This document shows, one piece after another, positions 1-51,915 of a stretch of DNA of 51,915 bases (positions within the stretch are counted from its first letter, which is position 1; every line of letters starts with the position of its first letter). The translations under genes and the position numbers were made by a program. The DNA is from a virus (taxonomy: Duplodnaviria > Caudoviricetes). The stretch lies in the IMG/VR virus record IMGVR_UViG_3300006916_000006, positions 1 to 51,915 of that record; one strand, written 5' to 3'. The notes under the pieces are model-generated. The model was not told where the DNA came from and searched no databases. It was given only the letters and a program-made list of their open reading frames with translations.

Positions 1-123
1 ATATATTGTAGCGGTCGAATAGCAGGCCGGTTTCGTCCGTATCATCTAAGTATTGCTCCATAGGTTCCATTTTATACCCCTTCTACACGGTTGAATTGCA
101 AGTGACTGATTGCCACCTTGTTA
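1..123. repeat. 123-bp terminal direct repeat (copy 1); indicates a circular/complete assembly
   Basis: Bases 1-123 are identical to 51793-51915. Confidence 0.97.
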
Positions 124-457
124 TGTCTGCTATGGTGCAATGTGCGTATGCATTTTGAAATTGCTCTTTTGCGTGTTCTGCATCCTCAGCCATGCAAGTG
201 AATGTGAGTGGTGCGCCGTATTCATAGCTGTGTATAATATACTCGTGTAGTGGTTTTTCAAAATCCTCACTCAAAAGATAGCTTGCGAGGATTGGCTCCT
301 CCGCAGCCCATAGCGGATATATATCGATACTAACACCATCTTGGTTGTCTGTTATATAAACCGTTCCACGCCCTTCTATATCAATAGCAATCTGCCCATC
401 ATCAAGAAAAGCGGACTCGTCAATTATAAATTGTCCTAGTTTCATTTTATCCCCCAT
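83..457 (-). CDS. hypothetical early protein
   Basis: 124-aa ORF; start overlaps the stop of 457..903; part of a co-oriented small-gene run. Confidence 0.7.
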   Translation of the reverse strand: MGDKMKLGQFIIDESAFLDDGQIAIDIEGRGTVYITDNQDGVSIDIYPLWAAEEPILASYLLSEDFEKPLHEYIIHSYEYGAPLTFTCMAEDAEHAKEQFQNAYAHCTIADITRWQSVTCNSTV

Positions 458-903
458 TATATCACGTTAAAAACTTGTAAGCCGCAATCCTCGCACGCTC
501 GCCGCCAGCCTATGCCCTCGCATTTGTCGATTGCGTCAGGTGTTAAGAACTGTTGGATTGTTTGATTGATGCGCTCGCGTTCCATACGCTCCACAAGCTC
601 CACGCTATCCAGGTTCAGGTTATATTCTCTAGCAACAGTTAGTTTCACGCTGGCTAGCTCATCATGCAAGCGCCTTTTTAGCTTCATAGCTGCCACCTGA
701 AAGCTCGCACTGTGTTTGTCGTAGCCATAGCCACCAGCTTGCCCTAGTTGCATTTCATAACCCCATATTTGAAGAAAGCAGCGCACGTTACCACTGTTGC
801 CATGTTTAAAGATGACGCGCCCGAAGTTGTCGCCGGATTCAGTGACCAGGCAATAGGCGCTAGTGTTTGCTGTTGCCTTGTCGAATGTTTTATAAATATC
901 CAT
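457..903 (-). CDS. hypothetical phage early protein (AGGYGYDK motif)
   Basis: 148 aa, AAGGA RBS, GQAGGYGYDKHSA motif reminiscent of small phage early proteins. Confidence 0.75.
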   Translation of the reverse strand: MDIYKTFDKATANTSAYCLVTESGDNFGRVIFKHGNSGNVRCFLQIWGYEMQLGQAGGYGYDKHSASFQVAAMKLKRRLHDELASVKLTVAREYNLNLDSVELVERMERERINQTIQQFLTPDAIDKCEGIGWRRACEDCGLQVFNVI

Positions 904-923
904 TTTATGTATCCTTTTTGTTG

Positions 924-1106
924 CTATTGTATTTCACGTTGAAACGCACGCGCTCTTAATTCATGTAAAAAACGCCCATGTTCTATCACGCAATTTGCCA
1001 GCTCATCACCCATTCCATAGTGACTAGCAAAGGCATCTATTGTTAAGAAATTATTAAAATAATCTAGAAACGCATCTGCTAGCGCATTGTTAAAAGTTTC
1101 ATTCAT
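924..1106 (-). CDS. hypothetical small protein
   Basis: 60 aa, AGGAG RBS upstream. Confidence 0.75.
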   Translation of the reverse strand: MNETFNNALADAFLDYFNNFLTIDAFASHYGMGDELANCVIEHGRFLHELRARAFQREIQ

Positions 1107-1130
1107 GTTATTTACTCCTAGGTTAAAAGG

Positions 1131-1307
1131 TTAATACGCGCTATCCACGGGCACGCATAACACTTGCCTGGCTTCGCGTTCGCAATATAAGTTAGGCTGG
1201 CTTGTGAACCCACCATTGATTGCATGGAATAGCGCAAGGCCACCTGCAACAATCAGTAGCAAATAAACCGTGTACGCGCTAATATATTGAGTGAGTGGTT
1301 TATCCAT
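1131..1307 (-). CDS. small single-pass membrane protein (not in ORF track)
   Basis: Hand translation MDKPLTQYISAYTVYLLLIVAGGLALFHAINGG...VDSAY, 58 aa, fills the gap between neighbours. Confidence 0.6.
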   Translation of the reverse strand: MDKPLTQYISAYTVYLLLIVAGGLALFHAINGGFTSQPNLYCEREARQVLCVPVDSAY

Positions 1308-1328
1308 TGTTTTAGCCCTTAATTTTTA

Positions 1329-1583
1329 TTAGATTAAGTATTCCGGGTGCTTATAAAATTCAGCGATATTCTCCCGGATAACATCGCGCACAACACGGAT
1401 GCCAGAAAAACAATCATACCCTTGTGGGGTAACAAACCGAGTGCCATTGTTCTTTGATATGATATAAGGGTTCCTTTTATACTCAGGGTAGTGTTCCACC
1501 GTCGCAATAAGAAGCCGCCCGGCGTCTTTATGAGTAACGTAGACACCTCTATCCCATGCATTTTTCACTATGGTTATTTTCAT
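1329..1583 (-). CDS. hypothetical protein, first gene of leftward early operon
   Basis: 84 aa, strong AAGGAG RBS in a GGCAACCAAACAAAAGGAGA leader. Confidence 0.75.
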   Translation of the reverse strand: MKITIVKNAWDRGVYVTHKDAGRLLIATVEHYPEYKRNPYIISKNNGTRFVTPQGYDCFSGIRVVRDVIRENIAEFYKHPEYLI

Positions 1584-1615
1584 TTTTTATTCTCCTTTTG
1601 TTTGGTTGCCTCTAT

Positions 1616-1644
1616 CTTATAGCGCGGCATGATTGCTTGCACAA
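1616..1644 (-). promoter_or_regulatory. sigma70-like promoter for leftward small-gene operon
   Basis: TTGTGC-N17-TATAAG followed by the GGCAACC leader shared with other promoters. Confidence 0.5.
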
Positions 1645-1742
1645 GTGAAAAAATGCAATTTTTCACTCTTTTTCTGTAAGTGTTTGAAAATAAAGCAATA
1701 AAACTTTTATTGAGAAAAAAGATGCTTTCTTTCACTTTTTGC

Positions 1743-1771
1743 TTGCAAGCTGTTTTGTTTCATGGTAAAAT
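1743..1771 (+). promoter_or_regulatory. sigma70-like promoter pointing into the repeat region
   Basis: TTGCAA-N17-TAAAAT with TG extension. Confidence 0.45.
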
Positions 1772-1905
1772 CACGCTAGGCCGAGTGCAACCGAGGCAGA
1801 AGGAACCAGATACCTCTTATCAACAAAAAATGTTGAAAAAGTGTCACCGGAGTCACCACCCCTGCGCGTTTTTTAAAAGTTAATTTTTCGTTAATTTGTA
1901 GGATG

Positions 1906-2057
1906 CCCGTCGCAAATTTGCTACAAAGCCCGTTGCAATTTTTCATAATTACTACCGAACCCGTCCAAAATTTGCTGCAAAGCCCGTTCGAGTTTTTCAT
2001 AAACGCTACCGAACCCGTCGCAAATTTTCATGATTGCTTGTTCGCCCGTCCAAAATT
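1906..2057. repeat. imperfect 54-bp tandem repeat with six CCCGT-core subunits (iteron-like)
   Basis: Units start at 1906, 1960 and 2014 (period 54); CCCGT cores at 1906, 1929, 1960, 1983, 2014, 2045. Confidence 0.85.
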
Positions 2058-2148
2058 CTTGTAGAATGTGTCTGTGTGGTGTTCAGGAGGCTCAGGGGTG
2101 CGTTTAAAGCATTTTTATGTACCCCTGCACTCAAGACACCCCCTTTCG

Positions 2149-2784
2149 TCAATTATGAGGCTTCTGAGGGCTTTTCTGCTTTGAAGCAATCATCGCAGCC
2201 ATGAGCGTATCAAAATCTGGCTCATCTTCTGCGTTGGTAATGTTGTCGCCGGCAATGGCATCTGGCGTAGGCGCGTGGGTGCTGTCGCCGTTAGGCATGG
2301 ACTCAGATGGTGATTGCTGGCGTTCAGAAGGCTCAGGAGAGGCATTTGGGGTGGTTTGGGTGTGGGGAGTGCCTGGAGCAAGTCCTGATGCCTGTAGGAT
2401 GGAATTAATCTCGTCTGTGAACTCAGCAGAAACGCTCAGGGACATATTCGCAGTCTTATGCACGCCCCCGTGTTCGAGTTCGTTGTACAGGATTTTGAAC
2501 GCAGACGTGTCGCCCTCAAGGGATTTCTTAATCTGTGCAGCCAGCATCGCGTCAATAATGGCCATCTGACCATGAGCGGTCGTCGCAGGGGCCAACACCA
2601 TACGCGCCAAACGCTCAGAGGGCTTCGTGGGGGACGCATTGGGGGTTCCAGATAGCTGGGGGCTTTGGGGGTCAGAAACCCAATGGTCAAACGTCTGAGC
2701 GTCAATAGCAGCGAGTGCGTAGTCGTAGATGGAAGGTTCTGTTGTCATAACACGCATCATATCGGATTGCCGCGTGGGAATCAA
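2149..2784 (-). CDS. putative terminase small subunit (start uncertain)
   Basis: AQIKKSLEGDTSAFKILYNELE resembles the 'KAxxGDxxAxK' segment of TerS/DUF5681-like proteins; same strand as and upstream of terL on the circular map; acidic disordered tail. Confidence 0.5.
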   Translation of the reverse strand: MIPTRQSDMMRVMTTEPSIYDYALAAIDAQTFDHWVSDPQSPQLSGTPNASPTKPSERLARMVLAPATTAHGQMAIIDAMLAAQIKKSLEGDTSAFKILYNELEHGGVHKTANMSLSVSAEFTDEINSILQASGLAPGTPHTQTTPNASPEPSERQQSPSESMPNGDSTHAPTPDAIAGDNITNAEDEPDFDTLMAAMIASKQKSPQKPHN

Positions 2785-2978
2785 ACCGGCGGTAGCCTTA
2801 TCGGCGCGTTGGGCATTAGGTAGGTGGGGGTCAAAGAAAACACGAATCCCCCTCGCAGGTTCTCATCACAAAAAACCAACACGCTCCCCCTCGACTCCGG
2901 CTTAACAAAAATCACTCCTGCAATACCCATAGGTTGTAAAAGTCGCAAAAACCCAAAAACTGTCCCAAAATGAGACAA

Positions 2979-3297
2979 CTGACCACATGTCATACTAGTG
3001 GCACACCAGTGGTCAGGTCCAAAAAGCCCCTAGAGTTAGATTTTTCTCTTATATTTCAATATCAATTTCTGTACCTGGTCAAGTGGTATACCAATTTTTG
3101 AAACTTCTAATATAATGCTTTCTAACAGGGCTTACTGTGCTATATATATCACACCCCCTTCTCTACACCCCTAAATACCAACTTATTAGGTTTTATCTAT
3201 ACCACTTGGGCAGCTAGCATAATCAACATTGAAAAAGAATCATTTTTTCTCATTCCGCACCCAAAAAATATCTGACCACTACCCTACCAGTGGTCAG
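2979..3297. repeat. nested inverted repeats in divergent intergenic region (origin candidate)
   Basis: CTGACCAC/GTGGTCAG 2979-3016; CTGACCACT/AGTGGTCAG 3272-3297; CAAGTGGTATA 3080-3090 versus TATACCACTTG 3198-3208. Confidence 0.7.
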
Positions 3298-3311
3298 CCA
3301 CCAAAAAACAT

Positions 3312-3351
3312 GAAAAAACTTCTTGATACCAAAAACACCCCATGTTAAAAT
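3312..3351 (+). promoter_or_regulatory. sigma70-like promoter with adjacent GAAR-N3-YTTC site
   Basis: GAAAAAACTTC (3312-3322), then TTGATA-N17-TAAAAT. Confidence 0.6.
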
Positions 3352-4082
3352 CATATCACCTAAGCAACCCACAACCTATAAGCGAGTATGACCCCATGCA
3401 TCCAAGCCTCACAAACATCCCCACAATAGAAATACCGATGTTCACTTCGCGCCCAAAAGCCACATCACCCACACTGGGGGATATAATAGAAGAGTTAATG
3501 ACATTGCCTTTGCGAACTCCAACCGCATACTTCATGTATGCACCATCACTAACAGTGTCTGACACCAACAACACACCCCGCACCAACACCACCCCCAACA
3601 CACCCAACACCCAAGGCACACCAGAGCAAAACCCTTATTTACTGACGCCCTCACTCCTACCCACACTCCCACTAAGCCCGGAGCCTTTGGCCAACAGCCG
3701 CCGTCAGTACCCTTTACTCAATGACATATGCTGCTACCTCCTTGCCCACTCATCATCCAGTGGCAATTCCTTAACCACTGCGTACCCCCTCTTCGTCAAT
3801 GAGCGCCGCCGCCAGCCTTCTCCGGCGCTGAACTCTCACAGAATGTTTGAACTAACCCAGAAAGTCATCTACGTTGATCTCCCCCATGGCACAAATCGTA
3901 CCCGGAGAAAATTAGCTATGTGTTTATATCTTGTCTCGCGTTTTGCAGCTCCCCCACGGGTGGGCAGTCTGGCGTGGAAAGAATCTCAGAATTTGATGAA
4001 TTGGTTACGGCGAGCGTCTGTGCCTAATGAGAGCGATGGGCGATATAAGAACTCCCCCGCCACCAATATTACCCCCGCCTAG
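3342..4082 (+). CDS. hypothetical Pro/Thr-rich protein (true start probably downstream, near 3397)
   Basis: 246-aa ORF before the primase; the annotated ATG lies inside the promoter. Confidence 0.55.
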   Translation: MLKSYHLSNPQPISEYDPMHPSLTNIPTIEIPMFTSRPKATSPTLGDIIEELMTLPLRTPTAYFMYAPSLTVSDTNNTPRTNTTPNTPNTQGTPEQNPYLLTPSLLPTLPLSPEPLANSRRQYPLLNDICCYLLAHSSSSGNSLTTAYPLFVNERRRQPSPALNSHRMFELTQKVIYVDLPHGTNRTRRKLAMCLYLVSRFAAPPRVGSLAWKESQNLMNWLRRASVPNESDGRYKNSPATNITPA

Positions 4083-4139
4083 CCGCCAACATTACCAAAA
4101 CACACCACCTACAACCCAAACCACAAAGGCACTGCAACC

Positions 4140-7100
4140 ATGCCCTACAAAATCCCACAACCCCCTCTACTCTTCCCGGCACTGACGCCAAAGACATTCT
4201 ATGACTTAAATTGGAATCCATTCCCTGTTCACCCCCCATCATCCCCCGTCTATGAGAACCCCAAGCGCGTCCCTGCCGCAGTCATTAAACATTGCACAAC
4301 GACACCTGCGTCAAACCTACTTCCCCCTGAAGACCAACACCCCTATGAACCTCACTCACTTGTGGGCAAACTGCCCGCCATAGCTGGCTGGCGTGGCAGA
4401 CCCAAACCTGCGGCCTTTATTCCATCTCATTACACTCAGCCACAACCCATGAACATTGGCCTTAATCTGCCAAAGACCATCCTTGTCCTCGACGTCGATA
4501 ATCATAATCCTGACCCACAAAATCCCTCAGAGCCAAACCAGAACCTCCGGCAACTCTGTGAAGACCTTAGCTTAAACGAAGACTATCTGACCCACGTTAA
4601 AACCAAAGACGAAGCGCGTAATGCGACGTGGTTACAATACCTCCTCTCTAATGATTCCCCATCACGCCAGGGGCAACTGCCCGACCACTTCCTGCGTGCC
4701 ATCACTGACCCTAACCTCCACACACCCCCAACACCCCACCCTGCGAAAGCCCACGGTGCGTCATGGGGGTCCTCTTTCTATAAACGTAATCCCATCCCTG
4801 ATGACCTCACAGACGAACACGGTCTTCCTGTCACTGCCCTTGACCTTATGACCCCCTACCGTGTCTTAACCGGCAGCAAACCTCACCCCGGCACACATCT
4901 GGCCTTTCGTATCCCCGCCGAGAAAGCCACACAAATTCGCAAGAATCTCAAATCCTACCCCGGCATTGATTTTCTCAATTACAAATCCATGATACTAGCG
5001 CCAGGTTCTGTCCACCGTAGCAACAACTATTACACCCCATGCCCACTCAACTTCACACCCCCCTGCGAAGACAACCTCATTGGCATCCTTCAATACTTCC
5101 GGGCGTCCCTACCCTTCGATAAGGCTGTCAAACTCAAACCTGAGAAACTTCAGCGTATCCGTGAGACTGAGCCTGAACTATGGCAGAAACTCTGCGACAC
5201 TTACCTACCCCTCCTACACGCTTACACAGCGAGGTTAATGTTATCCTGGACACCACAAGCCCCCGCAGCTCTGTTAAACGTCCTGACAAACAATTATACC
5301 CCACGGCAGTTCCTATTCCCTAAAGGGTTGTCCCCGACCCCCCATGCCTCCACCCTCAGCGACCCAAACACCTCTGACAGCGCCAACCCCCCTATCTATG
5401 AAACACCTGAGTCTATTGATGACCTCTTATCTATCTACCATAACTCCACAGAAACCCCTTATGACACAGACGAAGATGACCCTGAGAATCATGCGACCGC
5501 AGAAGACCTCTTCAAACACGACCCACGCACACACACAGAGGCCACACAACTCTGTAAAACCCACCCTGCGGCCATAGAAGGGTGTGGGGGTAATTTAACA
5601 ACCTTCACACTTGCGGCCAGACTTAACGACCTTCACCTCCATCCCGACACCGCGATGGAACTAATGGAAATCTGGTACAACCCACGTTGCGAGCCACCGT
5701 GGGACTCAACCGAACTTGAGCAAATCATTATCAATGCCTACACCTATTGCCACCGCAAACCTGAGACGGCAAAGCAAACCATCGACCGCCTTTTCCGCGA
5801 GGCCAGAGAACTTGCGGCCTTAACCCAGGAAGCAGAGACCACCACACTGACCAAAGAACAGGCCACACAATCCTCTGCGGATGAATTTGACACCCTCATG
5901 TCTCAATTCATTAAAGACAATGAAAAACTGTCCCCTGTGCCAACGCCCACGCCCACACAGCCCTCTACCCCTGTCCAAACCGCAAAAGAAGAACCCGCAG
6001 AAGAGCCTACCGGTGCGCCCATCACGCAACTGACACCCAAAGAGCGCCCTGACACAGACATACCCCTCTTACCAAACATCCCGCCGTCAGACCTGTACCC
6101 AAAATCATCCCCCGACTCCGGCAAGACCATTTATAGTTTCATGCCTTTAGATGGCCAGCCACACCCAGCAGGGAATCCTCAGACCCGTGTCCCAACAAAA
6201 GACAAGCGCCTTGAAATCTTCAATGAGTATTCTGGCCATCAGACACGGGCAGATATTGAAGAACAACTTGAGTCTGAACGGCGTACATGGATGAACGAAG
6301 TCGAGATCATCACCGATGAAAAGTCCGGTGCGACACGACTCAACCCTGCGCGTAAACTTAAAAATATTTCCCTCTTTTTGACACACCTCGAAGAGTTCCA
6401 GGGATTATTGTCTTATTCAACCTTTGCAAACCAAATCATCGTCACGCGTCCATCACCCATCTTTACAAATCGGATACCCGAACTCTGCCCTCGTAACGCC
6501 AAAAATTTCCCTCACCATATCGGCGTACCCCTCGACGACCGTATTGAAAGCATCATGAAGTCCTACCTTGAGCGTTACTCTCAATTCGGCCTTGATGACC
6601 AAATGCGCGACAGTCTCCTCTATAATGGTATCAGCGTAGGCAAAGACCAATTCACTGAAGCTGTACAAATGGCAGCCTATGCAAACCCATCTCATCCTGT
6701 TAGAGACTACGCCCTTGAGTGTCTTCTCAAATGGGACGGTGAGACACGTTTATTTGATTGGTTGCCTCAGATTGCCAACACAAAAACAGACATCTACACC
6801 CGCGAGACTGGCGCACTTATGATTCAGGCCATCATTGCGCGTGCGTTTAACCCAGGCCACAAGTTTGACTACATGTTTGTCCTCGACGGGGAAGAAGGTG
6901 TGCGGAAGTCAACTTTGTGCCGTACCTTGGCAATACGCCCTGAATGGTTCAAAGAATCTTCTATGGACATTGAAGACCCAAAAAACATCATGGAACAGAC
7001 GCAGTCCTCTCTCGTGGTGGAAATGCCCGAACTTGTGGGGATGTATAAACGTGAAATTGAAGCCATGAAACATTTTATCACCACCACCAGCGACCACGGC

Positions 7101-7787
7101 AGACCTGCGTATGCCAGATATGCAACGACCATCAAACGTCAGTTCATTCTTTTCGGTACAACCAACGACACTCAATATCTGAGCGACTCTTCTGGCAAGA
7201 ATCGTCGGTTCATCCCAGTCAACATCCCCCAAATTATGGACACAACCCGACTACAACACATCATGCCCCAACTCATAGGTGAGGCTCTGTGGCATTACCT
7301 CTTAGTGCGGAAAGAGTCTCGCCGCCGCCGGACAGACTTTGCAAATTACGAACTTGTCCTGTCCCAAGGCGCAGATGAGATTGCATCAAACCTGCGAAAA
7401 GACCGGCTTATACAAGATGACCGGTTCCACCAGATTGAGCCATGGTTAAACGGCGACGGCACACCAGAAGACTTCACCTGGCCAGCGCCGACGATTTACA
7501 ACCGCGAGAACAATCTTGTCTATGCTATCGACACTCAGACAATTGCGCGTGTTTTATTCCGCATGACCATGCGCGAAGTCAACCCCAAAGCCCAGCGAGA
7601 AATTAAAAGCCTCATGACCGGCCACGGCTGGAAACATGAGCGTATCCAATACCAGAAACAACGCCTCAGAATGTTCATACGCCCCAACAGCGAGAGAGAG
7701 CGTCACCTTTACGGTGTTCAAACCATTGAAGGGAAGTCCTATGATATGACCGGGAAAGTCGTCGAGGCAAAAAGTGCTACTAAATAA
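4140..7787 (+). CDS. bifunctional primase-polymerase (Prim-Pol + PriCT) fused to VirE/VapE-type ATPase/helicase
   Basis: Prim-Pol motifs NIGL..ILVLDVD, TGS..GTHLAF, GIDF..ILAPGSVH; PriCT-like EGCGGNLTTF..RCEPPWD..EL; VirE motifs PGHKFDYMFVLDGEEGVRKST, RPAYAR, FGTTND, NRRF. Confidence 0.88.
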   Translation: MPYKIPQPPLLFPALTPKTFYDLNWNPFPVHPPSSPVYENPKRVPAAVIKHCTTTPASNLLPPEDQHPYEPHSLVGKLPAIAGWRGRPKPAAFIPSHYTQPQPMNIGLNLPKTILVLDVDNHNPDPQNPSEPNQNLRQLCEDLSLNEDYLTHVKTKDEARNATWLQYLLSNDSPSRQGQLPDHFLRAITDPNLHTPPTPHPAKAHGASWGSSFYKRNPIPDDLTDEHGLPVTALDLMTPYRVLTGSKPHPGTHLAFRIPAEKATQIRKNLKSYPGIDFLNYKSMILAPGSVHRSNNYYTPCPLNFTPPCEDNLIGILQYFRASLPFDKAVKLKPEKLQRIRETEPELWQKLCDTYLPLLHAYTARLMLSWTPQAPAALLNVLTNNYTPRQFLFPKGLSPTPHASTLSDPNTSDSANPPIYETPESIDDLLSIYHNSTETPYDTDEDDPENHATAEDLFKHDPRTHTEATQLCKTHPAAIEGCGGNLTTFTLAARLNDLHLHPDTAMELMEIWYNPRCEPPWDSTELEQIIINAYTYCHRKPETAKQTIDRLFREARELAALTQEAETTTLTKEQATQSSADEFDTLMSQFIKDNEKLSPVPTPTPTQPSTPVQTAKEEPAEEPTGAPITQLTPKERPDTDIPLLPNIPPSDLYPKSSPDSGKTIYSFMPLDGQPHPAGNPQTRVPTKDKRLEIFNEYSGHQTRADIEEQLESERRTWMNEVEIITDEKSGATRLNPARKLKNISLFLTHLEEFQGLLSYSTFANQIIVTRPSPIFTNRIPELCPRNAKNFPHHIGVPLDDRIESIMKSYLERYSQFGLDDQMRDSLLYNGISVGKDQFTEAVQMAAYANPSHPVRDYALECLLKWDGETRLFDWLPQIANTKTDIYTRETGALMIQAIIARAFNPGHKFDYMFVLDGEEGVRKSTLCRTLAIRPEWFKESSMDIEDPKNIMEQTQSSLVVEMPELVGMYKREIEAMKHFITTTSDHGRPAYARYATTIKRQFILFGTTNDTQYLSDSSGKNRRFIPVNIPQIMDTTRLQHIMPQLIGEALWHYLLVRKESRRRRTDFANYELVLSQGADEIASNLRKDRLIQDDRFHQIEPWLNGDGTPEDFTWPAPTIYNRENNLVYAIDTQTIARVLFRMTMREVNPKAQREIKSLMTGHGWKHERIQYQKQRLRMFIRPNSERERHLYGVQTIEGKSYDMTGKVVEAKSATK

Positions 7788-7814
7788 AAAATCACTTATC
7801 CCCAAAATTACTTG

Positions 7815-7844
7815 TTGACAAAGGTGAAGTAACTTCGTTATACT
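7815..7844 (+). promoter_or_regulatory. sigma70-like promoter with palindromic operator in the spacer
   Basis: TTGACA-N18-TATACT; GAAGTAACTTC at 7826-7836. Confidence 0.8.
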
Positions 7845-7881
7845 ATAGAGGCAACCAACCATTAACACATAGGAGTTTATC

Positions 7882-8193
7882 ATGGATGCAAACATTATCA
7901 CTCAGACCAACACACCTGTACTTCAGGGCGACAATGCTACGAAAGCATTAGAGTCTCTGGCACGCAAATACGCTGAAGTCAAAGAAATCGAGCGTCAGGT
8001 AAAGCTGGAACTGTCCAGCCTCAAAGACCAGATCCTTGACATCGTAGGCGAAGGCAATGAAGCAGTGGCAGGTGAGTTTCGTATTCAACACAAAACCTTC
8101 ATCACCAAGCGTAAAGTGCCAACCACTTATACGATTGAAGAAACACCGTCCTCACGTTTCGATGTAAAATACGTCGGACGTGCCGGACAGTAA
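7882..8193 (+). CDS. hypothetical coiled-coil protein
   Basis: 103 aa, AGGAG RBS, directly after the promoter. Confidence 0.8.
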   Translation: MDANIITQTNTPVLQGDNATKALESLARKYAEVKEIERQVKLELSSLKDQILDIVGEGNEAVAGEFRIQHKTFITKRKVPTTYTIEETPSSRFDVKYVGRAGQ

Positions 8194-8199
8194 ACCAAC

Positions 8200-8303
8200 A
8201 CTGAGAGGCAGAATTCGGACGTTGACGGGGTGCAACGTAGCATACCAAGTGATTCTCATAGGGCGCTCTCTCAGTCTGAAGGTAAAACCCGCGAAAGAAT
8301 CAC
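8200..8303 (+). ncRNA. candidate structured (pseudoknotted) intergenic RNA
   Basis: Complementary pairs 8200-8207/8268-8275, 8219-8224/8233-8238 and 8249-8256/8296-8303 (crossing). Confidence 0.35.
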
Positions 8304-8327
8304 ACCACCCCACCAAATTTAACAGTA

Positions 8328-8708
8328 ATGGATCAAGACATGTGGGTTAGCAAAAAACGAATGGAAGAGATTGAAGGGCGCCTTGCAGAGTGTGAGAGGC
8401 AGGACGACCTACTTAAAAAGAGCGTGCGACACCTCCGAGGCAAAGTCGCCATCTGTGAGTGTCCCTTCAAGGAAGGAGATTTAGTGCATGTTAAAAAGTC
8501 GTATGGCACGTTTAATGGCGAGGTCATTGAAGTCTGCCAATCTTCAGACCCCGGCCCGATACGTCCAGTGCCGCGAGTTTTCATCCCCGGAGAAGGTCAC
8601 GCGTTCTTTGTTCGCAGTGGCTCACAATATGTTTTGATGCCAAAACCATCAACAATCAATCGGGGTGTAACCCTTCACGCAGGTCATGTTGACCGCGCAG
8701 AAGACTAA
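8328..8708 (+). CDS. hypothetical protein
   Basis: 126-aa ORF, coiled coil followed by a KOW/SH3-like 'FKEGDLVHV' segment. Confidence 0.65.
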   Translation: MDQDMWVSKKRMEEIEGRLAECERQDDLLKKSVRHLRGKVAICECPFKEGDLVHVKKSYGTFNGEVIEVCQSSDPGPIRPVPRVFIPGEGHAFFVRSGSQYVLMPKPSTINRGVTLHAGHVDRAED

Positions 8709-8740
8709 ACAGACAGATTTTAGCAATAAAGGATTATATT

Positions 8741-9118
8741 ATGAGCATAGACAAATACGCATTTGAAGAAGGTATGGCTGACGCTGAGTTAGGCAGACAA
8801 ATATTTGAAGACAACCCTTTTGACGCAATTCGGCAGCGCCGCAAACACCTTAGCTGGCGGCACGGCCACGCGGAATTTACCAAATACCACCGCAAACGGG
8901 AGAAACAAGAGAAGCTGGACTATGAAAACGAATTAAATTGTTTTGACCCAACCAAAGGCGCAGTTGAGCGCGAATTGTTGGCAGGTATTCTGGAAACAAT
9001 GGTTCGCATTGCAGAAAACAATGAAGCCTTCCAGCAAGCACATCTCGACGCACAGAAAGAAATTGACCAGACGTTGCGGGATATGTGGATGGAACTTGTA
9101 GAGCTGCGGAGGAAGTAA
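8741..9118 (+). CDS. hypothetical protein
   Basis: 125 aa, AAGGA RBS. Confidence 0.75.
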   Translation: MSIDKYAFEEGMADAELGRQIFEDNPFDAIRQRRKHLSWRHGHAEFTKYHRKREKQEKLDYENELNCFDPTKGAVERELLAGILETMVRIAENNEAFQQAHLDAQKEIDQTLRDMWMELVELRRK

Positions 9119-9426
9119 TGAAACTTATACCCCACATGAACAAAGACATGACCGAAGTTCGGTGTGACCAAACGGGTCAACTGCTTGGCTTCGCTCACCC
9201 AGACTTTGAGAGAAGTGGGATGCCCTATGTTGAAGTGCTTTGTGCGCCACCTGCATACGGAGTGTCTGAAAGTGAGGAGTCTACGACTGTGCCAAGGCCA
9301 GACGTAATCCAACTGACCCGCGAGTGGTTTCACTTTACTGGCACACGAAGGACTGTGCATCGCTTATCGACATGGAAAGTCAATCGTGACGAGTGGACAC
9401 GACTCGTTGAGCGGGGGTGTCTATGA
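9118..9426 (+). CDS. hypothetical protein
   Basis: TAATG coupling with the upstream gene, GGAGG RBS. Confidence 0.65.
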   Translation: MKLIPHMNKDMTEVRCDQTGQLLGFAHPDFERSGMPYVEVLCAPPAYGVSESEESTTVPRPDVIQLTREWFHFTGTRRTVHRLSTWKVNRDEWTRLVERGCL

Positions 9427-9572
9427 ACCATCTACACCGAATTAGATATGGGTTGTGCGATTTAGGTGCTGTGCCTGTGTCAATGTTGAAACAATGGGCT
9501 GATGATGCTCTGGCGGCTGGTATGACAGACGTTAGGGACAAGATTGGTTGTGAGATTGTGTATAGGAGTTAA
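9423..9572 (+). CDS. small hypothetical protein (49 aa, not in ORF track)
   Basis: ATGA overlap; MNHLHRIRYGLCDLG...EIVYRS. Confidence 0.5.
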   Translation: MNHLHRIRYGLCDLGAVPVSMLKQWADDALAAGMTDVRDKIGCEIVYRS

Positions 9573-9832
9573 TGATGGCGGGGAACCAAAACGCAGAGCA
9601 ACGCAATTTTGAGATGTCAAAAGACATCCTAGGCGCGTATGAATGGCTCTATCTGAATGACACTTGCGACATTGACGCACCCGCAATCGGAGACGTCATT
9701 GACGAAGAGCTACAGCGTCGCGGCACATACAAACTCAGGACGGGCGAGTATAAAGACGTTCTGGACTGGCTAGGGCATAGCTACAGCGCCAGAGAGATTG
9801 CACAATTTTTAATCGAAAAAAGGAGAAACTAA
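9572..9832 (+). CDS. hypothetical protein
   Basis: 86 aa, coupled to the upstream stop, AGGAG RBS. Confidence 0.65.
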   Translation: MMAGNQNAEQRNFEMSKDILGAYEWLYLNDTCDIDAPAIGDVIDEELQRRGTYKLRTGEYKDVLDWLGHSYSAREIAQFLIEKRRN

Positions 9833-9834
9833 CC

Positions 9835-10383
9835 ATGACAATACGAATCAAATTTCCGGCGGATGCAGACTTGTCTAAAGTTGAGTTAGACGGGCTAGGT
9901 GGGTTAAATGTAACCTGTTTTGAAATGTGCCTTGAACGAGAAGATGAAAGTTTTTGTGATGTCCGACTTCTTGAGGATGTGCGTATTGAGCTGTGCCAAA
10001 GCACCCCCATAGACGTGAATTTCTATGACAGCGTTGGTCGTAAATTAGGCCGCTTTATGTTTTACCTAAAGAAGGAGTCCTCTGTTGAGTACGCGGCCAA
10101 AGACAACACCATCTCTTTATCTGGTTTCCCAGACAAGAAGTTCTTTCCAATGCTTTCTATAGGCTACAAAGCAGGTGTGACCCATTCACGTCACGACCCC
10201 AGAACAGTAACATTCGGTGTTTCAGTGTGCGTCTTCGACACCGAAGAAGACACCTCGGTTTCAGAGGTCGAGGCCGAACTCTCAAAGTATTTCCAGAAAG
10301 CAAGCGTTGAGGGTTTCCTCAAATGTTTGACCCAGCACAGGGAAAAACTAAAGAATACCAAAGCACAACCACAAAATTCTTAA
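9835..10383 (+). CDS. hypothetical protein
   Basis: 182 aa, AAGGAG RBS. Confidence 0.75.
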   Translation: MTIRIKFPADADLSKVELDGLGGLNVTCFEMCLEREDESFCDVRLLEDVRIELCQSTPIDVNFYDSVGRKLGRFMFYLKKESSVEYAAKDNTISLSGFPDKKFFPMLSIGYKAGVTHSRHDPRTVTFGVSVCVFDTEEDTSVSEVEAELSKYFQKASVEGFLKCLTQHREKLKNTKAQPQNS

Positions 10384-10403
10384 CCAAAAAGGAGAAACTA
10401 ACC

Positions 10404-10676
10404 ATGAAACCACAAAACTACCCTGACATAGAGAAGGCATTTTACGCCACTTTGACTAACCTCCCTGTTGAGAGCTACACACAGCAATTCTCTGACCAAG
10501 AGCTGTGTCAGTTTCTAAAAGCTGCGGCAGTGATACCAGAAGACACAGAAACCCCGCCGGACGTGTTAGAGGCGTATGTGTTTGGCGCACGTCTGGCAAT
10601 CGGGGCAGCTCAACTCCTTGGCTTCGACGCTGAGAAAGAAGAGATGCAGACCGCATTATTTGGAGGTGAGGGCTAA
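10404..10676 (+). CDS. hypothetical protein
   Basis: Start reassigned to the ATG after AAGGAGAAACTAACC. Confidence 0.75.
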   Translation: MKPQNYPDIEKAFYATLTNLPVESYTQQFSDQELCQFLKAAAVIPEDTETPPDVLEAYVFGARLAIGAAQLLGFDAEKEEMQTALFGGEG

Positions 10677-10889
10677 ATGAAACGCAAATTTATTATCTTC
10701 GTCACCGCAGTCCAGATACTTTTCTGCGTCTGTATTATTAACTGGCTGTATTTCACACCGAGCGACCAGCTTCAGCGTTTGTCTGATGCTCACCAGCGCC
10801 ACGCAAAAGCCCTGAAAAAGCAATGCGAGGCACAACGTAAACTTGACCGCGAAGTGTGGGAATTAAAACTTTGGCAACAATGTGGGTAG
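10677..10889 (+). CDS. small membrane-anchored coiled-coil protein
   Basis: N-terminal hydrophobic helix; GAGG RBS. Confidence 0.65.
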   Translation: MKRKFIIFVTAVQILFCVCIINWLYFTPSDQLQRLSDAHQRHAKALKKQCEAQRKLDREVWELKLWQQCG

Positions 10890-10898
10890 GAGAAAACC

Positions 10899-11162
10899 AT
10901 GACCGTTGAACCTTTGAAATTATCTGATGACCATGTGCGCTTTTTCGTCAATTCTACTGACGAAAACGCACCGCGAAAATGTATTGACGCAAAAGAGACA
11001 GAAGACGCGGTGCGGTTTTACGCACACTGGTATTACCACAAAATCCACACCTTTATCACAACAGCGATACGGGTTGAGCCAGAGGGGAAACCGGCAAAGT
11101 TCTACCGCGTGGACGCTGTGCAGGGCGAGTTTATCATCACAGACATCACAGGAGTTAAGTAG
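10899..11162 (+). CDS. hypothetical protein
   Basis: 87 aa, AGGAG RBS. Confidence 0.75.
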   Translation: MTVEPLKLSDDHVRFFVNSTDENAPRKCIDAKETEDAVRFYAHWYYHKIHTFITTAIRVEPEGKPAKFYRVDAVQGEFIITDITGVK

Positions 11163-11419
11163 TGCCAAAAACTAAGACGCACCCAAAAGAAGCAAATAAA
11201 GAAATGTCTAAATCTTTCCTACTTTGGGCAAAAGACAAATCTGCTAAACTCAAACACCCGGTTCCGGTGACAATTGCCACGCAGGTGTGGGGTAGTTTTT
11301 GGGTTGAACACGCTTTAGAGAAAAATTATGTGGAGGCGATAAAGCTGTGGCCAAACAGATCAAAGGTTATTGGGTTAAAATTAACTGAAAAAGGGGAAAA
11401 CCTTGCAGCAAAACTATAA
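11162..11419 (+). CDS. hypothetical protein (possible winged-helix)
   Basis: GTG start with AGGAG RBS; C-terminal 'LKLTEKGENL' is wHTH-like. Confidence 0.6.
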   Translation: MPKTKTHPKEANKEMSKSFLLWAKDKSAKLKHPVPVTIATQVWGSFWVEHALEKNYVEAIKLWPNRSKVIGLKLTEKGENLAAKL

Positions 11420-11666
11420 ATACCGAATCGTAGTTCAGGAGATGGACACTCAAGAGACGCGGATAAGTGTTTCGGACGAGGTGTTCACATCTTTTACCAC
11501 AGCAAAACTCGGTGCAGTCACACTGGCAACGCAAACATCTATCCGCGACCGTTTCTTTATCCAGCGCATTGATACCGGGGAGATTGTGGCTTTGTTTTTT
11601 GGCACAGTTGTAGATGAGTCAGAGATACAGGAGGGGGGTTATGACCGAAGCACAGTCCTTCATTGA
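11403..11666 (+). CDS. hypothetical protein
   Basis: 87 aa, fills the operon gap. Confidence 0.55.
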   Translation: MQQNYKYRIVVQEMDTQETRISVSDEVFTSFTTAKLGAVTLATQTSIRDRFFIQRIDTGEIVALFFGTVVDESEIQEGGYDRSTVLH

Positions 11667-11988
11667 TGACGCAAGGCAAACATTGACAAATTTAGACAGT
11701 ACACAACATGAAAAGTTCAATTTAGCGATCGAGCAACGCATGGGGGAACTCATAAAACGCCGGAGACTTGCTGCGGGTATGAGTCGCGCAGAACTTGCGA
11801 CTTACGTTGGGTGCAAAGAGAGTTACATCTTCACCCTGGAAAACGGCACAGATCGGTTTCGCGCACACCAACTGTCTCGCATCCTCTACGCCTTGAAGAT
11901 AACACCGGCATCTTTCTTTGCGGAAGTGTTCAAACACATGACGTACTTACTTGGGAACCCTAACAGCATTTACGAGGTAAAGAAATGA
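11641..11988 (+). CDS. XRE/Cro-C1 family helix-turn-helix transcriptional regulator
   Basis: GELIKRRRLAAGMSRAELATYVG..SYIFTLENG..LSRILYALKITPASFF is an HTH_3 pattern; GGAGG RBS before the ATG at 11641. Confidence 0.85.
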   Translation: MTEAQSFIDDARQTLTNLDSTQHEKFNLAIEQRMGELIKRRRLAAGMSRAELATYVGCKESYIFTLENGTDRFRAHQLSRILYALKITPASFFAEVFKHMTYLLGNPNSIYEVKK

Positions 11989-12269
11989 CCATTAAAGACG
12001 ACTACAAAATACGAGAGCGTAAACTCCGACATGGTTTAATGGGTTTGCGGATTGATGCAGACTATCTGTGTAACCAATTAGCAGAAGAATATTGTGGCCA
12101 ACCTGCGGAGGTGTGGAATCAGGGCAAGGACACTGTGGTTGTGGGGGTCATCTGTGACTTCACCGCAGAAGAGCCAGACTTTTGTGTAAAGGCCGTTGTG
12201 AGCCGCGATGATGGGAAACCCAATCTTTCTGCACCACTCAAAAACATTAGAATAGTTGTTGACAAGTAG
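11985..12269 (+). CDS. hypothetical protein
   Basis: 94 aa, ATGA overlap, GAGG RBS. Confidence 0.7.
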   Translation: MTIKDDYKIRERKLRHGLMGLRIDADYLCNQLAEEYCGQPAEVWNQGKDTVVVGVICDFTAEEPDFCVKAVVSRDDGKPNLSAPLKNIRIVVDK

Positions 12270-12288
12270 GAAGAAACTTCGCTATACT
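12259..12288 (+). promoter_or_regulatory. sigma70-like promoter with palindromic operator
   Basis: TTGACA-N18-TATACT; GAAGAAACTTC at 12270-12280; TGCAACCAAACAAAGGAG leader. Confidence 0.8.
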
Positions 12289-12318
12289 ACCTTTGCAACC
12301 AAACAAAGGAGTAACCTT

Positions 12319-12474
12319 ATGATTTTACTTACCCAGAACGTCAAAACCTATTTTGACCAGAAAGATGATGAAGCCGACGTGCAGCCCGCGTTTGAGAAAG
12401 ACGTATTAAGCCCGTCTGAAATCTACGCAATCGTGCGACTGGCGGGAGCTGTGGAGAATAACTATGTTTATTAA
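12319..12474 (+). CDS. small hypothetical protein
   Basis: AAGGAG RBS then ATG at 12319. Confidence 0.65.
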   Translation: MILLTQNVKTYFDQKDDEADVQPAFEKDVLSPSEIYAIVRLAGAVENNYVY

Positions 12475-12628
12475 GACACAAGAACAGAAAAATCCATACC
12501 ACTCCGGCGAACCCACGATTGCCTTGCCCTCCGGGGGCATGATTAACCCCTACACCGGCAAACCCGTGACTGACCCGAACTTAGCGTATGAGCTTTGGCG
12601 GGAGGCACAGCGCGGATGGCTGGAGTAA
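12464..12628 (+). CDS. small hypothetical protein (not in ORF track)
   Basis: GGAG RBS; MFIKTQEQKIH...AQRGWLE, 54 aa. Confidence 0.5.
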   Translation: MFIKTQEQKNPYHSGEPTIALPSGGMINPYTGKPVTDPNLAYELWREAQRGWLE

Positions 12629-12831
12629 AACCGGAAGACATTCAGCAATACTGCGCCCCCACAGAACAACTCTGCGACTTGTGGCGTATGTGCGGTGCAG
12701 CCAGAGATGGGTGGCCTGTTAGTAAGCGACTTAGATGCTGGGGCAGAGTGGTACAAACAACCGTCAAAGCGGGACAAGATGGTGTTATGGTCTGCCCCCA
12801 TTTGGCATTTAACTTAGAAAAGAGAACATGA
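12595..12831 (+). CDS. small Cys-containing hypothetical protein
   Basis: 78 aa; ATGA overlap with the helicase. Confidence 0.55.
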   Translation: MAGGTARMAGVKPEDIQQYCAPTEQLCDLWRMCGAARDGWPVSKRLRCWGRVVQTTVKAGQDGVMVCPHLAFNLEKRT

Positions 12832-14405
12832 TTCTAACCTACACCAACAATGGCATCTTTTTCCTGAAGGATGCGCCTCAGACGGACACACTGCGGTTTA
12901 TGGCAGAAGGGTGGCACAGACGCGATGATGGCACGTTTTGGACGAACAGTCCTTATGCTGCCGCACTGCACTTATCACACGCTGACGCAGCCACAGAAGC
13001 CTATTTCAAACCATTGCTGCAACGACTGCGCCATAGTCGCGCAGAAACAAGCGATTTTCCTTGTGTAGAGACAGGCGACCCCGAAACCGCGTTAGACGCA
13101 ACACAGAGGGCGGGGGTCGAGTGGGCGGTCAACACACCTAATGCTTTGATTGCTGACCCGATGGGTTCGGGCAAGACAGCGATGGCGCTTGTGGCGGCGA
13201 ACACACTTGGGGCAGAGACGATACTGGTTGTGTGTCCTGCGATTGTGAAGCAGAATTGGATGCGTGAATTTGGCCGGTTTTACATCCACGGCACGAAAGA
13301 TGTTGAAATAGTCAATGGGTCAAGACACAAAATCACCAAAAAACGTATCATTATTAACTACGACCTTATCCACAAACCAACAATCCTCCAGCAGCTTTTG
13401 GACGAGTCTTTTGATCTAATTATTCTGGATGAAGTGCATTACTTGAAGAACATCAAATCAAAGCGCACGTTGGAGACACTCTCTATGGGGGGCGTTGCCA
13501 ACCTTGCCAAGCGCCGCATCGCGCTCTCTGGTACGCCTTTAACTGCGCGTCCAAGAGAAGTGTACCCCGTGATGGTTTCGTTTGCTCCTGACGCTCTGAC
13601 GCCGTTTGAGAACTATTTTGATTACACTCGCCATTTTTGCAATGGTCGCAAGACGCGCTTTGGCTGGGATGATTCTGGCGCGTCAAACCTCCAGGAACTC
13701 AATTTCCGACTACGCACCAGTATCATGCTGCGCCGACCACCAGAACTATTCCGCAAGTCTGCGCCGACGATTGTTTATCAGCCCGTGGATATTCGTAATC
13801 ACCGTGAATATCTGGACGTTGAAAACTCTCTCCTGTCCACGCCGGAATACTCACGGGTGATTGAAGAACTTGCCCCAGATGCACTGAAGAAAAAACAAAA
13901 GAATGACAAAAATTTGGGCGAAGCAGCGACATTGCGTATTCGACTGGCTGAACTCAAAGTGCCTCCAGTGGTAGATTTCATCAAAGAGACACTTGAGCAG
14001 GATGAGAAGATTGTCGTGTTCTGCCACCATAAGATTATGGTTGAGGGCATCATTGGTGCTGTCGGCGCGAGTAACTGCGTCAGAATTACCGGCGACACAC
14101 CCCAGACAGCGAGGCAAGAAGCCATTGAGTTATTTTGTTCCGACGAAAAGGTGCGCGTTCTGGTAGGTAATATACAGGCAGCAGGGACAGGACTGGATGG
14201 GCTACAGAAAGCTGCAAACATCTGTTTATTTGCGGAGACAACATGGATACCTGGTGAAATTGACCAGGCCATTGCCAGACTTGACCGCAGGGGTCAGAAG
14301 AAACAGGTTTATGCCTATTTTCTTCCGGTAAAAGGTTCTATTGACGAAACCATATCAAAGAGCATCAACACAAAACGTAAAACAATCGAAGAGGTACTAA
14401 AATGA
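12828..14405 (+). CDS. SNF2-family (SWI2/SNF2, HARP-like) DEXH helicase
   Basis: ADPMGSGKT Walker A, ILDEVH, LSGTP, AAGTGLDG, QAIARLDRRGQ. Confidence 0.93.
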   Translation: MILTYTNNGIFFLKDAPQTDTLRFMAEGWHRRDDGTFWTNSPYAAALHLSHADAATEAYFKPLLQRLRHSRAETSDFPCVETGDPETALDATQRAGVEWAVNTPNALIADPMGSGKTAMALVAANTLGAETILVVCPAIVKQNWMREFGRFYIHGTKDVEIVNGSRHKITKKRIIINYDLIHKPTILQQLLDESFDLIILDEVHYLKNIKSKRTLETLSMGGVANLAKRRIALSGTPLTARPREVYPVMVSFAPDALTPFENYFDYTRHFCNGRKTRFGWDDSGASNLQELNFRLRTSIMLRRPPELFRKSAPTIVYQPVDIRNHREYLDVENSLLSTPEYSRVIEELAPDALKKKQKNDKNLGEAATLRIRLAELKVPPVVDFIKETLEQDEKIVVFCHHKIMVEGIIGAVGASNCVRITGDTPQTARQEAIELFCSDEKVRVLVGNIQAAGTGLDGLQKAANICLFAETTWIPGEIDQAIARLDRRGQKKQVYAYFLPVKGSIDETISKSINTKRKTIEEVLK

Positions 14406-15574
14406 GCGAACTAAACGAACAGCAGAAAAAAGCCGCAGAAGAGATTTACACATCTATTGTCGAAGAGCAGGAAGACCATGTGTTAATGGGTTTTGCAGGG
14501 ACAGGCAAAAGTTACATGTGCCACCACCTTGTGAAAAACGTACTGCCAAGACCGTTGCTTTGTGCGCCAACAAACAAAGCGGCCAAAGTGTTGTCTGAGT
14601 ACACTGGTCGGGACGCAACAACACTGGCGAAAGTGCTATGTCTGCGTTTGGAGAAAGGTCAGCTAATTTCTTACGGCAAACCTGATTTATCAGACTACGA
14701 TTGCCTTGTTGTGGATGAAGCCTCTATGGTCAGCACACTTTATATGAGACTGTTATCTGAGAAAGTGAGAATCCCTATTTTGTATATTGGCGACCCCGGA
14801 CAGTTGCCGCCGGTTAAAGAAGACGAATCGCTGGTTTTCCACTGTCCCAATAAATCTTGCCTGACACAGATTGTCAGACAAGCCGCAGATAACCCACTCA
14901 TTGGCTACAGTAAGACAGTGCGTGAAAATGGGTTTAACCCCGCCACAATTCCGTTTGATGATAAGTATCTGCGTAAAGTTGGCGCAGAACACGCAGTGGA
15001 TTTATCAGTGAAAGCTACAAAAGCAGGTAAGAGTTTTGTCATCGCCGGATGGCGCAACAAGACCGTTGATATGATTAACAAAGCGGTGCATGAGGAAATC
15101 TATCCTGATGGCTCTGAGTACGCTGTTGGGGAGACGATTGTACTACAACAGCCTCTTGTGGACGCTAATAAAGACATTCTTATGAATAATGGGGATGAGT
15201 CTGTGATTGAAGAAATCACACCATACACGCCCGATGACGCATTGTTCAAAGGTCAGTTCCCGATGTGGAAAATCAAGTTGTCAGACGGATATTCTCTGAA
15301 CACTTTACGCGCCGATGCCAAGTCTCGTTTTCAAAATCTGATTGATGGGTATTTCAAATCGGGGCGCAGCGAGATGGCGTGGGCAATGCTTGAGCGCATC
15401 ACAGAGATTAAACACACTTACGCCATGACCATTCATAAACTACAAGGTTCGTCCTATGACAATGTGGGGGTTGTGACAGACGACTTAGCCGCGTGCTTCA
15501 TGCCCGATATGCAGAAAAAGCTGGCGTATGTGGCGGTGACACGTTCACGCAACCGAGTGTTATTTTTTGTTTGA
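14402..15574 (+). CDS. Dda/RecD-like SF1B DNA helicase
   Basis: GFAGTGKS, APTNKAA, VVDEASMV, GDPGQLPPV, YAMTIHKLQGS, YVAVTR. Confidence 0.93.
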   Translation: MSELNEQQKKAAEEIYTSIVEEQEDHVLMGFAGTGKSYMCHHLVKNVLPRPLLCAPTNKAAKVLSEYTGRDATTLAKVLCLRLEKGQLISYGKPDLSDYDCLVVDEASMVSTLYMRLLSEKVRIPILYIGDPGQLPPVKEDESLVFHCPNKSCLTQIVRQAADNPLIGYSKTVRENGFNPATIPFDDKYLRKVGAEHAVDLSVKATKAGKSFVIAGWRNKTVDMINKAVHEEIYPDGSEYAVGETIVLQQPLVDANKDILMNNGDESVIEEITPYTPDDALFKGQFPMWKIKLSDGYSLNTLRADAKSRFQNLIDGYFKSGRSEMAWAMLERITEIKHTYAMTIHKLQGSSYDNVGVVTDDLAACFMPDMQKKLAYVAVTRSRNRVLFFV

Positions 15575-15598
15575 TATGTGAAAAAACTGCGCTATAAT
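15571..15598 (+). promoter_or_regulatory. sigma70-like promoter with degenerate operator
   Basis: TTGATA-N16-TATAAT; GAAAAAACTGC in the spacer; GCAAC in the leader. Confidence 0.55.
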
Positions 15599-15630
15599 AG
15601 TAGGGCGCAACTAATAACCAGAAGAGGAAA

Positions 15631-16290
15631 ATGATTATGCGAGATTTAACTGAACTCAAGCAAGCCCTTGACGGGGTATCTGCGGCCATCTTAAAGTTGG
15701 TGTCAGATCCCCCGACCACACAACCTGTAGCCGAAGTCAAAGCTGTTGTTGATTTGGATTATGAATTGCTGGCCAGAGCTGTAGGCGACGCTGTAGCTGC
15801 GGCACTCCCTGAGAAGCCCGTTGCAAAAAAGCGTGCCACAAAGAAAGCTAAGGCAGAGCCAGAAGCAGCGCCTAAAGAAACTATTAAGGAACCCGTCCAA
15901 AAACCTGAGCCTAAAATAGAGGCTGTAGAAGCCCCATCCAAAAAAGGCGACACGATTGAAGATGTGACAGACGACATTCTGGATATGCTCAGTGACCCGA
16001 TTGAAGCAAAGAAGGCCGAAGTGGTGACAGTGGGTGAGAAAGAGACAAAAGAAATTGAAGTCTCTCAACCTGCAAATAAGACAAGTGAGACAAAAATAGA
16101 ATTGTCCCCAAAATACATTAAGGAACTTATCCATGCTACGCAGCTTCAGGTGAACAGTGGTGAGTTTATGCAAGCTATCCACGACAAGTTCGGCGGCGTG
16201 TTCCTTGCAGACCTCACTGCGGAAGAAAACATCCGCGCAACGTATGACTTTATTGCAGAGTATCGCGCCAATGCAGGGTTGGTAGATTAG
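15631..16290 (+). CDS. replication-module protein with Lys/Ala/Glu/Pro-rich linker
   Basis: Occupies the usual position before DUF2800 in APSE-like modules; low-complexity middle. Confidence 0.75.
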   Translation: MIMRDLTELKQALDGVSAAILKLVSDPPTTQPVAEVKAVVDLDYELLARAVGDAVAAALPEKPVAKKRATKKAKAEPEAAPKETIKEPVQKPEPKIEAVEAPSKKGDTIEDVTDDILDMLSDPIEAKKAEVVTVGEKETKEIEVSQPANKTSETKIELSPKYIKELIHATQLQVNSGEFMQAIHDKFGGVFLADLTAEENIRATYDFIAEYRANAGLVD

Positions 16291-17490
16291 ATGCCCCCTG
16301 TAGGTCACAGTCGTGTTGGTGCGTCATCTGCCTATCGGTGGATGGCGTGTCCGGGGTCAGTCCGTTTATCTGCGGGTATGCCGAATGAGTCTTCGGTGTA
16401 CGCAGAGGAAGGAACGGCGGCGCACGAACTGGCAGAGAAGTGCTTGCTTGAAGAGCGCGAAGCGGCGGAGTTTATCGGCCAGGCCATTTATAAAGACTAT
16501 GTCGTTGATGATGAGATGGCCGGCCATGTGCAGCTTTACTGCGATATTGTTACTGAGCAAATGGCAGAATCGGGCGAAGGGGCATTGTTGCGGGTGGAAG
16601 AGCCTTTTCACCTTGAATGGCTGCACAAGGATTTATACGGCACGAATGATGCCTGTGTTATAGAGCCTTATGGCACAATCCATGTCTTTGACCTGAAATA
16701 CGGTCAGGGGGTGGCGGTTGAGGCTGAGAATAACAGTCAGCTTCTTTACTACGCATTAGGCGCGGCAGAGATAGTGGGGAGATTGTTTACAAAAGTAGTT
16801 GTCCACATTGTCCAGCCGCGTTGCGACCACCCAGAGGGGGTGCATCGTACATGGGAAGTGGGTTACAAAGATTTGTATGAGTTCGCAGATAAATTGCGAG
16901 AAGCTGTTGAAGCCACAGAGCAAGAAAACCCACCTTTGGTCACAGGGTCACATTGCCGCTTTTGTAACGCAAAGCCCGTATGTCCGAAGGTAAAACAGGA
17001 ACTCATGGAAGTGAGTAAAGCCGAGGTCAAAGATGATGGGCAGATTGTTTTACCCGCACCGCAAGACCTGACATCTGAAGAACTCAAAGCCGCCTTGGAT
17101 ATGTCAGGACTGTTTAACACTTGGGTTGCGGATATTTTCAAATATGCTTTAGCAAAGGCGCGAGAGGGTCAGGAAGTTGAAGGTTATAAACTCGTTGAGA
17201 AACAAACGCGCAGGGGGTGGAAAGATGAAGACAAAGCTGTGGAAACGCTCAAAACAATCTTGCCAGAGGAAGATGTCTATACCAAAAAAGTCCTTACGAT
17301 GCCGCAAGCTGAAAAAGTTTTGCAGAAGCGTCTCGGAGACAAGAAAGAAGTTGAAAAGGCGTTGGCTGGACTTTGGGAAAAGCCGAAGGGCGACTTAACA
17401 CTCGCACCCATTACAGACAAACGTACTGCGAAAACGGGTAAATCCACGCAGCAGTTGGCGAATGAGTATTTCAAACGTAAGGAGGGGTAG
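16291..17490 (+). CDS. DUF2800 / Cas4-like PD-(D/E)xK exonuclease
   Basis: HSRVGASSAYRWMACPGS, AEEGTAAH, GTND..DLKYGQG, QLLYYALGA, HCRFCNAKPVCP. Confidence 0.92.
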   Translation: MPPVGHSRVGASSAYRWMACPGSVRLSAGMPNESSVYAEEGTAAHELAEKCLLEEREAAEFIGQAIYKDYVVDDEMAGHVQLYCDIVTEQMAESGEGALLRVEEPFHLEWLHKDLYGTNDACVIEPYGTIHVFDLKYGQGVAVEAENNSQLLYYALGAAEIVGRLFTKVVVHIVQPRCDHPEGVHRTWEVGYKDLYEFADKLREAVEATEQENPPLVTGSHCRFCNAKPVCPKVKQELMEVSKAEVKDDGQIVLPAPQDLTSEELKAALDMSGLFNTWVADIFKYALAKAREGQEVEGYKLVEKQTRRGWKDEDKAVETLKTILPEEDVYTKKVLTMPQAEKVLQKRLGDKKEVEKALAGLWEKPKGDLTLAPITDKRTAKTGKSTQQLANEYFKRKEG

Positions 17491-17664
17491 ATGGTACAGC
17501 AGGAGATGTTTACAGAAACAAAGAAAGCAGGGGAGATGACACAGTTTCCTTGGGTTATACGCGGAGATTGTGGCGCTCAGATTGCTGAGTTGAAATCAGA
17601 GATTGCGATGTTGCGAGGTGAAATCCGCGATATGCGTAAGTTAGTTAGACAACAGGATGAATAG
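17491..17664 (+). CDS. small coiled-coil protein (not in ORF track)
   Basis: AGGAGG RBS; MVQQEMF...AELKSEIAMLRGEIRDMRKLVRQQDE. Confidence 0.55.
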   Translation: MVQQEMFTETKKAGEMTQFPWVIRGDCGAQIAELKSEIAMLRGEIRDMRKLVRQQDE

Positions 17665-17760
17665 GAGGCTCAGACAAGTAAATGACACAGTAAATCTATG
17701 GCAATTTTATATCGAAATAACGAAAAACAAATAACAAAACGACAAACAAAGGAAACTATC

Positions 17761-18519
17761 ATGTCAAACTACAAATATATTATCCACCAACCTGAAGATA
17801 AGATTCTGATTATCCCTGGGCGACTCGGTTCAAACCCGGTGCGTATGTTCAATGCGAAGAAAGATGATTATGGTAACGAGAAGTACGAGGCCACCATTCT
17901 CTTTGACCAGAACAACGAACGCTACAAAGGTGCGGCGGGTGAAGTTCTGGCGGTGTGGAAGTCTCTGTTCTTCCCATTAATCAATGCAGAAACCAACGAT
18001 GATTTGACAGACGCACAAAAGGCACGCATCCCAGTGCGTTCTGGCAAGGCTATCCTTGAAGCAATCCGTAAGAAAGCAAAACAGAATGGCGAGTACGACG
18101 AAGAAAACTTCATCACCGAAGGGGACTTGCTCGATACTTTGCAAACGCACATGAGCATGAAGGTGAAGGAGCACAAGGTTAATAAAAATCTCGGTATTGA
18201 GAATAAGATGGTTGTTCGTGATATTGACGGCAAAGACCTGACCGTGACCACACTTGGCAAATCCATCAAGGCCGGTGATTATGGTGATTTCCTTGTGCGA
18301 TACTACACCATGGAAGCAAAAGGTGATAAACAAGCCTTGGTGGTGTTTCAACTTGTTGGTTTCCAGAAGACAGAAGATGGTGAACCAATTAAGATGGGTA
18401 AAGTCCAGACTGGTGCGGAACTGGCAAACAAATTCTTCAAGGCAAAGAAAGCTGTCGCTGCGTCAGCCGATGAGGCAGACACTTTGACTGAAGACGACCT
18501 TTCTTCTCTGATTGATTAG
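17761..18519 (+). CDS. single-stranded DNA-binding protein (DUF2815/T7 gp2.5-like)
   Basis: Between DUF2800 and PolA; KYEATILF, FQLVGFQKTEDGEPI, acidic C-terminal tail; start moved to the ATG after AAGGA. Confidence 0.75.
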   Translation: MSNYKYIIHQPEDKILIIPGRLGSNPVRMFNAKKDDYGNEKYEATILFDQNNERYKGAAGEVLAVWKSLFFPLINAETNDDLTDAQKARIPVRSGKAILEAIRKKAKQNGEYDEENFITEGDLLDTLQTHMSMKVKEHKVNKNLGIENKMVVRDIDGKDLTVTTLGKSIKAGDYGDFLVRYYTMEAKGDKQALVVFQLVGFQKTEDGEPIKMGKVQTGAELANKFFKAKKAVAASADEADTLTEDDLSSLID

Positions 18520-18533
18520 AGAAGACACGAAAT

Positions 18534-18624
18534 GGCTGGGGGTCGAGGCACTCCTTTTGGTTCGGTTGCACATTCCTTAGAACCTCCCCTCAGTCGTCCC
18601 TGCGGTGTCAAAAGCCGCAGGGAC
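18534..18624 (+). ncRNA. candidate small antisense RNA: 13-bp stem with 34-nt anti-Shine-Dalgarno loop plus GC-rich 3' hairpin
   Basis: Stem 18534-18548/18583-18595; loop ACTCCTTTTGGTTCGGTTGCA; second hairpin GTCCCTGCGG/CCGCAGGGAC 18596-18624. Confidence 0.55.
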
Positions 18625-18657
18625 ACCCCTTCATTTACATTTAGCCGGAGCTGACGG

Positions 18658-20649
18658 ATGCAAGTTGACATCGACTTTGAGACACGTTCCCATGTGGATA
18701 TTAAGAAGTGCGGCGGCTGGCGATATGCAGAAGATAAAAGCACCGAAATCATCTGCTTATATTACACGATTGATGACAACCCCATAAAAGGTTGGCATCC
18801 ATTGCTGGGCGAACCTTTCCCACAAGATTTGCGCGACGCTGCGGAGAATAAGAACGCTATCTTTTACGCACACAATGCTTTCTTTGAGCGGTGCATCTGG
18901 CGGGAAAAGCTGACCAAAGGTTTAATCTATTTCATAGAAGACAGATTCACCCCTCTGACACTACCAGACATTCCACGCTCGCGCTGGATGTGTAGTGCCG
19001 CAGTCGCCTCCGCTCACGCACTGCCCCGTAAATTAGAAAAACTCTGTCAGGCGCTTAAAACCGCCGCCCAGAAGGACATGAGTGGCAACAGGACAATGTT
19101 AAAGATGTCCAAGCCGCGCAAGCCCACGAAGAATGATAAGTCGCTGTGGCACCATAAGCAGGAAGATTTTGAGAAGGTGTATCAATACTGCGCCGATGAC
19201 GTTGAAGCAGAACACGCATCTTTGCAGGAAGTAAACCCTCTGTCACCCAGAGAGCGCCTTGTGTGGGCAGTTGACCAATGTATCAATGACAGGGGTGTTC
19301 AGGTGGATGTTGAGCTTGCTGAGGCCGCTATGCGGATTCACAAGGCTATGATTAAACGCTACAACACAGAGATTGCAGAGCTAACCGGCGGTGAAGTAAC
19401 CGCAGTGTCTCAGGTGGCAAGATTACTGACGTGGTTTTCGGGGCAAGGCCTGACCGTCAACTCTGTGGACAAAGATGCGTTGGAAACCATCATTGCAAAC
19501 GAAGCATTGCCAGAAACCGTCCGGCGCGTGGCACAGTTGCGGCGTGAAGGAAGTAAGACTTCTGTTGGCAAATACGCCGCAGCATTGCGTGCCGCAGACA
19601 GACCTGGGCGGGTGCACGATTTGCATCTGTATCACGGGGCTGCAACCGGAAGATGGGCTGGCAAACTCGTGCAGACACAAAACCTACCTCGCGGCGTACT
19701 GGCTTCAGAAGAAGCGATGGAAGACGCAGTTGCCGCAATTAAAGCTGAAGACATTGATGCCATTCTTGAAATGGGGCAGGTGTCCACAATTCTCAGTTCA
19801 GCCATCAGGGGGATGTTTATTGCCGCTCCAGACCATGATTTATTTGTGGCTGACTACGCTGCCATTGAAGCCAGAGCCTTGATGTGGCTGGTGGGTGACG
19901 AAAACGCACTGACCATCTTCCGTTCAGGGCAGGACATCTACAAAGACATGGCGGCGACCATTTACAGCAAGAAAGCTGAGGATGTCACTAAAGACGAACG
20001 TCAGCTCGGCAAACAGGCCATTCTCGGCCTTGGCTACGGCATGGGTTGGGCGAAGTTCCTTGAGACTTGTGCCGGGTACGGCATGGATGTGACCGAAGAA
20101 CTGGCTAAGAAGGTTGTGGACGTATTCCGCAGCAAGTATTTCCGCGTGAAAGCATTTTGGTATGCGTGCGAAGAAGCTGCAATTAAAGCCGTTGAAACAG
20201 GTGTGCCGCAGACGGTTGGTTATGTTACTTACCGCGTCAAAGGTAAATTCCTTGAGTGCGTACTGCCCTCCGGTCGCCCGATTCGCTATTACAGGCCATC
20301 AGTGCGTCTGAAGGATACATCGTGGGGTGAAGAGAAAATGACACTTCATTTCTGGGGTACAGATAGCATGACGGGTCAGTGGGTTGAGCAAACGACATAC
20401 TCGGGGAAATTGGTCGAGAATCTTACCCAGGCAGTCGCCCGTGACTTACTCGCGGAAGCCTTAATTGCCGTTGAAACCAGCAAAAAATACCTTCCGGTTC
20501 TTCACGTCCATGACGAAGTTGTGGCTGAGTGCAAGAAAGGCGAAGGTGACGTGCGCGAGTTTGAAGCATTGATTTCTCAAGTACCCACGTGGGCTGAAGG
20601 ATTGCCACTAGAAGCGGAAGGTTGGGTTGGTAAACGATACCGAAAATAG
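18658..20649 (+). CDS. polA: DNA polymerase family A (APSE-like) with 3'-5' exonuclease
   Basis: DIDFETRS, AHNAFFER, ATGRWAG..QNLPR, ADYAAIEAR (motif A), RQLGKQAILGLGYGMG (motif B), LHVHDEVV (motif C). Confidence 0.96.
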   Translation: MQVDIDFETRSHVDIKKCGGWRYAEDKSTEIICLYYTIDDNPIKGWHPLLGEPFPQDLRDAAENKNAIFYAHNAFFERCIWREKLTKGLIYFIEDRFTPLTLPDIPRSRWMCSAAVASAHALPRKLEKLCQALKTAAQKDMSGNRTMLKMSKPRKPTKNDKSLWHHKQEDFEKVYQYCADDVEAEHASLQEVNPLSPRERLVWAVDQCINDRGVQVDVELAEAAMRIHKAMIKRYNTEIAELTGGEVTAVSQVARLLTWFSGQGLTVNSVDKDALETIIANEALPETVRRVAQLRREGSKTSVGKYAAALRAADRPGRVHDLHLYHGAATGRWAGKLVQTQNLPRGVLASEEAMEDAVAAIKAEDIDAILEMGQVSTILSSAIRGMFIAAPDHDLFVADYAAIEARALMWLVGDENALTIFRSGQDIYKDMAATIYSKKAEDVTKDERQLGKQAILGLGYGMGWAKFLETCAGYGMDVTEELAKKVVDVFRSKYFRVKAFWYACEEAAIKAVETGVPQTVGYVTYRVKGKFLECVLPSGRPIRYYRPSVRLKDTSWGEEKMTLHFWGTDSMTGQWVEQTTYSGKLVENLTQAVARDLLAEALIAVETSKKYLPVLHVHDEVVAECKKGEGDVREFEALISQVPTWAEGLPLEAEGWVGKRYRK

Positions 20650-20681
20650 TGCTTGCATAGATGAAATTGTTTCGTTATAAT
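20647..20681 (+). promoter_or_regulatory. sigma70-like promoter with operator; 33-bp identical copy at 36609-36641
   Basis: TTGCAT-N17-TATAAT; GAAATTGTTTC at 20663-20673. Confidence 0.85.
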
Positions 20682-20710
20682 GAAAAGGCAACGCGAACAA
20701 GGAGTTGAAT

Positions 20711-21133
20711 ATGAAAAGGGCAGATAGACTAATAGAGACCGGCGGCTGGGAGGCATTTGACAAAGACAGCGAATCTTGGCTGGCGATAGTAACGGACGAA
20801 CAAAACCCTCTGTGGCTGAAAGATAGTGAAGATGGCGTACCGTATTATGGATATTACGACGGAAGTCAACCTTCTCAAGGCTGGGTGTCCCTCACGAACA
20901 ACAAAAGCACAAACCCTAAGTTTTACCTGAGAGAAAAGACTCTCAAATTCATTGAGCGGCACATAAAATGGCAGAGCGATTTCATTGCAGCGCAAGGCGC
21001 TATCCTTGCCCATTTTCGGGAGCGGGTGCTTTGGTTGGCGGATGCGGCCAATAAGGATTTACCAGAACGCTGCCGCGAAGAAATAGGTGAGTTACTGGAC
21101 ACGTTAAATCAAATGGAGAACAGTAGGCGATGA
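20711..21133 (+). CDS. hypothetical protein
   Basis: AAGGAG RBS; N-terminus LIETGGW resembles LIENGGW of 37325..37708. Confidence 0.75.
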   Translation: MKRADRLIETGGWEAFDKDSESWLAIVTDEQNPLWLKDSEDGVPYYGYYDGSQPSQGWVSLTNNKSTNPKFYLREKTLKFIERHIKWQSDFIAAQGAILAHFRERVLWLADAANKDLPERCREEIGELLDTLNQMENSRR

Positions 21134-21378
21134 GTGAATCTTTATTGCAACATTTCAGAAAGAACAAAGGTCTGACAGAAGACGCAGTGTTTCCTTTTGG
21201 TAAATACAAGGGTGACAAAATTGGCGATGTCCTCGATGAAGACCCGTCTTATATCAGTTGGTGGGCAGAGAATGTCAAAGAACACCCTTTGCACAAAGAC
21301 ATTGTTATGGCCGCAGAACACGAAGCGCGTCTTCAGGATGAACCATTTAACTTTGATGACAGTTGGGGGTGTAGATAA
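21130..21378 (+). CDS. DUF3820 / ExoX C-terminal-like small protein
   Basis: FPFGKYKGDKIGDV..DPSYISW motif. Confidence 0.75.
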   Translation: MSESLLQHFRKNKGLTEDAVFPFGKYKGDKIGDVLDEDPSYISWWAENVKEHPLHKDIVMAAEHEARLQDEPFNFDDSWGCR

Positions 21379-21581
21379 TGCCTTTAGATAATAGCTTTGA
21401 TTGGTCAAAAGTGAAACCCGTGCAAAAAGCACCTGTGTCGCCCCCGCAGTCTCGACCACTGCTGAACCCGTCTAAAAAATCCTGTGTGGCAGACATATCT
21501 TTCTGGGTGTTTGTGATGCTGCCTTTGTTGGCGCTCATTGCTTTACTGACGTTCGATTTTCTTTACTGGTTGGTGTATTAG
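21378..21581 (+). CDS. small membrane protein
   Basis: C-terminal hydrophobic helix; TAATG coupling. Confidence 0.6.
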   Translation: MPLDNSFDWSKVKPVQKAPVSPPQSRPLLNPSKKSCVADISFWVFVMLPLLALIALLTFDFLYWLVY

Positions 21582-21582
21582 T

Positions 21583-22056
21583 ATGCCCGTCCTTGGAATT
21601 GACCCCGGCTCGTCTGGTTGTGCTGTTGTGCTGTCTGATGAAGGCGAACACTTGCAGCACTTTTATTTCAAGACCATGCAGAGTGGCAAGACAAAGCGGT
21701 TTGACATGATGAGTGCCAATTTTCATTTTGCTGCCTTGCAAGGCTATGACATCAAACGCTGCTTCGTTGAGAAGGTTGGCGCTATGCCTGGGCAGGGAGT
21801 GACATCCATGTTCAATTTTGGCTACGCCACAGGGTGCATTGAGGCTTTGGCTGTCACTTATGGCTTCCCATTCACACACATCACACCTGCAACATGGAAG
21901 AAAGAGTATGGCTTCACTGGTGCAGATAAAGACGCACCACGAGTTAAAGCCGCTTTGCGCTTCCCAAATGTGCCAGATATACATAAGAAAGCAAAAGGTC
22001 AGGCGTTGGCCGATGCAATCTTTATCGCGTATTCGGGAATGGGATGGAAATTCTAA
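21583..22056 (+). CDS. RuvC-like Holliday junction resolvase
   Basis: VLGIDPG, VEKVGAMPGQGVTSMFNFG, PATWKK, ADAIFIA. Confidence 0.9.
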   Translation: MPVLGIDPGSSGCAVVLSDEGEHLQHFYFKTMQSGKTKRFDMMSANFHFAALQGYDIKRCFVEKVGAMPGQGVTSMFNFGYATGCIEALAVTYGFPFTHITPATWKKEYGFTGADKDAPRVKAALRFPNVPDIHKKAKGQALADAIFIAYSGMGWKF

Positions 22057-22370
22057 GTCATATGGAGATTATGAAGATGGAATCAGAAGCCGAAGCACTG
22101 TTAGATGTTGCCTTACGAACAATCCGCGAACGGGGCAAAGAATACGGTTCAGCGATGCCCTTGTTCAATCAGGTGGCTGAACGCTGGTCGCTGACACTCA
22201 AAACCGATGTCACAGCCGCGCAGGTGGCACTGTGCATGATTGACATGAAAATTGCTCGAATCAACAACGGGTCAACAAAAATGGACAACGCGGTGGACAT
22301 TGCAGGGTATGCTGCATTGTTGGCCGAAGCCCAAACCAACCCTCAAGCAAAAGGAGATAGACATGACTGA
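22044..22370 (+). CDS. DUF6378-like protein
   Basis: ERGKEYG..F..VA..WS..VTAAQVALCMIDMKIAR..DNAVDIAGYAAL. Confidence 0.8.
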   Translation: MEILSHMEIMKMESEAEALLDVALRTIRERGKEYGSAMPLFNQVAERWSLTLKTDVTAAQVALCMIDMKIARINNGSTKMDNAVDIAGYAALLAEAQTNPQAKGDRHD

Positions 22371-22707
22371 GGAAGTAGTAATGATTGGTGGTAACGCGAT
22401 TGCACAGTTGCGTGCCTATATGGAAAAGATTGTGCGCCTTGAAGAGCAGAAAGCTGATATTTCTGCGGATATTCGTGACGTGTATGCAGAAGCGAAAGGC
22501 AACGGTTTTGATGCTAAAGCTATGCGTGTCTTAGCACGTAAGATTCTGAAAAACAGTTTTGAGGATGACGCAGAATTAGCAACAATGGTTGACTTCTACC
22601 GCGACAAAATTGAAGAAGCGGTGAAACAAGAACACGCCTATGAAGCCCGCTGCGCTGAGGGGGAGGGTGAATCCGCAGATCAGGATAGCAGTGAAATAAC
22701 CACTTGA
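22363..22707 (+). CDS. GapR-like (DUF2312) DNA-binding protein
   Basis: QLRAYMEKIVRLEEQKADISADIRDVYAEAKGNGFDAKAMR; AAGGAG RBS. Confidence 0.9.
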   Translation: MTEEVVMIGGNAIAQLRAYMEKIVRLEEQKADISADIRDVYAEAKGNGFDAKAMRVLARKILKNSFEDDAELATMVDFYRDKIEEAVKQEHAYEARCAEGEGESADQDSSEITT

Positions 22708-23816
22708 TCGGCACTATACCTTGCCATTGGGCAGATACCTTCGTATGCCCGTATTTTAACTTGGCAGTTATTATAACTTGTAAAGTCCCCCGCACTCTCT
22801 AAATCATTTGACAGAGCCGTGGGGGACGAAGTTAGATCAAAGACCCCACAGGTCAAGGGGTTCCCAGTATTGGTGTTTCCGCAAGCGTGGCCGGAACTCA
22901 GTAACCCGGCAAAAGCAAAAGCGCAGGGGATACCATTTAAGGCTACTATCGAGCCGTTTGACGGAGTGCCATCCAGTCCAGTCACTGGGCGATACCTGTT
23001 CGCGGCGGTGGAGTAGAGGACACCCGCAGATGTAGAACTCAGCTTCACCAGAGCTGGCCACTTACCCGTATCTGTGGACGCAGAGGTATCTACAGTGTGT
23101 TCAGTGCCGACGGTCACAGTGCCGGTTAAACCGGTTACAGGGCAAATTCGGACATTATTACTACTGTCGTTGAAGGATACCGCCGCGAGAGTTGAGCTGA
23201 GAACCACTATGTCGGCGCACATATCGGTATTTTGAAGGGAGGAACTAACTGTTTGCGCGGTGTTCACCGTGTTCGAAGTGCCGAGGGCGGTTACAGTGTT
23301 AATAAAGATGCTGGTCTCTGCGGCGTTTTTATAACTGATGAGAACACTGGTGTCTGTGATTTTTTCAATTCGAGCCTTACGAGCTGAGGGGAGAACGTTT
23401 GATCCACTGGCAACTTCGATCGCCGTACACGCTAGTGTCGCCCCAATACCGGTCACATATCCAACGTACAGTTTATCTGTCGCTGCATTGTCATAAAATA
23501 AAAACGCAGCGGTTGAGGTGGTGAGGGCAACAATGTCTGACAAACCAACTGCGGTGTACCCCGTCAATAGGTTGGCCGCATTGGTAAAATCGGCAGAGTA
23601 ATCCAGCGTGTAATCTGTGGATATGTCTTTTGCCAGGTAAAGAGAACCAATCGCAGTTCCCCCGTGACCCCCCACCCCAAAAACATATCCGTTTGGTAGA
23701 GGGCAGAGCATTGCCTGAGAATAGGTGGCGCTATTGACAATCTGAACCATGGGTGTGGCGGTGAATTTACGCCCACCGGAAGCACTAGATGCAGAATAAG
23801 TACGCGAGTAAGGCAT
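22680..23816 (-). CDS. putative tail fibre/receptor-binding protein (beta-rich, repeated blades)
   Basis: Last gene of the tail operon; repeated 'LSSTxAxVxY' units. Confidence 0.6.
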   Translation of the reverse strand: MPYSRTYSASSASGGRKFTATPMVQIVNSATYSQAMLCPLPNGYVFGVGGHGGTAIGSLYLAKDISTDYTLDYSADFTNAANLLTGYTAVGLSDIVALTTSTAAFLFYDNAATDKLYVGYVTGIGATLACTAIEVASGSNVLPSARKARIEKITDTSVLISYKNAAETSIFINTVTALGTSNTVNTAQTVSSSLQNTDMCADIVVLSSTLAAVSFNDSSNNVRICPVTGLTGTVTVGTEHTVDTSASTDTGKWPALVKLSSTSAGVLYSTAANRYRPVTGLDGTPSNGSIVALNGIPCAFAFAGLLSSGHACGNTNTGNPLTCGVFDLTSSPTALSNDLESAGDFTSYNNCQVKIRAYEGICPMARYSADQVVISLLS

Positions 23817-24832
23817 TACACGATGTCCTTCGTATGCTTGAGTTGCAAGAACAGGTTTGCCGCTGAAGACGTACTGCTAACAGTGATTGTCACGTCATCC
23901 CCAGCGGCCACTGTAGCGTCGCTGAAAGTGTTGTCGTTGCTACTGGTGGTAGAAACACTCAGACTCGCAGTCTCAACACCGTTAATTTTGAGAGAAACAC
24001 TACACGTCCCTGCGCTCACCTCACCAATAAAGTCTGTCAACGTGTGTGCATATTGTGCGTTGTAATACCACACATAATCTTGGTCGGCAGGAGTCTCAAT
24101 GAACAGATCATGATACTCTGTTACTGCTGTGATACTACTGATCGCCAGAGGGACAGCCATCGTAATGGTGTTTGCCCCTGCGTCGCACACAAAAGCGTTA
24201 TCTGTATCCACACTATTCCATTTCAGATCGTAGTCAAACCCGCCAAGGTTAAACTCAGCGCCGCTAACTGCGTATCTAATTCGCCCCGTACCATTGAGGC
24301 TATAAACCAGTCCCGCATCATAGTAGAGACCTGTGGTGGGATAGTTGGTAAACGCCAAAGACGGAGTGGAGCTTGCTCCATCCGCAAGGGTGCCAACAGA
24401 CCCGGTTGCTCCTGTTGCACCTTTTGCCCCGGCCAGTTGAATGTTCCACGCCGCAATTGTGCCAGATCCCGCAGTTTCAGTTACGTTGACAGTTAGTGTT
24501 GTGCCAGAACGTGCTGTAACCTGCCCATACATATAATTCGTTGTTGGCGCAGCTTGGTCAGCAATGGTCACAAACGAACCTGCTAGATATGGCACTTCTG
24601 ATGCCATTGTGAATACTTTACTGCCTGTACCAATCGCAATTGATGTTGTTGATGTTGTGGTGAGGCCATTGACAAAATCCGCCAAATAGTCATCCAGGAT
24701 GGCTACATACCGGGGCAACGATTTCCCGGTGCCAGAAGTGACGATAGTGCTGTATCTTTGTGATGGGTCGGAACCCGCACCTATCAAGTCATCAGTATCG
24801 TAAGTAGTGCCGTTCGGGGTAATGACAGTCAT
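23816..24832 (-). CDS. tail fibre protein
   Basis: TTSTTSIAIGTGSKVF..NYMYGQVT..AWNI..GAKGATGATG and 'DGASSTPSLAF..TGLY' fibre motifs. Confidence 0.75.
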   Translation of the reverse strand: MTVITPNGTTYDTDDLIGAGSDPSQRYSTIVTSGTGKSLPRYVAILDDYLADFVNGLTTTSTTSIAIGTGSKVFTMASEVPYLAGSFVTIADQAAPTTNYMYGQVTARSGTTLTVNVTETAGSGTIAAWNIQLAGAKGATGATGSVGTLADGASSTPSLAFTNYPTTGLYYDAGLVYSLNGTGRIRYAVSGAEFNLGGFDYDLKWNSVDTDNAFVCDAGANTITMAVPLAISSITAVTEYHDLFIETPADQDYVWYYNAQYAHTLTDFIGEVSAGTCSVSLKINGVETASLSVSTTSSNDNTFSDATVAAGDDVTITVSSTSSAANLFLQLKHTKDIV

Positions 24833-25968
24833 GCTATTCTCTCCACCAGTGAAAAGGCTTTGGTGTTGTTGTTAAAAAAGTTTGCGCTCAAAGAACTCAA
24901 ACCACTAAACCTTGCGGGGAATGACCGGCGCACCAGATATTCCACATCGTCTTTATCATAGACGAAATAAAGATTTCCATCAATGTCCACCTCCGCGTCA
25001 ATATCAAACAAGGTGCTGAAGGCTTCCTCATCATTCAGGAAGTCCAGATTGAAATCTACAAAACGCTGGCCTTTACGTTTTTCAAACACGTCTGCGCCCC
25101 CACGAGCGGATTCAGATGTTGTGTTCGATCTGCGCCCAAAAGTCACCCCATAGCTCATGTTATACCGAGGTTCAAAGGTGGGGGTGACATAAAGCCCCAT
25201 CAACTCAACATACCCATCCGTGTTTGCTGTGTCTGTGACGGTGATACGAATAAACTGACAACTCTGTGTCGTGTCAAGGATGTATAAATGCTGTTTCGGG
25301 AAATTGAACCGCGTGAAATCTTCGTCACTGTACTTACCCGTCCAGATACCGATTGACCCCCAGGAAAGCCCACCTCCGTCTAAAGGGTACACAAGGGGGT
25401 AGTAGTCTATTGTTCCGCTGTCAAAGAGTTCATTTGAGCCACTGTAGTCCCCAGTGTGGCAGGTAATCGCCGCCGCGTTAGCTGCGTTCGCCGCCAACCC
25501 CGCTGTTGCGCTGGAGACACGTTTAATGGTTAAGGTGATGGACGTACCTGTGCCGCCGGATGTAACCTGATAGGTCGTGTCATCTCCCGCAATGGTGAAA
25601 ATGTCCCCGGCAGTTATGGTGACGCTACTGGCCGCGGTAACATCGAGTGTCGTGTCTCCGGCAGTTTGCGCCCCATCAACAGTCACACCTGCCCATGCTC
25701 GCGTGGACGAGCCTTGGAACTGAATCTGTCCTGTGGTGGAGATGTTGCTGTCTGGGATGCCAATAAAGCCGACAGGTCGTGTTGCGCCGATGTCAATGTC
25801 CAACACAGTGCTGGCTGCATCAGCGTTGGTTGAGCGTGTTGTTTCTGTGAAGAACTCAGCGTTAAGGTTCTCCGGTGACAAAGTAGCCACCCACGAACCG
25901 CCGCCAAAACGCGGTGTTACCGTTGTCAGGTCAATATAGTTTGGCGCACAGAGTAACATTGAACCCAT
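24829..25968 (-). CDS. tail tip / distal-tail-like protein with internal insertion
   Basis: Position in the tail operon; TAATG coupling at 25968; DTANTDGYVELMGL..P..NMSYG. Confidence 0.65.
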   Translation of the reverse strand: MGSMLLCAPNYIDLTTVTPRFGGGSWVATLSPENLNAEFFTETTRSTNADAASTVLDIDIGATRPVGFIGIPDSNISTTGQIQFQGSSTRAWAGVTVDGAQTAGDTTLDVTAASSVTITAGDIFTIAGDDTTYQVTSGGTGTSITLTIKRVSSATAGLAANAANAAAITCHTGDYSGSNELFDSGTIDYYPLVYPLDGGGLSWGSIGIWTGKYSDEDFTRFNFPKQHLYILDTTQSCQFIRITVTDTANTDGYVELMGLYVTPTFEPRYNMSYGVTFGRRSNTTSESARGGADVFEKRKGQRFVDFNLDFLNDEEAFSTLFDIDAEVDIDGNLYFVYDKDDVEYLVRRSFPARFSGLSSLSANFFNNNTKAFSLVERIA

Positions 25969-28133
25969 TAGACGGCTACGCCTCCCCACGCTTGTAGTGT
26001 TACCAACGATGCACCCGCGCCACTTGACTCCGATGCAAACCGCAATCTCCGGCCAATAATCCGATAAATGCGGTCTTCTACTTGTATCACATCTCCGAGG
26101 GACAGCGCAAATCCGTACAAAACAGGTACTTCAATCTCAACCGTCAGGCGTATGACATCATAGAGGGTGAGTTCATATGAAGCCCGACTCGCGGCATCTG
26201 CGGAGTCAGCCAGTGCCGTTTCCAGTGTGCGCTCAAGTGAGTTGAGGTGTTTTGTCTGCGTACCTGCATCTGTTGCGGATTCAGTACGCCACTCTTCACT
26301 GACAAAAGGTATGTCGCCAAGGTTGGGCGCGTCCCCTGCGACACCATAAACATCAGCCTCGCGCATCAGGGTGTAGTTTTTCTGGTAGTGAACATTGGCA
26401 CGGTAGATAGGGATGCCGTTGCCCACATCAGAGGGTGACAGAATTTTAATCTTTGCGTCAGAACTTCCATCAATCAGTACGCGACTGTCAAAATTACGGG
26501 ACACTTCACCGGATGTTGGTACTTTGAAGCGCCCTACGCGATACGCACCGCCAATCGTATTCCACAGATACATTTTTGCCGATTCAAGTATGGGGGGCAA
26601 CACTCGCCCAACCTGAGCCTCTGTGTTATCCTGAAAATGGAACGTGGGTGAGTTGTCCTCTGCGTTGGCTGTGATGATGCAGAGAGGACATAATGTATAT
26701 CCCACACTCTTCATTATTTTCCACACATTACAGGCAACAGAGTGATTGTATGCAGCGGCAGAAGTCGTTGGGTTATACGGGCCGACTTCATATACACCGT
26801 CCTCCAGCATCGCACCGTAAAGGACAATAGACCCCGCAGCAGTTGCAGTACCATCTTGCGGGTAGAAGCGCAGTTGAGTGGAGGTGTTGTTTGCATCGAA
26901 CGTCATAGAGCAACGATACCAACCACCGCCCATTGCGGTCATTGTTGGATTCAGGAGGCCGGAAGACGTGACATTGTTTGTTACTGTTGTGGTTGTGCCA
27001 TCTGCGGTATCAAACTCGACTTCTGCCCTCACGCCGGAACCGGTGGCACGAATTGCCATTGTCTCCAACGTACCCGCCTTCAGGAACACCGAAACTGTGT
27101 AATACCTGCCAGAAACAGTCGTGACGTCCTGACGAATGTTTGCCCCACCTGTGGCCGTCTTTGTGATAGTGTGGGCGGCCTGAATATCATCGGGCGCAGT
27201 ACCCGCACCCGCAGAAGCAACAGAAACATGGTTCAACGTCCACGCTGCGTTTGTGAAGTCTTCACTATAGAGAAACAGGTTTTTCCAACCTTCAATAGCG
27301 TCAAACGTCACTGTCTTGTCTGGAGTTGTACCAAAGGCAACATAGCACCCACGCTCGTTGTCACCCTCATCGAAGGCGTAGCTGCCTAAGTAGTAATCAA
27401 ACGTCCCCGCCGTAACCGAACCGCCCGTAGCGGCTGTGACGAACGACGATAGCGTAGTATGTGCGGTTCCGGCGGTAATCGAGGCTCGACCCACGTACAT
27501 TGTTGGCACTTCGGCCACGGGGTCAGAAGATAGTTGGTATATCTCATTCGCCCTGTCAACAAGGATTGCAGGCATATTACCCGTTGACCCTTTACCCAAA
27601 AGTCTCGGTTTTGGCGAATCTCCAATATCATCGCCTGTGCCTTCGAGATAAATTGTACTTCCGTCATTTGTCCCCGCATATTTATGGGTTTGATAGGATT
27701 CTGTCAGCACCGTAAAGAAGGGACTGCGGATGTTAATCCGAATCTGCCTGTTTGAGAAATCAATCGACTGGATAATGGCGCGGAAACGCACAGGACTGTC
27801 GGCGGGGTCTTGTGAGTCAGAGGTGAGTTCTTTAATCAGCATCTCGCGTCCGTCTAACCCTCTATCCAGAAGATAGTCTAGCCTACGGGAAGCGTTATTG
27901 AGCAAGATGCTTCCGGCACTTGGCACAGTCATACCTGTGGTTTTACGGTCATCAAACAGATATTCTTCAATCGACCCAGCGTCCAACACCAACGGCAGGT
28001 ACACCTGATTGGCGGGGGTATGCGTACTGCGCGTAACATATCCCTCACCTGTAGCGAAATACTCACGGACAACACCCGCTGTTGTGTCATCGTAAGTGTC
28101 AAACTCAACCAAAAATTTACGGATTAAGGCCAT
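25968..28133 (-). CDS. tail tip/hub protein with inserted carbohydrate-binding-like domain
   Basis: Directly after the TMP; KPRLLG motif; NLFLYSEDFTNAAW..YTVSVFLKAG..GGGWYRCS..YGAMLE insert. Confidence 0.7.
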   Translation of the reverse strand: MALIRKFLVEFDTYDDTTAGVVREYFATGEGYVTRSTHTPANQVYLPLVLDAGSIEEYLFDDRKTTGMTVPSAGSILLNNASRRLDYLLDRGLDGREMLIKELTSDSQDPADSPVRFRAIIQSIDFSNRQIRINIRSPFFTVLTESYQTHKYAGTNDGSTIYLEGTGDDIGDSPKPRLLGKGSTGNMPAILVDRANEIYQLSSDPVAEVPTMYVGRASITAGTAHTTLSSFVTAATGGSVTAGTFDYYLGSYAFDEGDNERGCYVAFGTTPDKTVTFDAIEGWKNLFLYSEDFTNAAWTLNHVSVASAGAGTAPDDIQAAHTITKTATGGANIRQDVTTVSGRYYTVSVFLKAGTLETMAIRATGSGVRAEVEFDTADGTTTTVTNNVTSSGLLNPTMTAMGGGWYRCSMTFDANNTSTQLRFYPQDGTATAAGSIVLYGAMLEDGVYEVGPYNPTTSAAAYNHSVACNVWKIMKSVGYTLCPLCIITANAEDNSPTFHFQDNTEAQVGRVLPPILESAKMYLWNTIGGAYRVGRFKVPTSGEVSRNFDSRVLIDGSSDAKIKILSPSDVGNGIPIYRANVHYQKNYTLMREADVYGVAGDAPNLGDIPFVSEEWRTESATDAGTQTKHLNSLERTLETALADSADAASRASYELTLYDVIRLTVEIEVPVLYGFALSLGDVIQVEDRIYRIIGRRLRFASESSGAGASLVTLQAWGGVAV

Positions 28134-31100
28134 TAGACAGGGGTACTCCGCAAGGCAACATTGCTCATTGAGCGGCCAAGTTCATCAACACGCTGCCCCA
28201 GACGCTCTAACTGTGAACCCAGATACTCTGTTTCTTTAGCGGATTGCTGACGGTACGCCGCAAATTCTTTCGCCATCTGTTCTGCGCCGTATAGGAACTC
28301 TGTGTTGCCAGAAGTAACAATCTGGGCAGGTGAGCCGAAGTTGACTAATTCAGGGCCGCGCTCGCCCACCATGGCCAAACCGCCGCCGTAACGTGAGTTA
28401 CCTGTACCTGAAGCAAACCCAAACAGGGCGCGTTGGTCAGCAAGGATGGAAGCCACATCTGCTTGGTCGCCTAATACGTTTTGGAGGTTGGCCAGATAAT
28501 TAAGTCCTGCTTCGGGATTCTGCTTTACGAAATCCGCAAACGTACCCTGCGCGGTAGAGAAGTTGAACGCACCAAGAGAAGACTGCACTTTGAGACTACG
28601 GTCAGTGCGGAGCGACAAACCAGACACTTTACTTAGTTGGTCAAGCACACTGTCATTCTCGCCAGGGCGCAGGATTTGTGCGAGGGAGACAGGAGTGCCG
28701 AGACCAGTGCTTGAGAAGGACGCACCGGTAGCGTCAATCAACTGTTGCAGCAAATCATTGGTGGTGAACTGCTCACGAAGCATTTGCTCTTCCACAGACA
28801 CACTACTACGGGCGAGGTCATCCGCTTTATTGAGAAGTTGGAATACATCTTCAAGGCGGGACAGGTATTGCTCCGTAGGCCCGAAGTAATCCAGAGATGC
28901 GTTGAGGTAATCCTGTGTTGTGGACTGCAAATCATCCAGTGCAGAGATGTCACCGGAAGCAATACGGTTTGATAACCTGTCAAAGATGTTTTGTGCCTCA
29001 TTAGCGCGGCCAAGGCGGTTCAGACCACCTAGCTGGGGGTTAAGCAGCAGTGAGTCACGGATGGCCTGTATGTCGAGCAGATAGTCTTTCAGGCGGTCAC
29101 GCAGTCCTTCAATGGCTGTTTCCTGCTCGCCGAGGATGTCTTCAAGGATTTCTTTACGGCGCAGACCATAGAACTCTTCCACCAAGGCGAGGTTGCCACC
29201 AATGTCGATGGCTTCACGCAGTATAGGGGCAATCTCACTCTGCAAACCTTGCAGTTGGAACGCAGTTGGGTTGCTGATGGATAGGATGCGGTTGGAGATG
29301 TTTTGGTTAAAGCCACCACGCAGGCGGTTAAACTGTAAATCCCGCGCCTGAGCAATTTTCTCTTCCTCCAGACGCAGGCCTTTAGCTTTCTCAATATACT
29401 CATTGGCCTGTGCGTTGAGTTCGGAGATAGCTGCACCCATGCTGGAAATGACAGGGTTGACGAAAGTGAGATTGTCTATGAGAGATGCGAATTGTAAATC
29501 ACCTAAAACTTCCTCAAACGTGCGGCCTTCCGTGTTGATATTCTCAAGTGCCGTTGTCAGATTTTTACCAGTGACATTGCCAAGTTTCGCCAACTCTAAT
29601 GTGAGGCGAGCAAGTCCTTCGTTAACCTGCTTTTCATCCGTTGGGTCAAACTCAATACTACTGAGAATGTCTGGTGAACCAACGCGACCAATGTCAAAGA
29701 AACCTCTGTCATTGTTGCGACCGCCAAAGATAGACAGGCCGCTTATTCCAAGTCCCTGAACAGCGTTGAGTGATTGCGTGATGGTACCAAGTCCTTGCGC
29801 CAGACCGTCTGCGAACTCAGTGCCGATGGTTTTCCCCGCAGTGCGCGTTTCTGTCAGGCCGTTTGAACCTGTTTCAGCATAAAGCTGACTTATTTGAGAC
29901 GGTGCGCCGCCACCGAAAAGACCGCCGAGAGCGTTTCCAGCAAACGAACCGAGGGCAGCGCCGATTGGCCCACCGATTCCAGGGAGCAAGATGTTACCAA
30001 TAACCGCCCCACCTATGCCTCCCGCAGTACCTCCAATAGATGCACCGATGCCTCTGTCTGAGCCAAACAGCGCGTTCGCGCCTAAGTTACCCGCGAACCC
30101 GCCAAGGGCGCTACCAGGGGTAAACGCGCCTTGAATATTAGAAGCTGTTGCAAAACCCCCTAAAGGAACGCCTCCAGAACCTAAACTCAGAAGTCCTTTC
30201 CCAACCAGACTTGCGGCTCCCGCCGTTGGTCGGAGAAGAGAAGAAAAAGAACTACTGCCACCAGAACTGCCGCCGAGCTGACCAGTAATTTTATCTATGC
30301 CGCTTTGCCCAACGCCGAGGAAGCCGCCAACACCTTGCACAATAGGTACAATGACAGGTTTTGCGATTGCCAAGGTCGCCATCTGGGCAAGTAAATCAAT
30401 GAACAAATCCTTGATGCGGTCAACAAAACCTTTGAACCCACTGACACCATCACGGAAAATGTCTTTGAATGTATCTGTAAATGCGTCGTTGATGTTATCC
30501 GCAGCACGTTCAAAGATACGGGCAACCTCATCTGCACCCTTCTCTTGGTCTTTGATGTATTTATCCAACGCATCCTGACTTGCACGAGCAAACGCTTCAT
30601 CAACCTCGGTGGTTAGTTTACCGGCGGAAAGCGCGCGTTGACGCAGGGCTTCTAACTCTTCCAGTCGAATTTGATACTCTTCCAGTGGGGTGCGTGTACG
30701 GCTGACCAAATCCCGAAGCGATTTGGCCAAATCATCTACATCACCGGCAACGCCACCGCCACCTGTTTCCCCCGGTTTCTTCCCTGTGATTGGGTTGAGG
30801 CCGAGAGAGTTCTTTATTGCTTCAAAATTCCGCGTGTATTCGTCTTGGACTTTCTGCAAATTTTCATACGCACCAGAAACCCTGTCCAAAGCATGGGCTT
30901 CTGCGATGTTTTGGGCGCGAGCAACATCATTGGGAGACCCTGGGCGCAATAAATCTGAAGAAACTGCGAGTTCCGGCACAAGCCCTTCTCGGATTCTGGC
31001 AAGATTTTGCTCGGCTTTTTCAAGTTCAACGATGGCCTTACCAACAGCTTCTATCCCCGCGATGCGCTCAAAGTCCTTGAGCAGTGCCTCTTCTTGCGCG

Positions 31101-32410
31101 GCAGTTACCCCCTCAACGCTTGATTTTAGCCGATTATACTGGGCTACCGCTTTGTCCAGAGACTTGTTGAATTTCTCTTGGGATTCCACCCCCGTATTCA
31201 ATCCGTCGATGAATTGGTCAAGAACATACACAATGCCGCCAATCGCAGCGGCGTAGCCTATGAACAGTGGGTTTCGCAGTAGGGTTAGGAGTGCGCCGTT
31301 CAACCTAAGCGTGGAGGCCGTACAGGTGTTGGCGGTGAAAGCATATACGGACAAAACCCCATTTATGCGTGTCAGCCCAACACCGAGCGCGCCGACCCAT
31401 TTCAACGCAGATATTAACGCCGGTACAAACCTCAAGGCCAGTATTGCGCCGCCGGTAAGGGCTATTTGCAAGAACACATCCAAATTGTCAGCAAGGGCAG
31501 AAACCACCCCAGCCAGTTTTGATGATGCACCGGTGGCTTGGGAAATACCTCCCACATATACCGTTATCGCGTTGCCGAGTTTCTGGAACGCGCCGCCGAG
31601 CGTCACTACTGCGGTCGAGAAATCTTGGTTAATCTCAGATTTCATTGCCTCTAATGCTTTTATGAATCGCTCAAATGTGATGCCGCCGGTTTCTGCGAAC
31701 TTTTTGAGGCTATCAAACTCAAACCCTAATTTCTTCAAACCTTTCTCAAGATTTGTAGCGATGGGGGTGGCTTGTTCCAGAATGGAGTTGAGTTCCTGCC
31801 CAGACAATCTGTTTGCCGCCAAACCCTGCGATAGCTGAAACAACGCTGCTTCGGTGGACTGAGCGTTGCCGCCAAGTGTTGCTGTTGCTTTTGCCACGAG
31901 TTCAGTGACGCTCAGAACTTGCTTCTGGGATATGTTGTATTGACTGGCGTTCCTCGCCAGACGACTGAACAAAGTCACATTTGCCTGAAGACTTGTGCGC
32001 GTATCCTGTGATATTTTGAAGAGCTGTGCCTGAGCCAGATTGAGTTCATCAATGCCATTTGTAACCAGTCTGAGTCGGTTCTGTAATTGCTGTAACTGGT
32101 CGCCAGCGCGTACCAGAGTTGTGATAGCTGCACCTGCGGCAGCGACAGCGGCAACCACACCTAACATTGAGCGTTCTGCGCCCTTAGACACTGAGTTCAA
32201 GGTTTCAAAACGTGCAGCGACACCGCCAAGTGGGCCGTCGACTAATCGGACAGCTTTTTGTAATGCAAAAAATGCTTCAGAATTTTTATCGACAGATTGC
32301 TTTGTTTGCTTGGCACTGCGCCGGATGTTTTCCGTTGACCGCCGGAACTGTTGCTCCCCAAGAACAACGCCTTTGGTATCAAGGGCTATCTGAACGGTTA
32401 TGTCGGCCAT
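28133..32410 (-). CDS. tape measure protein
   Basis: 1425 aa, helical; tape-measure domain (LQNRLRLVT..ALFQLSQGLA..LSGQELNSILEQ); C-terminal FASG..MVGERGPELV. Confidence 0.95.
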   Translation of the reverse strand: MADITVQIALDTKGVVLGEQQFRRSTENIRRSAKQTKQSVDKNSEAFFALQKAVRLVDGPLGGVAARFETLNSVSKGAERSMLGVVAAVAAAGAAITTLVRAGDQLQQLQNRLRLVTNGIDELNLAQAQLFKISQDTRTSLQANVTLFSRLARNASQYNISQKQVLSVTELVAKATATLGGNAQSTEAALFQLSQGLAANRLSGQELNSILEQATPIATNLEKGLKKLGFEFDSLKKFAETGGITFERFIKALEAMKSEINQDFSTAVVTLGGAFQKLGNAITVYVGGISQATGASSKLAGVVSALADNLDVFLQIALTGGAILALRFVPALISALKWVGALGVGLTRINGVLSVYAFTANTCTASTLRLNGALLTLLRNPLFIGYAAAIGGIVYVLDQFIDGLNTGVESQEKFNKSLDKAVAQYNRLKSSVEGVTAAQEEALLKDFERIAGIEAVGKAIVELEKAEQNLARIREGLVPELAVSSDLLRPGSPNDVARAQNIAEAHALDRVSGAYENLQKVQDEYTRNFEAIKNSLGLNPITGKKPGETGGGGVAGDVDDLAKSLRDLVSRTRTPLEEYQIRLEELEALRQRALSAGKLTTEVDEAFARASQDALDKYIKDQEKGADEVARIFERAADNINDAFTDTFKDIFRDGVSGFKGFVDRIKDLFIDLLAQMATLAIAKPVIVPIVQGVGGFLGVGQSGIDKITGQLGGSSGGSSSFSSLLRPTAGAASLVGKGLLSLGSGGVPLGGFATASNIQGAFTPGSALGGFAGNLGANALFGSDRGIGASIGGTAGGIGGAVIGNILLPGIGGPIGAALGSFAGNALGGLFGGGAPSQISQLYAETGSNGLTETRTAGKTIGTEFADGLAQGLGTITQSLNAVQGLGISGLSIFGGRNNDRGFFDIGRVGSPDILSSIEFDPTDEKQVNEGLARLTLELAKLGNVTGKNLTTALENINTEGRTFEEVLGDLQFASLIDNLTFVNPVISSMGAAISELNAQANEYIEKAKGLRLEEEKIAQARDLQFNRLRGGFNQNISNRILSISNPTAFQLQGLQSEIAPILREAIDIGGNLALVEEFYGLRRKEILEDILGEQETAIEGLRDRLKDYLLDIQAIRDSLLLNPQLGGLNRLGRANEAQNIFDRLSNRIASGDISALDDLQSTTQDYLNASLDYFGPTEQYLSRLEDVFQLLNKADDLARSSVSVEEQMLREQFTTNDLLQQLIDATGASFSSTGLGTPVSLAQILRPGENDSVLDQLSKVSGLSLRTDRSLKVQSSLGAFNFSTAQGTFADFVKQNPEAGLNYLANLQNVLGDQADVASILADQRALFGFASGTGNSRYGGGLAMVGERGPELVNFGSPAQIVTSGNTEFLYGAEQMAKEFAAYRQQSAKETEYLGSQLERLGQRVDELGRSMSNVALRSTPV

Positions 32411-32729
32411 TGACTATCCTGCTTTCCCGCTTTTCAGGGGTTTGTTGCTCTTTCTCAAGTCTCTTGTGCTGATGCTCTAGGTAGGTGTTGTCCATAGAGA
32501 ATATCAACTCAACAAACTCGTCTATGTTTGTTGTACCATAAATTTCAGTATATGTCTTGATACCCTCTAATGTCAAAGGCATGGGTGTGCCGGACATCCC
32601 AGCATACTGCCGTGGCCGGTTAATGAGCCAGAAGGCTTGCCAGAACTCCACAAGCCATGACGGCAGTTCTGGGCGCACTGGAACAGGGACGGGCAAACCT
32701 TTCGCCCGTCGCTTTTCAATCAGTTCCAT
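32379..32729 (-). CDS. tail assembly chaperone, post-frameshift (T) segment
   Basis: WQAFWLINRPRQYAGMSGTPMPL..FVELIFSMDNTYL; in the -1 frame of the upstream chaperone. Confidence 0.8.
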   Translation of the reverse strand: MELIEKRRAKGLPVPVPVRPELPSWLVEFWQAFWLINRPRQYAGMSGTPMPLTLEGIKTYTEIYGTTNIDEFVELIFSMDNTYLEHQHKRLEKEQQTPEKRESRIVNGRHNRSDSP

Positions 32730-32779
32730 GTGTTCAGGATGGACATTCCCCCACTGAAGATGCCAGTGCAGGGATTCAG

Positions 32780-33211
32780 TTAGTTTTTTATGTCTTCAAC
32801 CCTTGCGTCAGCGTCGAAGTTGGCGAGGTCTTGGGCTAGTTCAAACGCCTCACTGAACAAAGCGTTCCATGATTCATCTGCGGGGTCAACACCTGCGATG
32901 GTTGTTAAGTTCTCAAAACTGTACGGGACTTTCTTGCCGTCTTTGTCTTTAACTGCCCAGTCTACCCACAATTCTTTGGCAATGAGCGTATGCAGTTTAC
33001 GGTTCAACTCTTTACGCAGGGGTTCATTCTCAACAGCGTTTTTGCCTTTAGCCTTAATCTCTTTTTCAATCTTAGCTGCTTTCAAAACGAAAGGTTTGTA
33101 AGTCGCAGCGCGGGTTTTGATTTCAGTTCCATCCGACAATTCAACCCATGCGCCTTCATACTCAGCTTCAAGGTTACGTTTCAGACCTGCGCCGAAGTTG
33201 ACTTCTGACAT
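32780..33211 (-). CDS. tail assembly chaperone (G)
   Basis: Between tail tube and TMP; EYEGAWV..LWVDW..VPYS..KN end. Confidence 0.85.
   Translation of the reverse strand: MSEVNFGAGLKRNLEAEYEGAWVELSDGTEIKTRAATYKPFVLKAAKIEKEIKAKGKNAVENEPLRKELNRKLHTLIAKELWVDWAVKDKDGKKVPYSFENLTTIAGVDPADESWNALFSEAFELAQDLANFDADARVEDIKN
32783..32789 (-). other. -1 programmed ribosomal frameshift site A-AAA-AAC
   Basis: X-XXY-YYZ heptamer just before the chaperone stop; the -1 frame is open into 32379..32729. Confidence 0.8.
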
Positions 33212-33217
33212 AAATAA

Positions 33218-33273
33218 TCTCCTGTGGTTTTATGTTACCACAGGAGACTACTATAAAGAAGTTATTTCGTCAA
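33218..33273 (-). promoter_or_regulatory. internal promoter, operator and RBS-sequestering hairpin
   Basis: TTGACG-N17-TAGTCT; operator at 33258-33268; 11-bp inverted repeat 33218-33228/33237-33247 containing AGGAG. Confidence 0.6.
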
Positions 33274-33278
33274 TAAGA

Positions 33279-34433
33279 CTAGGTGTACTTGGTCACTGAT
33301 GCCGTTGCAACCTGTGTTGGGTCGAGAACCGCAGTAAAGGACATCGCGTCCTGAAGATCAGAGTTGACCCCTTGGTTGTTGTTACTTCCATCTGTGATAT
33401 AGACTTGAGGGAAATCCCACACATATCCATCACCGTTGCTGTCTTCCGTTACAATTGCGAGATCAATAGCCGTGAAGTTACGTTTGAAGTCATCAAAGGT
33501 CTTATCTTCTTTGAACACTGTGAAGTTGCCACTCACGCCGATGGAACGTTGGTTCACTGCGATGTTTGTCAGACTGCCAATCGCACGCAGGGCTTCCGCG
33601 TTTGTGGTGATGGAGAAGTCCAAAGACGCAAAGTCTGCTGTGGATAGCGCGCCGTTCACATAGATGGCTTTGATGTCATTCACCGTATTCATGCTCGGTG
33701 AGGTAGAAGCCGCAGTGTGTGAGCCAGAGAAGCCACTGGACGTTGCATACACACCGTTACGACCAATCAGGCTCAGAGAGCCTCCAGCCAAGTCAGACGT
33801 ATTGAAGTTCAAGTTCAACGTGTTCACCTTCATACCTGTGAACAGTTGATACTGAGTGATGTCAGCCAAAACACGTTCAAACGTGAACGATTTTTCCGTC
33901 GTAGCGTTTTCGAGGTACTGGCCTTTCAGTGTGATGGATTCACCGGCTGTTTCATCCGTCACTGTGCCGTGAGACAGAATCAGTTTTGATGTGCTGGACT
34001 TTGTGGCAACTTTGAACCAGCCGTCGTTTGTGCCACTGGTTGTGCCAGAAATTTTCAACCACTGACCTTCCTGCACATCACCAAAACCTGCACCTGAGTC
34101 ATTCACCGAGTTATCAGAGTTGGCAAAGCTGATGGTTGTAGCCGTGTCTGTGTAGGACGTGGCATAAGTGCCACGCAGTACAGCCTCAAGGAATGGGTCG
34201 AGTTCCGCGTACTGCAATTCTACACCAATGTCGCCGGTTACGGTCAGACCAGTACGAATTGTACCCGCAATGTTGGTGTCAGAACGAACAATGTTTGAGT
34301 TTGTTGTCTCGTTGGATACGTTCAGGGAGTTATTGGTGAAGTTGAGATACGTTGCCGCACCAGCGGGGTTCGTGCCTTCCGTGACTTCTACTTTATAGAG
34401 CAGTGACTCTCTGTTTGCTGATGCGATGGCCAT
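33279..34433 (-). CDS. major tail tube protein
   Basis: 384 aa, Phage_tube_2-like (GDIGVEL..LDPFLEAVLRG; SFTFER; FTGMKVN; YVWDFP). Confidence 0.88.
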   Translation of the reverse strand: MAIASANRESLLYKVEVTEGTNPAGAATYLNFTNNSLNVSNETTNSNIVRSDTNIAGTIRTGLTVTGDIGVELQYAELDPFLEAVLRGTYATSYTDTATTISFANSDNSVNDSGAGFGDVQEGQWLKISGTTSGTNDGWFKVATKSSTSKLILSHGTVTDETAGESITLKGQYLENATTEKSFTFERVLADITQYQLFTGMKVNTLNLNFNTSDLAGGSLSLIGRNGVYATSSGFSGSHTAASTSPSMNTVNDIKAIYVNGALSTADFASLDFSITTNAEALRAIGSLTNIAVNQRSIGVSGNFTVFKEDKTFDDFKRNFTAIDLAIVTEDSNGDGYVWDFPQVYITDGSNNNQGVNSDLQDAMSFTAVLDPTQVATASVTKYT

Positions 34434-34615
34434 TACTCATCTCCCTTCGTTGTTTTGGTGAGTTTCTTGGGTTTAGGTGGGTTGAAAACCTCAACGGACT
34501 TCTCTTCGAGCAACTTAGCCGCTTGTTCTTCAGGCAGGTCGACGATCTTGCCTGTTTTACAAAAACCAATATCACGAAGAAATTTCACTTTCATAATCAA
34601 CCTCTTATAAGACAC
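34433..34615 (-). CDS. small virion-associated protein
   Basis: MKVKFL..GKIVDLPEEQAAKLLE pattern; coupled to the tail tube gene. Confidence 0.6.
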   Translation of the reverse strand: MSYKRLIMKVKFLRDIGFCKTGKIVDLPEEQAAKLLEEKSVEVFNPPKPKKLTKTTKGDE

Positions 34616-35036
34616 TTACATGAATATCATATCGGAACGGAATCAGCAAGGGAGTGAGCCAGAACTCACCCCTGGCATATTCAACTTGCTCAGATGCAAT
34701 AATGCGGGGGTCATAGCAATCAATGCTCTCAAACGTCTTTCCACGATAGATTTCAGCAAGTTGCCCCGCGTATGTTAGCCCTGTACCGATGCCGCCGTTC
34801 TGAGGGGTCATAATACGCAACTCATAAAACCCAAACACTTCCACCAGCGGATTATTGCCATTGATGGTGCGGAAAGGGGAACCTTGATAGTCCACGCGGT
34901 AATGCACAAAGCCGGAATCAAGGTTTTTACCATAGTCAGATTGGTTACTGGTGACAACAGGCAGCGTTGACCAATTCGCGGTAAGGCGTTTCAGCCCATG
35001 TTCTGCAACGTGATGATAAATATCTGCATCAGCCAT
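34605..35036 (-). CDS. tail terminator protein
   Basis: Position; TPQNGGIGTG..AGQLAEIYRG..WLTPLLIPFRYD. Confidence 0.75.
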   Translation of the reverse strand: MADADIYHHVAEHGLKRLTANWSTLPVVTSNQSDYGKNLDSGFVHYRVDYQGSPFRTINGNNPLVEVFGFYELRIMTPQNGGIGTGLTYAGQLAEIYRGKTFESIDCYDPRIIASEQVEYARGEFWLTPLLIPFRYDIHVSVL

Positions 35037-35038
35037 GG

Positions 35039-35581
35039 CTAAAATCCACCAGTCTTGAGCGTTCGGGGGATGGCCTTTGCCACAATCACGTTAAGTTCTG
35101 CCCGTAAACGATTTGCCGAGGGCTTAGTAACCCCTTGCGGCGCAGTTCGAGTACCCAGACGGTTTATGTCACCCGCGTTGAACCGATTGATTGACCCTGT
35201 GCCATCCGGCTCATAGGTTACGCTGTTGCTTATATACAAGGTATCTCCAAGTTTCATACTCAAAGAAACCCCTTTGTTTCGCCCCAAAAACGATGAAGGG
35301 CGACGGTTAATAGGGAACGGTTCTTCCAGTCGTTCGGCATTAAATGAATAATATGCAGACTTAGGCTGTTGGGAAGTATCTGGCGAACCCACTGCTGCAC
35401 GCCAACTGTCTATGAAACGCCCTGTCCAAACCGGCGAACCTCCATCGCTCACAGTACCGGTCACAGGGTTGTGAGTGATGTCTATGATTCCTTCTGCCAC
35501 CCCGTGAACCACAGACAGCATGATTTCCTCAACGGCATCACGAACTTTGTTTATCTGAGCATCAAGATTGATTGTAACCAC
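35039..35581 (-). CDS. neck / tail completion protein (HK97 gp10-like)
   Basis: SPVWTGRFIDSW, LYISNSVTY, APQGV. Confidence 0.75.
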   Translation of the reverse strand: MVTINLDAQINKVRDAVEEIMLSVVHGVAEGIIDITHNPVTGTVSDGGSPVWTGRFIDSWRAAVGSPDTSQQPKSAYYSFNAERLEEPFPINRRPSSFLGRNKGVSLSMKLGDTLYISNSVTYEPDGTGSINRFNAGDINRLGTRTAPQGVTKPSANRLRAELNVIVAKAIPRTLKTGGF

Positions 35582-35583
35582 AC

Positions 35584-35940
35584 CTAATGCCCCCCTCGCA
35601 CTGTCAGGATGTAGAGCGCGTCTTCCCCAAAGGCAGTGCGCCTATCAACACTGACGACTTTGTAAGTGTCGCCTCCCAGCAAAACAATATCGTTTTCGTC
35701 AGGTACAAAGCTCACGGCATCGGCGGCAATCCGCACTTCACGGTCGCCGTCTCGCACAAGCCCCGATATTTCTTTTGCAGTGTAGCGACGCGCGTGTGCT
35801 TTTATTGTTGAATTTGTGTACGTGGGGGTGTTTGCCAAGGTTGTTTCGTTGAAAGACACGCTGGATAGCCGCCGATAGGTCACTGTTTCCCCGTGAGATT
35901 GCAGAACAGCGTCGATGCGCTCTGGTATGTTCAGAGTCAT
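35584..35940 (-). CDS. head closure / head-tail joining protein
   Basis: Position; GETVTYRR..GLVRDGD..YILTVR. Confidence 0.75.
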   Translation of the reverse strand: MTLNIPERIDAVLQSHGETVTYRRLSSVSFNETTLANTPTYTNSTIKAHARRYTAKEISGLVRDGDREVRIAADAVSFVPDENDIVLLGGDTYKVVSVDRRTAFGEDALYILTVRGGH

Positions 35941-36560
35941 GCGCGGCGCTCGCGGTAGGGTTCGAGTAGTAATGCCGCCGATGCGGGGATGCCTAACGCG
36001 CCACCAGAACCTTGTGTGTTACCATAACGCACTGAATAGACTTGTGGCACTGTCTCAGAAGCAATCGCAGAGTCGCGCTGACGGCCATAATAGAAAGATT
36101 TAACAATCTCAATACAGGCTTGCTCAATTTCCGCAGGTAATGTGGGTGTACCTGAACCAAAGCTGTGCAGGACATAGCCATAAGTGTAGTCAATGGAGTA
36201 ATCAAACTCTCGCTCAGTGTTTGTCCAGTTTGTGACCTTGCGGATGATTCCGGCTTTATCATCTTCGAGGAAATAATCTGACGCAGCAACCGCAGTGCCT
36301 TCGTATGAAACGCTGTGCAAGGTTGTGACGGGGTAGCGTGAAGTCATCAGAATTTCTGAACCATCGCTCGCTAATGTCTCTGTGACTCGCTGCTGAGCAA
36401 ACTCACGCTGGCAGTAAGACACAATCAATGCACTGGCACGTTCAATAAAACGGCCAATAATTGTATCATAAGTGGACACGTCAATACCTAAGTCATCTTT
36501 GACTCTGGCAGTCGTTGTTAAGTCAGTCGATGCTGCTGCGGAAGTAACGGTTATGGCCAT
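35937..36560 (-). CDS. head-tail connector (adaptor) protein
   Basis: LTTTARVKDDLGI..AS..YCQREF..YTYGY..LPAEIEQAC..LLEPYR. Confidence 0.88.
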   Translation of the reverse strand: MAITVTSAAASTDLTTTARVKDDLGIDVSTYDTIIGRFIERASALIVSYCQREFAQQRVTETLASDGSEILMTSRYPVTTLHSVSYEGTAVAASDYFLEDDKAGIIRKVTNWTNTEREFDYSIDYTYGYVLHSFGSGTPTLPAEIEQACIEIVKSFYYGRQRDSAIASETVPQVYSVRYGNTQGSGGALGIPASAALLLEPYRERRA

Positions 36561-36608
36561 AGCGGTGAGTTTAGCACAGATTTTTTATTCTCGCCAACTA
36601 TGTGCAAT

Positions 36609-36643
36609 TAGTGCTTGCATAGATGAAATTGTTTCGTTATACT
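36609..36643 (+). promoter_or_regulatory. sigma70-like promoter with operator driving the + strand island
   Basis: TTGCAT-N17-TATACT; 33 bp identical to 20647-20679. Confidence 0.85.
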
Positions 36644-36789
36644 GGAGGGGCAACAGGAACAAGGAGATTTAACAATTTATGACGGGAGGAGCGGCGCGCA
36701 AAAATATAGGGCGGGGCGCAAATTATGGCAGGTGAGCGAGGGTAATTGACTACGCCACCTGCCACCAACATTAACAAAGTGAGGATGAG

Positions 36790-36939
36790 ATGGAAGAAAA
36801 AGTAAAAATAAACTGGGACGTTATTAGGGCTAAAATGGCCGTTAATTTCTTTCAGGCTGGCGCTGCATTTTTGGGTGTGGTTGCGACTGCGGCGGCGACG
36901 GTGCTGTTCATAAAAGTAATTATGGTACTTTCATCATGA
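36790..36939 (+). CDS. small membrane protein (49 aa, not in ORF track)
   Basis: GAGG RBS; ..FFQAGAAFLGVVATAAATVLFIKVIMV; ATGA overlap with the next gene. Confidence 0.6.
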   Translation: MEEKVKINWDVIRAKMAVNFFQAGAAFLGVVATAAATVLFIKVIMVLSS

Positions 36940-37253
36940 CCAGTAACATATCAAAAGAGGCGATTGCTGAGACGTTGCGGTTTGGCGATGAGTTAGAAAA
37001 ACGTAATAAACAGATGATAATGCAAGCGCGCCGTGTTGGCAGGAATGATGCAATGGGAGCGCTGCTAGCAACTCGTCAAGTCCGAGAGCTTGCGGCAGAG
37101 CTGGAAAAGAAGGATGCGCTGGTGGATGAGATTGAGAGGATATGCGCCCAGCAAGACTTCAATGACAAGATGAACCGCGTTATTGCTAACGGACTAAGTC
37201 CAACAATCTCGGAGACGGTGCTACAAGAAATCAAAGAAGCGAGGGGTAAGTGA
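36936..37253 (+). CDS. hypothetical coiled-coil protein
   Basis: 105-aa ORF in the island. Confidence 0.7.
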   Translation: MTSNISKEAIAETLRFGDELEKRNKQMIMQARRVGRNDAMGALLATRQVRELAAELEKKDALVDEIERICAQQDFNDKMNRVIANGLSPTISETVLQEIKEARGK

Positions 37254-37324
37254 TGTGTAAAAATATGACAATAATCTTTGCACGTTTTTAGAATATGTAA
37301 AAAAAAAAACAGGAAAATTTTAAC

Positions 37325-37708
37325 ATGAACAACATTGAAAAACTGATTGAGAATGGTGGCTGGCGGCCTATTAAGGAAATATCTAGGTATCATGGAAGGG
37401 GAAGATTAATGATGGCGATTCGCCTTTTTTCAGGTGAGCAATCTTATGCACTTTTGGAACACGATGCGCTTCTTGGGCATGTCGTTCACTGGATGAGCAA
37501 TTCAGTTATTAGTGTAAGTTCTATTGATGTAACCCACTTCATGCCGCTTGATACCGCAGAGCGCATGGCGAAGGTGATTGAGGTGTTAATGATGCGCTTA
37601 GCACAGATTGCCAGCGGTGATTACAAAGCTTGTGGCGCAACGGCGGAGGAAGTGGCTGCATCTGCGTTGTTAGAGGTAGAAAGGATGATGGGGGTAAGTA
37701 ATGCGTAA
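37325..37708 (+). CDS. hypothetical protein
   Basis: 127 aa; WRPI..VTHFMPL pattern (DUF551-like). Confidence 0.7.
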   Translation: MNNIEKLIENGGWRPIKEISRYHGRGRLMMAIRLFSGEQSYALLEHDALLGHVVHWMSNSVISVSSIDVTHFMPLDTAERMAKVIEVLMMRLAQIASGDYKACGATAEEVAASALLEVERMMGVSNA

Positions 37709-37805
37709 ATCAACCTACCGCCTGTTACAATGCCTCGGCCAGCTTGTGTTTTGGGGTGCTTTTTTGGGCGTTGTTATGCTCGGTATTATAGGATTAGGCT
37801 TATGA
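37701..37805 (+). CDS. 34-aa membrane peptide (not in ORF track)
   Basis: MRKSTYRLLQCLGQLVFWGAFLGVVMLGIIGLGL; overlaps both neighbours. Confidence 0.5.
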   Translation: MRKSTYRLLQCLGQLVFWGAFLGVVMLGIIGLGL

Positions 37806-37981
37806 TGTTTGCCTTAATATGCTTTACGTTTAGTTGCGTTGAGCCGGATAAGATACGGGCTTTAGAGCCTATCATTGTGGATAACCGGGAGGAGTGCCGG
37901 ATTCACATTGATGGTGAACTTGCCGACTATTCAGAAAGAAATTGTGACGCTGTGTTGGAACAGCTTAAATTAAGGGGGTGA
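37802..37981 (+). CDS. small hypothetical protein
   Basis: Likely start at the ATGA overlap; MMFALICFTFSCVEP... Confidence 0.5.
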   Translation: MMFALICFTFSCVEPDKIRALEPIIVDNREECRIHIDGELADYSERNCDAVLEQLKLRG

Positions 37982-37982
37982 C

Positions 37983-38066
37983 ATGGACTGTTTTTGGGGT
38001 GCATTTTTTGCTATACTGGCTTGGAAGGTAATCGCCTTCTTGTGGGAGATTTATTACCATGGCTGA
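37983..38066 (+). CDS. 27-aa hydrophobic peptide (not in ORF track)
   Basis: GGGGG RBS; MDCFWGAFFAILAWKVIAFLWEIYYHG. Confidence 0.45.
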   Translation: MDCFWGAFFAILAWKVIAFLWEIYYHG

Positions 38067-38376
38067 TATTCTTAAGTTCCAGAACGCCAATCAGTTAAGG
38101 GATAATGATTCCTTAGAGCGCGAATTAAGCGAGGCAAGGCAGCTGATCGTTGCGTTAAATACCATGCTGTTAGAACAGCAATCCGTGGCTGATGTTTTCT
38201 GCAATGGTTACAAAGAACTTGAACAAGCCGTGAAGTTGCTTGAACAGGATCGAAAGCACTCCATGGAGCGGTTTATGTTTGAGCAAAAGCGTAACGTGCA
38301 TTTAATGGAAAAGCTCGATGCCTTAGAGTGGAAATATAAAGAGGCAATGCGCTGGCGATATGAGGGGGCTGATTAA
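38059..38376 (+). CDS. hypothetical coiled-coil protein
   Basis: 105 aa, GGAG RBS. Confidence 0.7.
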   Translation: MADILKFQNANQLRDNDSLERELSEARQLIVALNTMLLEQQSVADVFCNGYKELEQAVKLLEQDRKHSMERFMFEQKRNVHLMEKLDALEWKYKEAMRWRYEGAD

Positions 38377-38612
38377 CACCCCCACTTTCCACACACCTTC
38401 TGATCTTTTAGCCTAAAGGGCTTTGGACAGTCTTCACGGTTAAGTTGGTGCCTGTCAAGTTGGCGCATAAGAATGGGGTCATTATCGCGGATATATTCGC
38501 GGGTATCAGAATACCAACTAAAGGTCTCCGATACGTCGCAAAAGTCACCTGTCGTATTTTGACAACCGCTTATCAATGGCAGCATCAGAACTACCATTAG
38601 ACTTGTCAGCAT
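38373..38612 (-). CDS. o-spanin-like lipoprotein
   Basis: Signal peptide and lipobox MLTSLMVVLMLPLISG-C; overlaps the i-spanin 3' end in another frame. Confidence 0.8.
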   Translation of the reverse strand: MLTSLMVVLMLPLISGCQNTTGDFCDVSETFSWYSDTREYIRDNDPILMRQLDRHQLNREDCPKPFRLKDQKVCGKWGC

Positions 38613-38763
38613 TCCGCTTTGCTTTTTGCATTGCTTCAACATATCGCTGCTTATCCTCCAACTCCGCTTTTAACTTGGCATTCTCTTTAATATTGCGGTA
38701 CGCAATATAGCCAACACCCAGTAAAAACAAACCAATCAAGCCGAACGTGTAAAGGTTAGGCAT
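38545..38763 (-). CDS. i-spanin-like protein
   Basis: N-terminal TM helix plus periplasmic coiled coil. Confidence 0.8.
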   Translation of the reverse strand: MPNLYTFGLIGLFLLGVGYIAYRNIKENAKLKAELEDKQRYVEAMQKAKRNADKSNGSSDAAIDKRLSKYDR

Positions 38764-38977
38764 CTTTCTTCTTTGGCAGCACTGTTAGCTTGTCTTTGGC
38801 GGTAAAGCGGCCATACACTGTTAATACAAAGCCAACAACGCCCACTAAGCTGTCAATGAACACCGGAGCTGTTTCAGCAATATCCGCCGGTACAAGATCG
38901 CCAATGCCAAACAAGGCGGCTGCGGATGCTAATGCACCCCACAATGTCTTTGATTTAATAAAGTTCTTAAAATCCAT
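38756..38977 (-). CDS. holin-like two-TM protein
   Basis: KSKTLWG..two hydrophobic helices..VYGRFTA, basic C-terminus; follows the endolysin. Confidence 0.75.
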   Translation of the reverse strand: MDFKNFIKSKTLWGALASAAALFGIGDLVPADIAETAPVFIDSLVGVVGFVLTVYGRFTAKDKLTVLPKKKDA

Positions 38978-38991
38978 AAGGTTTCTCCTCG

Positions 38992-39423
38992 TTAGGTAAT
39001 ATTAACACGTTTTTTCCATTCTTGCACGTCAAAGGAAGGACACGCCTTTCCACTGTCAAGTTCACGATGGCCAACTATCTTTGCCTTCGGGTAGTTTCCA
39101 TGCCAATAGCTTATTAAATCCAGCAGGGCGCTCCACTGCGCGGCTGTGAAGTTGTCTTCTGGCTGACCATGCTCATCTATACCACCAACCATACAAACGG
39201 CTATAGAGCGGCTGTTGTAGCCCTTAACATGCGCTCCGGGTATGCGTTCCCATCTTCCGCGCTCAACGCCACCATTGCGGCGGATAACGGCGTGGTAGCC
39301 TATTTCCCTGAAGCCGCGCTCTTTATGCCAACGGTCAATCTCGTCCTTTCCAATGTCCATATCCGGCGGGGTTGCACTGCAATGGATGACGATGTAATTA
39401 GTTTTGGTGCGCTCAATGGTCAT
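38992..39423 (-). CDS. endolysin, T7-lysozyme-like N-acetylmuramoyl-L-alanine amidase
   Basis: IVIHCSAT, IGYH, GAHVKGYN..SIAVCMVGG, GHREL, KACPSFDV (Zn ligands H/H/C). Confidence 0.95.
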   Translation of the reverse strand: MTIERTKTNYIVIHCSATPPDMDIGKDEIDRWHKERGFREIGYHAVIRRNGGVERGRWERIPGAHVKGYNSRSIAVCMVGGIDEHGQPEDNFTAAQWSALLDLISYWHGNYPKAKIVGHRELDSGKACPSFDVQEWKKRVNIT

Positions 39424-39947
39424 TGTAAATGCTTTAACACCTCCGCGATAATATACGCAATAGAGCCTAATGTGGCTGCAATGGCGGCAATAATGAACTT
39501 CATGTTATCCTTTACCACCTCCCACAATACGGAGCCTAGTTTTGGGCGCTTGGAGGGGTAATGATCCTCCCTTGGTGGTGCAATTTCAGTCACGCCCGCC
39601 ACCTGTGACAAGAAAAAGGCAAAGCTATTATCCTGATTTACCTTTGTCACTTTCAACTTAATCTTAACAATGCGCCCTAACTTAGTGATGTAGCGCTTAT
39701 ACATGATATAACTTTCGCGCTTGCCTGTGGCCACTTCCATGGCCATTTGCTCATCCGCCTTTAAATCATCGGGATGTGTAATATCCTGCCAGCGCTTGCC
39801 CTGCAATTCAACCTCGGCATATTCTGTTATGTTGCAAAAGGTTGGGTTTGCCTCCAGAAAGGTGCCATCTTGCGCCACAACGGCGGCACCGGTCAGGCTT
39901 TCTTCCCACAGCGCCTTCATAAAACCTGGGTCGCTGCGATAGGCCAT
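39420..39947 (-). CDS. PAS-domain protein with C-terminal transmembrane helix
   Basis: GAAVVAQDGTFLEANPTFCNITEYAEVELQGKRWQDITHPDDL..G..SY..YKRYITKLG is a PAS/PAC pattern; FIIAAIAATLGSIAYIIAEVL TM. Confidence 0.88.
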   Translation of the reverse strand: MAYRSDPGFMKALWEESLTGAAVVAQDGTFLEANPTFCNITEYAEVELQGKRWQDITHPDDLKADEQMAMEVATGKRESYIMYKRYITKLGRIVKIKLKVTKVNQDNSFAFFLSQVAGVTEIAPPREDHYPSKRPKLGSVLWEVVKDNMKFIIAAIAATLGSIAYIIAEVLKHLQ

Positions 39948-40330
39948 TACGGCGTCTCTAGTTTAATTTGCATCATAATCCAAACGCAACCAAGCGTTAT
40001 TCCAACTATGGATGCTCCACTAACAAACCACGCAATAAAGCGAATATACCACCGCCTGCAATTCATCTTATCCAGCAACGCCGCAAGTTGCGTCACCTTT
40101 GCATCCAGCGATCTAACCTTTTTATCCATGCTTTTTAGCTTTTCATCAGAAACAAGGCGCTGGGCGCGTATTTCTTCCATCTCTTCGCGTATCTCATTTA
40201 AAAGATCAATCAGGCCGTGCCTCGCCTGCTGGGCTTCCCGGCATTGATGCTCAAGAAGTTCTTGCGATACTTTCTGCCGCTCCTCGATGCGCTTAACCCC
40301 TTCAGCGATTTCTTTAAGGTCATTAGACAT
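39947..40330 (-). CDS. coiled-coil protein with C-terminal TM (holin/anti-holin-like)
   Basis: Long heptad region then FIAWFVSGASIVGITLGCVWIMM; TAATG coupling to the PAS gene. Confidence 0.7.
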   Translation of the reverse strand: MSNDLKEIAEGVKRIEERQKVSQELLEHQCREAQQARHGLIDLLNEIREEMEEIRAQRLVSDEKLKSMDKKVRSLDAKVTQLAALLDKMNCRRWYIRFIAWFVSGASIVGITLGCVWIMMQIKLETP

Positions 40331-40946
40331 ACGCCGCCACCATACCAACACACAGGCCGCTAAGCAATTCAGATACGTTCACCGCTAGCTTGTCGCTATC
40401 CTTGCGCCAGAATAGCCCTGCAAAGCGATAGGATGCACCAAAGGCAACCGCTAACAGGGGCAGCACAAGAACAAGGAGGGGGTTAGAAAAATACGCCCCC
40501 ACGGCCACCAATGGTGCAAATCGTACCAATGCGTCAAAGGTCATCCATATCTGGCCATATAAACGCATGGAAGAGGGTTTATCAGGGTTCGGAGTCCCGT
40601 CAGTAATCTTCTTATATACCCACTGTGCAGGGCGGTCTTTCCACCATTTCTGCCCCTTAGGGGATTCGTAAACATCGTTGCCCAGCTCGTTACCATGAAT
40701 GGCCAGAAAACCCCTGCCCCATCCAAAGGCAACCGCCCAGCATAAAGCCACAGCTAAGGCCACGCTATGCTGCCATATATCCGTTAGGAACAGGTAGTGT
40801 AGCCCTGCCATGTATAGCGCATAAGGATACTTGCCTGTAATCCAATCCAGCCACTTTGGAGCGCCGTAATCAGAATAGGTAATGCCCCGCATATAGCGCC
40901 ACAGCAGGCCGAAGATGATAGCATAGGTGGCTTGGGACAGAATCAT
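40323..40946 (-). CDS. multi-pass membrane protein
   Basis: 207 aa with several hydrophobic segments, Trp/Gly-rich. Confidence 0.75.
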   Translation of the reverse strand: MILSQATYAIIFGLLWRYMRGITYSDYGAPKWLDWITGKYPYALYMAGLHYLFLTDIWQHSVALAVALCWAVAFGWGRGFLAIHGNELGNDVYESPKGQKWWKDRPAQWVYKKITDGTPNPDKPSSMRLYGQIWMTFDALVRFAPLVAVGAYFSNPLLVLVLPLLAVAFGASYRFAGLFWRKDSDKLAVNVSELLSGLCVGMVAAYV

Positions 40947-41725
40947 TACGCCGCCGTAACAGAAAGTTGGCCGCTGTTTACCGTAAAGGCATTGCCTGAT
41001 GTTACGGTCACGCTGGAGTCTAATGCGCCATGAATAAGGCGATTCCCAGATGATGCCGCATCCTGAATGGCGAAGTGGGTTGCGGCAGTCCAGTTACCCG
41101 TCGCTGTCGGGAATGTAATGGTTACATCGTTTGAAATAGAACCGCTTGATGCTGTGCCAAACGAGGCAGAAACATCGGTACGGGCATATGCATTGCCTGT
41201 CAGCTCAGTGCCGCCCGTTGTGTCATTCGTAGCATCAGAATACAGCGCCATGTAAAGGGAGGGGCTGGTATAGGTTGCACCTGCAAATACATGGTCAAGC
41301 AGCTCATTGGCAAGGTAGTCAGCGCATTCCCCCGCCGTGAAAGCGATGGTTAATTCTCCGATTGCAATGTTGGCGACTTCCCCGTCACCAACCGCCTTTC
41401 CGGTGTCAAACGCCCCGTAAACAAGCAGGTTTCCAGATGTGGATGCGTCAAAGATACCCCAGTGCGTTACTGTACCCCATGAACCTCCGGACGCTGCTAC
41501 CGTTGTGATTGCGACGTCATTAGCGATGGTGCGACTTGCTGCTGTACCAAAGGCGCTTGAAATATCCGTTCTGGCGTATCCATTACCAGAAACAGCCGTA
41601 CCGCCACCCGCATCGTTTGGCGTGGCCGTGTAAAGCTGTAAATACAGGCTAGGGCTTGTGTACGCCGCGCCCGCAAAGACGTGATCTAGCAGCTCATTTT
41701 CTAAATAATCTGACATTTGTGACAT
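40946..41725 (-). CDS. virion fibre-associated protein with tandem duplicated domain
   Basis: Two copies of DYLxNELLDHVFAGAxYTSPSLY..GNxYARTD..FGTA..THxxIxDAxxSGN. Confidence 0.8.
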   Translation of the reverse strand: MSQMSDYLENELLDHVFAGAAYTSPSLYLQLYTATPNDAGGGTAVSGNGYARTDISSAFGTAASRTIANDVAITTVAASGGSWGTVTHWGIFDASTSGNLLVYGAFDTGKAVGDGEVANIAIGELTIAFTAGECADYLANELLDHVFAGATYTSPSLYMALYSDATNDTTGGTELTGNAYARTDVSASFGTASSGSISNDVTITFPTATGNWTAATHFAIQDAASSGNRLIHGALDSSVTVTSGNAFTVNSGQLSVTAA

Positions 41726-41734
41726 GATAATCTC

Positions 41735-43402
41735 CTATACGATTGATACGCCGTTATTGTTAGTCCAAGCCGATACACCGATAACCTCGTCATCATTAAC
41801 GTTGCTTGATGCTGAAATTGCAGAAATACACCCTGTTAATCCAGCCATTGTTGAGGCCGATGCCTGTGCGCTACCCGTCCAGACAGAGGATGCCGGGAAG
41901 TCTTGGTTTAAGAAAATAGCGGGTGTCTTCATGGTGCCGTCAAAGAAGCCATCTTCAGTATCGTTGTTTCCGAGGTTGTAATCATCAGAAACCCCGGTGT
42001 TTACCGTCAGACTTGTTGGTACGGAACCACCGCCTACGGATGTTCCGGTGTCTCCATTCATATACACCTTAACCCGGTCAACAGAGGACGCCTGCGTGCC
42101 GTCATAGGCAACGGCAACATAAATAGGTGTGTTAGCCCCGACAGTCTCAATAATAGAGCCGTTCTGGCCATATTCAGTGCCATTATGGCGGAAGTTAATC
42201 TGAACTGCGTCATTTACCGAATAGCGCTGGACGGCAACCTCAATCGCATTAGTAACCCCCGCGCCCGTTGGTGGCCCGAATATACCACGCACTGAATCAG
42301 CCGTCTCAAAGCCAATGGTAAAGGCAATCGCAAACTTGGTGACGGTAATGGTGCTGTTGGTTGTGTCAAACAGATCACGCGCACCGATAGAAAGCGTCTG
42401 GCTGCTGGTTGACTCAAAGTCCATCGTTCCGTCGACCGCTGGCGTCACTTGCGTGGCATTGCATGAATTGGTCATGGCAACCGTGGCATCTGCCCCTGTA
42501 AAGTTGACAGCCTGCGTGGCGTTGCATGAATTGGTGATAGCAACACTAGCAACCGTTCCCGATAGCAAGATTGACTGAGTAGCGGTCAAGGAGTTCGTCA
42601 GGGCAAGGGTGGAATCTGCACCCGTGAAGAAGACACGGTTTGTTCCCCACTTGTTAATCAGATAGGTATGAATTGCCGCCGCCTCTCCATCCGTTACATA
42701 GCGGTCATAAATTAAAACCTCACCGATGCGCCCATTAGTGTATGTGCTTACTACGCCGTTAGAATCCCTTGCGCCTAGCGCCAACACATCCACTGTGGTC
42801 TGCCCAACATCAATAGAGGCTGTGTTTAGGTCAGCGCCGTCAAGGCGTGTTGTTGCGGAGGTGCCAGCCGCGTTAGTTCTGAAAGAGAATACATGGGGCG
42901 TTGTGTCCGTAGTTCCGCCAATCGGGCCAATAGCACTGCCACCTGCGTCTTCACGCTTAATGTAGGCATATTGCGTGGCTGTTTGACGCAAGATCATTAA
43001 AGAGTCTGCATCGGCGGAGTTACCCCACACAAGTAAGTCGTTATTTTGCAAGGTGTCCATCTCACACACCATAAATGCCGCCATAGGTGTGTCATCACCG
43101 CTAAACAGGGATGCAAGGCTGTTGACGTTCATCACATCTGAGCCAGTGAAGTCAATGGCGGGGTTGCCGTCCATGCCAGCGGCTTGGTAGGTCGGTCTAT
43201 CAGCTCCTGAAGATGTGAATGAGGCGCTGCCATAACGAGATGCCCACGCGCTCACCAAGTCACTGCCATCCTTAGTGATGGTGGAAAGTTCTGTTGCATC
43301 GACCCACAGCCGCAGCCCCTCTGCGGGGTACGCGGGCGGCAAAACACTTGCGGAACCCAGGATTGAGGCCACACTCGTAGGGCTGAATCCCAGCCCCAAC
43401 AT
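41735..43402 (-). CDS. head fibre protein with LamG/concanavalin-like domains
   Basis: MLGLGFS start coupled (TAATG) to the spike base; LRLWVDA..VSAW..GRIGEVLIYDR..YLINKWG. Confidence 0.75.
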   Translation of the reverse strand: MLGLGFSPTSVASILGSASVLPPAYPAEGLRLWVDATELSTITKDGSDLVSAWASRYGSASFTSSGADRPTYQAAGMDGNPAIDFTGSDVMNVNSLASLFSGDDTPMAAFMVCEMDTLQNNDLLVWGNSADADSLMILRQTATQYAYIKREDAGGSAIGPIGGTTDTTPHVFSFRTNAAGTSATTRLDGADLNTASIDVGQTTVDVLALGARDSNGVVSTYTNGRIGEVLIYDRYVTDGEAAAIHTYLINKWGTNRVFFTGADSTLALTNSLTATQSILLSGTVASVAITNSCNATQAVNFTGADATVAMTNSCNATQVTPAVDGTMDFESTSSQTLSIGARDLFDTTNSTITVTKFAIAFTIGFETADSVRGIFGPPTGAGVTNAIEVAVQRYSVNDAVQINFRHNGTEYGQNGSIIETVGANTPIYVAVAYDGTQASSVDRVKVYMNGDTGTSVGGGSVPTSLTVNTGVSDDYNLGNNDTEDGFFDGTMKTPAIFLNQDFPASSVWTGSAQASASTMAGLTGCISAISASSNVNDDEVIGVSAWTNNNGVSIV

Positions 43403-43665
43403 TAGTATGCTCCAAAGATGCCGGTAGCTGCCGTACCTGTTGAGTAGATGCGCGTAGCACGAATTGGATGCCAACCGGCAGTTAGGTTCATTGTGACTGT
43501 ATCGCCGCCCACAGTATCTAACTTAACATCACCCGCGACCTCGACATAAAGGGCGCGGGTGGCATTTGTTAAATCCACAGTGTCGCTTTTGGCCGCATCT
43601 GCGTCGAATAGATGTTCGCAGGGGGACTCAAGGCCAGCGCGGTAGCTTTCAAATGAATCAGCCAT
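43402..43665 (-). CDS. head spike base protein (RcGTA Rcc01079-like)
   Basis: GLESP..DLTNATRALYV..GD..GDTVT..AG.HPIRATRIYSTGTAATGI. Confidence 0.85.
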   Translation of the reverse strand: MADSFESYRAGLESPCEHLFDADAAKSDTVDLTNATRALYVEVAGDVKLDTVGGDTVTMNLTAGWHPIRATRIYSTGTAATGIFGAY

Positions 43666-43667
43666 TA

Positions 43668-44126
43668 TTATGCACCATACGCAGTGATTGCATCAGAAAC
43701 CACGATTTCTCCGGTTGTTGGGCAAGTCGCCGCAACATAGAAACCTGTGTTTCCGGTATCTGTGATTTCCAGAATGAACGTACCATCAGTTTTGGTCTGA
43801 GCGATGATGTGCTTCTTCGCTGTCAGAGCTGTCAGAACTGTGCCAGAAGCAGTTTTAGCCGTAACCGTACCAGAAGCCGTTGTTCCCGTAATACCAAGAC
43901 CCGTAGCTGCGTCAGATAGCCAGATTTCAACATTCATAGCACGCTCAAGAGCATTACCTGCGCCGTCCAAAAGTTGCAGTGTGACTTCGGCTACGTTTGC
44001 CCCGCCAGCAGCTTGCGCGAAGCTGATGGAGTTGGGGGTCAGTTTGCTGTTGAGGAACAGAGCGTTGGCTGTGCCACCCCCTGCCTGGGCAAATCCGTTG
44101 TTTGTGTTGTAAGTTGAGTATGCCAT
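43668..44126 (-). CDS. putative minor head/structural protein
   Basis: 152 aa, Ala/Thr/Gly-rich, GGAG RBS. Confidence 0.65.
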   Translation of the reverse strand: MAYSTYNTNNGFAQAGGGTANALFLNSKLTPNSISFAQAAGGANVAEVTLQLLDGAGNALERAMNVEIWLSDAATGLGITGTTASGTVTAKTASGTVLTALTAKKHIIAQTKTDGTFILEITDTGNTGFYVAATCPTTGEIVVSDAITAYGA

Positions 44127-44169
44127 GATGAGAGTCTCCGTGGTGAGTTTCTGTTAATGTTGTACCAGA

Positions 44170-44508
44170 TTATTCATCCGCTGCCAAGGATGCCTCAATG
44201 GCTTCGATGATGTCGGCTTTCTTTGACGCGCCGGAAAGGTCAATGCCTTCATCGTCAGCGTACACTTTCAGCTCTGCAACTGTCATTGCCTGAAAATCAA
44301 TCTGTGCGGATTCCATTTCGCGCTCAAAAGCGACTTCAAAAGCTGACTTTTTTGGCTCAGTTGTTTCCGGGAGGCAGATATAACCTTCATCAAACAGAGA
44401 ATCTACATACTGGTCAGGTACTTCTGTGACTTCACCGCGCTTGAAAAGGGCGGGTTTCGCATCGGGTTCGATACGCGCTTTGAAAGTGGTGAGAATTTTT
44501 ACAAGCAT
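44170..44508 (-). CDS. protein with C-terminal HeH/Rho-N-like domain
   Basis: MTVAELKVYADDEGIDLSGASKKADIIEAI; start moved to the ATG after AGGAG. Confidence 0.75.
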   Translation of the reverse strand: MLVKILTTFKARIEPDAKPALFKRGEVTEVPDQYVDSLFDEGYICLPETTEPKKSAFEVAFEREMESAQIDFQAMTVAELKVYADDEGIDLSGASKKADIIEAIEASLAADE

Positions 44509-44575
44509 GAGAGTCTCCTGAATTTTGTAAGTGTGCGCGGGGAGTAACATACCCCCCGCACATCATTTGTCACCG

Positions 44576-44992
44576 TTAGGCAACAGGTGACTCGGATGGG
44601 TGTCCGAGTACAGCAAACGCAGCCAGAGGCGCGTCCCCTGAGTTACCCGCAGGGGTGATGGTCAGGCGCACATAACGCTTGCTGCCAGTGTAACCCAGTT
44701 TACGGGTTGTGTTGTCAGCAGCGAATGTGAAGCTCGCACCTGCTTCTGTGCCGATAAGGTCGCTATCAGCAACCGCAGCAGCGTCAGAAAGGGCGCTGTT
44801 ATCACCTTCTTCCAGCAGCACAGTGAAGGTAGCGTCAGCGTCAGCCAGCGTACCTGTCAGGATGCCGAAAGTCACAGAGCCGTAGCCCTGTGTGTCGATG
44901 ATTTCACTCACCAGCGCGGTATTGTCAGTCGCAACAACAGGGGAAATGCCGCGAACAATCCCAATGTCATTGTAGAGGTCCATATTAGCCAT
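44576..44992 (-). CDS. capsid decoration/cement protein
   Basis: Directly after the MCP; IDTQGY..TVLLEEGD..LSDA..GYTGSKRYVRL. Confidence 0.75.
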   Translation of the reverse strand: MANMDLYNDIGIVRGISPVVATDNTALVSEIIDTQGYGSVTFGILTGTLADADATFTVLLEEGDNSALSDAAAVADSDLIGTEAGASFTFAADNTTRKLGYTGSKRYVRLTITPAGNSGDAPLAAFAVLGHPSESPVA

Positions 44993-45036
44993 GATAAAAT
45001 CTCCTATTTGGCTTAATGGTTAGCTTCAACTGCTTC

Positions 45037-46272
45037 TTAGGAAGCAGCACATTTCAGTTTGACCAGAGCTTCGCCCAGTACAACATCACCGCCTACGCGA
45101 CGACGTACATACATGACTTGCTCATCCGTACCAGCATTGCTGTATGGGTCAACCAGTACAGAAGTACCAATACGGTCAACGATGGTGTATCCGGCGGTGA
45201 AGTCACCAAACACAACAGGATACAGGCCAGCGCCAATATCGTCGAGGTCTGGCATTTCCACAACAGGATAACCCATGAACGTATTTGGCGTACCACCGGA
45301 AAGACTGCCATTCTGCCACAGGTAGTTACCATTACCGTCTTTCAGCTTACGCACGAAAGCGATAGTGGAACGGTTCATGCCGTAAACAGCGCGAGCCGTG
45401 TAACCTGTTTTGATGTCAGAAGCGAGGTCAATCAGGTTGTCAGCGTTGAACGTAGCCGCAAAACCGGACACCGTTTCGAGAATCTGGCTGGATTGCATGA
45501 AACCAAAAGGCTTCTCAATACCATTACCACTCACAAAACCTGCGCCTTCCTGACGAGCCAGTTCTTCACCCGCGTCGTCAACAATCAACTGACGCATATT
45601 CACAAACGCATCTTCCAAATCTTCGTTGGTGATGATGGTTTTTGCGATTTGCTTATGAGCAGTGATTGTGCCACGAGCGTAGGTGCTGTTGCTTGCAGTT
45701 GAAGCGTCGCCTTCACCAACCCAATATGCGGTCACAAGGGTAGAACGCTTAGGGATGTTGATACGCTTGGTGTCAATAGTACGAACACGAGCCAATGCAC
45801 GAACATTGGAAATCTCCGTAATTTTCTTCACCAATTCGCGGTCGTAGGCTTCTGGAACGAGGTATCCACCATCGGTTAGATTGTCAGTACGAAGAGTTTT
45901 TACTTCTTCAGGGGACAAGGCTTCGGATGGGTGAACATTCGTCAGGCGTTGCTTCAGGGCGCGTCCGATAAGGTCGATTTCCTTACGGATGTTTGCTTCT
46001 TTAGCATCGTCGCCGTTCAGTTGAGGGCGGGAAAGCTGAGTTTCAAGGTCAGCCATTTTGCTCTCAAGTTCGTCGATACGTTTTTGCTTCTCAGCCTGTT
46101 CGCGCACGATTGCGTCTGACTTTTCCTGCCAGTTGGCCTGGATTTCGTCAATTTTTGCCACTTTTGCCTTTTCGTCGGCAGTAAGTGCGTTCTTTACACT
46201 CTTTTCAATCAGTTCACGGGACTCTTTCAGAGACGCCTGAACTTCATGGAGTTCTTTTTGGATGTCGGACAT
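45037..46272 (-). CDS. major capsid protein, HK97 fold
   Basis: Coiled-coil delta domain; DGGYLVPE, WVGEG, GNG..KPFG, KLKDGNGNYLW, GYPVV, FGDF. Confidence 0.96.
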   Translation of the reverse strand: MSDIQKELHEVQASLKESRELIEKSVKNALTADEKAKVAKIDEIQANWQEKSDAIVREQAEKQKRIDELESKMADLETQLSRPQLNGDDAKEANIRKEIDLIGRALKQRLTNVHPSEALSPEEVKTLRTDNLTDGGYLVPEAYDRELVKKITEISNVRALARVRTIDTKRINIPKRSTLVTAYWVGEGDASTASNSTYARGTITAHKQIAKTIITNEDLEDAFVNMRQLIVDDAGEELARQEGAGFVSGNGIEKPFGFMQSSQILETVSGFAATFNADNLIDLASDIKTGYTARAVYGMNRSTIAFVRKLKDGNGNYLWQNGSLSGGTPNTFMGYPVVEMPDLDDIGAGLYPVVFGDFTAGYTIVDRIGTSVLVDPYSNAGTDEQVMYVRRRVGGDVVLGEALVKLKCAAS

Positions 46273-46285
46273 GACACTCTCCTGA

Positions 46286-47398
46286 TTAGTTAGTTGTGGT
46301 TAAAAGTTTTGTCAGTTTCTCCATTTCTTCCCTGATGGATTTCAGTGTTGAAATGGATTCAGACGAAACTTCCTCCGTCACGGCATCACGCCCTTCAGAT
46401 TCCGTTTCACTATCGTCAATAATGTTAAGTTCATCCTTAACCATTGACTTCATTTTCCAGACAGTCGCCGTAGCTTCTTTTCTGGAAAATCCTTTGGAAC
46501 GCAGGATTCGCTCAATATCAGCGTATGTCTCTGCGTCTTCGAGTGATTTCACGGCTGTCACTTGTGCCATTGTGTTGGCTGGTTCTGTGACAACAGAAAT
46601 CTCCCATAAATCAATCTCTTTAATCGTGCGAACACCGCTATTTTTGTCGATGTCATATTCTTTGACCATGAATCCAATGCTCATACTGTCTAAGTCACCG
46701 GCTTTCAGTAGTGCGTAGGCTTCACGCCCCATCATTGTGCCAAGATTGATGCGACCTTCTACATACAGGCCATAATCATCTTCTTTCATCACGGGGAATG
46801 AGCCAATCGGCGTAGCCATGTCATGTTGCCAACACATTTTTACCTTACGACCACCGTCAAGGCAGCGTTTGAACGCATTTGGCGCAATAATGTCTTTTGT
46901 GCGGTCAATGTTACCAAATGTTGACGCATACCCTTTGAAATAGCCAAAAGACTGGCCATTTTCTTCATATTCATCGAAGGATTTAACTTCGAGATGGGCA
47001 GAAATGGTCTGTTTGCCCTTGAAAGGGTTGAGTTTTACGGGGTCAGAACTTTTCATAGATTCATCAATCCTGTCTAGTTGGTCGCGCTTGGACTCAGACC
47101 ATGTACGACCGGAGTCCCCACCCCACAATAACCACGCAATGTATCCCGCAGATGGTCGCTTGCCGTCGCTGCCGGTTTCGTCAAGGTTGTCGCCTTCATG
47201 GCGAGGCCAGTATTTCGCAATGTGGCGAATTTTCTCTGGGCTGGCTTCTTCGTTTGACAGAAGATACCGCGCTGTGGCTTCACCAGTCTGATTGTTGGGG
47301 TTGGGGTACTCTTTTTCGAGGTCAAGGCCACGGCGAGCGTTCTTCTTAACACCATCTGGTATTGATAAATCAACGTCTTTGCCACGGTATTTCACCAT
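46286..47398 (-). CDS. HK97-family prohead protease with N-terminal extra domain
   Basis: FKGYASTFGNID..DII..AF, WQHD..PIG, GL.VEG, MSIGF, LWEISVVTEPAN. Confidence 0.93.
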   Translation of the reverse strand: MVKYRGKDVDLSIPDGVKKNARRGLDLEKEYPNPNNQTGEATARYLLSNEEASPEKIRHIAKYWPRHEGDNLDETGSDGKRPSAGYIAWLLWGGDSGRTWSESKRDQLDRIDESMKSSDPVKLNPFKGKQTISAHLEVKSFDEYEENGQSFGYFKGYASTFGNIDRTKDIIAPNAFKRCLDGGRKVKMCWQHDMATPIGSFPVMKEDDYGLYVEGRINLGTMMGREAYALLKAGDLDSMSIGFMVKEYDIDKNSGVRTIKEIDLWEISVVTEPANTMAQVTAVKSLEDAETYADIERILRSKGFSRKEATATVWKMKSMVKDELNIIDDSETESEGRDAVTEEVSSESISTLKSIREEMEKLTKLLTTTN

Positions 47399-47479
47399 TT
47401 AATGCACCCTTTACGGACAAATTTTGTAGTTTCAATGGTGAAACTACCATGGAAAGGGGGTGTTACGCAAGTGAGGGGG

Positions 47480-48931
47480 TCAGTCTTTGCCTTCAGGGTT
47501 GGCTACGGTCTCTGCAGGCGTGTCTTTCGCTGGCGCAGGATTAGGGCTACCAATGACAGGCATATCGTTGATGTCAACGTCTTCACCCGCGATTGGCCGC
47601 CCGTTGGGGTCAACGATTTTATTGCCGTATTTGATTGGCGGGTGTTTGAAAATCTTACGTTTTTCATCAATCGTCATAATCAGAGACTTCTCAATAGCGT
47701 CTCTGCGCTCAACACGGCGGGGGATAAGAACGTCAATTTCATCACGGTTGACCATAAAGGCGTGGGTGTTGGCAATGTCGGGGTATCGGGGCAGAAGGAA
47801 ACGATTGAGATGCGTACAAAGTTCATCTGCAAGTGGCAGAATACGGTTTTCATAGAACTCAAGACGGAAATTGGACAGATTATTGGCTGTCACACTGTCT
47901 GCGGTGATAAGTTGAACAGGGATGCCTAAAACTTTGTAGATGGAGTGTTCAGAACGCTCTTTCATTAGTGCAAAATCAAGGTCTTTGGGTGTCATCTGCA
48001 TTTCTTGCCACTCTAACCCACCTTCAAGGACAAGAGGCCGCCCAGCATTGGCACTTCCTTGATAGTTTTTCTGGATTTGAAGTTGAAGACGCTTGAATTG
48101 TTCTTCGGACATCATCGCAGGTTGGCCGTCACGGGCTTTGAGGGTAAATGCTCCTGATGGCCGCGCACCATTGGTCAGAAGGGAGATATTATGTTGTGAA
48201 GCGTAAATCCAATGATTGATTTCGTAATACAGGGATGTCGTCTCAGGATTACCTTTGAAATCAGCCGTACCATAATTGGGGTTGAATGAGTGGGTGTGAT
48301 ACACAGCCTGAGTATCATCGGGGCTATAGTACTGTGGGTCACGCGGGGACTTACGGACGTACTCTTCAGGTGGTTTCGTTGAACCGGGCGCAGTTGAGGG
48401 TGTGTAACGCAATGTGTCAGGGAAACCCTGAGAATCCCTACGGCTTTCGATGTGAATGTAAGAAGGGTTGAGTAGGTACAACTCAGTTGGCGGCCTACGA
48501 CGCAGCCCAGAGGTCATGTAATAGGTGTTACCAGACAGTAGTTTCCAGATAATTGCATCGCGGATATACTCAAACTTGGTCTTCTGCTGAAATGGGTTTG
48601 GTGCGTTTAGAAGTTGAATGACAGGGTGTGTGGGGTCATCTTCATTCGTTTTAATGTCAGACAGAGTGATAGGGATAGAGGCCACAGCGTTGGCAATACG
48701 GGTCACAGCCGTATAGAGGGGCGCAATGGACTCAAAATTACGGATAATAGATTCCAGGGGCAGTGTACGGTACGCATAAACTTGCCCGGATGACTGATTG
48801 AACATGAGGGCGGCGTACGGGGACTCGCCCTTTTGTTCCGGGGCATTGGCGGAGTCAAAAGGATTTAAGGTGTTGGTGGTCTTAGGGGCATTTAAGGAGG
48901 ACTTAGGTGATGATTTTGTGAAAGGCCACAT
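47480..48931 (-). CDS. portal protein, HK97 family
   Basis: HPVIQLLNAPNP, LLSGNTY, NGARPSG, GSANAGRPLVLEGGLEWQ, MTIDEKR. Confidence 0.95.
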   Translation of the reverse strand: MWPFTKSSPKSSLNAPKTTNTLNPFDSANAPEQKGESPYAALMFNQSSGQVYAYRTLPLESIIRNFESIAPLYTAVTRIANAVASIPITLSDIKTNEDDPTHPVIQLLNAPNPFQQKTKFEYIRDAIIWKLLSGNTYYMTSGLRRRPPTELYLLNPSYIHIESRRDSQGFPDTLRYTPSTAPGSTKPPEEYVRKSPRDPQYYSPDDTQAVYHTHSFNPNYGTADFKGNPETTSLYYEINHWIYASQHNISLLTNGARPSGAFTLKARDGQPAMMSEEQFKRLQLQIQKNYQGSANAGRPLVLEGGLEWQEMQMTPKDLDFALMKERSEHSIYKVLGIPVQLITADSVTANNLSNFRLEFYENRILPLADELCTHLNRFLLPRYPDIANTHAFMVNRDEIDVLIPRRVERRDAIEKSLIMTIDEKRKIFKHPPIKYGNKIVDPNGRPIAGEDVDINDMPVIGSPNPAPAKDTPAETVANPEGKD

Positions 48932-48996
48932 GATACCATGCCTCCGCGTGTGGTTATGGTGGGTTTAGGTCAAATTAACACGCTTTTGGGGTTTTG

Positions 48997-49407
48997 TCAT
49001 GCCTTGGGACTTTTAGGGGTTTCTGGGTTTTCTGAGGTGGGGTTGGGGGTGAGGTGTGAGTTTTGACTCATGACACGTTGAATCTGCCGAAACACAAGGG
49101 CGAGGGTAATCTTCGCCGTTGAAGAAGGCTCAGTTGCCCCATTAAGGTAAGACACAACAGAACGTGGGGTGACATCAAGGATACGGGCGATGTCTTTCTG
49201 CGTAAATGCCAATGCGTGAATCATGTACGCTGCAATCGGGCAGTGTTGGACTTGCTGCCATGCATGTTTGTTTTTCACAAAGGCACAGTTTTGTTTTACT
49301 TCTTCAGACGTGCGCGTGTAGAAGTCTTCAAGACTGGAAATGACTTCATCAGCCGCATTGAGATACGGACGTGCGAGTGTCAGGGCATGTTCAGAGCGTT
49401 TTGGCAT
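48997..49407 (-). CDS. helix-turn-helix regulator (XRE-like), candidate repressor
   Basis: FTQKDIARILDVTPRSVVSYLNGATEP. Confidence 0.75.
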   Translation of the reverse strand: MPKRSEHALTLARPYLNAADEVISSLEDFYTRTSEEVKQNCAFVKNKHAWQQVQHCPIAAYMIHALAFTQKDIARILDVTPRSVVSYLNGATEPSSTAKITLALVFRQIQRVMSQNSHLTPNPTSENPETPKSPKA

Positions 49408-49413
49408 AGTTGT

Positions 49414-49442
49414 ATATTACGAAATGTTTTCACTTGTGTCAA
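49414..49442 (-). promoter_or_regulatory. sigma70-like promoter with operator; probably leaderless transcript
   Basis: TTGACA-N17-TAATAT, 6 nt before the ATG; GAAAACATTTC at 49421-49431. Confidence 0.7.
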
Positions 49443-49472
49443 GTGGGGTGTTGGTGGGGCGGGGGTGGGTGC

Positions 49473-51014
49473 CTATAAGGTACGGATTCGTGGCTCAGAC
49501 GGGAATGAGGATTTTACAAAATTGAGATATTGGCTGATGGAGTCAACAATATCGTCGTGCTTACCGTTTGGGAAATACATGCATTGCCGTTCGAACTCTT
49601 CCCACCATGGTCTTTGTTGGTGGTCATTGGGTAGTAAGAGAGATGAGGACTCAATAAAGGCGGGTATGGACGTCGCGGCACGTGTGAGTTTGTTTTGTTG
49701 TGGTGTAGGCGTGATGGCTTTGATGGGCAATGTGGTGTCTTTCCGCAGGTCTTGGATAAGTTGTTGCCCAGAGGCTTTGTCTTCAATTAGAATGACGGTT
49801 GGGTGTGGGGTTTTATTGGCCTGAGAAATGACGAGTTGATAGAGTTCAGGATACTCAAGGCGCGTGGCGATAACGTCTAAGAGGTAATGGTGGGTTTTGG
49901 TCTCTAACCATGTCGTACACACAGAGAAGTCGCTACGAGAGGTGGTTTTGATGGCTGTGTCCCAACTATGGGTGATACGCAGGGCTTGTGTTGGGGGTGG
50001 GAGATTTGCAGGGTCATAGGTACAGGACTGAAGTTGTTGGAGATTGATGATACCCCCGTCTGTCGGGGCAGGGTTTTGCATATACTGAGAAGCAAACGTG
50101 TATGGGCCACGCTCAGGGTCCGTCTTAATGGCCTCCAGGGATTCGCGGGTATCACGAGTCGGGTGAAGGAGGTCATCGGGATTCTGAGTGTGTGACGTGT
50201 TGTAGAAATAATAGGTTTGGGGGTCTTCTGTCTGGGGGTGGATTGCAGGTAGAATGACAGGCGTGAATTGTTCGCTTGGTGGACGCTTGGGGTTTTGGCG
50301 CAGGAGTTCACCGGGCAGGTCTCCTTCATGAAGACGCTGGGCAATGACGATGGTCGAACCATTGGTTTTATCATTGAGTCGTGAGGGGTACAGGGTATTG
50401 AAGAAGAAACGATTGGCACGTGTAAGTTCCGTGGGTGAGAAGGCTTGCTCGGGGGAGAGCAAATCATCAATCAGAAGTGTGTCAGCACCAAATGATGTCA
50501 CCGTGCCTTGGGGTGATGTCGCAAGGCATTGACCGCCTTTAGTCGTGGTGATGTGAGACTCCGTAGCTTTTTCAAGTATGGGGGTGTCGGGGGCAGGGAA
50601 TATCTGTTCGTACAGAGGGTGCTTTAAGAGACGAGCGAGTTTTGTATTGATGTTCGCAGAAGCCCTGGTTGAGAAGGACGCAATGATAGCCTGAAACGAA
50701 GGGTTGTGGCCTAAGCAGAACGCAGGAAAAGCCACAGAGACAGTTTCGGTCTTCAGGGAGCGCGGAGGAACATTGATAATCAGGTTACGGTTTCTTTGTT
50801 CAGGTGTGAGGGTTGACGGATACGCAGGGTGATCAGTGGGCAATGAGGATTGCAGCATCCAGCACAAATATTCCAGATGCCAGTTCCAATTCAGTTTGGT
50901 GTTGGGGTTGAGTATGCGAAAGGCAAGGCGCAGGAAAACACGGAAGTCTGTTTGCGCCAGCTTGAGAGCGAGTTGGATTTGCTCAGTGGGGGGTGTTGTG
51001 TGGGGGGTGTTCAT
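49473..51014 (-). CDS. terL: terminase large subunit
   Basis: LIINVPPRSLKT, GADTLLIDD, QRLHEGDL, FASQYMQNP, SWDTA, IEDKASG, FPNGKHDDIVDS. Confidence 0.95.
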   Translation of the reverse strand: MNTPHTTPPTEQIQLALKLAQTDFRVFLRLAFRILNPNTKLNWNWHLEYLCWMLQSSLPTDHPAYPSTLTPEQRNRNLIINVPPRSLKTETVSVAFPAFCLGHNPSFQAIIASFSTRASANINTKLARLLKHPLYEQIFPAPDTPILEKATESHITTTKGGQCLATSPQGTVTSFGADTLLIDDLLSPEQAFSPTELTRANRFFFNTLYPSRLNDKTNGSTIVIAQRLHEGDLPGELLRQNPKRPPSEQFTPVILPAIHPQTEDPQTYYFYNTSHTQNPDDLLHPTRDTRESLEAIKTDPERGPYTFASQYMQNPAPTDGGIINLQQLQSCTYDPANLPPPTQALRITHSWDTAIKTTSRSDFSVCTTWLETKTHHYLLDVIATRLEYPELYQLVISQANKTPHPTVILIEDKASGQQLIQDLRKDTTLPIKAITPTPQQNKLTRAATSIPAFIESSSLLLPNDHQQRPWWEEFERQCMYFPNGKHDDIVDSISQYLNFVKSSFPSEPRIRTL

Positions 51015-51020
51015 AGGGCG

Positions 51021-51202
51021 ATTATAACATAGAAGAAAATTCTGTATAGGGGTGGGGTGCGGGAAGTTATTTCTTTATACTAAAAAATTTGTGTTAGTTG
51101 GGATTGGGATAAGAGAATTTATTTCTATATACTGATTTTTCTGAGTTAGTTGGGGTTGAGCGAAGTTACTTCTATATACTAAAAATTTTACATTAGTTGG
51201 GG
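51021..51202. repeat. array of three ~40-bp imperfect repeats each starting with the GAAR-N3-YTTC motif, plus an extended -10 for terL
   Basis: Units at 51063, 51115, 51162 (GAAGTTAYTTC-TWTATACT...TTAGTTGGG); a fourth motif at 51032; TGTTATAAT on the - strand 6 nt before the terL ATG. Confidence 0.85.
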
Positions 51203-51262
51203 TAGGGGTCGTGTGTGCAGCACCTTTCAAGCTGCACTCGATTTTACCCCGCAGGGGGGTTT

Positions 51263-51312
51263 TTGGTGATTGGGCGTCTTTTATTGGTGATTGGGTGTCT
51301 TTTTGTGGTGAT
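51263..51312. repeat. 21-bp tandem repeat (2+ copies)
   Basis: TTGGTGATTGGGYGTCTTTT at 51263 and 51284, partial copy at 51306. Confidence 0.75.
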
Positions 51313-51433
51313 GCGCGACAAGGTGCTATCCCCTGCCGCGCTGTTGATTAATTCAGAATTGCATCTAATGCATGGATAAGCGCGAAAAAAGCGCCTATAC
51401 ACATGCAAAAAACCGGAAAAAATACGTGCATAG

Positions 51434-51688
51434 CTAAAGGTCCTTTTTCCGTGATACATCTGCAACATTGCAAGTGATGCCCTTGTCTTTACGATACTGC
51501 CAGCGCCATAAGTCATCTATGCCGCTAAGTTTTGCCGCTGTTGTTAGGTATTGCTCATCGTAGCCATAAGTTACCTTAGACTTGTCGCTTGTTCCATCTG
51601 AATAGTGCAGCGTGCAAGTGTGGTATGTGTTGCCATAGGTTTTGTCGAGCCAGCGCTTACCGCTAATATGTGTGATTGTTTTTTGCAT
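51434..51688 (-). CDS. hypothetical phage early protein
   Basis: AGGAGG RBS; KRWLDKTYGNTYH..YGYDEQY motif. Confidence 0.8.
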   Translation of the reverse strand: MQKTITHISGKRWLDKTYGNTYHTCTLHYSDGTSDKSKVTYGYDEQYLTTAAKLSGIDDLWRWQYRKDKGITCNVADVSRKKDL

Positions 51689-51706
51689 CGCTAAACCTCC
51701 TATTTT

Positions 51707-51862
51707 CTAATTATTCAGCCACTCATCAAACGACAATAAAGGCTTCCCTGTTGTTATATCATTACCCCTGCCATCATCTGCGCAAGATAAGTATATATTG
51801 TAGCGGTCGAATAGCAGGCCGGTTTCGTCCGTATCATCTAAGTATTGCTCCATAGGTTCCAT
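51707..51862 (-). CDS. small acidic protein (51 aa) running through the terminal repeat (not in ORF track)
   Basis: MEPMEQYLDDTDETGLLFDRYNIYLSCADDGRGNDITTGKPLLSFDEWLNN; AGGGG RBS; its start is also present at position 70. Confidence 0.7.
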   Translation of the reverse strand: MEPMEQYLDDTDETGLLFDRYNIYLSCADDGRGNDITTGKPLLSFDEWLNN

Positions 51863-51915
51863 TTTATACCCCTTCTACACGGTTGAATTGCAAGTGACTG
51901 ATTGCCACCTTGTTA
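51793..51915. repeat. 123-bp terminal direct repeat (copy 2)
   Basis: Identical to 1-123. Confidence 0.97.

What the first reader, a model, noticed from the sequence alone, without database searches (positions are those of the whole stretch)
18534..18624. Intergenic hairpin whose loop is antisense to the shared leader/RBS of the phage's own promoter-proximal genes: candidate trans-acting sRNA
Seen: between ssb and polA a 13-bp stem presents a 34-nt loop containing ACTCCTTTTGGTTCGGTTGCA (18550-18570), followed by a 10-bp GC hairpin. The reverse complement, TGCAACCGAACCAAAAGGAGT, closely matches leaders after separate promoters: GGCAACCAAACAAAAGGAGA (1591-1610, - strand), TGCAACCAAACAAAGGAGT (12294-12312), GGCAACGCGAACAAGGAGT (~20687), GGCAACAGGAACAAGGAGA (~36649), and the RBS AACCAAAAAGGAG (10382-10394). 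No start codon follows the motif at normal spacing on the - strand, so it is not a working RBS there. Known: anti-SD loop sRNAs occur in Alphaproteobacteria (cuckoo-type CCUCCUCCC loops). Inference: an RNA made with the replication genes shuts off translation of early mRNAs through two seeds (anti-SD and anti-GCAACC).
Basis: partly seen in the sequence, partly recalled or inferred. Interest (0 to 1): 0.78.

Follow-up and report, generated by a model that had tools for sequence, protein, structure and literature searches.

The report
Phage hairpin loop mirrors own leaders
Between a phage's DNA-binding-protein gene and its DNA polymerase gene sits an RNA hairpin whose open loop is the mirror image of the short leader that starts most of the phage's early messages, so it may be an RNA switch for them, but this is not yet shown.

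Summary
The 138-nt ssb-polA spacer of this complete 51.9-kb freshwater phage folds, on the + (mRNA) strand, into three hairpins: H0 18502-18525 across the ssb stop, H1 18534-18595 (13 bp, 34-nt loop) and H2 18596-18624. Loop bases 18551-18569 are the reverse complement of the +1-to-Shine-Dalgarno leader behind the phage's sigma70-type promoters. I found seven such promoters, all with GCAAC at the predicted start.

By chance, such a match is expected 0.007-0.16 times per genome, depending on the measure. It is the best non-trivial anti-leader among 14,824 windows.

There is no own promoter, no U-tract terminator and no Rfam family, and the 40-codon ORF looks non-coding. So this is not a classical sRNA gene. 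It is an element inside the operon mRNA.

Five relatives also carry a stem-loop right after their gp2.5-like ssb gene, so H2 is ordinary. H1's loop is the unusual part.

My odds: functional anti-leader pairing about 0.4, purely cis structure with a coincidental match about 0.4. Neither conservation nor expression could be tested.

The parts
17698..18519 (+). Upstream gene: an Enc34/T7 gp2.5-like single-stranded-DNA-binding protein with an acidic C-terminal tail. Gene callers mostly start it at 17761 (252 aa).
   Evidence: Pfam Enc34_ssDNA-bd gives only E 0.0077, below its cutoff. The Atlas feature score is 0.95 and structure TM is 0.51-0.69 to PF10991 clusters. The order exonuclease-SSB-polA matches L002, L003 and L014. 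Cluster members are listed.
18502..18525 (+). H0: a 10-bp hairpin spanning the ssb TAG stop codon (18517-18519).
   Evidence: (I21), 31 and 81: -11.4 kcal/mol on the + strand, -9.5 on the - strand.
18534..18595 (+). H1: a 13-bp stem (2-nt bulge, two G.U pairs at 18535.18594 and 18539.18590) closing a 34-nt loop (18549-18582).
   Evidence: -21.6 kcal/mol on the + strand against -15.9 on the - strand. The G.U pairs become C.A mismatches on the - strand.
18550..18570 (+). Anti-leader segment of the H1 loop. It is the reverse complement of leader positions -1 to +19, made of an anti-SD part (ACUCCUUUU) and an anti-5'-end part (GGUUGC).
18596..18624 (+). H2: a GC-rich 11-bp hairpin with a 7-nt loop, abutting H1, with no U-tract after it.
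   Evidence: I18; -19.7 kcal/mol. It resembles the U-tract-less GC hairpin at about 44530-44560 (-), and stem-loops sit after ssb in relatives.
18625..18657 (+). Single-stranded tail. It holds an A/U-rich stretch (ACAUUU 18637-18642) and the polA Shine-Dalgarno GGAG at 18647-18650, 7 nt before the ATG at 18658.
   Evidence: Read directly and unpaired in the fold. Calling this a possible RNase E site is an inference from a recalled consensus.
18658..20649 (+). Downstream gene: family A DNA polymerase.
   Evidence: PHROG phrog_17 at E 7e-110. Pfam DNA_pol_A at E 5.8e-30.
1592..1609 (-). P1609 leader, GCAACCAAACAAAAGGAG. This is the closest leader to the loop's reverse complement (2 edits).
   Evidence: total -18.6 kcal/mol.
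12295..12311 (+). P12295 leader, behind TTGACA-18-TATACT.
   Evidence: -15.3 kcal/mol.
20688..20704 (+). P20688 leader, directly after polA.
   Evidence: -14.6 kcal/mol.
36650..36666 (+). P36650 leader. Its promoter is nearly identical to that of P20688.
   Evidence: -11.6 kcal/mol.
7851..7877 (+). P7851 leader (GCAACCAACC...AGGAG).
   Evidence: -12.9 kcal/mol.
15607..15627 (+). P15607 leader. This is the 5' end of the operon that itself contains ssb, H0-H2 and polA.
   Evidence: -14.8 kcal/mol.
3364..3388 (+). P3364 leader. It is the weakest promoter match and shares only GCAACC with the others.
   Evidence: E 0.2-0.4; -10.7 kcal/mol.

Best explanation
The element is an RNA structure module inside the polycistronic early/middle transcript that starts at promoter P15607. 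That transcript runs 219-aa gene, exonuclease, 57-aa ORF, SSB, then H0-H1-H2, then DNA polymerase.

H0 and H2 are ordinary post-ssb stem-loops. I infer that they protect the 3' end of the abundant SSB message and damp expression of the polymerase cistron behind it.

H1 is a display hairpin. Its 13-bp stem holds open a 34-nt loop, and loop bases 18551-18569 are complementary to the leader of the phage's sigma70-type transcripts, from the first transcribed nucleotide (GCAAC) through the Shine-Dalgarno sequence.

I commit to this reading: the loop pairs with those 5' leaders, occludes the ribosome site of the first cistron, and covers the mRNA 5' end. As SSB-operon RNA accumulates, translation (and possibly stability) of the promoter-proximal genes falls.

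The active species would be the ssb mRNA 3' region itself, or an H1-H2 fragment released by cleavage in the A/U-rich tail. It would not be an independently transcribed sRNA.

Shown: the structure, its strand bias, the complementarity and its rarity, and the absence of a promoter, terminator or coding signal. Inferred: any pairing in vivo, the processing, and the regulatory outcome.
For: 1. Fold. H1+H2 fold much better than shuffles and better on the + strand: z -3.40 against -1.52, and -45.0 against -36.8 kcal/mol. Two G.U pairs work only in + strand RNA.
2. Match to the leaders. The loop's reverse complement is 2 edits from the 18-nt P1609 leader, expected 0.025 times per shuffled genome. Its summed duplex energy with 7 leaders is -150.4 kcal/mol, against -69.5 +/- 10.7 for 1000 shuffled loops, none of which reach it.
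3. Genome rank. Of 14,824 35-nt windows on both strands, only 9 pair better with five leaders, and all 9 are the leaders' own antisense strands. The loop scores -115.5 and the next unrelated site -95.7. A tail fit expects 0.007-0.03 such sites.
4. Pairing register. With accessibility included, 6 of 7 promoter-proximal start regions are in the top 7 of 77. All 7 best duplexes begin at the predicted +1, with totals of -10.7 to -18.6 kcal/mol.
5. Similarity stops at the transcribed part. A profile of positions -48 to -1 of the 7 promoters recovers 6 of them (E 7e-8 to 2e-5) but gives no hit on 18571-18625(-) at E up to 1000. That fits an RNA-level relation better than a copied promoter cassette.
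6. Conserved 5' end. GCAAC at +1 is invariant in all 7 promoters even where the rest of the leader differs, and the loop carries GGUUGC.
7. Spacer size. The 138-nt spacer is unusually long for this tightly packed operon and holds no promoter.
8. Precedent. P1/P7 c4 RNA uses loops complementary to the ribosome-binding region of a target in its own operon (PMC12197685, section 9 read).
Against: 1. Single genome. There is no conservation or covariation data. The only close relative seen is an X11 contig (about 8% nucleotide divergence, SSB 94% identical), and its differences in the spacer were not displayed.
2. No expression data. No RNA run was listed.
3. No sign of a discrete RNA. There is no promoter, no U-tract terminator and no known family.
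4. Chance is not negligible by the most conservative measure. 26 of 200 shuffled genomes have some site within 2 edits of any of four leaders, and the real genome has a second such site (40463-40478) that looks accidental.
5. Overlap with generic sites. Predicted energies for leaders (-11 to -18) touch those of generic strong AAGGAG sites (-9 to -13).
6. Imperfect fit. At the position where the two closest leaders have A, the loop has C rather than a U that could pair with both A and G.
7. A simpler reading exists. Stem-loops after ssb are found in all 5 relatives examined, and similar hairpins follow other genes in this phage, so a cis role alone could explain why structure is here.
8. The start sites of the leaders are predicted, not mapped.
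Confidence: 0.4

Rival explanations
1. Purely cis-acting structure. H0-H1-H2 only stabilise the 3' end of the SSB message and attenuate or insulate polymerase expression (partial termination, a processing site, or an exonuclease block). The loop's complementarity to the leaders is then a coincidence of an anti-SD-like U/C-rich loop meeting a low-complexity A/C-rich leader.
For: - A strong stem-loop follows the gp2.5-like ssb gene in 5 of 5 relatives examined. PaMx74 has an annotated canonical terminator and Donnerlittchen a hairpin followed by T9. L002 and L003 have 17- and 14-bp GC hairpins without a U-tract directly before polA. L014 has a hairpin plus a U-rich tail.
- This phage has other GC hairpins after late genes. 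One lies between the tail-tube-position gene and the tail chaperone gene (33215-33250). Another follows the gene just downstream of the major head gene (about 44530-44560) and has no U-tract.
- Nothing marks a discrete sRNA.
- 13% of shuffled genomes (26 of 200) contain some site within 2 edits of a leader.
Against: - H2 alone would do this job. This reading gives no reason for a 34-nt open loop in a compact genome.
- It does not explain why that loop is the best non-trivial anti-leader of 14,824 windows.
- It does not explain why the match begins at the predicted +1 and ends at the SD.
- The chance of such a match falling in the sense strand of non-coding sequence is far below the genome-wide figure (inference).
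Confidence: 0.4
2. DNA-level relic or site. Either the minus strand holds a decayed copy of the phage's promoter-leader cassette, or the shared GCAACC...AAC motif is an operator for a DNA-binding regulator. In both cases the RNA complementarity is only a by-product.
For: - On the - strand, an exact TTGACA (in H2's loop) is followed 24 nt later by TCTAAG. That is 5 of 6 matches to P1609's TATAAG, and it sits the family's 6 nt before GCAACC.
- Promoter cassettes are duplicated elsewhere in this genome: P20688 and P36650 are nearly identical over about 45 nt.
Against: - The promoter profile gives no hit here at E up to 1000.
- The spacer is 24 nt, not 16-18, and the -10-like hexamer lacks A2 and T6.
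- The best-kept part is the transcribed leader including AAAAGGAG, which a DNA operator would not need.
- No start codon follows on the - strand.
- The fold favours + strand RNA.
Confidence: 0.08
3. Coding sequence. Either a 40-codon ORF (18532-18654), or a stop-codon read-through extension of SSB. The ssb gene, this ORF and polA all share one reading frame.
For: - The frame is open for 44 codons after the ssb TAG and ends 3 nt before the polA ATG. All three are in the same frame.
- Structured RNA sits just downstream of the stop codon.
Against: - The codon-usage score is -0.12 per codon. Only 0.2% of in-frame 40-codon windows of the phage's long genes score that low, while 33% of out-of-frame windows score as high.
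- There is no Shine-Dalgarno sequence, in a genome where most genes have AAGGAG-type sites.
- The ATG abuts the H1 stem.
- No Pfam or PHROG family matches.
- None of the 5 ORFs overlapping the spacer exists in the 15-billion-protein collection, although ssb and polA do.
Confidence: 0.03

Closest known systems
c4 antisense RNA of phages P1 and P7
   Same: It is phage-encoded. Complementary sequences sit in loops of a structured RNA. The target is the ribosome-binding region of an mRNA, and the regulator is made from the same operon as its target (PMC12197685, section 9 read; PMC8198154, passages).
   Different: c4 belongs to a lysogeny immunity circuit and targets one operon (icd-ant). Here the putative targets are the shared 5' leaders of about seven transcription units of a phage with no sign of that circuit. 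No Rfam family, C4 included, matched the spacer. That Rfam holds a C4 model, and that c4 is processed by RNase P, are recalled and not tested.
IS10 RNA-OUT / RNA-IN pairing (recalled, not read here)
   Same: The loop of a stable hairpin pairs with the extreme 5' end of the target mRNA and covers its ribosome-binding site.
   Different: RNA-OUT is cis-encoded, so it is perfectly complementary, and it has its own promoter. This element is trans-encoded, imperfect (17 of 19 at best) and embedded in an operon mRNA.
T4 RegB endoribonuclease (and RegA)
   Same: The proposed outcome is the same: the phage's own early messages are inactivated at their Shine-Dalgarno sequences as infection proceeds. 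RegB cuts GGAG in early translation-initiation regions (PMC3014915, passages).
   Different: RegB and RegA are proteins. Here the agent would be RNA, and specificity would come from the 5'-terminal GCAAC plus the SD.
Post-ssb terminators and intercistronic stabiliser hairpins
   Same: The position is the same, directly after a gp2.5-like ssb gene, as in PaMx74, Donnerlittchen, L002, L003 and L014. T4 gene 32 mRNA is likewise unusually stable and processed (PMC3014915, passages).
   Different: H1 adds a large open loop with leader complementarity. No U-tract follows H2, and no promoter follows either, so polA must be read through from upstream.
   Same: C/U-rich anti-SD sequence is presented by a hairpin.
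   Different: No Rfam family matched. The loop motif is ACUCCUUUU, while the CCUCC-type run 18583-18591 forms part of H1's 3' stem arm rather than a loop. The host is unknown.

Membership tests
Rfam families (all 4227, which by recollection include the C4 antisense RNA and the anti-SD sRNA families) | A match to a covariance model | tested here: not met
   There were 0 matches at gathering score over the whole window. On 18440-18720 at E up to 10 there were only three chance-level hits (E 0.95-2.7, 13-15 bits against gathering scores of 37-80).
Intrinsic (Rho-independent) terminator | A GC-rich stem-loop | tested here: met
   H2 has an 11-bp stem at -19.7 kcal/mol.
Intrinsic (Rho-independent) terminator | A U-tract immediately 3' of the stem | tested here: not met
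   H2 is followed by ACACCCCUUCAUUU. The terminator scan does not list H2.
Independently transcribed trans-acting sRNA | Its own promoter | tested here: not met
   The promoter profile gives no + strand hit between 15611 and 20642 apart from 18201-18229 at E 28. The consensus scan shows only two 9-of-12 sites inside ssb.
Independently transcribed trans-acting sRNA | A discrete RNA species that accumulates | not testable with these tools
   All 13 listed runs are DNA.
Base-pairing antisense regulator (function, not family) | An accessible seed complementary to the target translation-initiation regions, better than controls | tested here: met
   The opening cost is 4.3 kcal/mol, 0 of 1000 shuffled loops do as well, and 6 of 7 promoter-proximal sites are in the top 7 of 77.
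Base-pairing antisense regulator (function, not family) | Conservation or covariation of seed and targets in relatives | not testable with these tools
   No relative above 42% polA identity exists in the searchable collections. The difference table for the X11 relative stopped at 18075.
Protein-coding small gene | A ribosome-binding site, gene-like codon usage, and homologues | tested here: not met
   
The phage's own sigma70-type promoter cassette (minus strand) | -35 and -10 hexamers at 16-18 nt spacing that match the family profile | tested here: not met
   The arrangement is TTGACA-24-TCTAAG. The profile gives no hit at E up to 1000.
tRNA or tRNA-like element | A cloverleaf detected by ARAGORN | tested here: not met
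   ARAGORN found 0 genes in the window.

The most novel reading that the evidence does not exclude
A freshwater siphophage carries a 'universal anti-leader' inside its SSB-polymerase operon mRNA. This is a hairpin loop that base-pairs, from the very first transcribed nucleotide to the Shine-Dalgarno sequence, with the shared leader of all its host-polymerase-driven transcription units. Accumulation of the replication-operon RNA would then shut down, or hand over to nucleases, the promoter-proximal early messages. That would be an RNA counterpart of T4 RegB/RegA. It would also explain why GCAAC is invariant at +1 of seven promoters.
Probability: 0.4. Interest if true: 0.8.

Novelty: new variant of a known kind. 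Interest (0 to 1): 0.55.

Why it matters
Phage antisense RNAs described so far mostly control one lysogeny or lysis gene, or host genes. This is what sections 4 and 9 of the review PMC12197685 cover. My three text searches turned up no phage RNA aimed at a leader shared by the phage's own promoters.

If H1 works as proposed, it would be a compact, genome-wide temporal switch built from one 19-nt loop. It would give a function to the conserved initial transcribed sequence of a promoter family. It could also be searched for in other phages: look for the reverse complement of the shared leader in sense-strand intercistronic loops.

If it does not work that way, the case is a useful caution. Low-complexity leaders and anti-SD-like loops can mimic regulation.

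Tried and rejected
Known families.
- Rfam at gathering score and at E up to 10: nothing.
- ARAGORN: nothing.

Search for relatives.
- DNA search of the phage collection, near and distant modes: no match.
- SSB protein found no relative in viral contigs, phage records, genome contigs or the fetched loci.
- PolA found only relatives at 42% identity or less.
- Exact promoter patterns in viral contigs: 0 hits.
- The loop pattern hit one viral contig, L033. That hit lies inside a gene of an unrelated AT-rich phage and is chance.
- A covariance model of H1+H2 found only itself in 252,222 bases, covering the window and 29 loci.

Expression. No RNA holder was listed.

Read laying. Runs X9 and X10 are identical to the window where they cover it. 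X11 holds a relative with 173 differences and no gaps over 17600-19694.

Methods dropped.
- Co-folding cannot model loop-to-strand pairing. I replaced it with duplex energy plus opening energies.
- The raw duplex ranking is inflated by interior loops and is not used.
- The regex best-match flag missed sites. I replaced it with a dynamic-programming edit-distance scan.

Other ideas rejected.
- Replication origin: there is no GC-skew shift near 18.5 kb.
- Cis pairing of the loop with the polA SD: only 4 bp (CUCC with GGAG), judged by eye, and the SD is unpaired in the fold.
- The second leader-like site at 40463-40478(+) encodes LLVLVL of a membrane protein on the other strand and is taken as chance.
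- The paper PMC10914365 held none of the terms I searched for.

Full report
**What the window is.** The window is a complete virus record of 51,915 bp with direct terminal repeats and 48.7% GC. It was seen only in freshwater and aquatic DNA metagenomes.

The left 22.7 kb, mostly on the + strand, holds replication and recombination genes. These include a primase-helicase, two helicases, an exonuclease, a family A DNA polymerase and a RuvC-like resolvase. The rest encodes siphovirus-type structural genes on the - strand: terminase, portal, protease, major head protein, a tail gene, a tail chaperone and the tape measure.

The 273-aa gene ending at 18519 has no confident Pfam or PHROG hit. I accept it as a gp2.5/Enc34-like SSB for these reasons:
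- the Atlas feature score is 0.95 and structure TM is 0.51-0.69 to PF10991 clusters;
- it has an acidic C-terminal tail;
- the gene order exonuclease, SSB, polA is shared with L002, L003 and L014, whose middle gene is phrog_112 'Gp2.5-like SSB'.

The 138-nt spacer 18520-18657 folds on the + strand into three hairpins.
- H0 (18502-18525) spans the ssb stop codon.
- H1 (18534-18595) has 13 bp with a 2-nt bulge and a 34-nt loop at 18549-18582.
- H2 (18596-18624) has 11 bp and a 7-nt loop, and it abuts H1.

The fold beats 200 of 200 shuffles (z -3.4) on the + strand, but reaches only z -1.5 on the - strand. H1 has two G.U pairs that would be C.A mismatches in - strand RNA. After GC correction, the two windows covering H1+H2 rank 28th and 34th of 5180. 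So the region is among the most structured in the genome but is not unique. Late-gene spacers at about 33200-33290 and 44500-44590 are as strong.

A consensus scan anchored on GCAAC shows seven sigma70-type promoters of the form TTGACA/TTGCAT, then 16-18 nt, then (C)G(C/T)TATAMT, then N6, then GCAAC. They lie at 1609(-), 3364, 7851, 12295, 15607, 20688 and 36650.

GCAAC, at the predicted start, is invariant in the alignment. Four leaders (P1609, P12295, P20688, P36650) run straight on to AAC-AA(A)GGAG.

A profile of the seven promoter regions recovers six of them at E 7e-8 to 2e-5. It finds nothing on the + strand between 15611 and 20642 except a hit at E 28. So ssb, the hairpins and polA lie in one transcription unit that starts at P15607.

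**How unusual is the antisense match?** Loop bases 18551-18569 are the reverse complement of GCAACCGAACCAAAAGGAG. That is 2 edits from the P1609 leader and 3 from P12295.

Three measures of chance were made.
- Edit distance. In 200 dinucleotide-shuffled genomes, a site that close to P1609 occurs 0.025 times per genome. 26 of 200 shuffles hold some site within 2 edits of any of four leaders. The real genome has one further such site (40463-40478), inside a membrane-protein gene.
- Shuffled loops. The loop's summed duplex energy with the seven leaders is -150.4 kcal/mol, against -69.5 +/- 10.7 for 1000 shuffled loops. None reach it.
- Genome scan. Among 14,824 35-nt windows, only the leaders' own antisense strands (9 windows) pair better with five leaders. 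The loop scores -115.5 and the next unrelated site -95.7. An exponential tail fit expects 0.007-0.03 such sites.

With opening energies included, six of the seven promoter-proximal start regions fall in the top 7 of 77. When leaders are modelled from the predicted +1, all seven best duplexes start at +1 and total -10.7 to -18.6 kcal/mol. The ranges touch those of generic AAGGAG sites (-8.8 to -12.9), so the advantage is real but not large.

**What it is not.**
- Not a known RNA family and not a tRNA.
- Not a canonical terminator, because no U-tract follows H2.
- Not an independent sRNA gene, because there is no promoter.
- Not convincingly a gene. The 40-codon ORF 18532-18654 is in frame with both ssb and polA, which is curious. 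However, its codon score (-0.12) is matched by only 0.2% of in-frame windows of real genes. It also lacks a ribosome site, and no gene caller in the 15-billion-protein collection called it or four other spacer ORFs.
- Not a recognisable promoter on the - strand. TTGACA and a TATAAG-like TCTAAG are present, but they are 24 nt apart and the promoter profile is silent there.
- No GC-skew change suggests an origin of replication.

**Comparative context.** No relative close enough for covariation is in the searchable collections. A covariance model of H1+H2 finds only itself.

More distant relatives are still informative about position. All five that I examined have a stem-loop right after the gp2.5-like ssb gene.
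- PaMx74 has an annotated canonical terminator, and Donnerlittchen has a hairpin followed by T9.
- L002 and L003 have long GC hairpins without a U-tract, 10-12 nt before polA.
- L014 has a hairpin with a U-rich tail.

In this phage, GC hairpins also follow the tail-tube-position gene and the gene just after the major head gene, and the second of these has no U-tract. The first of these sequesters the next gene's SD with a cis anti-SD arm. So H2, and probably H0, are ordinary. What has no counterpart is H1's large open loop.

**The one close relative.** Run X11 holds a 12,999-nt contig that matches 17600-19694 with 173 substitutions and no gaps. Its SSB is 94% identical, 238 of 252 residues. 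The spacer length is therefore conserved.

**Mechanism and odds.** The similarity covers the transcribed leader only. It starts at +1, ends at the SD, sits in an accessible loop on the mRNA strand, and is rare by several nulls. So I think functional RNA pairing is the single most likely account of the loop, at about 0.4.

In that account the regulator is the ssb mRNA 3' region or a processed H1-H2 fragment. It masks the ribosome site and the 5' end of promoter-proximal messages. The reverse direction, in which abundant leaders pair with the loop and alter polA expression or trigger cleavage, fits the same data.

A purely cis structural module with a coincidental loop is about equally likely, at about 0.4. 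A DNA-level relic or operator (0.08) and coding (0.03) trail behind.

**Closest known systems.**
- P1/P7 c4 RNA is the nearest phage precedent, with loops complementary to a ribosome-binding region in the same operon (PMC12197685, sections 4 and 9 read; PMC8198154, passages).
- IS10 RNA-OUT pairs a hairpin loop with an mRNA 5' end (recalled, not read here).
- T4 RegB is a protein-based route to the same outcome (PMC3014915, passages).

The element failed the Rfam membership test. My searches and the review sections I read describe no phage RNA aimed at a leader shared by the phage's own promoters. Supplementary tables of those papers were not available to me.

**Verdict.** If true, it is a new variant of a known kind. 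Interest 0.55.

Noticed in passing
window 1609(-), 3364, 7851, 12295, 15607, 20688, 36650: Seven sigma70-type promoters share an invariant GCAAC exactly 6-8 nt after the -10 hexamer, at the predicted transcription start, even where the rest of the leader differs. A conserved initial transcribed sequence is unusual for host-polymerase promoters.
   Followed up: partly
window 20642-20692 and 36604-36654 (+): These two promoter regions are nearly identical over about 45 nt (GTGCTTGCATAGATGAAATTGTTTCGTTATAMT). Their -35 region reads TGCTTGCA rather than TTGACA, so they may form a separate promoter subclass.
   Followed up: no
window 33211-33250 (-): A 14-bp hairpin lies between the tail-tube-position gene (33279-34433) and the tail assembly chaperone gene (32780-33211). 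Its 3' arm contains the chaperone gene's AGGAG, and its 5' arm is a cis anti-SD. This looks like a translational attenuator.
   Followed up: partly
window about 44530-44560 (-): A 13-bp GC hairpin without a U-tract lies between genes 44576-44992 and 44170-44508, about 20 nt before the next ribosome site. It has the same style as H2.
   Followed up: no
window 17698-20649 (+): The ssb gene, the 40-codon spacer ORF and polA all lie in one reading frame, separated only by TAG (18517-18519) and TGA (18652-18654). Codon usage says the spacer is non-coding.
   Followed up: yes
window 40463-40478 (+): A second leader-like 16-mer (2 edits from the P36650 leader) lies antisense to a membrane-protein gene, where it encodes LLVLVL. 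It is probably chance.
   Followed up: partly
window 3001-7000: GC skew is strongly negative (down to -0.38) over the 1215-aa primase-helicase gene, far beyond the rest of the genome.
   Followed up: no
window 3136-3154, in the 348-nt gap 2994-3341: A TATATATA-centred palindrome (TGTGCTATATATATCACA) lies in the divergent region between the leftward and rightward early genes. It could be an operator or an origin.
   Followed up: no
window 51052-51085 and 51158-51184 (+): The promoter profile gives two weak extra hits near the right end (E 0.02 and 0.064).
   Followed up: no
run X11, contig of 12,999 nt over window 17600-19694: A related phage about 8% divergent in DNA (173 substitutions, no indels; SSB 94% identical) exists in an aquatic metagenome from 2025. 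It is the natural material for a covariation test.
   Followed up: partly

Follow-up and report, generated by a model that had tools for sequence, protein, structure and literature searches.

The window, by which is meant the whole 51,915-nucleotide stretch analysed (IMGVR_UViG_3300006916_000006:1-51915), carries a lysis region whose genes all lie on the minus strand, in the order fibre, 207-aa membrane protein, helical TM protein, PAS-TM protein, Amidase_2, two-TM holin-like protein and i/o-spanins:

40946..41725, minus strand: fibre protein with two Gp80-type domains (GP4 fibre I; PF23140, E 2.2e-73, 2 stretches; phrog_240)
40323..40946, minus strand: 207-aa protein with several membrane passes, from a small family without characterised members
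39947..40330, minus strand: 127-aa protein starting at the ATG at 40330, helical (coiled-coil-like) and with one C-terminal TM
39420..39947, minus strand: PAS-TM gene, 175 aa (PAS_3, linker, C-terminal TM)
38992..39423, minus strand: endolysin, N-acetylmuramoyl-L-alanine amidase (Amidase_2), 143 aa
38756..38977, minus strand: holin-like protein, 73 aa, with two hydrophobic segments (11-29, 36-54)
38545..38763, minus strand: i-spanin (Rz-like), 72 aa, with an N-terminal TM (4-22), then a charged helical region
38373..38642, minus strand: o-spanin (Rz1-like) lipoprotein, 89 aa, with a signal peptide and lipobox LISG/C (LISGC)

The fibre gene, labelled 'head protein' in PHROG, is the last structural gene ahead of the membrane and lysis genes. 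Its stop is met by the start of the 207-aa membrane gene (ATGA, 40943-40946), which in turn overlaps the start of the coiled-coil TM gene. The two further overlaps described in the initial annotation can be read directly in the sequence: the plus strand at 39945-39949 is catta, or TAATG on the minus strand, joining the stop of the coiled-coil TM gene to the PAS-TM start, and at 39420-39423 it is tcat, or ATGA, joining the PAS-TM stop to the amidase start. Because the amidase ATG lies within this ATGA and the sole SD-like sequence, GGAGG, is ~15 nt upstream, translation of the amidase is probably coupled to that of PAS-TM, and the view that the PAS-TM gene is hard-wired into the lysis operon is supported. 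Promoter- and terminator-like sites in the region are no commoner than in shuffled sequence.

The amidase is identified as an endolysin by its lysis gene context and by its profile (Amidase_2, E 7.4e-17, 62.4 bits against a cut-off of 26; phrog_822 amidase, 5.5e-66), and has no signal or SAR segment. The two-TM holin-like gene and spanin pair that had been annotated downstream were both recovered. The 73-aa protein has a Lys-rich C-terminus and a gene with a strong GAGGAG ribosome-binding site; its family matches are weak (DUF7940, E 0.058; phrog_29088, E 0.0075), and it is holin-like by topology and position only. The start of the i-spanin gene overlaps the end of the holin-like gene by 8 nt, and the spanin genes overlap each other in different frames at 38545-38642, giving at 38373-38763 the TM i-spanin and overlapping o-spanin lipoprotein gene of a two-component system, with weak PHROG matches (phrog_1026, 2.7e-4, and phrog_4349, 5.8e-3, for the i-spanin; phrog_456, E 0.008, for the o-spanin).

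Upstream of PAS-TM, the 207-aa protein has no Pfam or PHROG family and no PDB fold match (best E 0.27; predicted structure pLDDT 84.2). Its family, with 11 matches at E<=1e-3, is invariant at R20-G21, H84-G85, Y173, G177, E193 and G197, and its atlas matches are solely to unnamed viral clusters, below 0.9. As for the supposed coiled-coil TM protein, which could also start at a GTG at 40351 (134 aa), the single C-terminal TM stands, and the case for a coiled coil consists of many such families matching weakly (E 0.005-0.8). The protein is an ORFan, with one relative, 97% identical, among 25 candidates from a search of 5.8 billion proteins, and is absent beside PAS-TM in every relative examined; because of this, its suggested partnership with PAS-TM is not supported, and it was rejected as a conserved partner.

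The 175-aa PAS-TM translation carries the two motifs on which the initial annotation had based its single PAS domain, KRWQDITHPDDLKADE and IMYKRYITKLGRIV, and profile and fold searches agree with that assignment. Pfam PAS_3 (PF08447) matches residues 31-107 (E 3.2e-10, 40.6 bits against a cut-off of 25.6), and PAS (PF00989) is also above its cut-off (E 6.4e-6). An AF2 model built with a 32-row alignment (pLDDT 91.8) has PAS strands (20-24, 29-33, 79-87, 93-105, 108-123) and helices as far as residue 123, a low-confidence linker (~124-136), then helices at 137-147 and 149-174; the top matches listed by Foldseek against the PDB are all PAS, with probability 1.00 and a TM-score by target of 0.78-0.86. 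From the N-terminus, the protein thus consists of cap helices, a PAS_3 core (~16-123), a Pro-rich linker (124-136), the conserved juxtamembrane helix VVKDNMKF, a TM helix (~149-170) and the 5-residue tail LKHLQ. The C-terminal TM helix previously noted coincides with the single hydrophobic segment found, at residues 152-170 (Kyte-Doolittle mean 2.06). Searches of Pfam bear out the absence of an output domain, with no kinase (HisKA/HATPase), GGDEF, EAL or HTH family at E<=1 and no HAMP or MCPsignal match, and the ORF stops 5 residues beyond the TM helix. Because there is no signal peptide, the predicted topology is tail-anchored, with the PAS domain facing the cytoplasm.

Homologues of PAS-TM are not the scattered fragments of host kinases or cyclases that would have told against a lysis role, but form a conserved phage family of at least 44 members: 32 were aligned and a later search gave 12 further distinct ones, while a protein collection yielded 8. 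In databases, family members are labelled merely 'PAS domain' or 'hypothetical'. The proteins are stand-alone and of ~160-280 aa, and all 32 aligned members have the PAS domain, a linker, a pre-TM motif [FW]x[KR][DN]N[WLM], a TM rich in small residues (A/G/S) and a tail [AS][EQ][VI]xxxL. Some members (L006, L105, L196, L201) have a two-TM hairpin in place of the single TM; members of the L218/L020 lineage have a weak hydrophobic segment. A quick tree placed the 32 phage rows on one side of a branch and 126 cellular rows on the other, with a weak support of 13. With PAS domains from large HK, GGDEF and EAL proteins of cells, the PAS core shares 35-48% identity, and it keeps every residue conserved in cellular PAS (20 shared columns, with 4 phage-specific positions), those common to the family and cellular PAS_3 being N34, E47, T57-H58-P59, D61, D65, Y80, K84-R85-Y86 and G91.

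This retention of the cellular PAS residues favors an alternative in which the protein is late cargo unrelated to lysis, that is, a host-derived, membrane-tethered PAS domain acting as a decoy or dominant-negative of host PAS signalling proteins (histidine kinases, diguanylate cyclases, Aer-type receptors) and carried in the slot between tail-fibre genes and lysis cassette. Cargo genes tend toward the promoter-proximal edge of lysis cassettes or positions after tail-fibre genes. Furthermore, because the holin-like neighbours of PAS-TM genes have no homology between loci, no conserved phage partner is evident for the conserved TM and juxtamembrane segment, so that a host protein may be what it targets. 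A precedent is the report of phage peptides that bind the diguanylate cyclase YfiN (PMC8085984).

Several observations weigh against the decoy and make it unlikely. The window genome is complete, with direct terminal repeats, and has no tyrosine or serine recombinase, so that a cargo role of benefit to a lysogen is unlikely here; the phage is probably virulent, and a protein co-translated with the endolysin would be made minutes before lysis, leaving little time for the rewiring of host signalling to pay. No tRNA genes were found in the window. Its TerL is at most 35% identical to that of any deposited phage, and no cultured close relative was found among deposited phage genomes, tblastn of the PAS-TM protein against 50,697 of them giving nothing at E<=1e-3 and blastn of 38000-42000 one irrelevant 110-nt match. 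The amidase has relatives at 8 loci (48-52% identity), with no PAS gene adjoining in the 4 inspected, and no syntenic relatives were found via the 207-aa protein.

Also against a cargo role is the company that PAS-TM genes keep. Whole-record searches of 24 IMG/VR viral records with 12 endolysin families found an endolysin-type domain in 10, and in 8 of these no more than 2 kb separate it from the PAS-TM gene; the conservation beside endolysins that the initial annotation had proposed to look for among IMG/VR homologues is thus seen in most informative records. With a limit of 2 kb that was picked after the data were seen, and a null of uniform placement that ignores operon structure and the edge tendency of cargo genes, 1.08 of 10 would be expected (P = 3.7e-7), and collapsing related lineages leaves 5 of 7 within 2 kb (P = 9.5e-5). 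Six different endolysin families are found near PAS-TM genes, which is far above uniform placement and counts against a decoy:

L001: DUF5675 adjoining the PAS-TM gene, with a 1-nt gap
L012: Peptidase_M15_3 adjoining the PAS-TM gene, with a direct overlap
L195: Peptidase_M15_3, 1.7 kb downstream of PAS-TM, same strand
L203: Phage_lysozyme, third ORF downstream of PAS-TM
L214: Amidase_2, 1.9 kb from PAS-TM
L218, L219: CHAP, 0.57 kb downstream, beyond two tiny membrane/lipoprotein ORFs (31, 55 aa)
L222: Amidase_3, 0.29 kb downstream, beyond two tiny membrane ORFs (57, 31 aa)

DUF5675 is reported to be a C82-peptidase-like lysin domain (bioRxiv 10.64898/2026.04.11.717860); neither the DUF5675 protein nor a 183-aa protein of L008 matched PDB sequences. 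When the window ORFs were compared with 21 relatives over +/-6 kb around their PAS gene, a single one matched besides the PAS gene and its antisense frames, over 59 residues in L019 and several kb off the PAS gene, and this near-absence of shared flanking ORFs argues that the PAS/endolysin adjacencies arose in unrelated phages. Two further observations speak against the decoy. L218/L219 and L222 share a PAS lineage and differ in endolysin (CHAP versus Amidase_3), so the endolysin was exchanged while the PAS neighbour was kept. In L012, the order is M15_3, PAS-TM, 1-TM, 2-TM, Rz-like (phrog_89, 3.8e-5) and Rz1-like lipoprotein (phrog_456, 1.7e-7), and the PAS-TM gene is thus internal to a bona fide lysis cassette of a second, unrelated phage rather than at its edge. 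Linkage of PAS-TM to lysis genes is therefore supported.

In several cassettes (the window, L001, L203, L214, L218 and L222), PAS-TM is at the 5' end. This position, together with the family-wide small-residue-rich TM and interfacial motif, and a capacity to pair with any endolysin and move among unrelated phages like a self-contained trigger, could indicate that PAS-TM is itself the hole-former, a sensor-gated holin or pinholin whose TM oligomers depolarise the membrane and trigger the canonical holin and endolysin. PAS-TM is indeed a membrane protein with a TM encoded with an endolysin. However, holins are usually ~60-150 aa with a short charged hydrophilic C-terminal tail, and PAS-TM, at 175 aa, ends ~5 residues after its TM without such a tail and has a folded N-terminal domain of ~125 residues; we know of no holin that carries a folded cytoplasmic domain of this size. 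Moreover, every lysis-linked locus examined has another small multi-TM (2-3-TM, holin-like) ORF, so that a regulator fits better than a sole holin, and the weak hydrophobic segment of the L218/L020 lineage would suit a hole poorly. Direct hole formation is therefore improbable.

Contexts away from lysis genes are common in the family. In 14 of the 24 records, many of them fragments of 7-64% completeness, the 12 endolysin families gave no match, and neither did five further families on 5 of these 14; because of this, the majority of the family is uninformative on lysis linkage, not confirmatory. In the two linkage-negative records, a phage lysozyme lies ~35 kb from PAS-TM (L002), and the sole endolysin match is weak (22.5 bits) and >170 kb away in a 255-kb provirus (L212). 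A greedy longest-ORF map found cell-wall-hydrolase domains in 4 of the 98 ORFs that lie up to three ORFs away from PAS-TM in 21 relatives (4 of 21 loci), a value that understates linkage because of its short reach (+/-3 ORFs) and because spurious opposite-strand ORFs mask small same-strand membrane genes. The immediate neighbours of PAS-TM elsewhere are varied:

L005, L011, L106: metallophosphoesterase
L006/L110: ThyX
L015: PhoH
L019, L025: DNA methylase
L002: terminase
L010, L208: baseplate gp25

These DNA-metabolism, AMG-like, terminase, tail and baseplate neighbours argue against a universal lysis role for the family, and such variety also favors the decoy, as do the tail or fibre genes immediately upstream of PAS-TM in seven relatives (L001, L104, L010, L103, L201, L202 and L193). 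Genes of the superinfection-exclusion type often sit after tail-fibre genes, and the frequent position of PAS-TM right behind tail-fibre or tail-tip genes, together with its clustering in the window with two other uncharacterised membrane proteins, would also fit an envelope protein with another late function, e.g. superinfection exclusion or protection of progeny from re-adsorption. Such a function is very improbable: the protein lacks a signal peptide and carries its TM at the very C-terminal end, which predicts a cytoplasmic folded domain, out of reach of receptors or incoming DNA in the periplasm, and PAS-TM is associated more closely with the endolysin (direct overlap in the window and L012, a gap of 1 nt in L001) than with the fibre.

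The reading that we favor, at a probability of about 0.5, is that PAS-TM is a tail-anchored cytoplasmic PAS protein of a horizontally mobile phage family that serves as an accessory part of the lysis cassette, antiholin-like or holin-tuning; like lysis-timing regulators, it is encoded in the cassette separately from the holin. The signal-responsive lysis control first suggested for this locus is thus upheld in part, with the PAS domain, anchor and lysis linkage standing and the coiled-coil partner falling away. PAS-TM would be made late, in fixed proportion with the endolysin via ATGA coupling, would enter the inner membrane through its C-terminal helix, and would probably dimerise through the PAS N-cap and beta-sheet. 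Its juxtamembrane and TM segment may then modulate the timing of the membrane lesion made by a separate small holin, the state of the PAS domain (bound ligand, cofactor or oligomeric state) setting that timing. A module compatible with any endolysin could therefore move between unrelated phages, staying beside the resident endolysin. Complex prediction for PAS-TM and the 73-aa holin-like protein scored 0.00 in two runs without controls, which speaks neither for nor against binding. A stronger version, a portable lysis sensor that gates the holin according to the cytoplasmic state read by its PAS domain (a metabolite, or redox or energy through a cofactor of flavin or haem type), with at least six endolysin families and horizontal spread among unrelated environmental phages, is possible, and is put forward tentatively.

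Known systems offer partial parallels. In phage T4, RIII acts at the cytoplasmic face, whereas RI is associated with the membrane or periplasm; lysis itself requires neither of them, their genes are not adjacent to the endolysin, and the signal is superinfection sensed in the periplasm. As accessory proteins that tune holin triggering to a signal, these antiholins resemble the role proposed for PAS-TM, whereas they lack a PAS domain and are unrelated to it in sequence and fold, and the sensor-type domain of PAS-TM would face the cytoplasm. The lambda antiholin S107, which is cassette-encoded, likewise sets lysis timing. Adjustment of holin triggering upon a signal by RI and RIII has been described (PMC11413866, PMC8385771), as have P1 LydB as a cassette-encoded lysis-timing regulator (PMC9025707) and the Mu releasin system as a cassette-encoded endolysin regulator (PMC9239132). 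S107, LydB and releasin are, like PAS-TM, small membrane proteins in or beside the holin-endolysin cassette, but they have no folded sensor domain, most being holin isoforms or short TM proteins, and Pfam and PHROG searches found no homology of the PAS-TM family to cassette antiholins or regulators.

Aer-type energy sensors, whose PAS domain binds FAD, have the same order of cytoplasmic PAS, linker and membrane segment, and the fold matches of PAS-TM include 8dik, a structure of the Aer PAS domain (rank 12, E 4.1e-7; profile E 7.5e-4). However, other PAS structures match better, and PAS-TM is without the HAMP and methyl-accepting signalling domain of Aer. The PAS domains of sensor kinases and GGDEF/EAL proteins (PAS_3 / S-box-PAC) share its fold and conserved residues but are coupled to enzymatic output, in place of which the phage-encoded protein has a C-terminal membrane anchor. 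VqmA-Phi of phage VP882 is a PAS and HTH receptor that triggers lysis; it too is a phage-encoded PAS sensor deciding when the host lyses, but as a soluble transcription factor on the lysis-lysogeny switch rather than a membrane protein of the cassette. A search of the literature on PAS domains in phage lysis and phage-encoded PAS proteins found no system like that proposed here.

Lysis timing sets phage fitness and, barring T4-type lysis inhibition and a few recent cases, is thought to follow a clock intrinsic to the holin. In several unrelated phages, relatives of PAS-TM lie next to enzymes that degrade the cell wall, which suggests a so far undescribed means of tuning the host burst. The analysis also defines, beyond existing database labels, a phage protein family of at least 44 members. 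If the proposed role is true, many environmental phages would tie lysis to a cue from inside the cell, timing the burst to host physiology, and the PAS domain with its tail anchor would be a tractable modular part for the study of holin regulation and for signal-controlled lysis devices.

The gene for the PAS-TM protein, in which a PAS domain precedes a transmembrane (TM) helix, lies within a run of minus-strand genes that leads from a fibre gene to a spanin pair:

40946-41725, minus strand: Gp80-type fibre protein, 259 aa, with two tandem Gp80-type domains (PF23140, two stretches); PHROGs label 'head protein'
40323-40946, minus strand: multi-pass membrane protein, 207 aa
39947-40330, minus strand: helical protein, 127 aa, with a C-terminal TM segment
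39420-39947, minus strand: PAS-TM protein, 175 aa
38992-39423, minus strand: Amidase_2 endolysin
38756-38977, minus strand: 73-aa protein with two TM segments
38545-38763, minus strand: Rz-like i-spanin
38373-38642, minus strand: lipoprotein o-spanin, its gene overlapping that of the i-spanin

As initially annotated, a holin-like gene with two TM segments and an i/o-spanin pair follow the amidase gene on the minus strand, and both overlaps taken as signs of translational coupling, ATGA (39420-39423) and TAATG (39945-39949), can be read in the window sequence. Start/stop overlaps run on upstream of the PAS-TM gene as far as the fibre gene.

At 51,915 bp with direct terminal repeats, the window makes up a complete IMG/VR virus record. 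Its plus strand codes for DNA polymerase, helicases, a primase-helicase, and an exonuclease, and its minus strand for terminase, portal, tape-measure, and tail proteins. Searches for tyrosine and serine recombinases, whose controls matched in 14 and 12 of 14 genomes, gave no match in the window, so the phage is probably virulent. Nothing in 50,697 deposited genomes exceeds 35% identity to its TerL, which sets it at a distance from cultured phages, and a Gram-negative host is implied by the spanin pair. With head/fibre genes on one side and head-tail connector and tail genes on the other, the lysis genes have an unusual place for a siphovirus-like layout. A plus-strand island of ORFs of 49-127 aa (36790-38376), at least two of them helical or TM-like, separates the lysis cassette from the minus-strand tail module and converges on the o-spanin end. 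Positions 4001-6000, within the gene for the 1215-aa primase-helicase, show a strongly negative GC skew (-0.37), far more extreme than elsewhere in the genome.

Both motifs originally cited for the PAS domain are present in the translation of 39420-39947, the PAS_3 match scores 40.6 bits (cut-off 25.6), and the AF2 model is confident (pLDDT 91.8), with Foldseek matches that are PAS domains throughout. The PAS core leads into a Pro-rich linker of low confidence, then a short helix, a long hydrophobic helix, and five residues, confirming a C-terminal TM helix and no output domain. The protein belongs to the PAS fold, and the kinase, cyclase, and transcription factor classes are excluded. Because this layout is combined with the lack of a signal peptide in the protein, the PAS domain is likely cytoplasmic and tail-anchored in the inner membrane. 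The order of parts resembles that in Aer's N-terminal half, but neither a HAMP nor an MCP domain is present.

Homologues of the protein make up a phage gene family with a shared small PAS+TM layout, which refutes the idea of a host kinase or cyclase fragment. Eight proteins of 170-225 aa in the protein collection have the same layout, and pattern scans returned 21 and then 47 viral loci, together with 80 loci out of 393 from metagenomes and 80 out of 594 from genomes. Among the 181 loci having a BLASTP match, 50 run for at most 260 residues from PAS start to stop; the remainder are large kinases or GGDEF/EAL proteins, matched over residues ~5-121 only. The small form occurs in one of the 80 bacterial-genome loci (80 of 594), L025, on a MAG contig. 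The ESM Atlas has a cluster of 83 PAS proteins of ~187 aa, all of them viral, and database labels for such small proteins read 'PAS domain' or 'hypothetical'. Small PAS-like proteins, candidates for family membership, also appear in BFVD for the Cellulophaga phages phi19:1 and phi18:3 and for several uncultured Caudovirales.

The family alignment holds 32 distinct members, with 12 more found afterwards. The phage PAS core retains all 20 columns conserved in cellular relatives and has four phage-specific positions (W14, M68, I87, and T88). Beyond the core, members have in common a pre-TM motif, [FW]x[KR][DN]N[WLM], and a TM segment rich in small residues, followed by an [AS][EQ][VI]xxxL tail. 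A quick tree was built from PAS cores, 32 of them phage and 126 cellular; the cellular ones came only from proteins that extend >260 residues past the PAS start and were covered nearly in full, with duplicates removed. It needs one label change, on a weak branch (support 13), and places 31 of the 32 phage rows in a clade with an SH-aLRT of 79; this sequence tree is at most compatible with a single origin of the phage family. Downstream of the PAS domain the architecture is diverse. A coiled-coil-like extension of 30-80 residues, which would lie on the periplasmic side, follows the TM segment in loci L010, L106, L109, L115, L162, and L166 and in protein P0007 (alignment A2), with similar extensions in L193, L208, L212, L221, and L233, and a second TM helix is present in L006, L105, L110, L196, L201, and L025.

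Two other membrane proteins are encoded upstream. The 127-aa gene is translationally coupled to the PAS-TM gene in the window phage, and its product has a single relative, 97% identical, on a 9.3-kb contig; since the gene is otherwise an ORFan, the conserved partnership with a coiled-coil TM protein that had been suggested is not supported. The 207-aa protein belongs to a small, unnamed family (11 matches in 1.84 billion representatives, mostly 175-235 aa). Its confident AF2 model (pLDDT 84.2) is a helical bundle with no fold match in the PDB, and its invariant residues (R20-G21, H84-G85, Y173, G177, E193, and G197) are more reminiscent of an enzyme or a transporter than of a holin.

The immediate neighbours of 14-21 relatives, taken in a first pass, included DUF5675 (L001, L104), Peptidase_M15_3 (L012), metallophosphoesterase (L005, L011, L106), ThyX (L006), PhoH (L015), DNA methylase (L019, L025), terminase (L002), and a gp25 baseplate protein (L010). 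In this shallow analysis, only 4 of the 98 ORFs lying up to three ORFs from the PAS gene carried a cell-wall-hydrolase domain, and the resulting view that the family is mostly not lysis-linked was overturned when the whole records of 24 viral relatives were searched with 12 endolysin families. Endolysins were matched in 10 of the 24 records, and in eight of these no more than 2 kb lies between the match and the PAS-TM gene:

L001: DUF5675, 10 nt downstream
L012: M15_3, upstream, overlapping
L195: M15_3, 1.7 kb downstream, same strand
L203: phage lysozyme, 0.8 kb downstream, two membrane ORFs between
L214: Amidase_2, 1.9 kb away
L218 and L219: CHAP, 0.57 kb away
L222: Amidase_3, 0.29 kb away

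Uniform placement, a null that leaves out operon structure, predicts 1.08 of 10 within this 2-kb limit, which was fixed after the data were seen, compared with the 8 of 10 observed (P = 3.7e-7); with related lineages merged, 5 of 7 are near (P = 9.5e-5). The DUF5675 arrangement recurs in metagenome contigs L104, L107, and L108, and a 2026 preprint describes this domain as a C82-peptidase-like lysin domain (bioRxiv 10.64898/2026.04.11.717860). The proposed conservation of PAS+TM next to endolysins stands for the eight near records and fails for the two distant ones (L002, ~35 kb away; L212, a weak match in a 255-kb provirus). The link is weakened by the other 14 of 24 records, many of them fragments, which gave no match to the 12 families, nor did five of those 14 to five additional families. 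Another envelope function for the protein, such as exclusion, is improbable.

Apart from the PAS gene and antisense frames, the window ORFs gave one match, of 59 residues (L019), to the flanks of 21 relatives, which argues that the PAS/endolysin adjacencies arose in unrelated phages. Furthermore, L218/L219 and L222 carry one PAS lineage, with CHAP in the former vs Amidase_3 in the latter: the endolysin was exchanged and the PAS neighbour retained. Two of these phages, each of ~36 kb (L218:3974-5555; L222:17-1424), have in common a 41-aa two-TM ORF after the endolysin, whereas a 55-aa lipoprotein-like ORF precedes it in L218 and a 57-aa two-TM ORF in L222, a clean example of module swapping within a lysis cassette.

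The slot between tail-fibre and lysis genes is a known site for cargo genes, which also weakens the link to lysis, and tail or fibre genes lie upstream of the PAS gene in L001, L104, L010, L103, L193, L201, and L202. Late cargo that disturbs PAS signalling in the host would suit such a position; this is a less likely reading, to be weighed against L012, where the PAS-TM gene is internal to a complete lysis cassette (endolysin, PAS-TM, one-TM ORF, two-TM ORF, Rz-like protein at 3.8e-5, and Rz1-like lipoprotein at 1.7e-7). Calcineurin-like metallophosphoesterase genes lie by or near the PAS-TM gene in four relatives (L005:6767-7798, L011:1322-2053, L106:4434-4970, and L195:5157-6119), that of L195 between the PAS-TM and M15_3 endolysin genes. 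L008:2871-5160 resembles a lysis cassette by topology only, with a 92-aa multi-TM ORF (charged tail), a 65-aa ORF, PAS-TM, a 183-aa ORF, a 109-aa coiled-coil ORF with an N-terminal TM, and a 131-aa ORF that combines a signal peptide with a C-terminal TM. No family and no PDB structure matched the 183-aa protein, which could be an unrecognised endolysin.

The reading put forward here, at roughly even odds (about 0.5), is that the PAS-TM protein serves the lysis cassette as an accessory, adjusting when the holin triggers. It would be made late, in an amount proportional to endolysin, and be tethered to the inner membrane, probably as a dimer formed through the PAS domain; the conserved juxtamembrane and TM segment would be the acting part, with timing set by the state of the PAS domain. 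A sensor-gated hole-former, closer to the holin half of the original proposal, is unlikely: the protein is a membrane-anchored sensor fold, but it lacks the small size and charged C-terminal tail usual in holins. Same-strand small membrane or lipoprotein ORFs are present at the lysis-linked loci, and because each has a separate small multi-TM ORF, a regulator fits better than a sole holin. These holin-like ORFs are not homologous between loci and the endolysins are of six folds, so the target of a tuning accessory is probably generic (it might be the membrane or the energised state of the membrane, oligomerisation of the PAS-TM protein itself, or some conserved factor of the host); a specific phage protein is less likely.

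Full-text literature searches turned up no account of a lysis cassette in a phage that includes a PAS-domain protein, the few papers with such terms being unrelated by title and abstract, and a search on PAS domains in viral genomes showed nothing relevant. In function, the nearest systems would be antiholins and lysis-inhibition regulators, T4 RI/RIII, lambda S107, P1 LydB, and the endolysin-regulation system of Mu, with which the PAS-TM protein has no fold or sequence in common.
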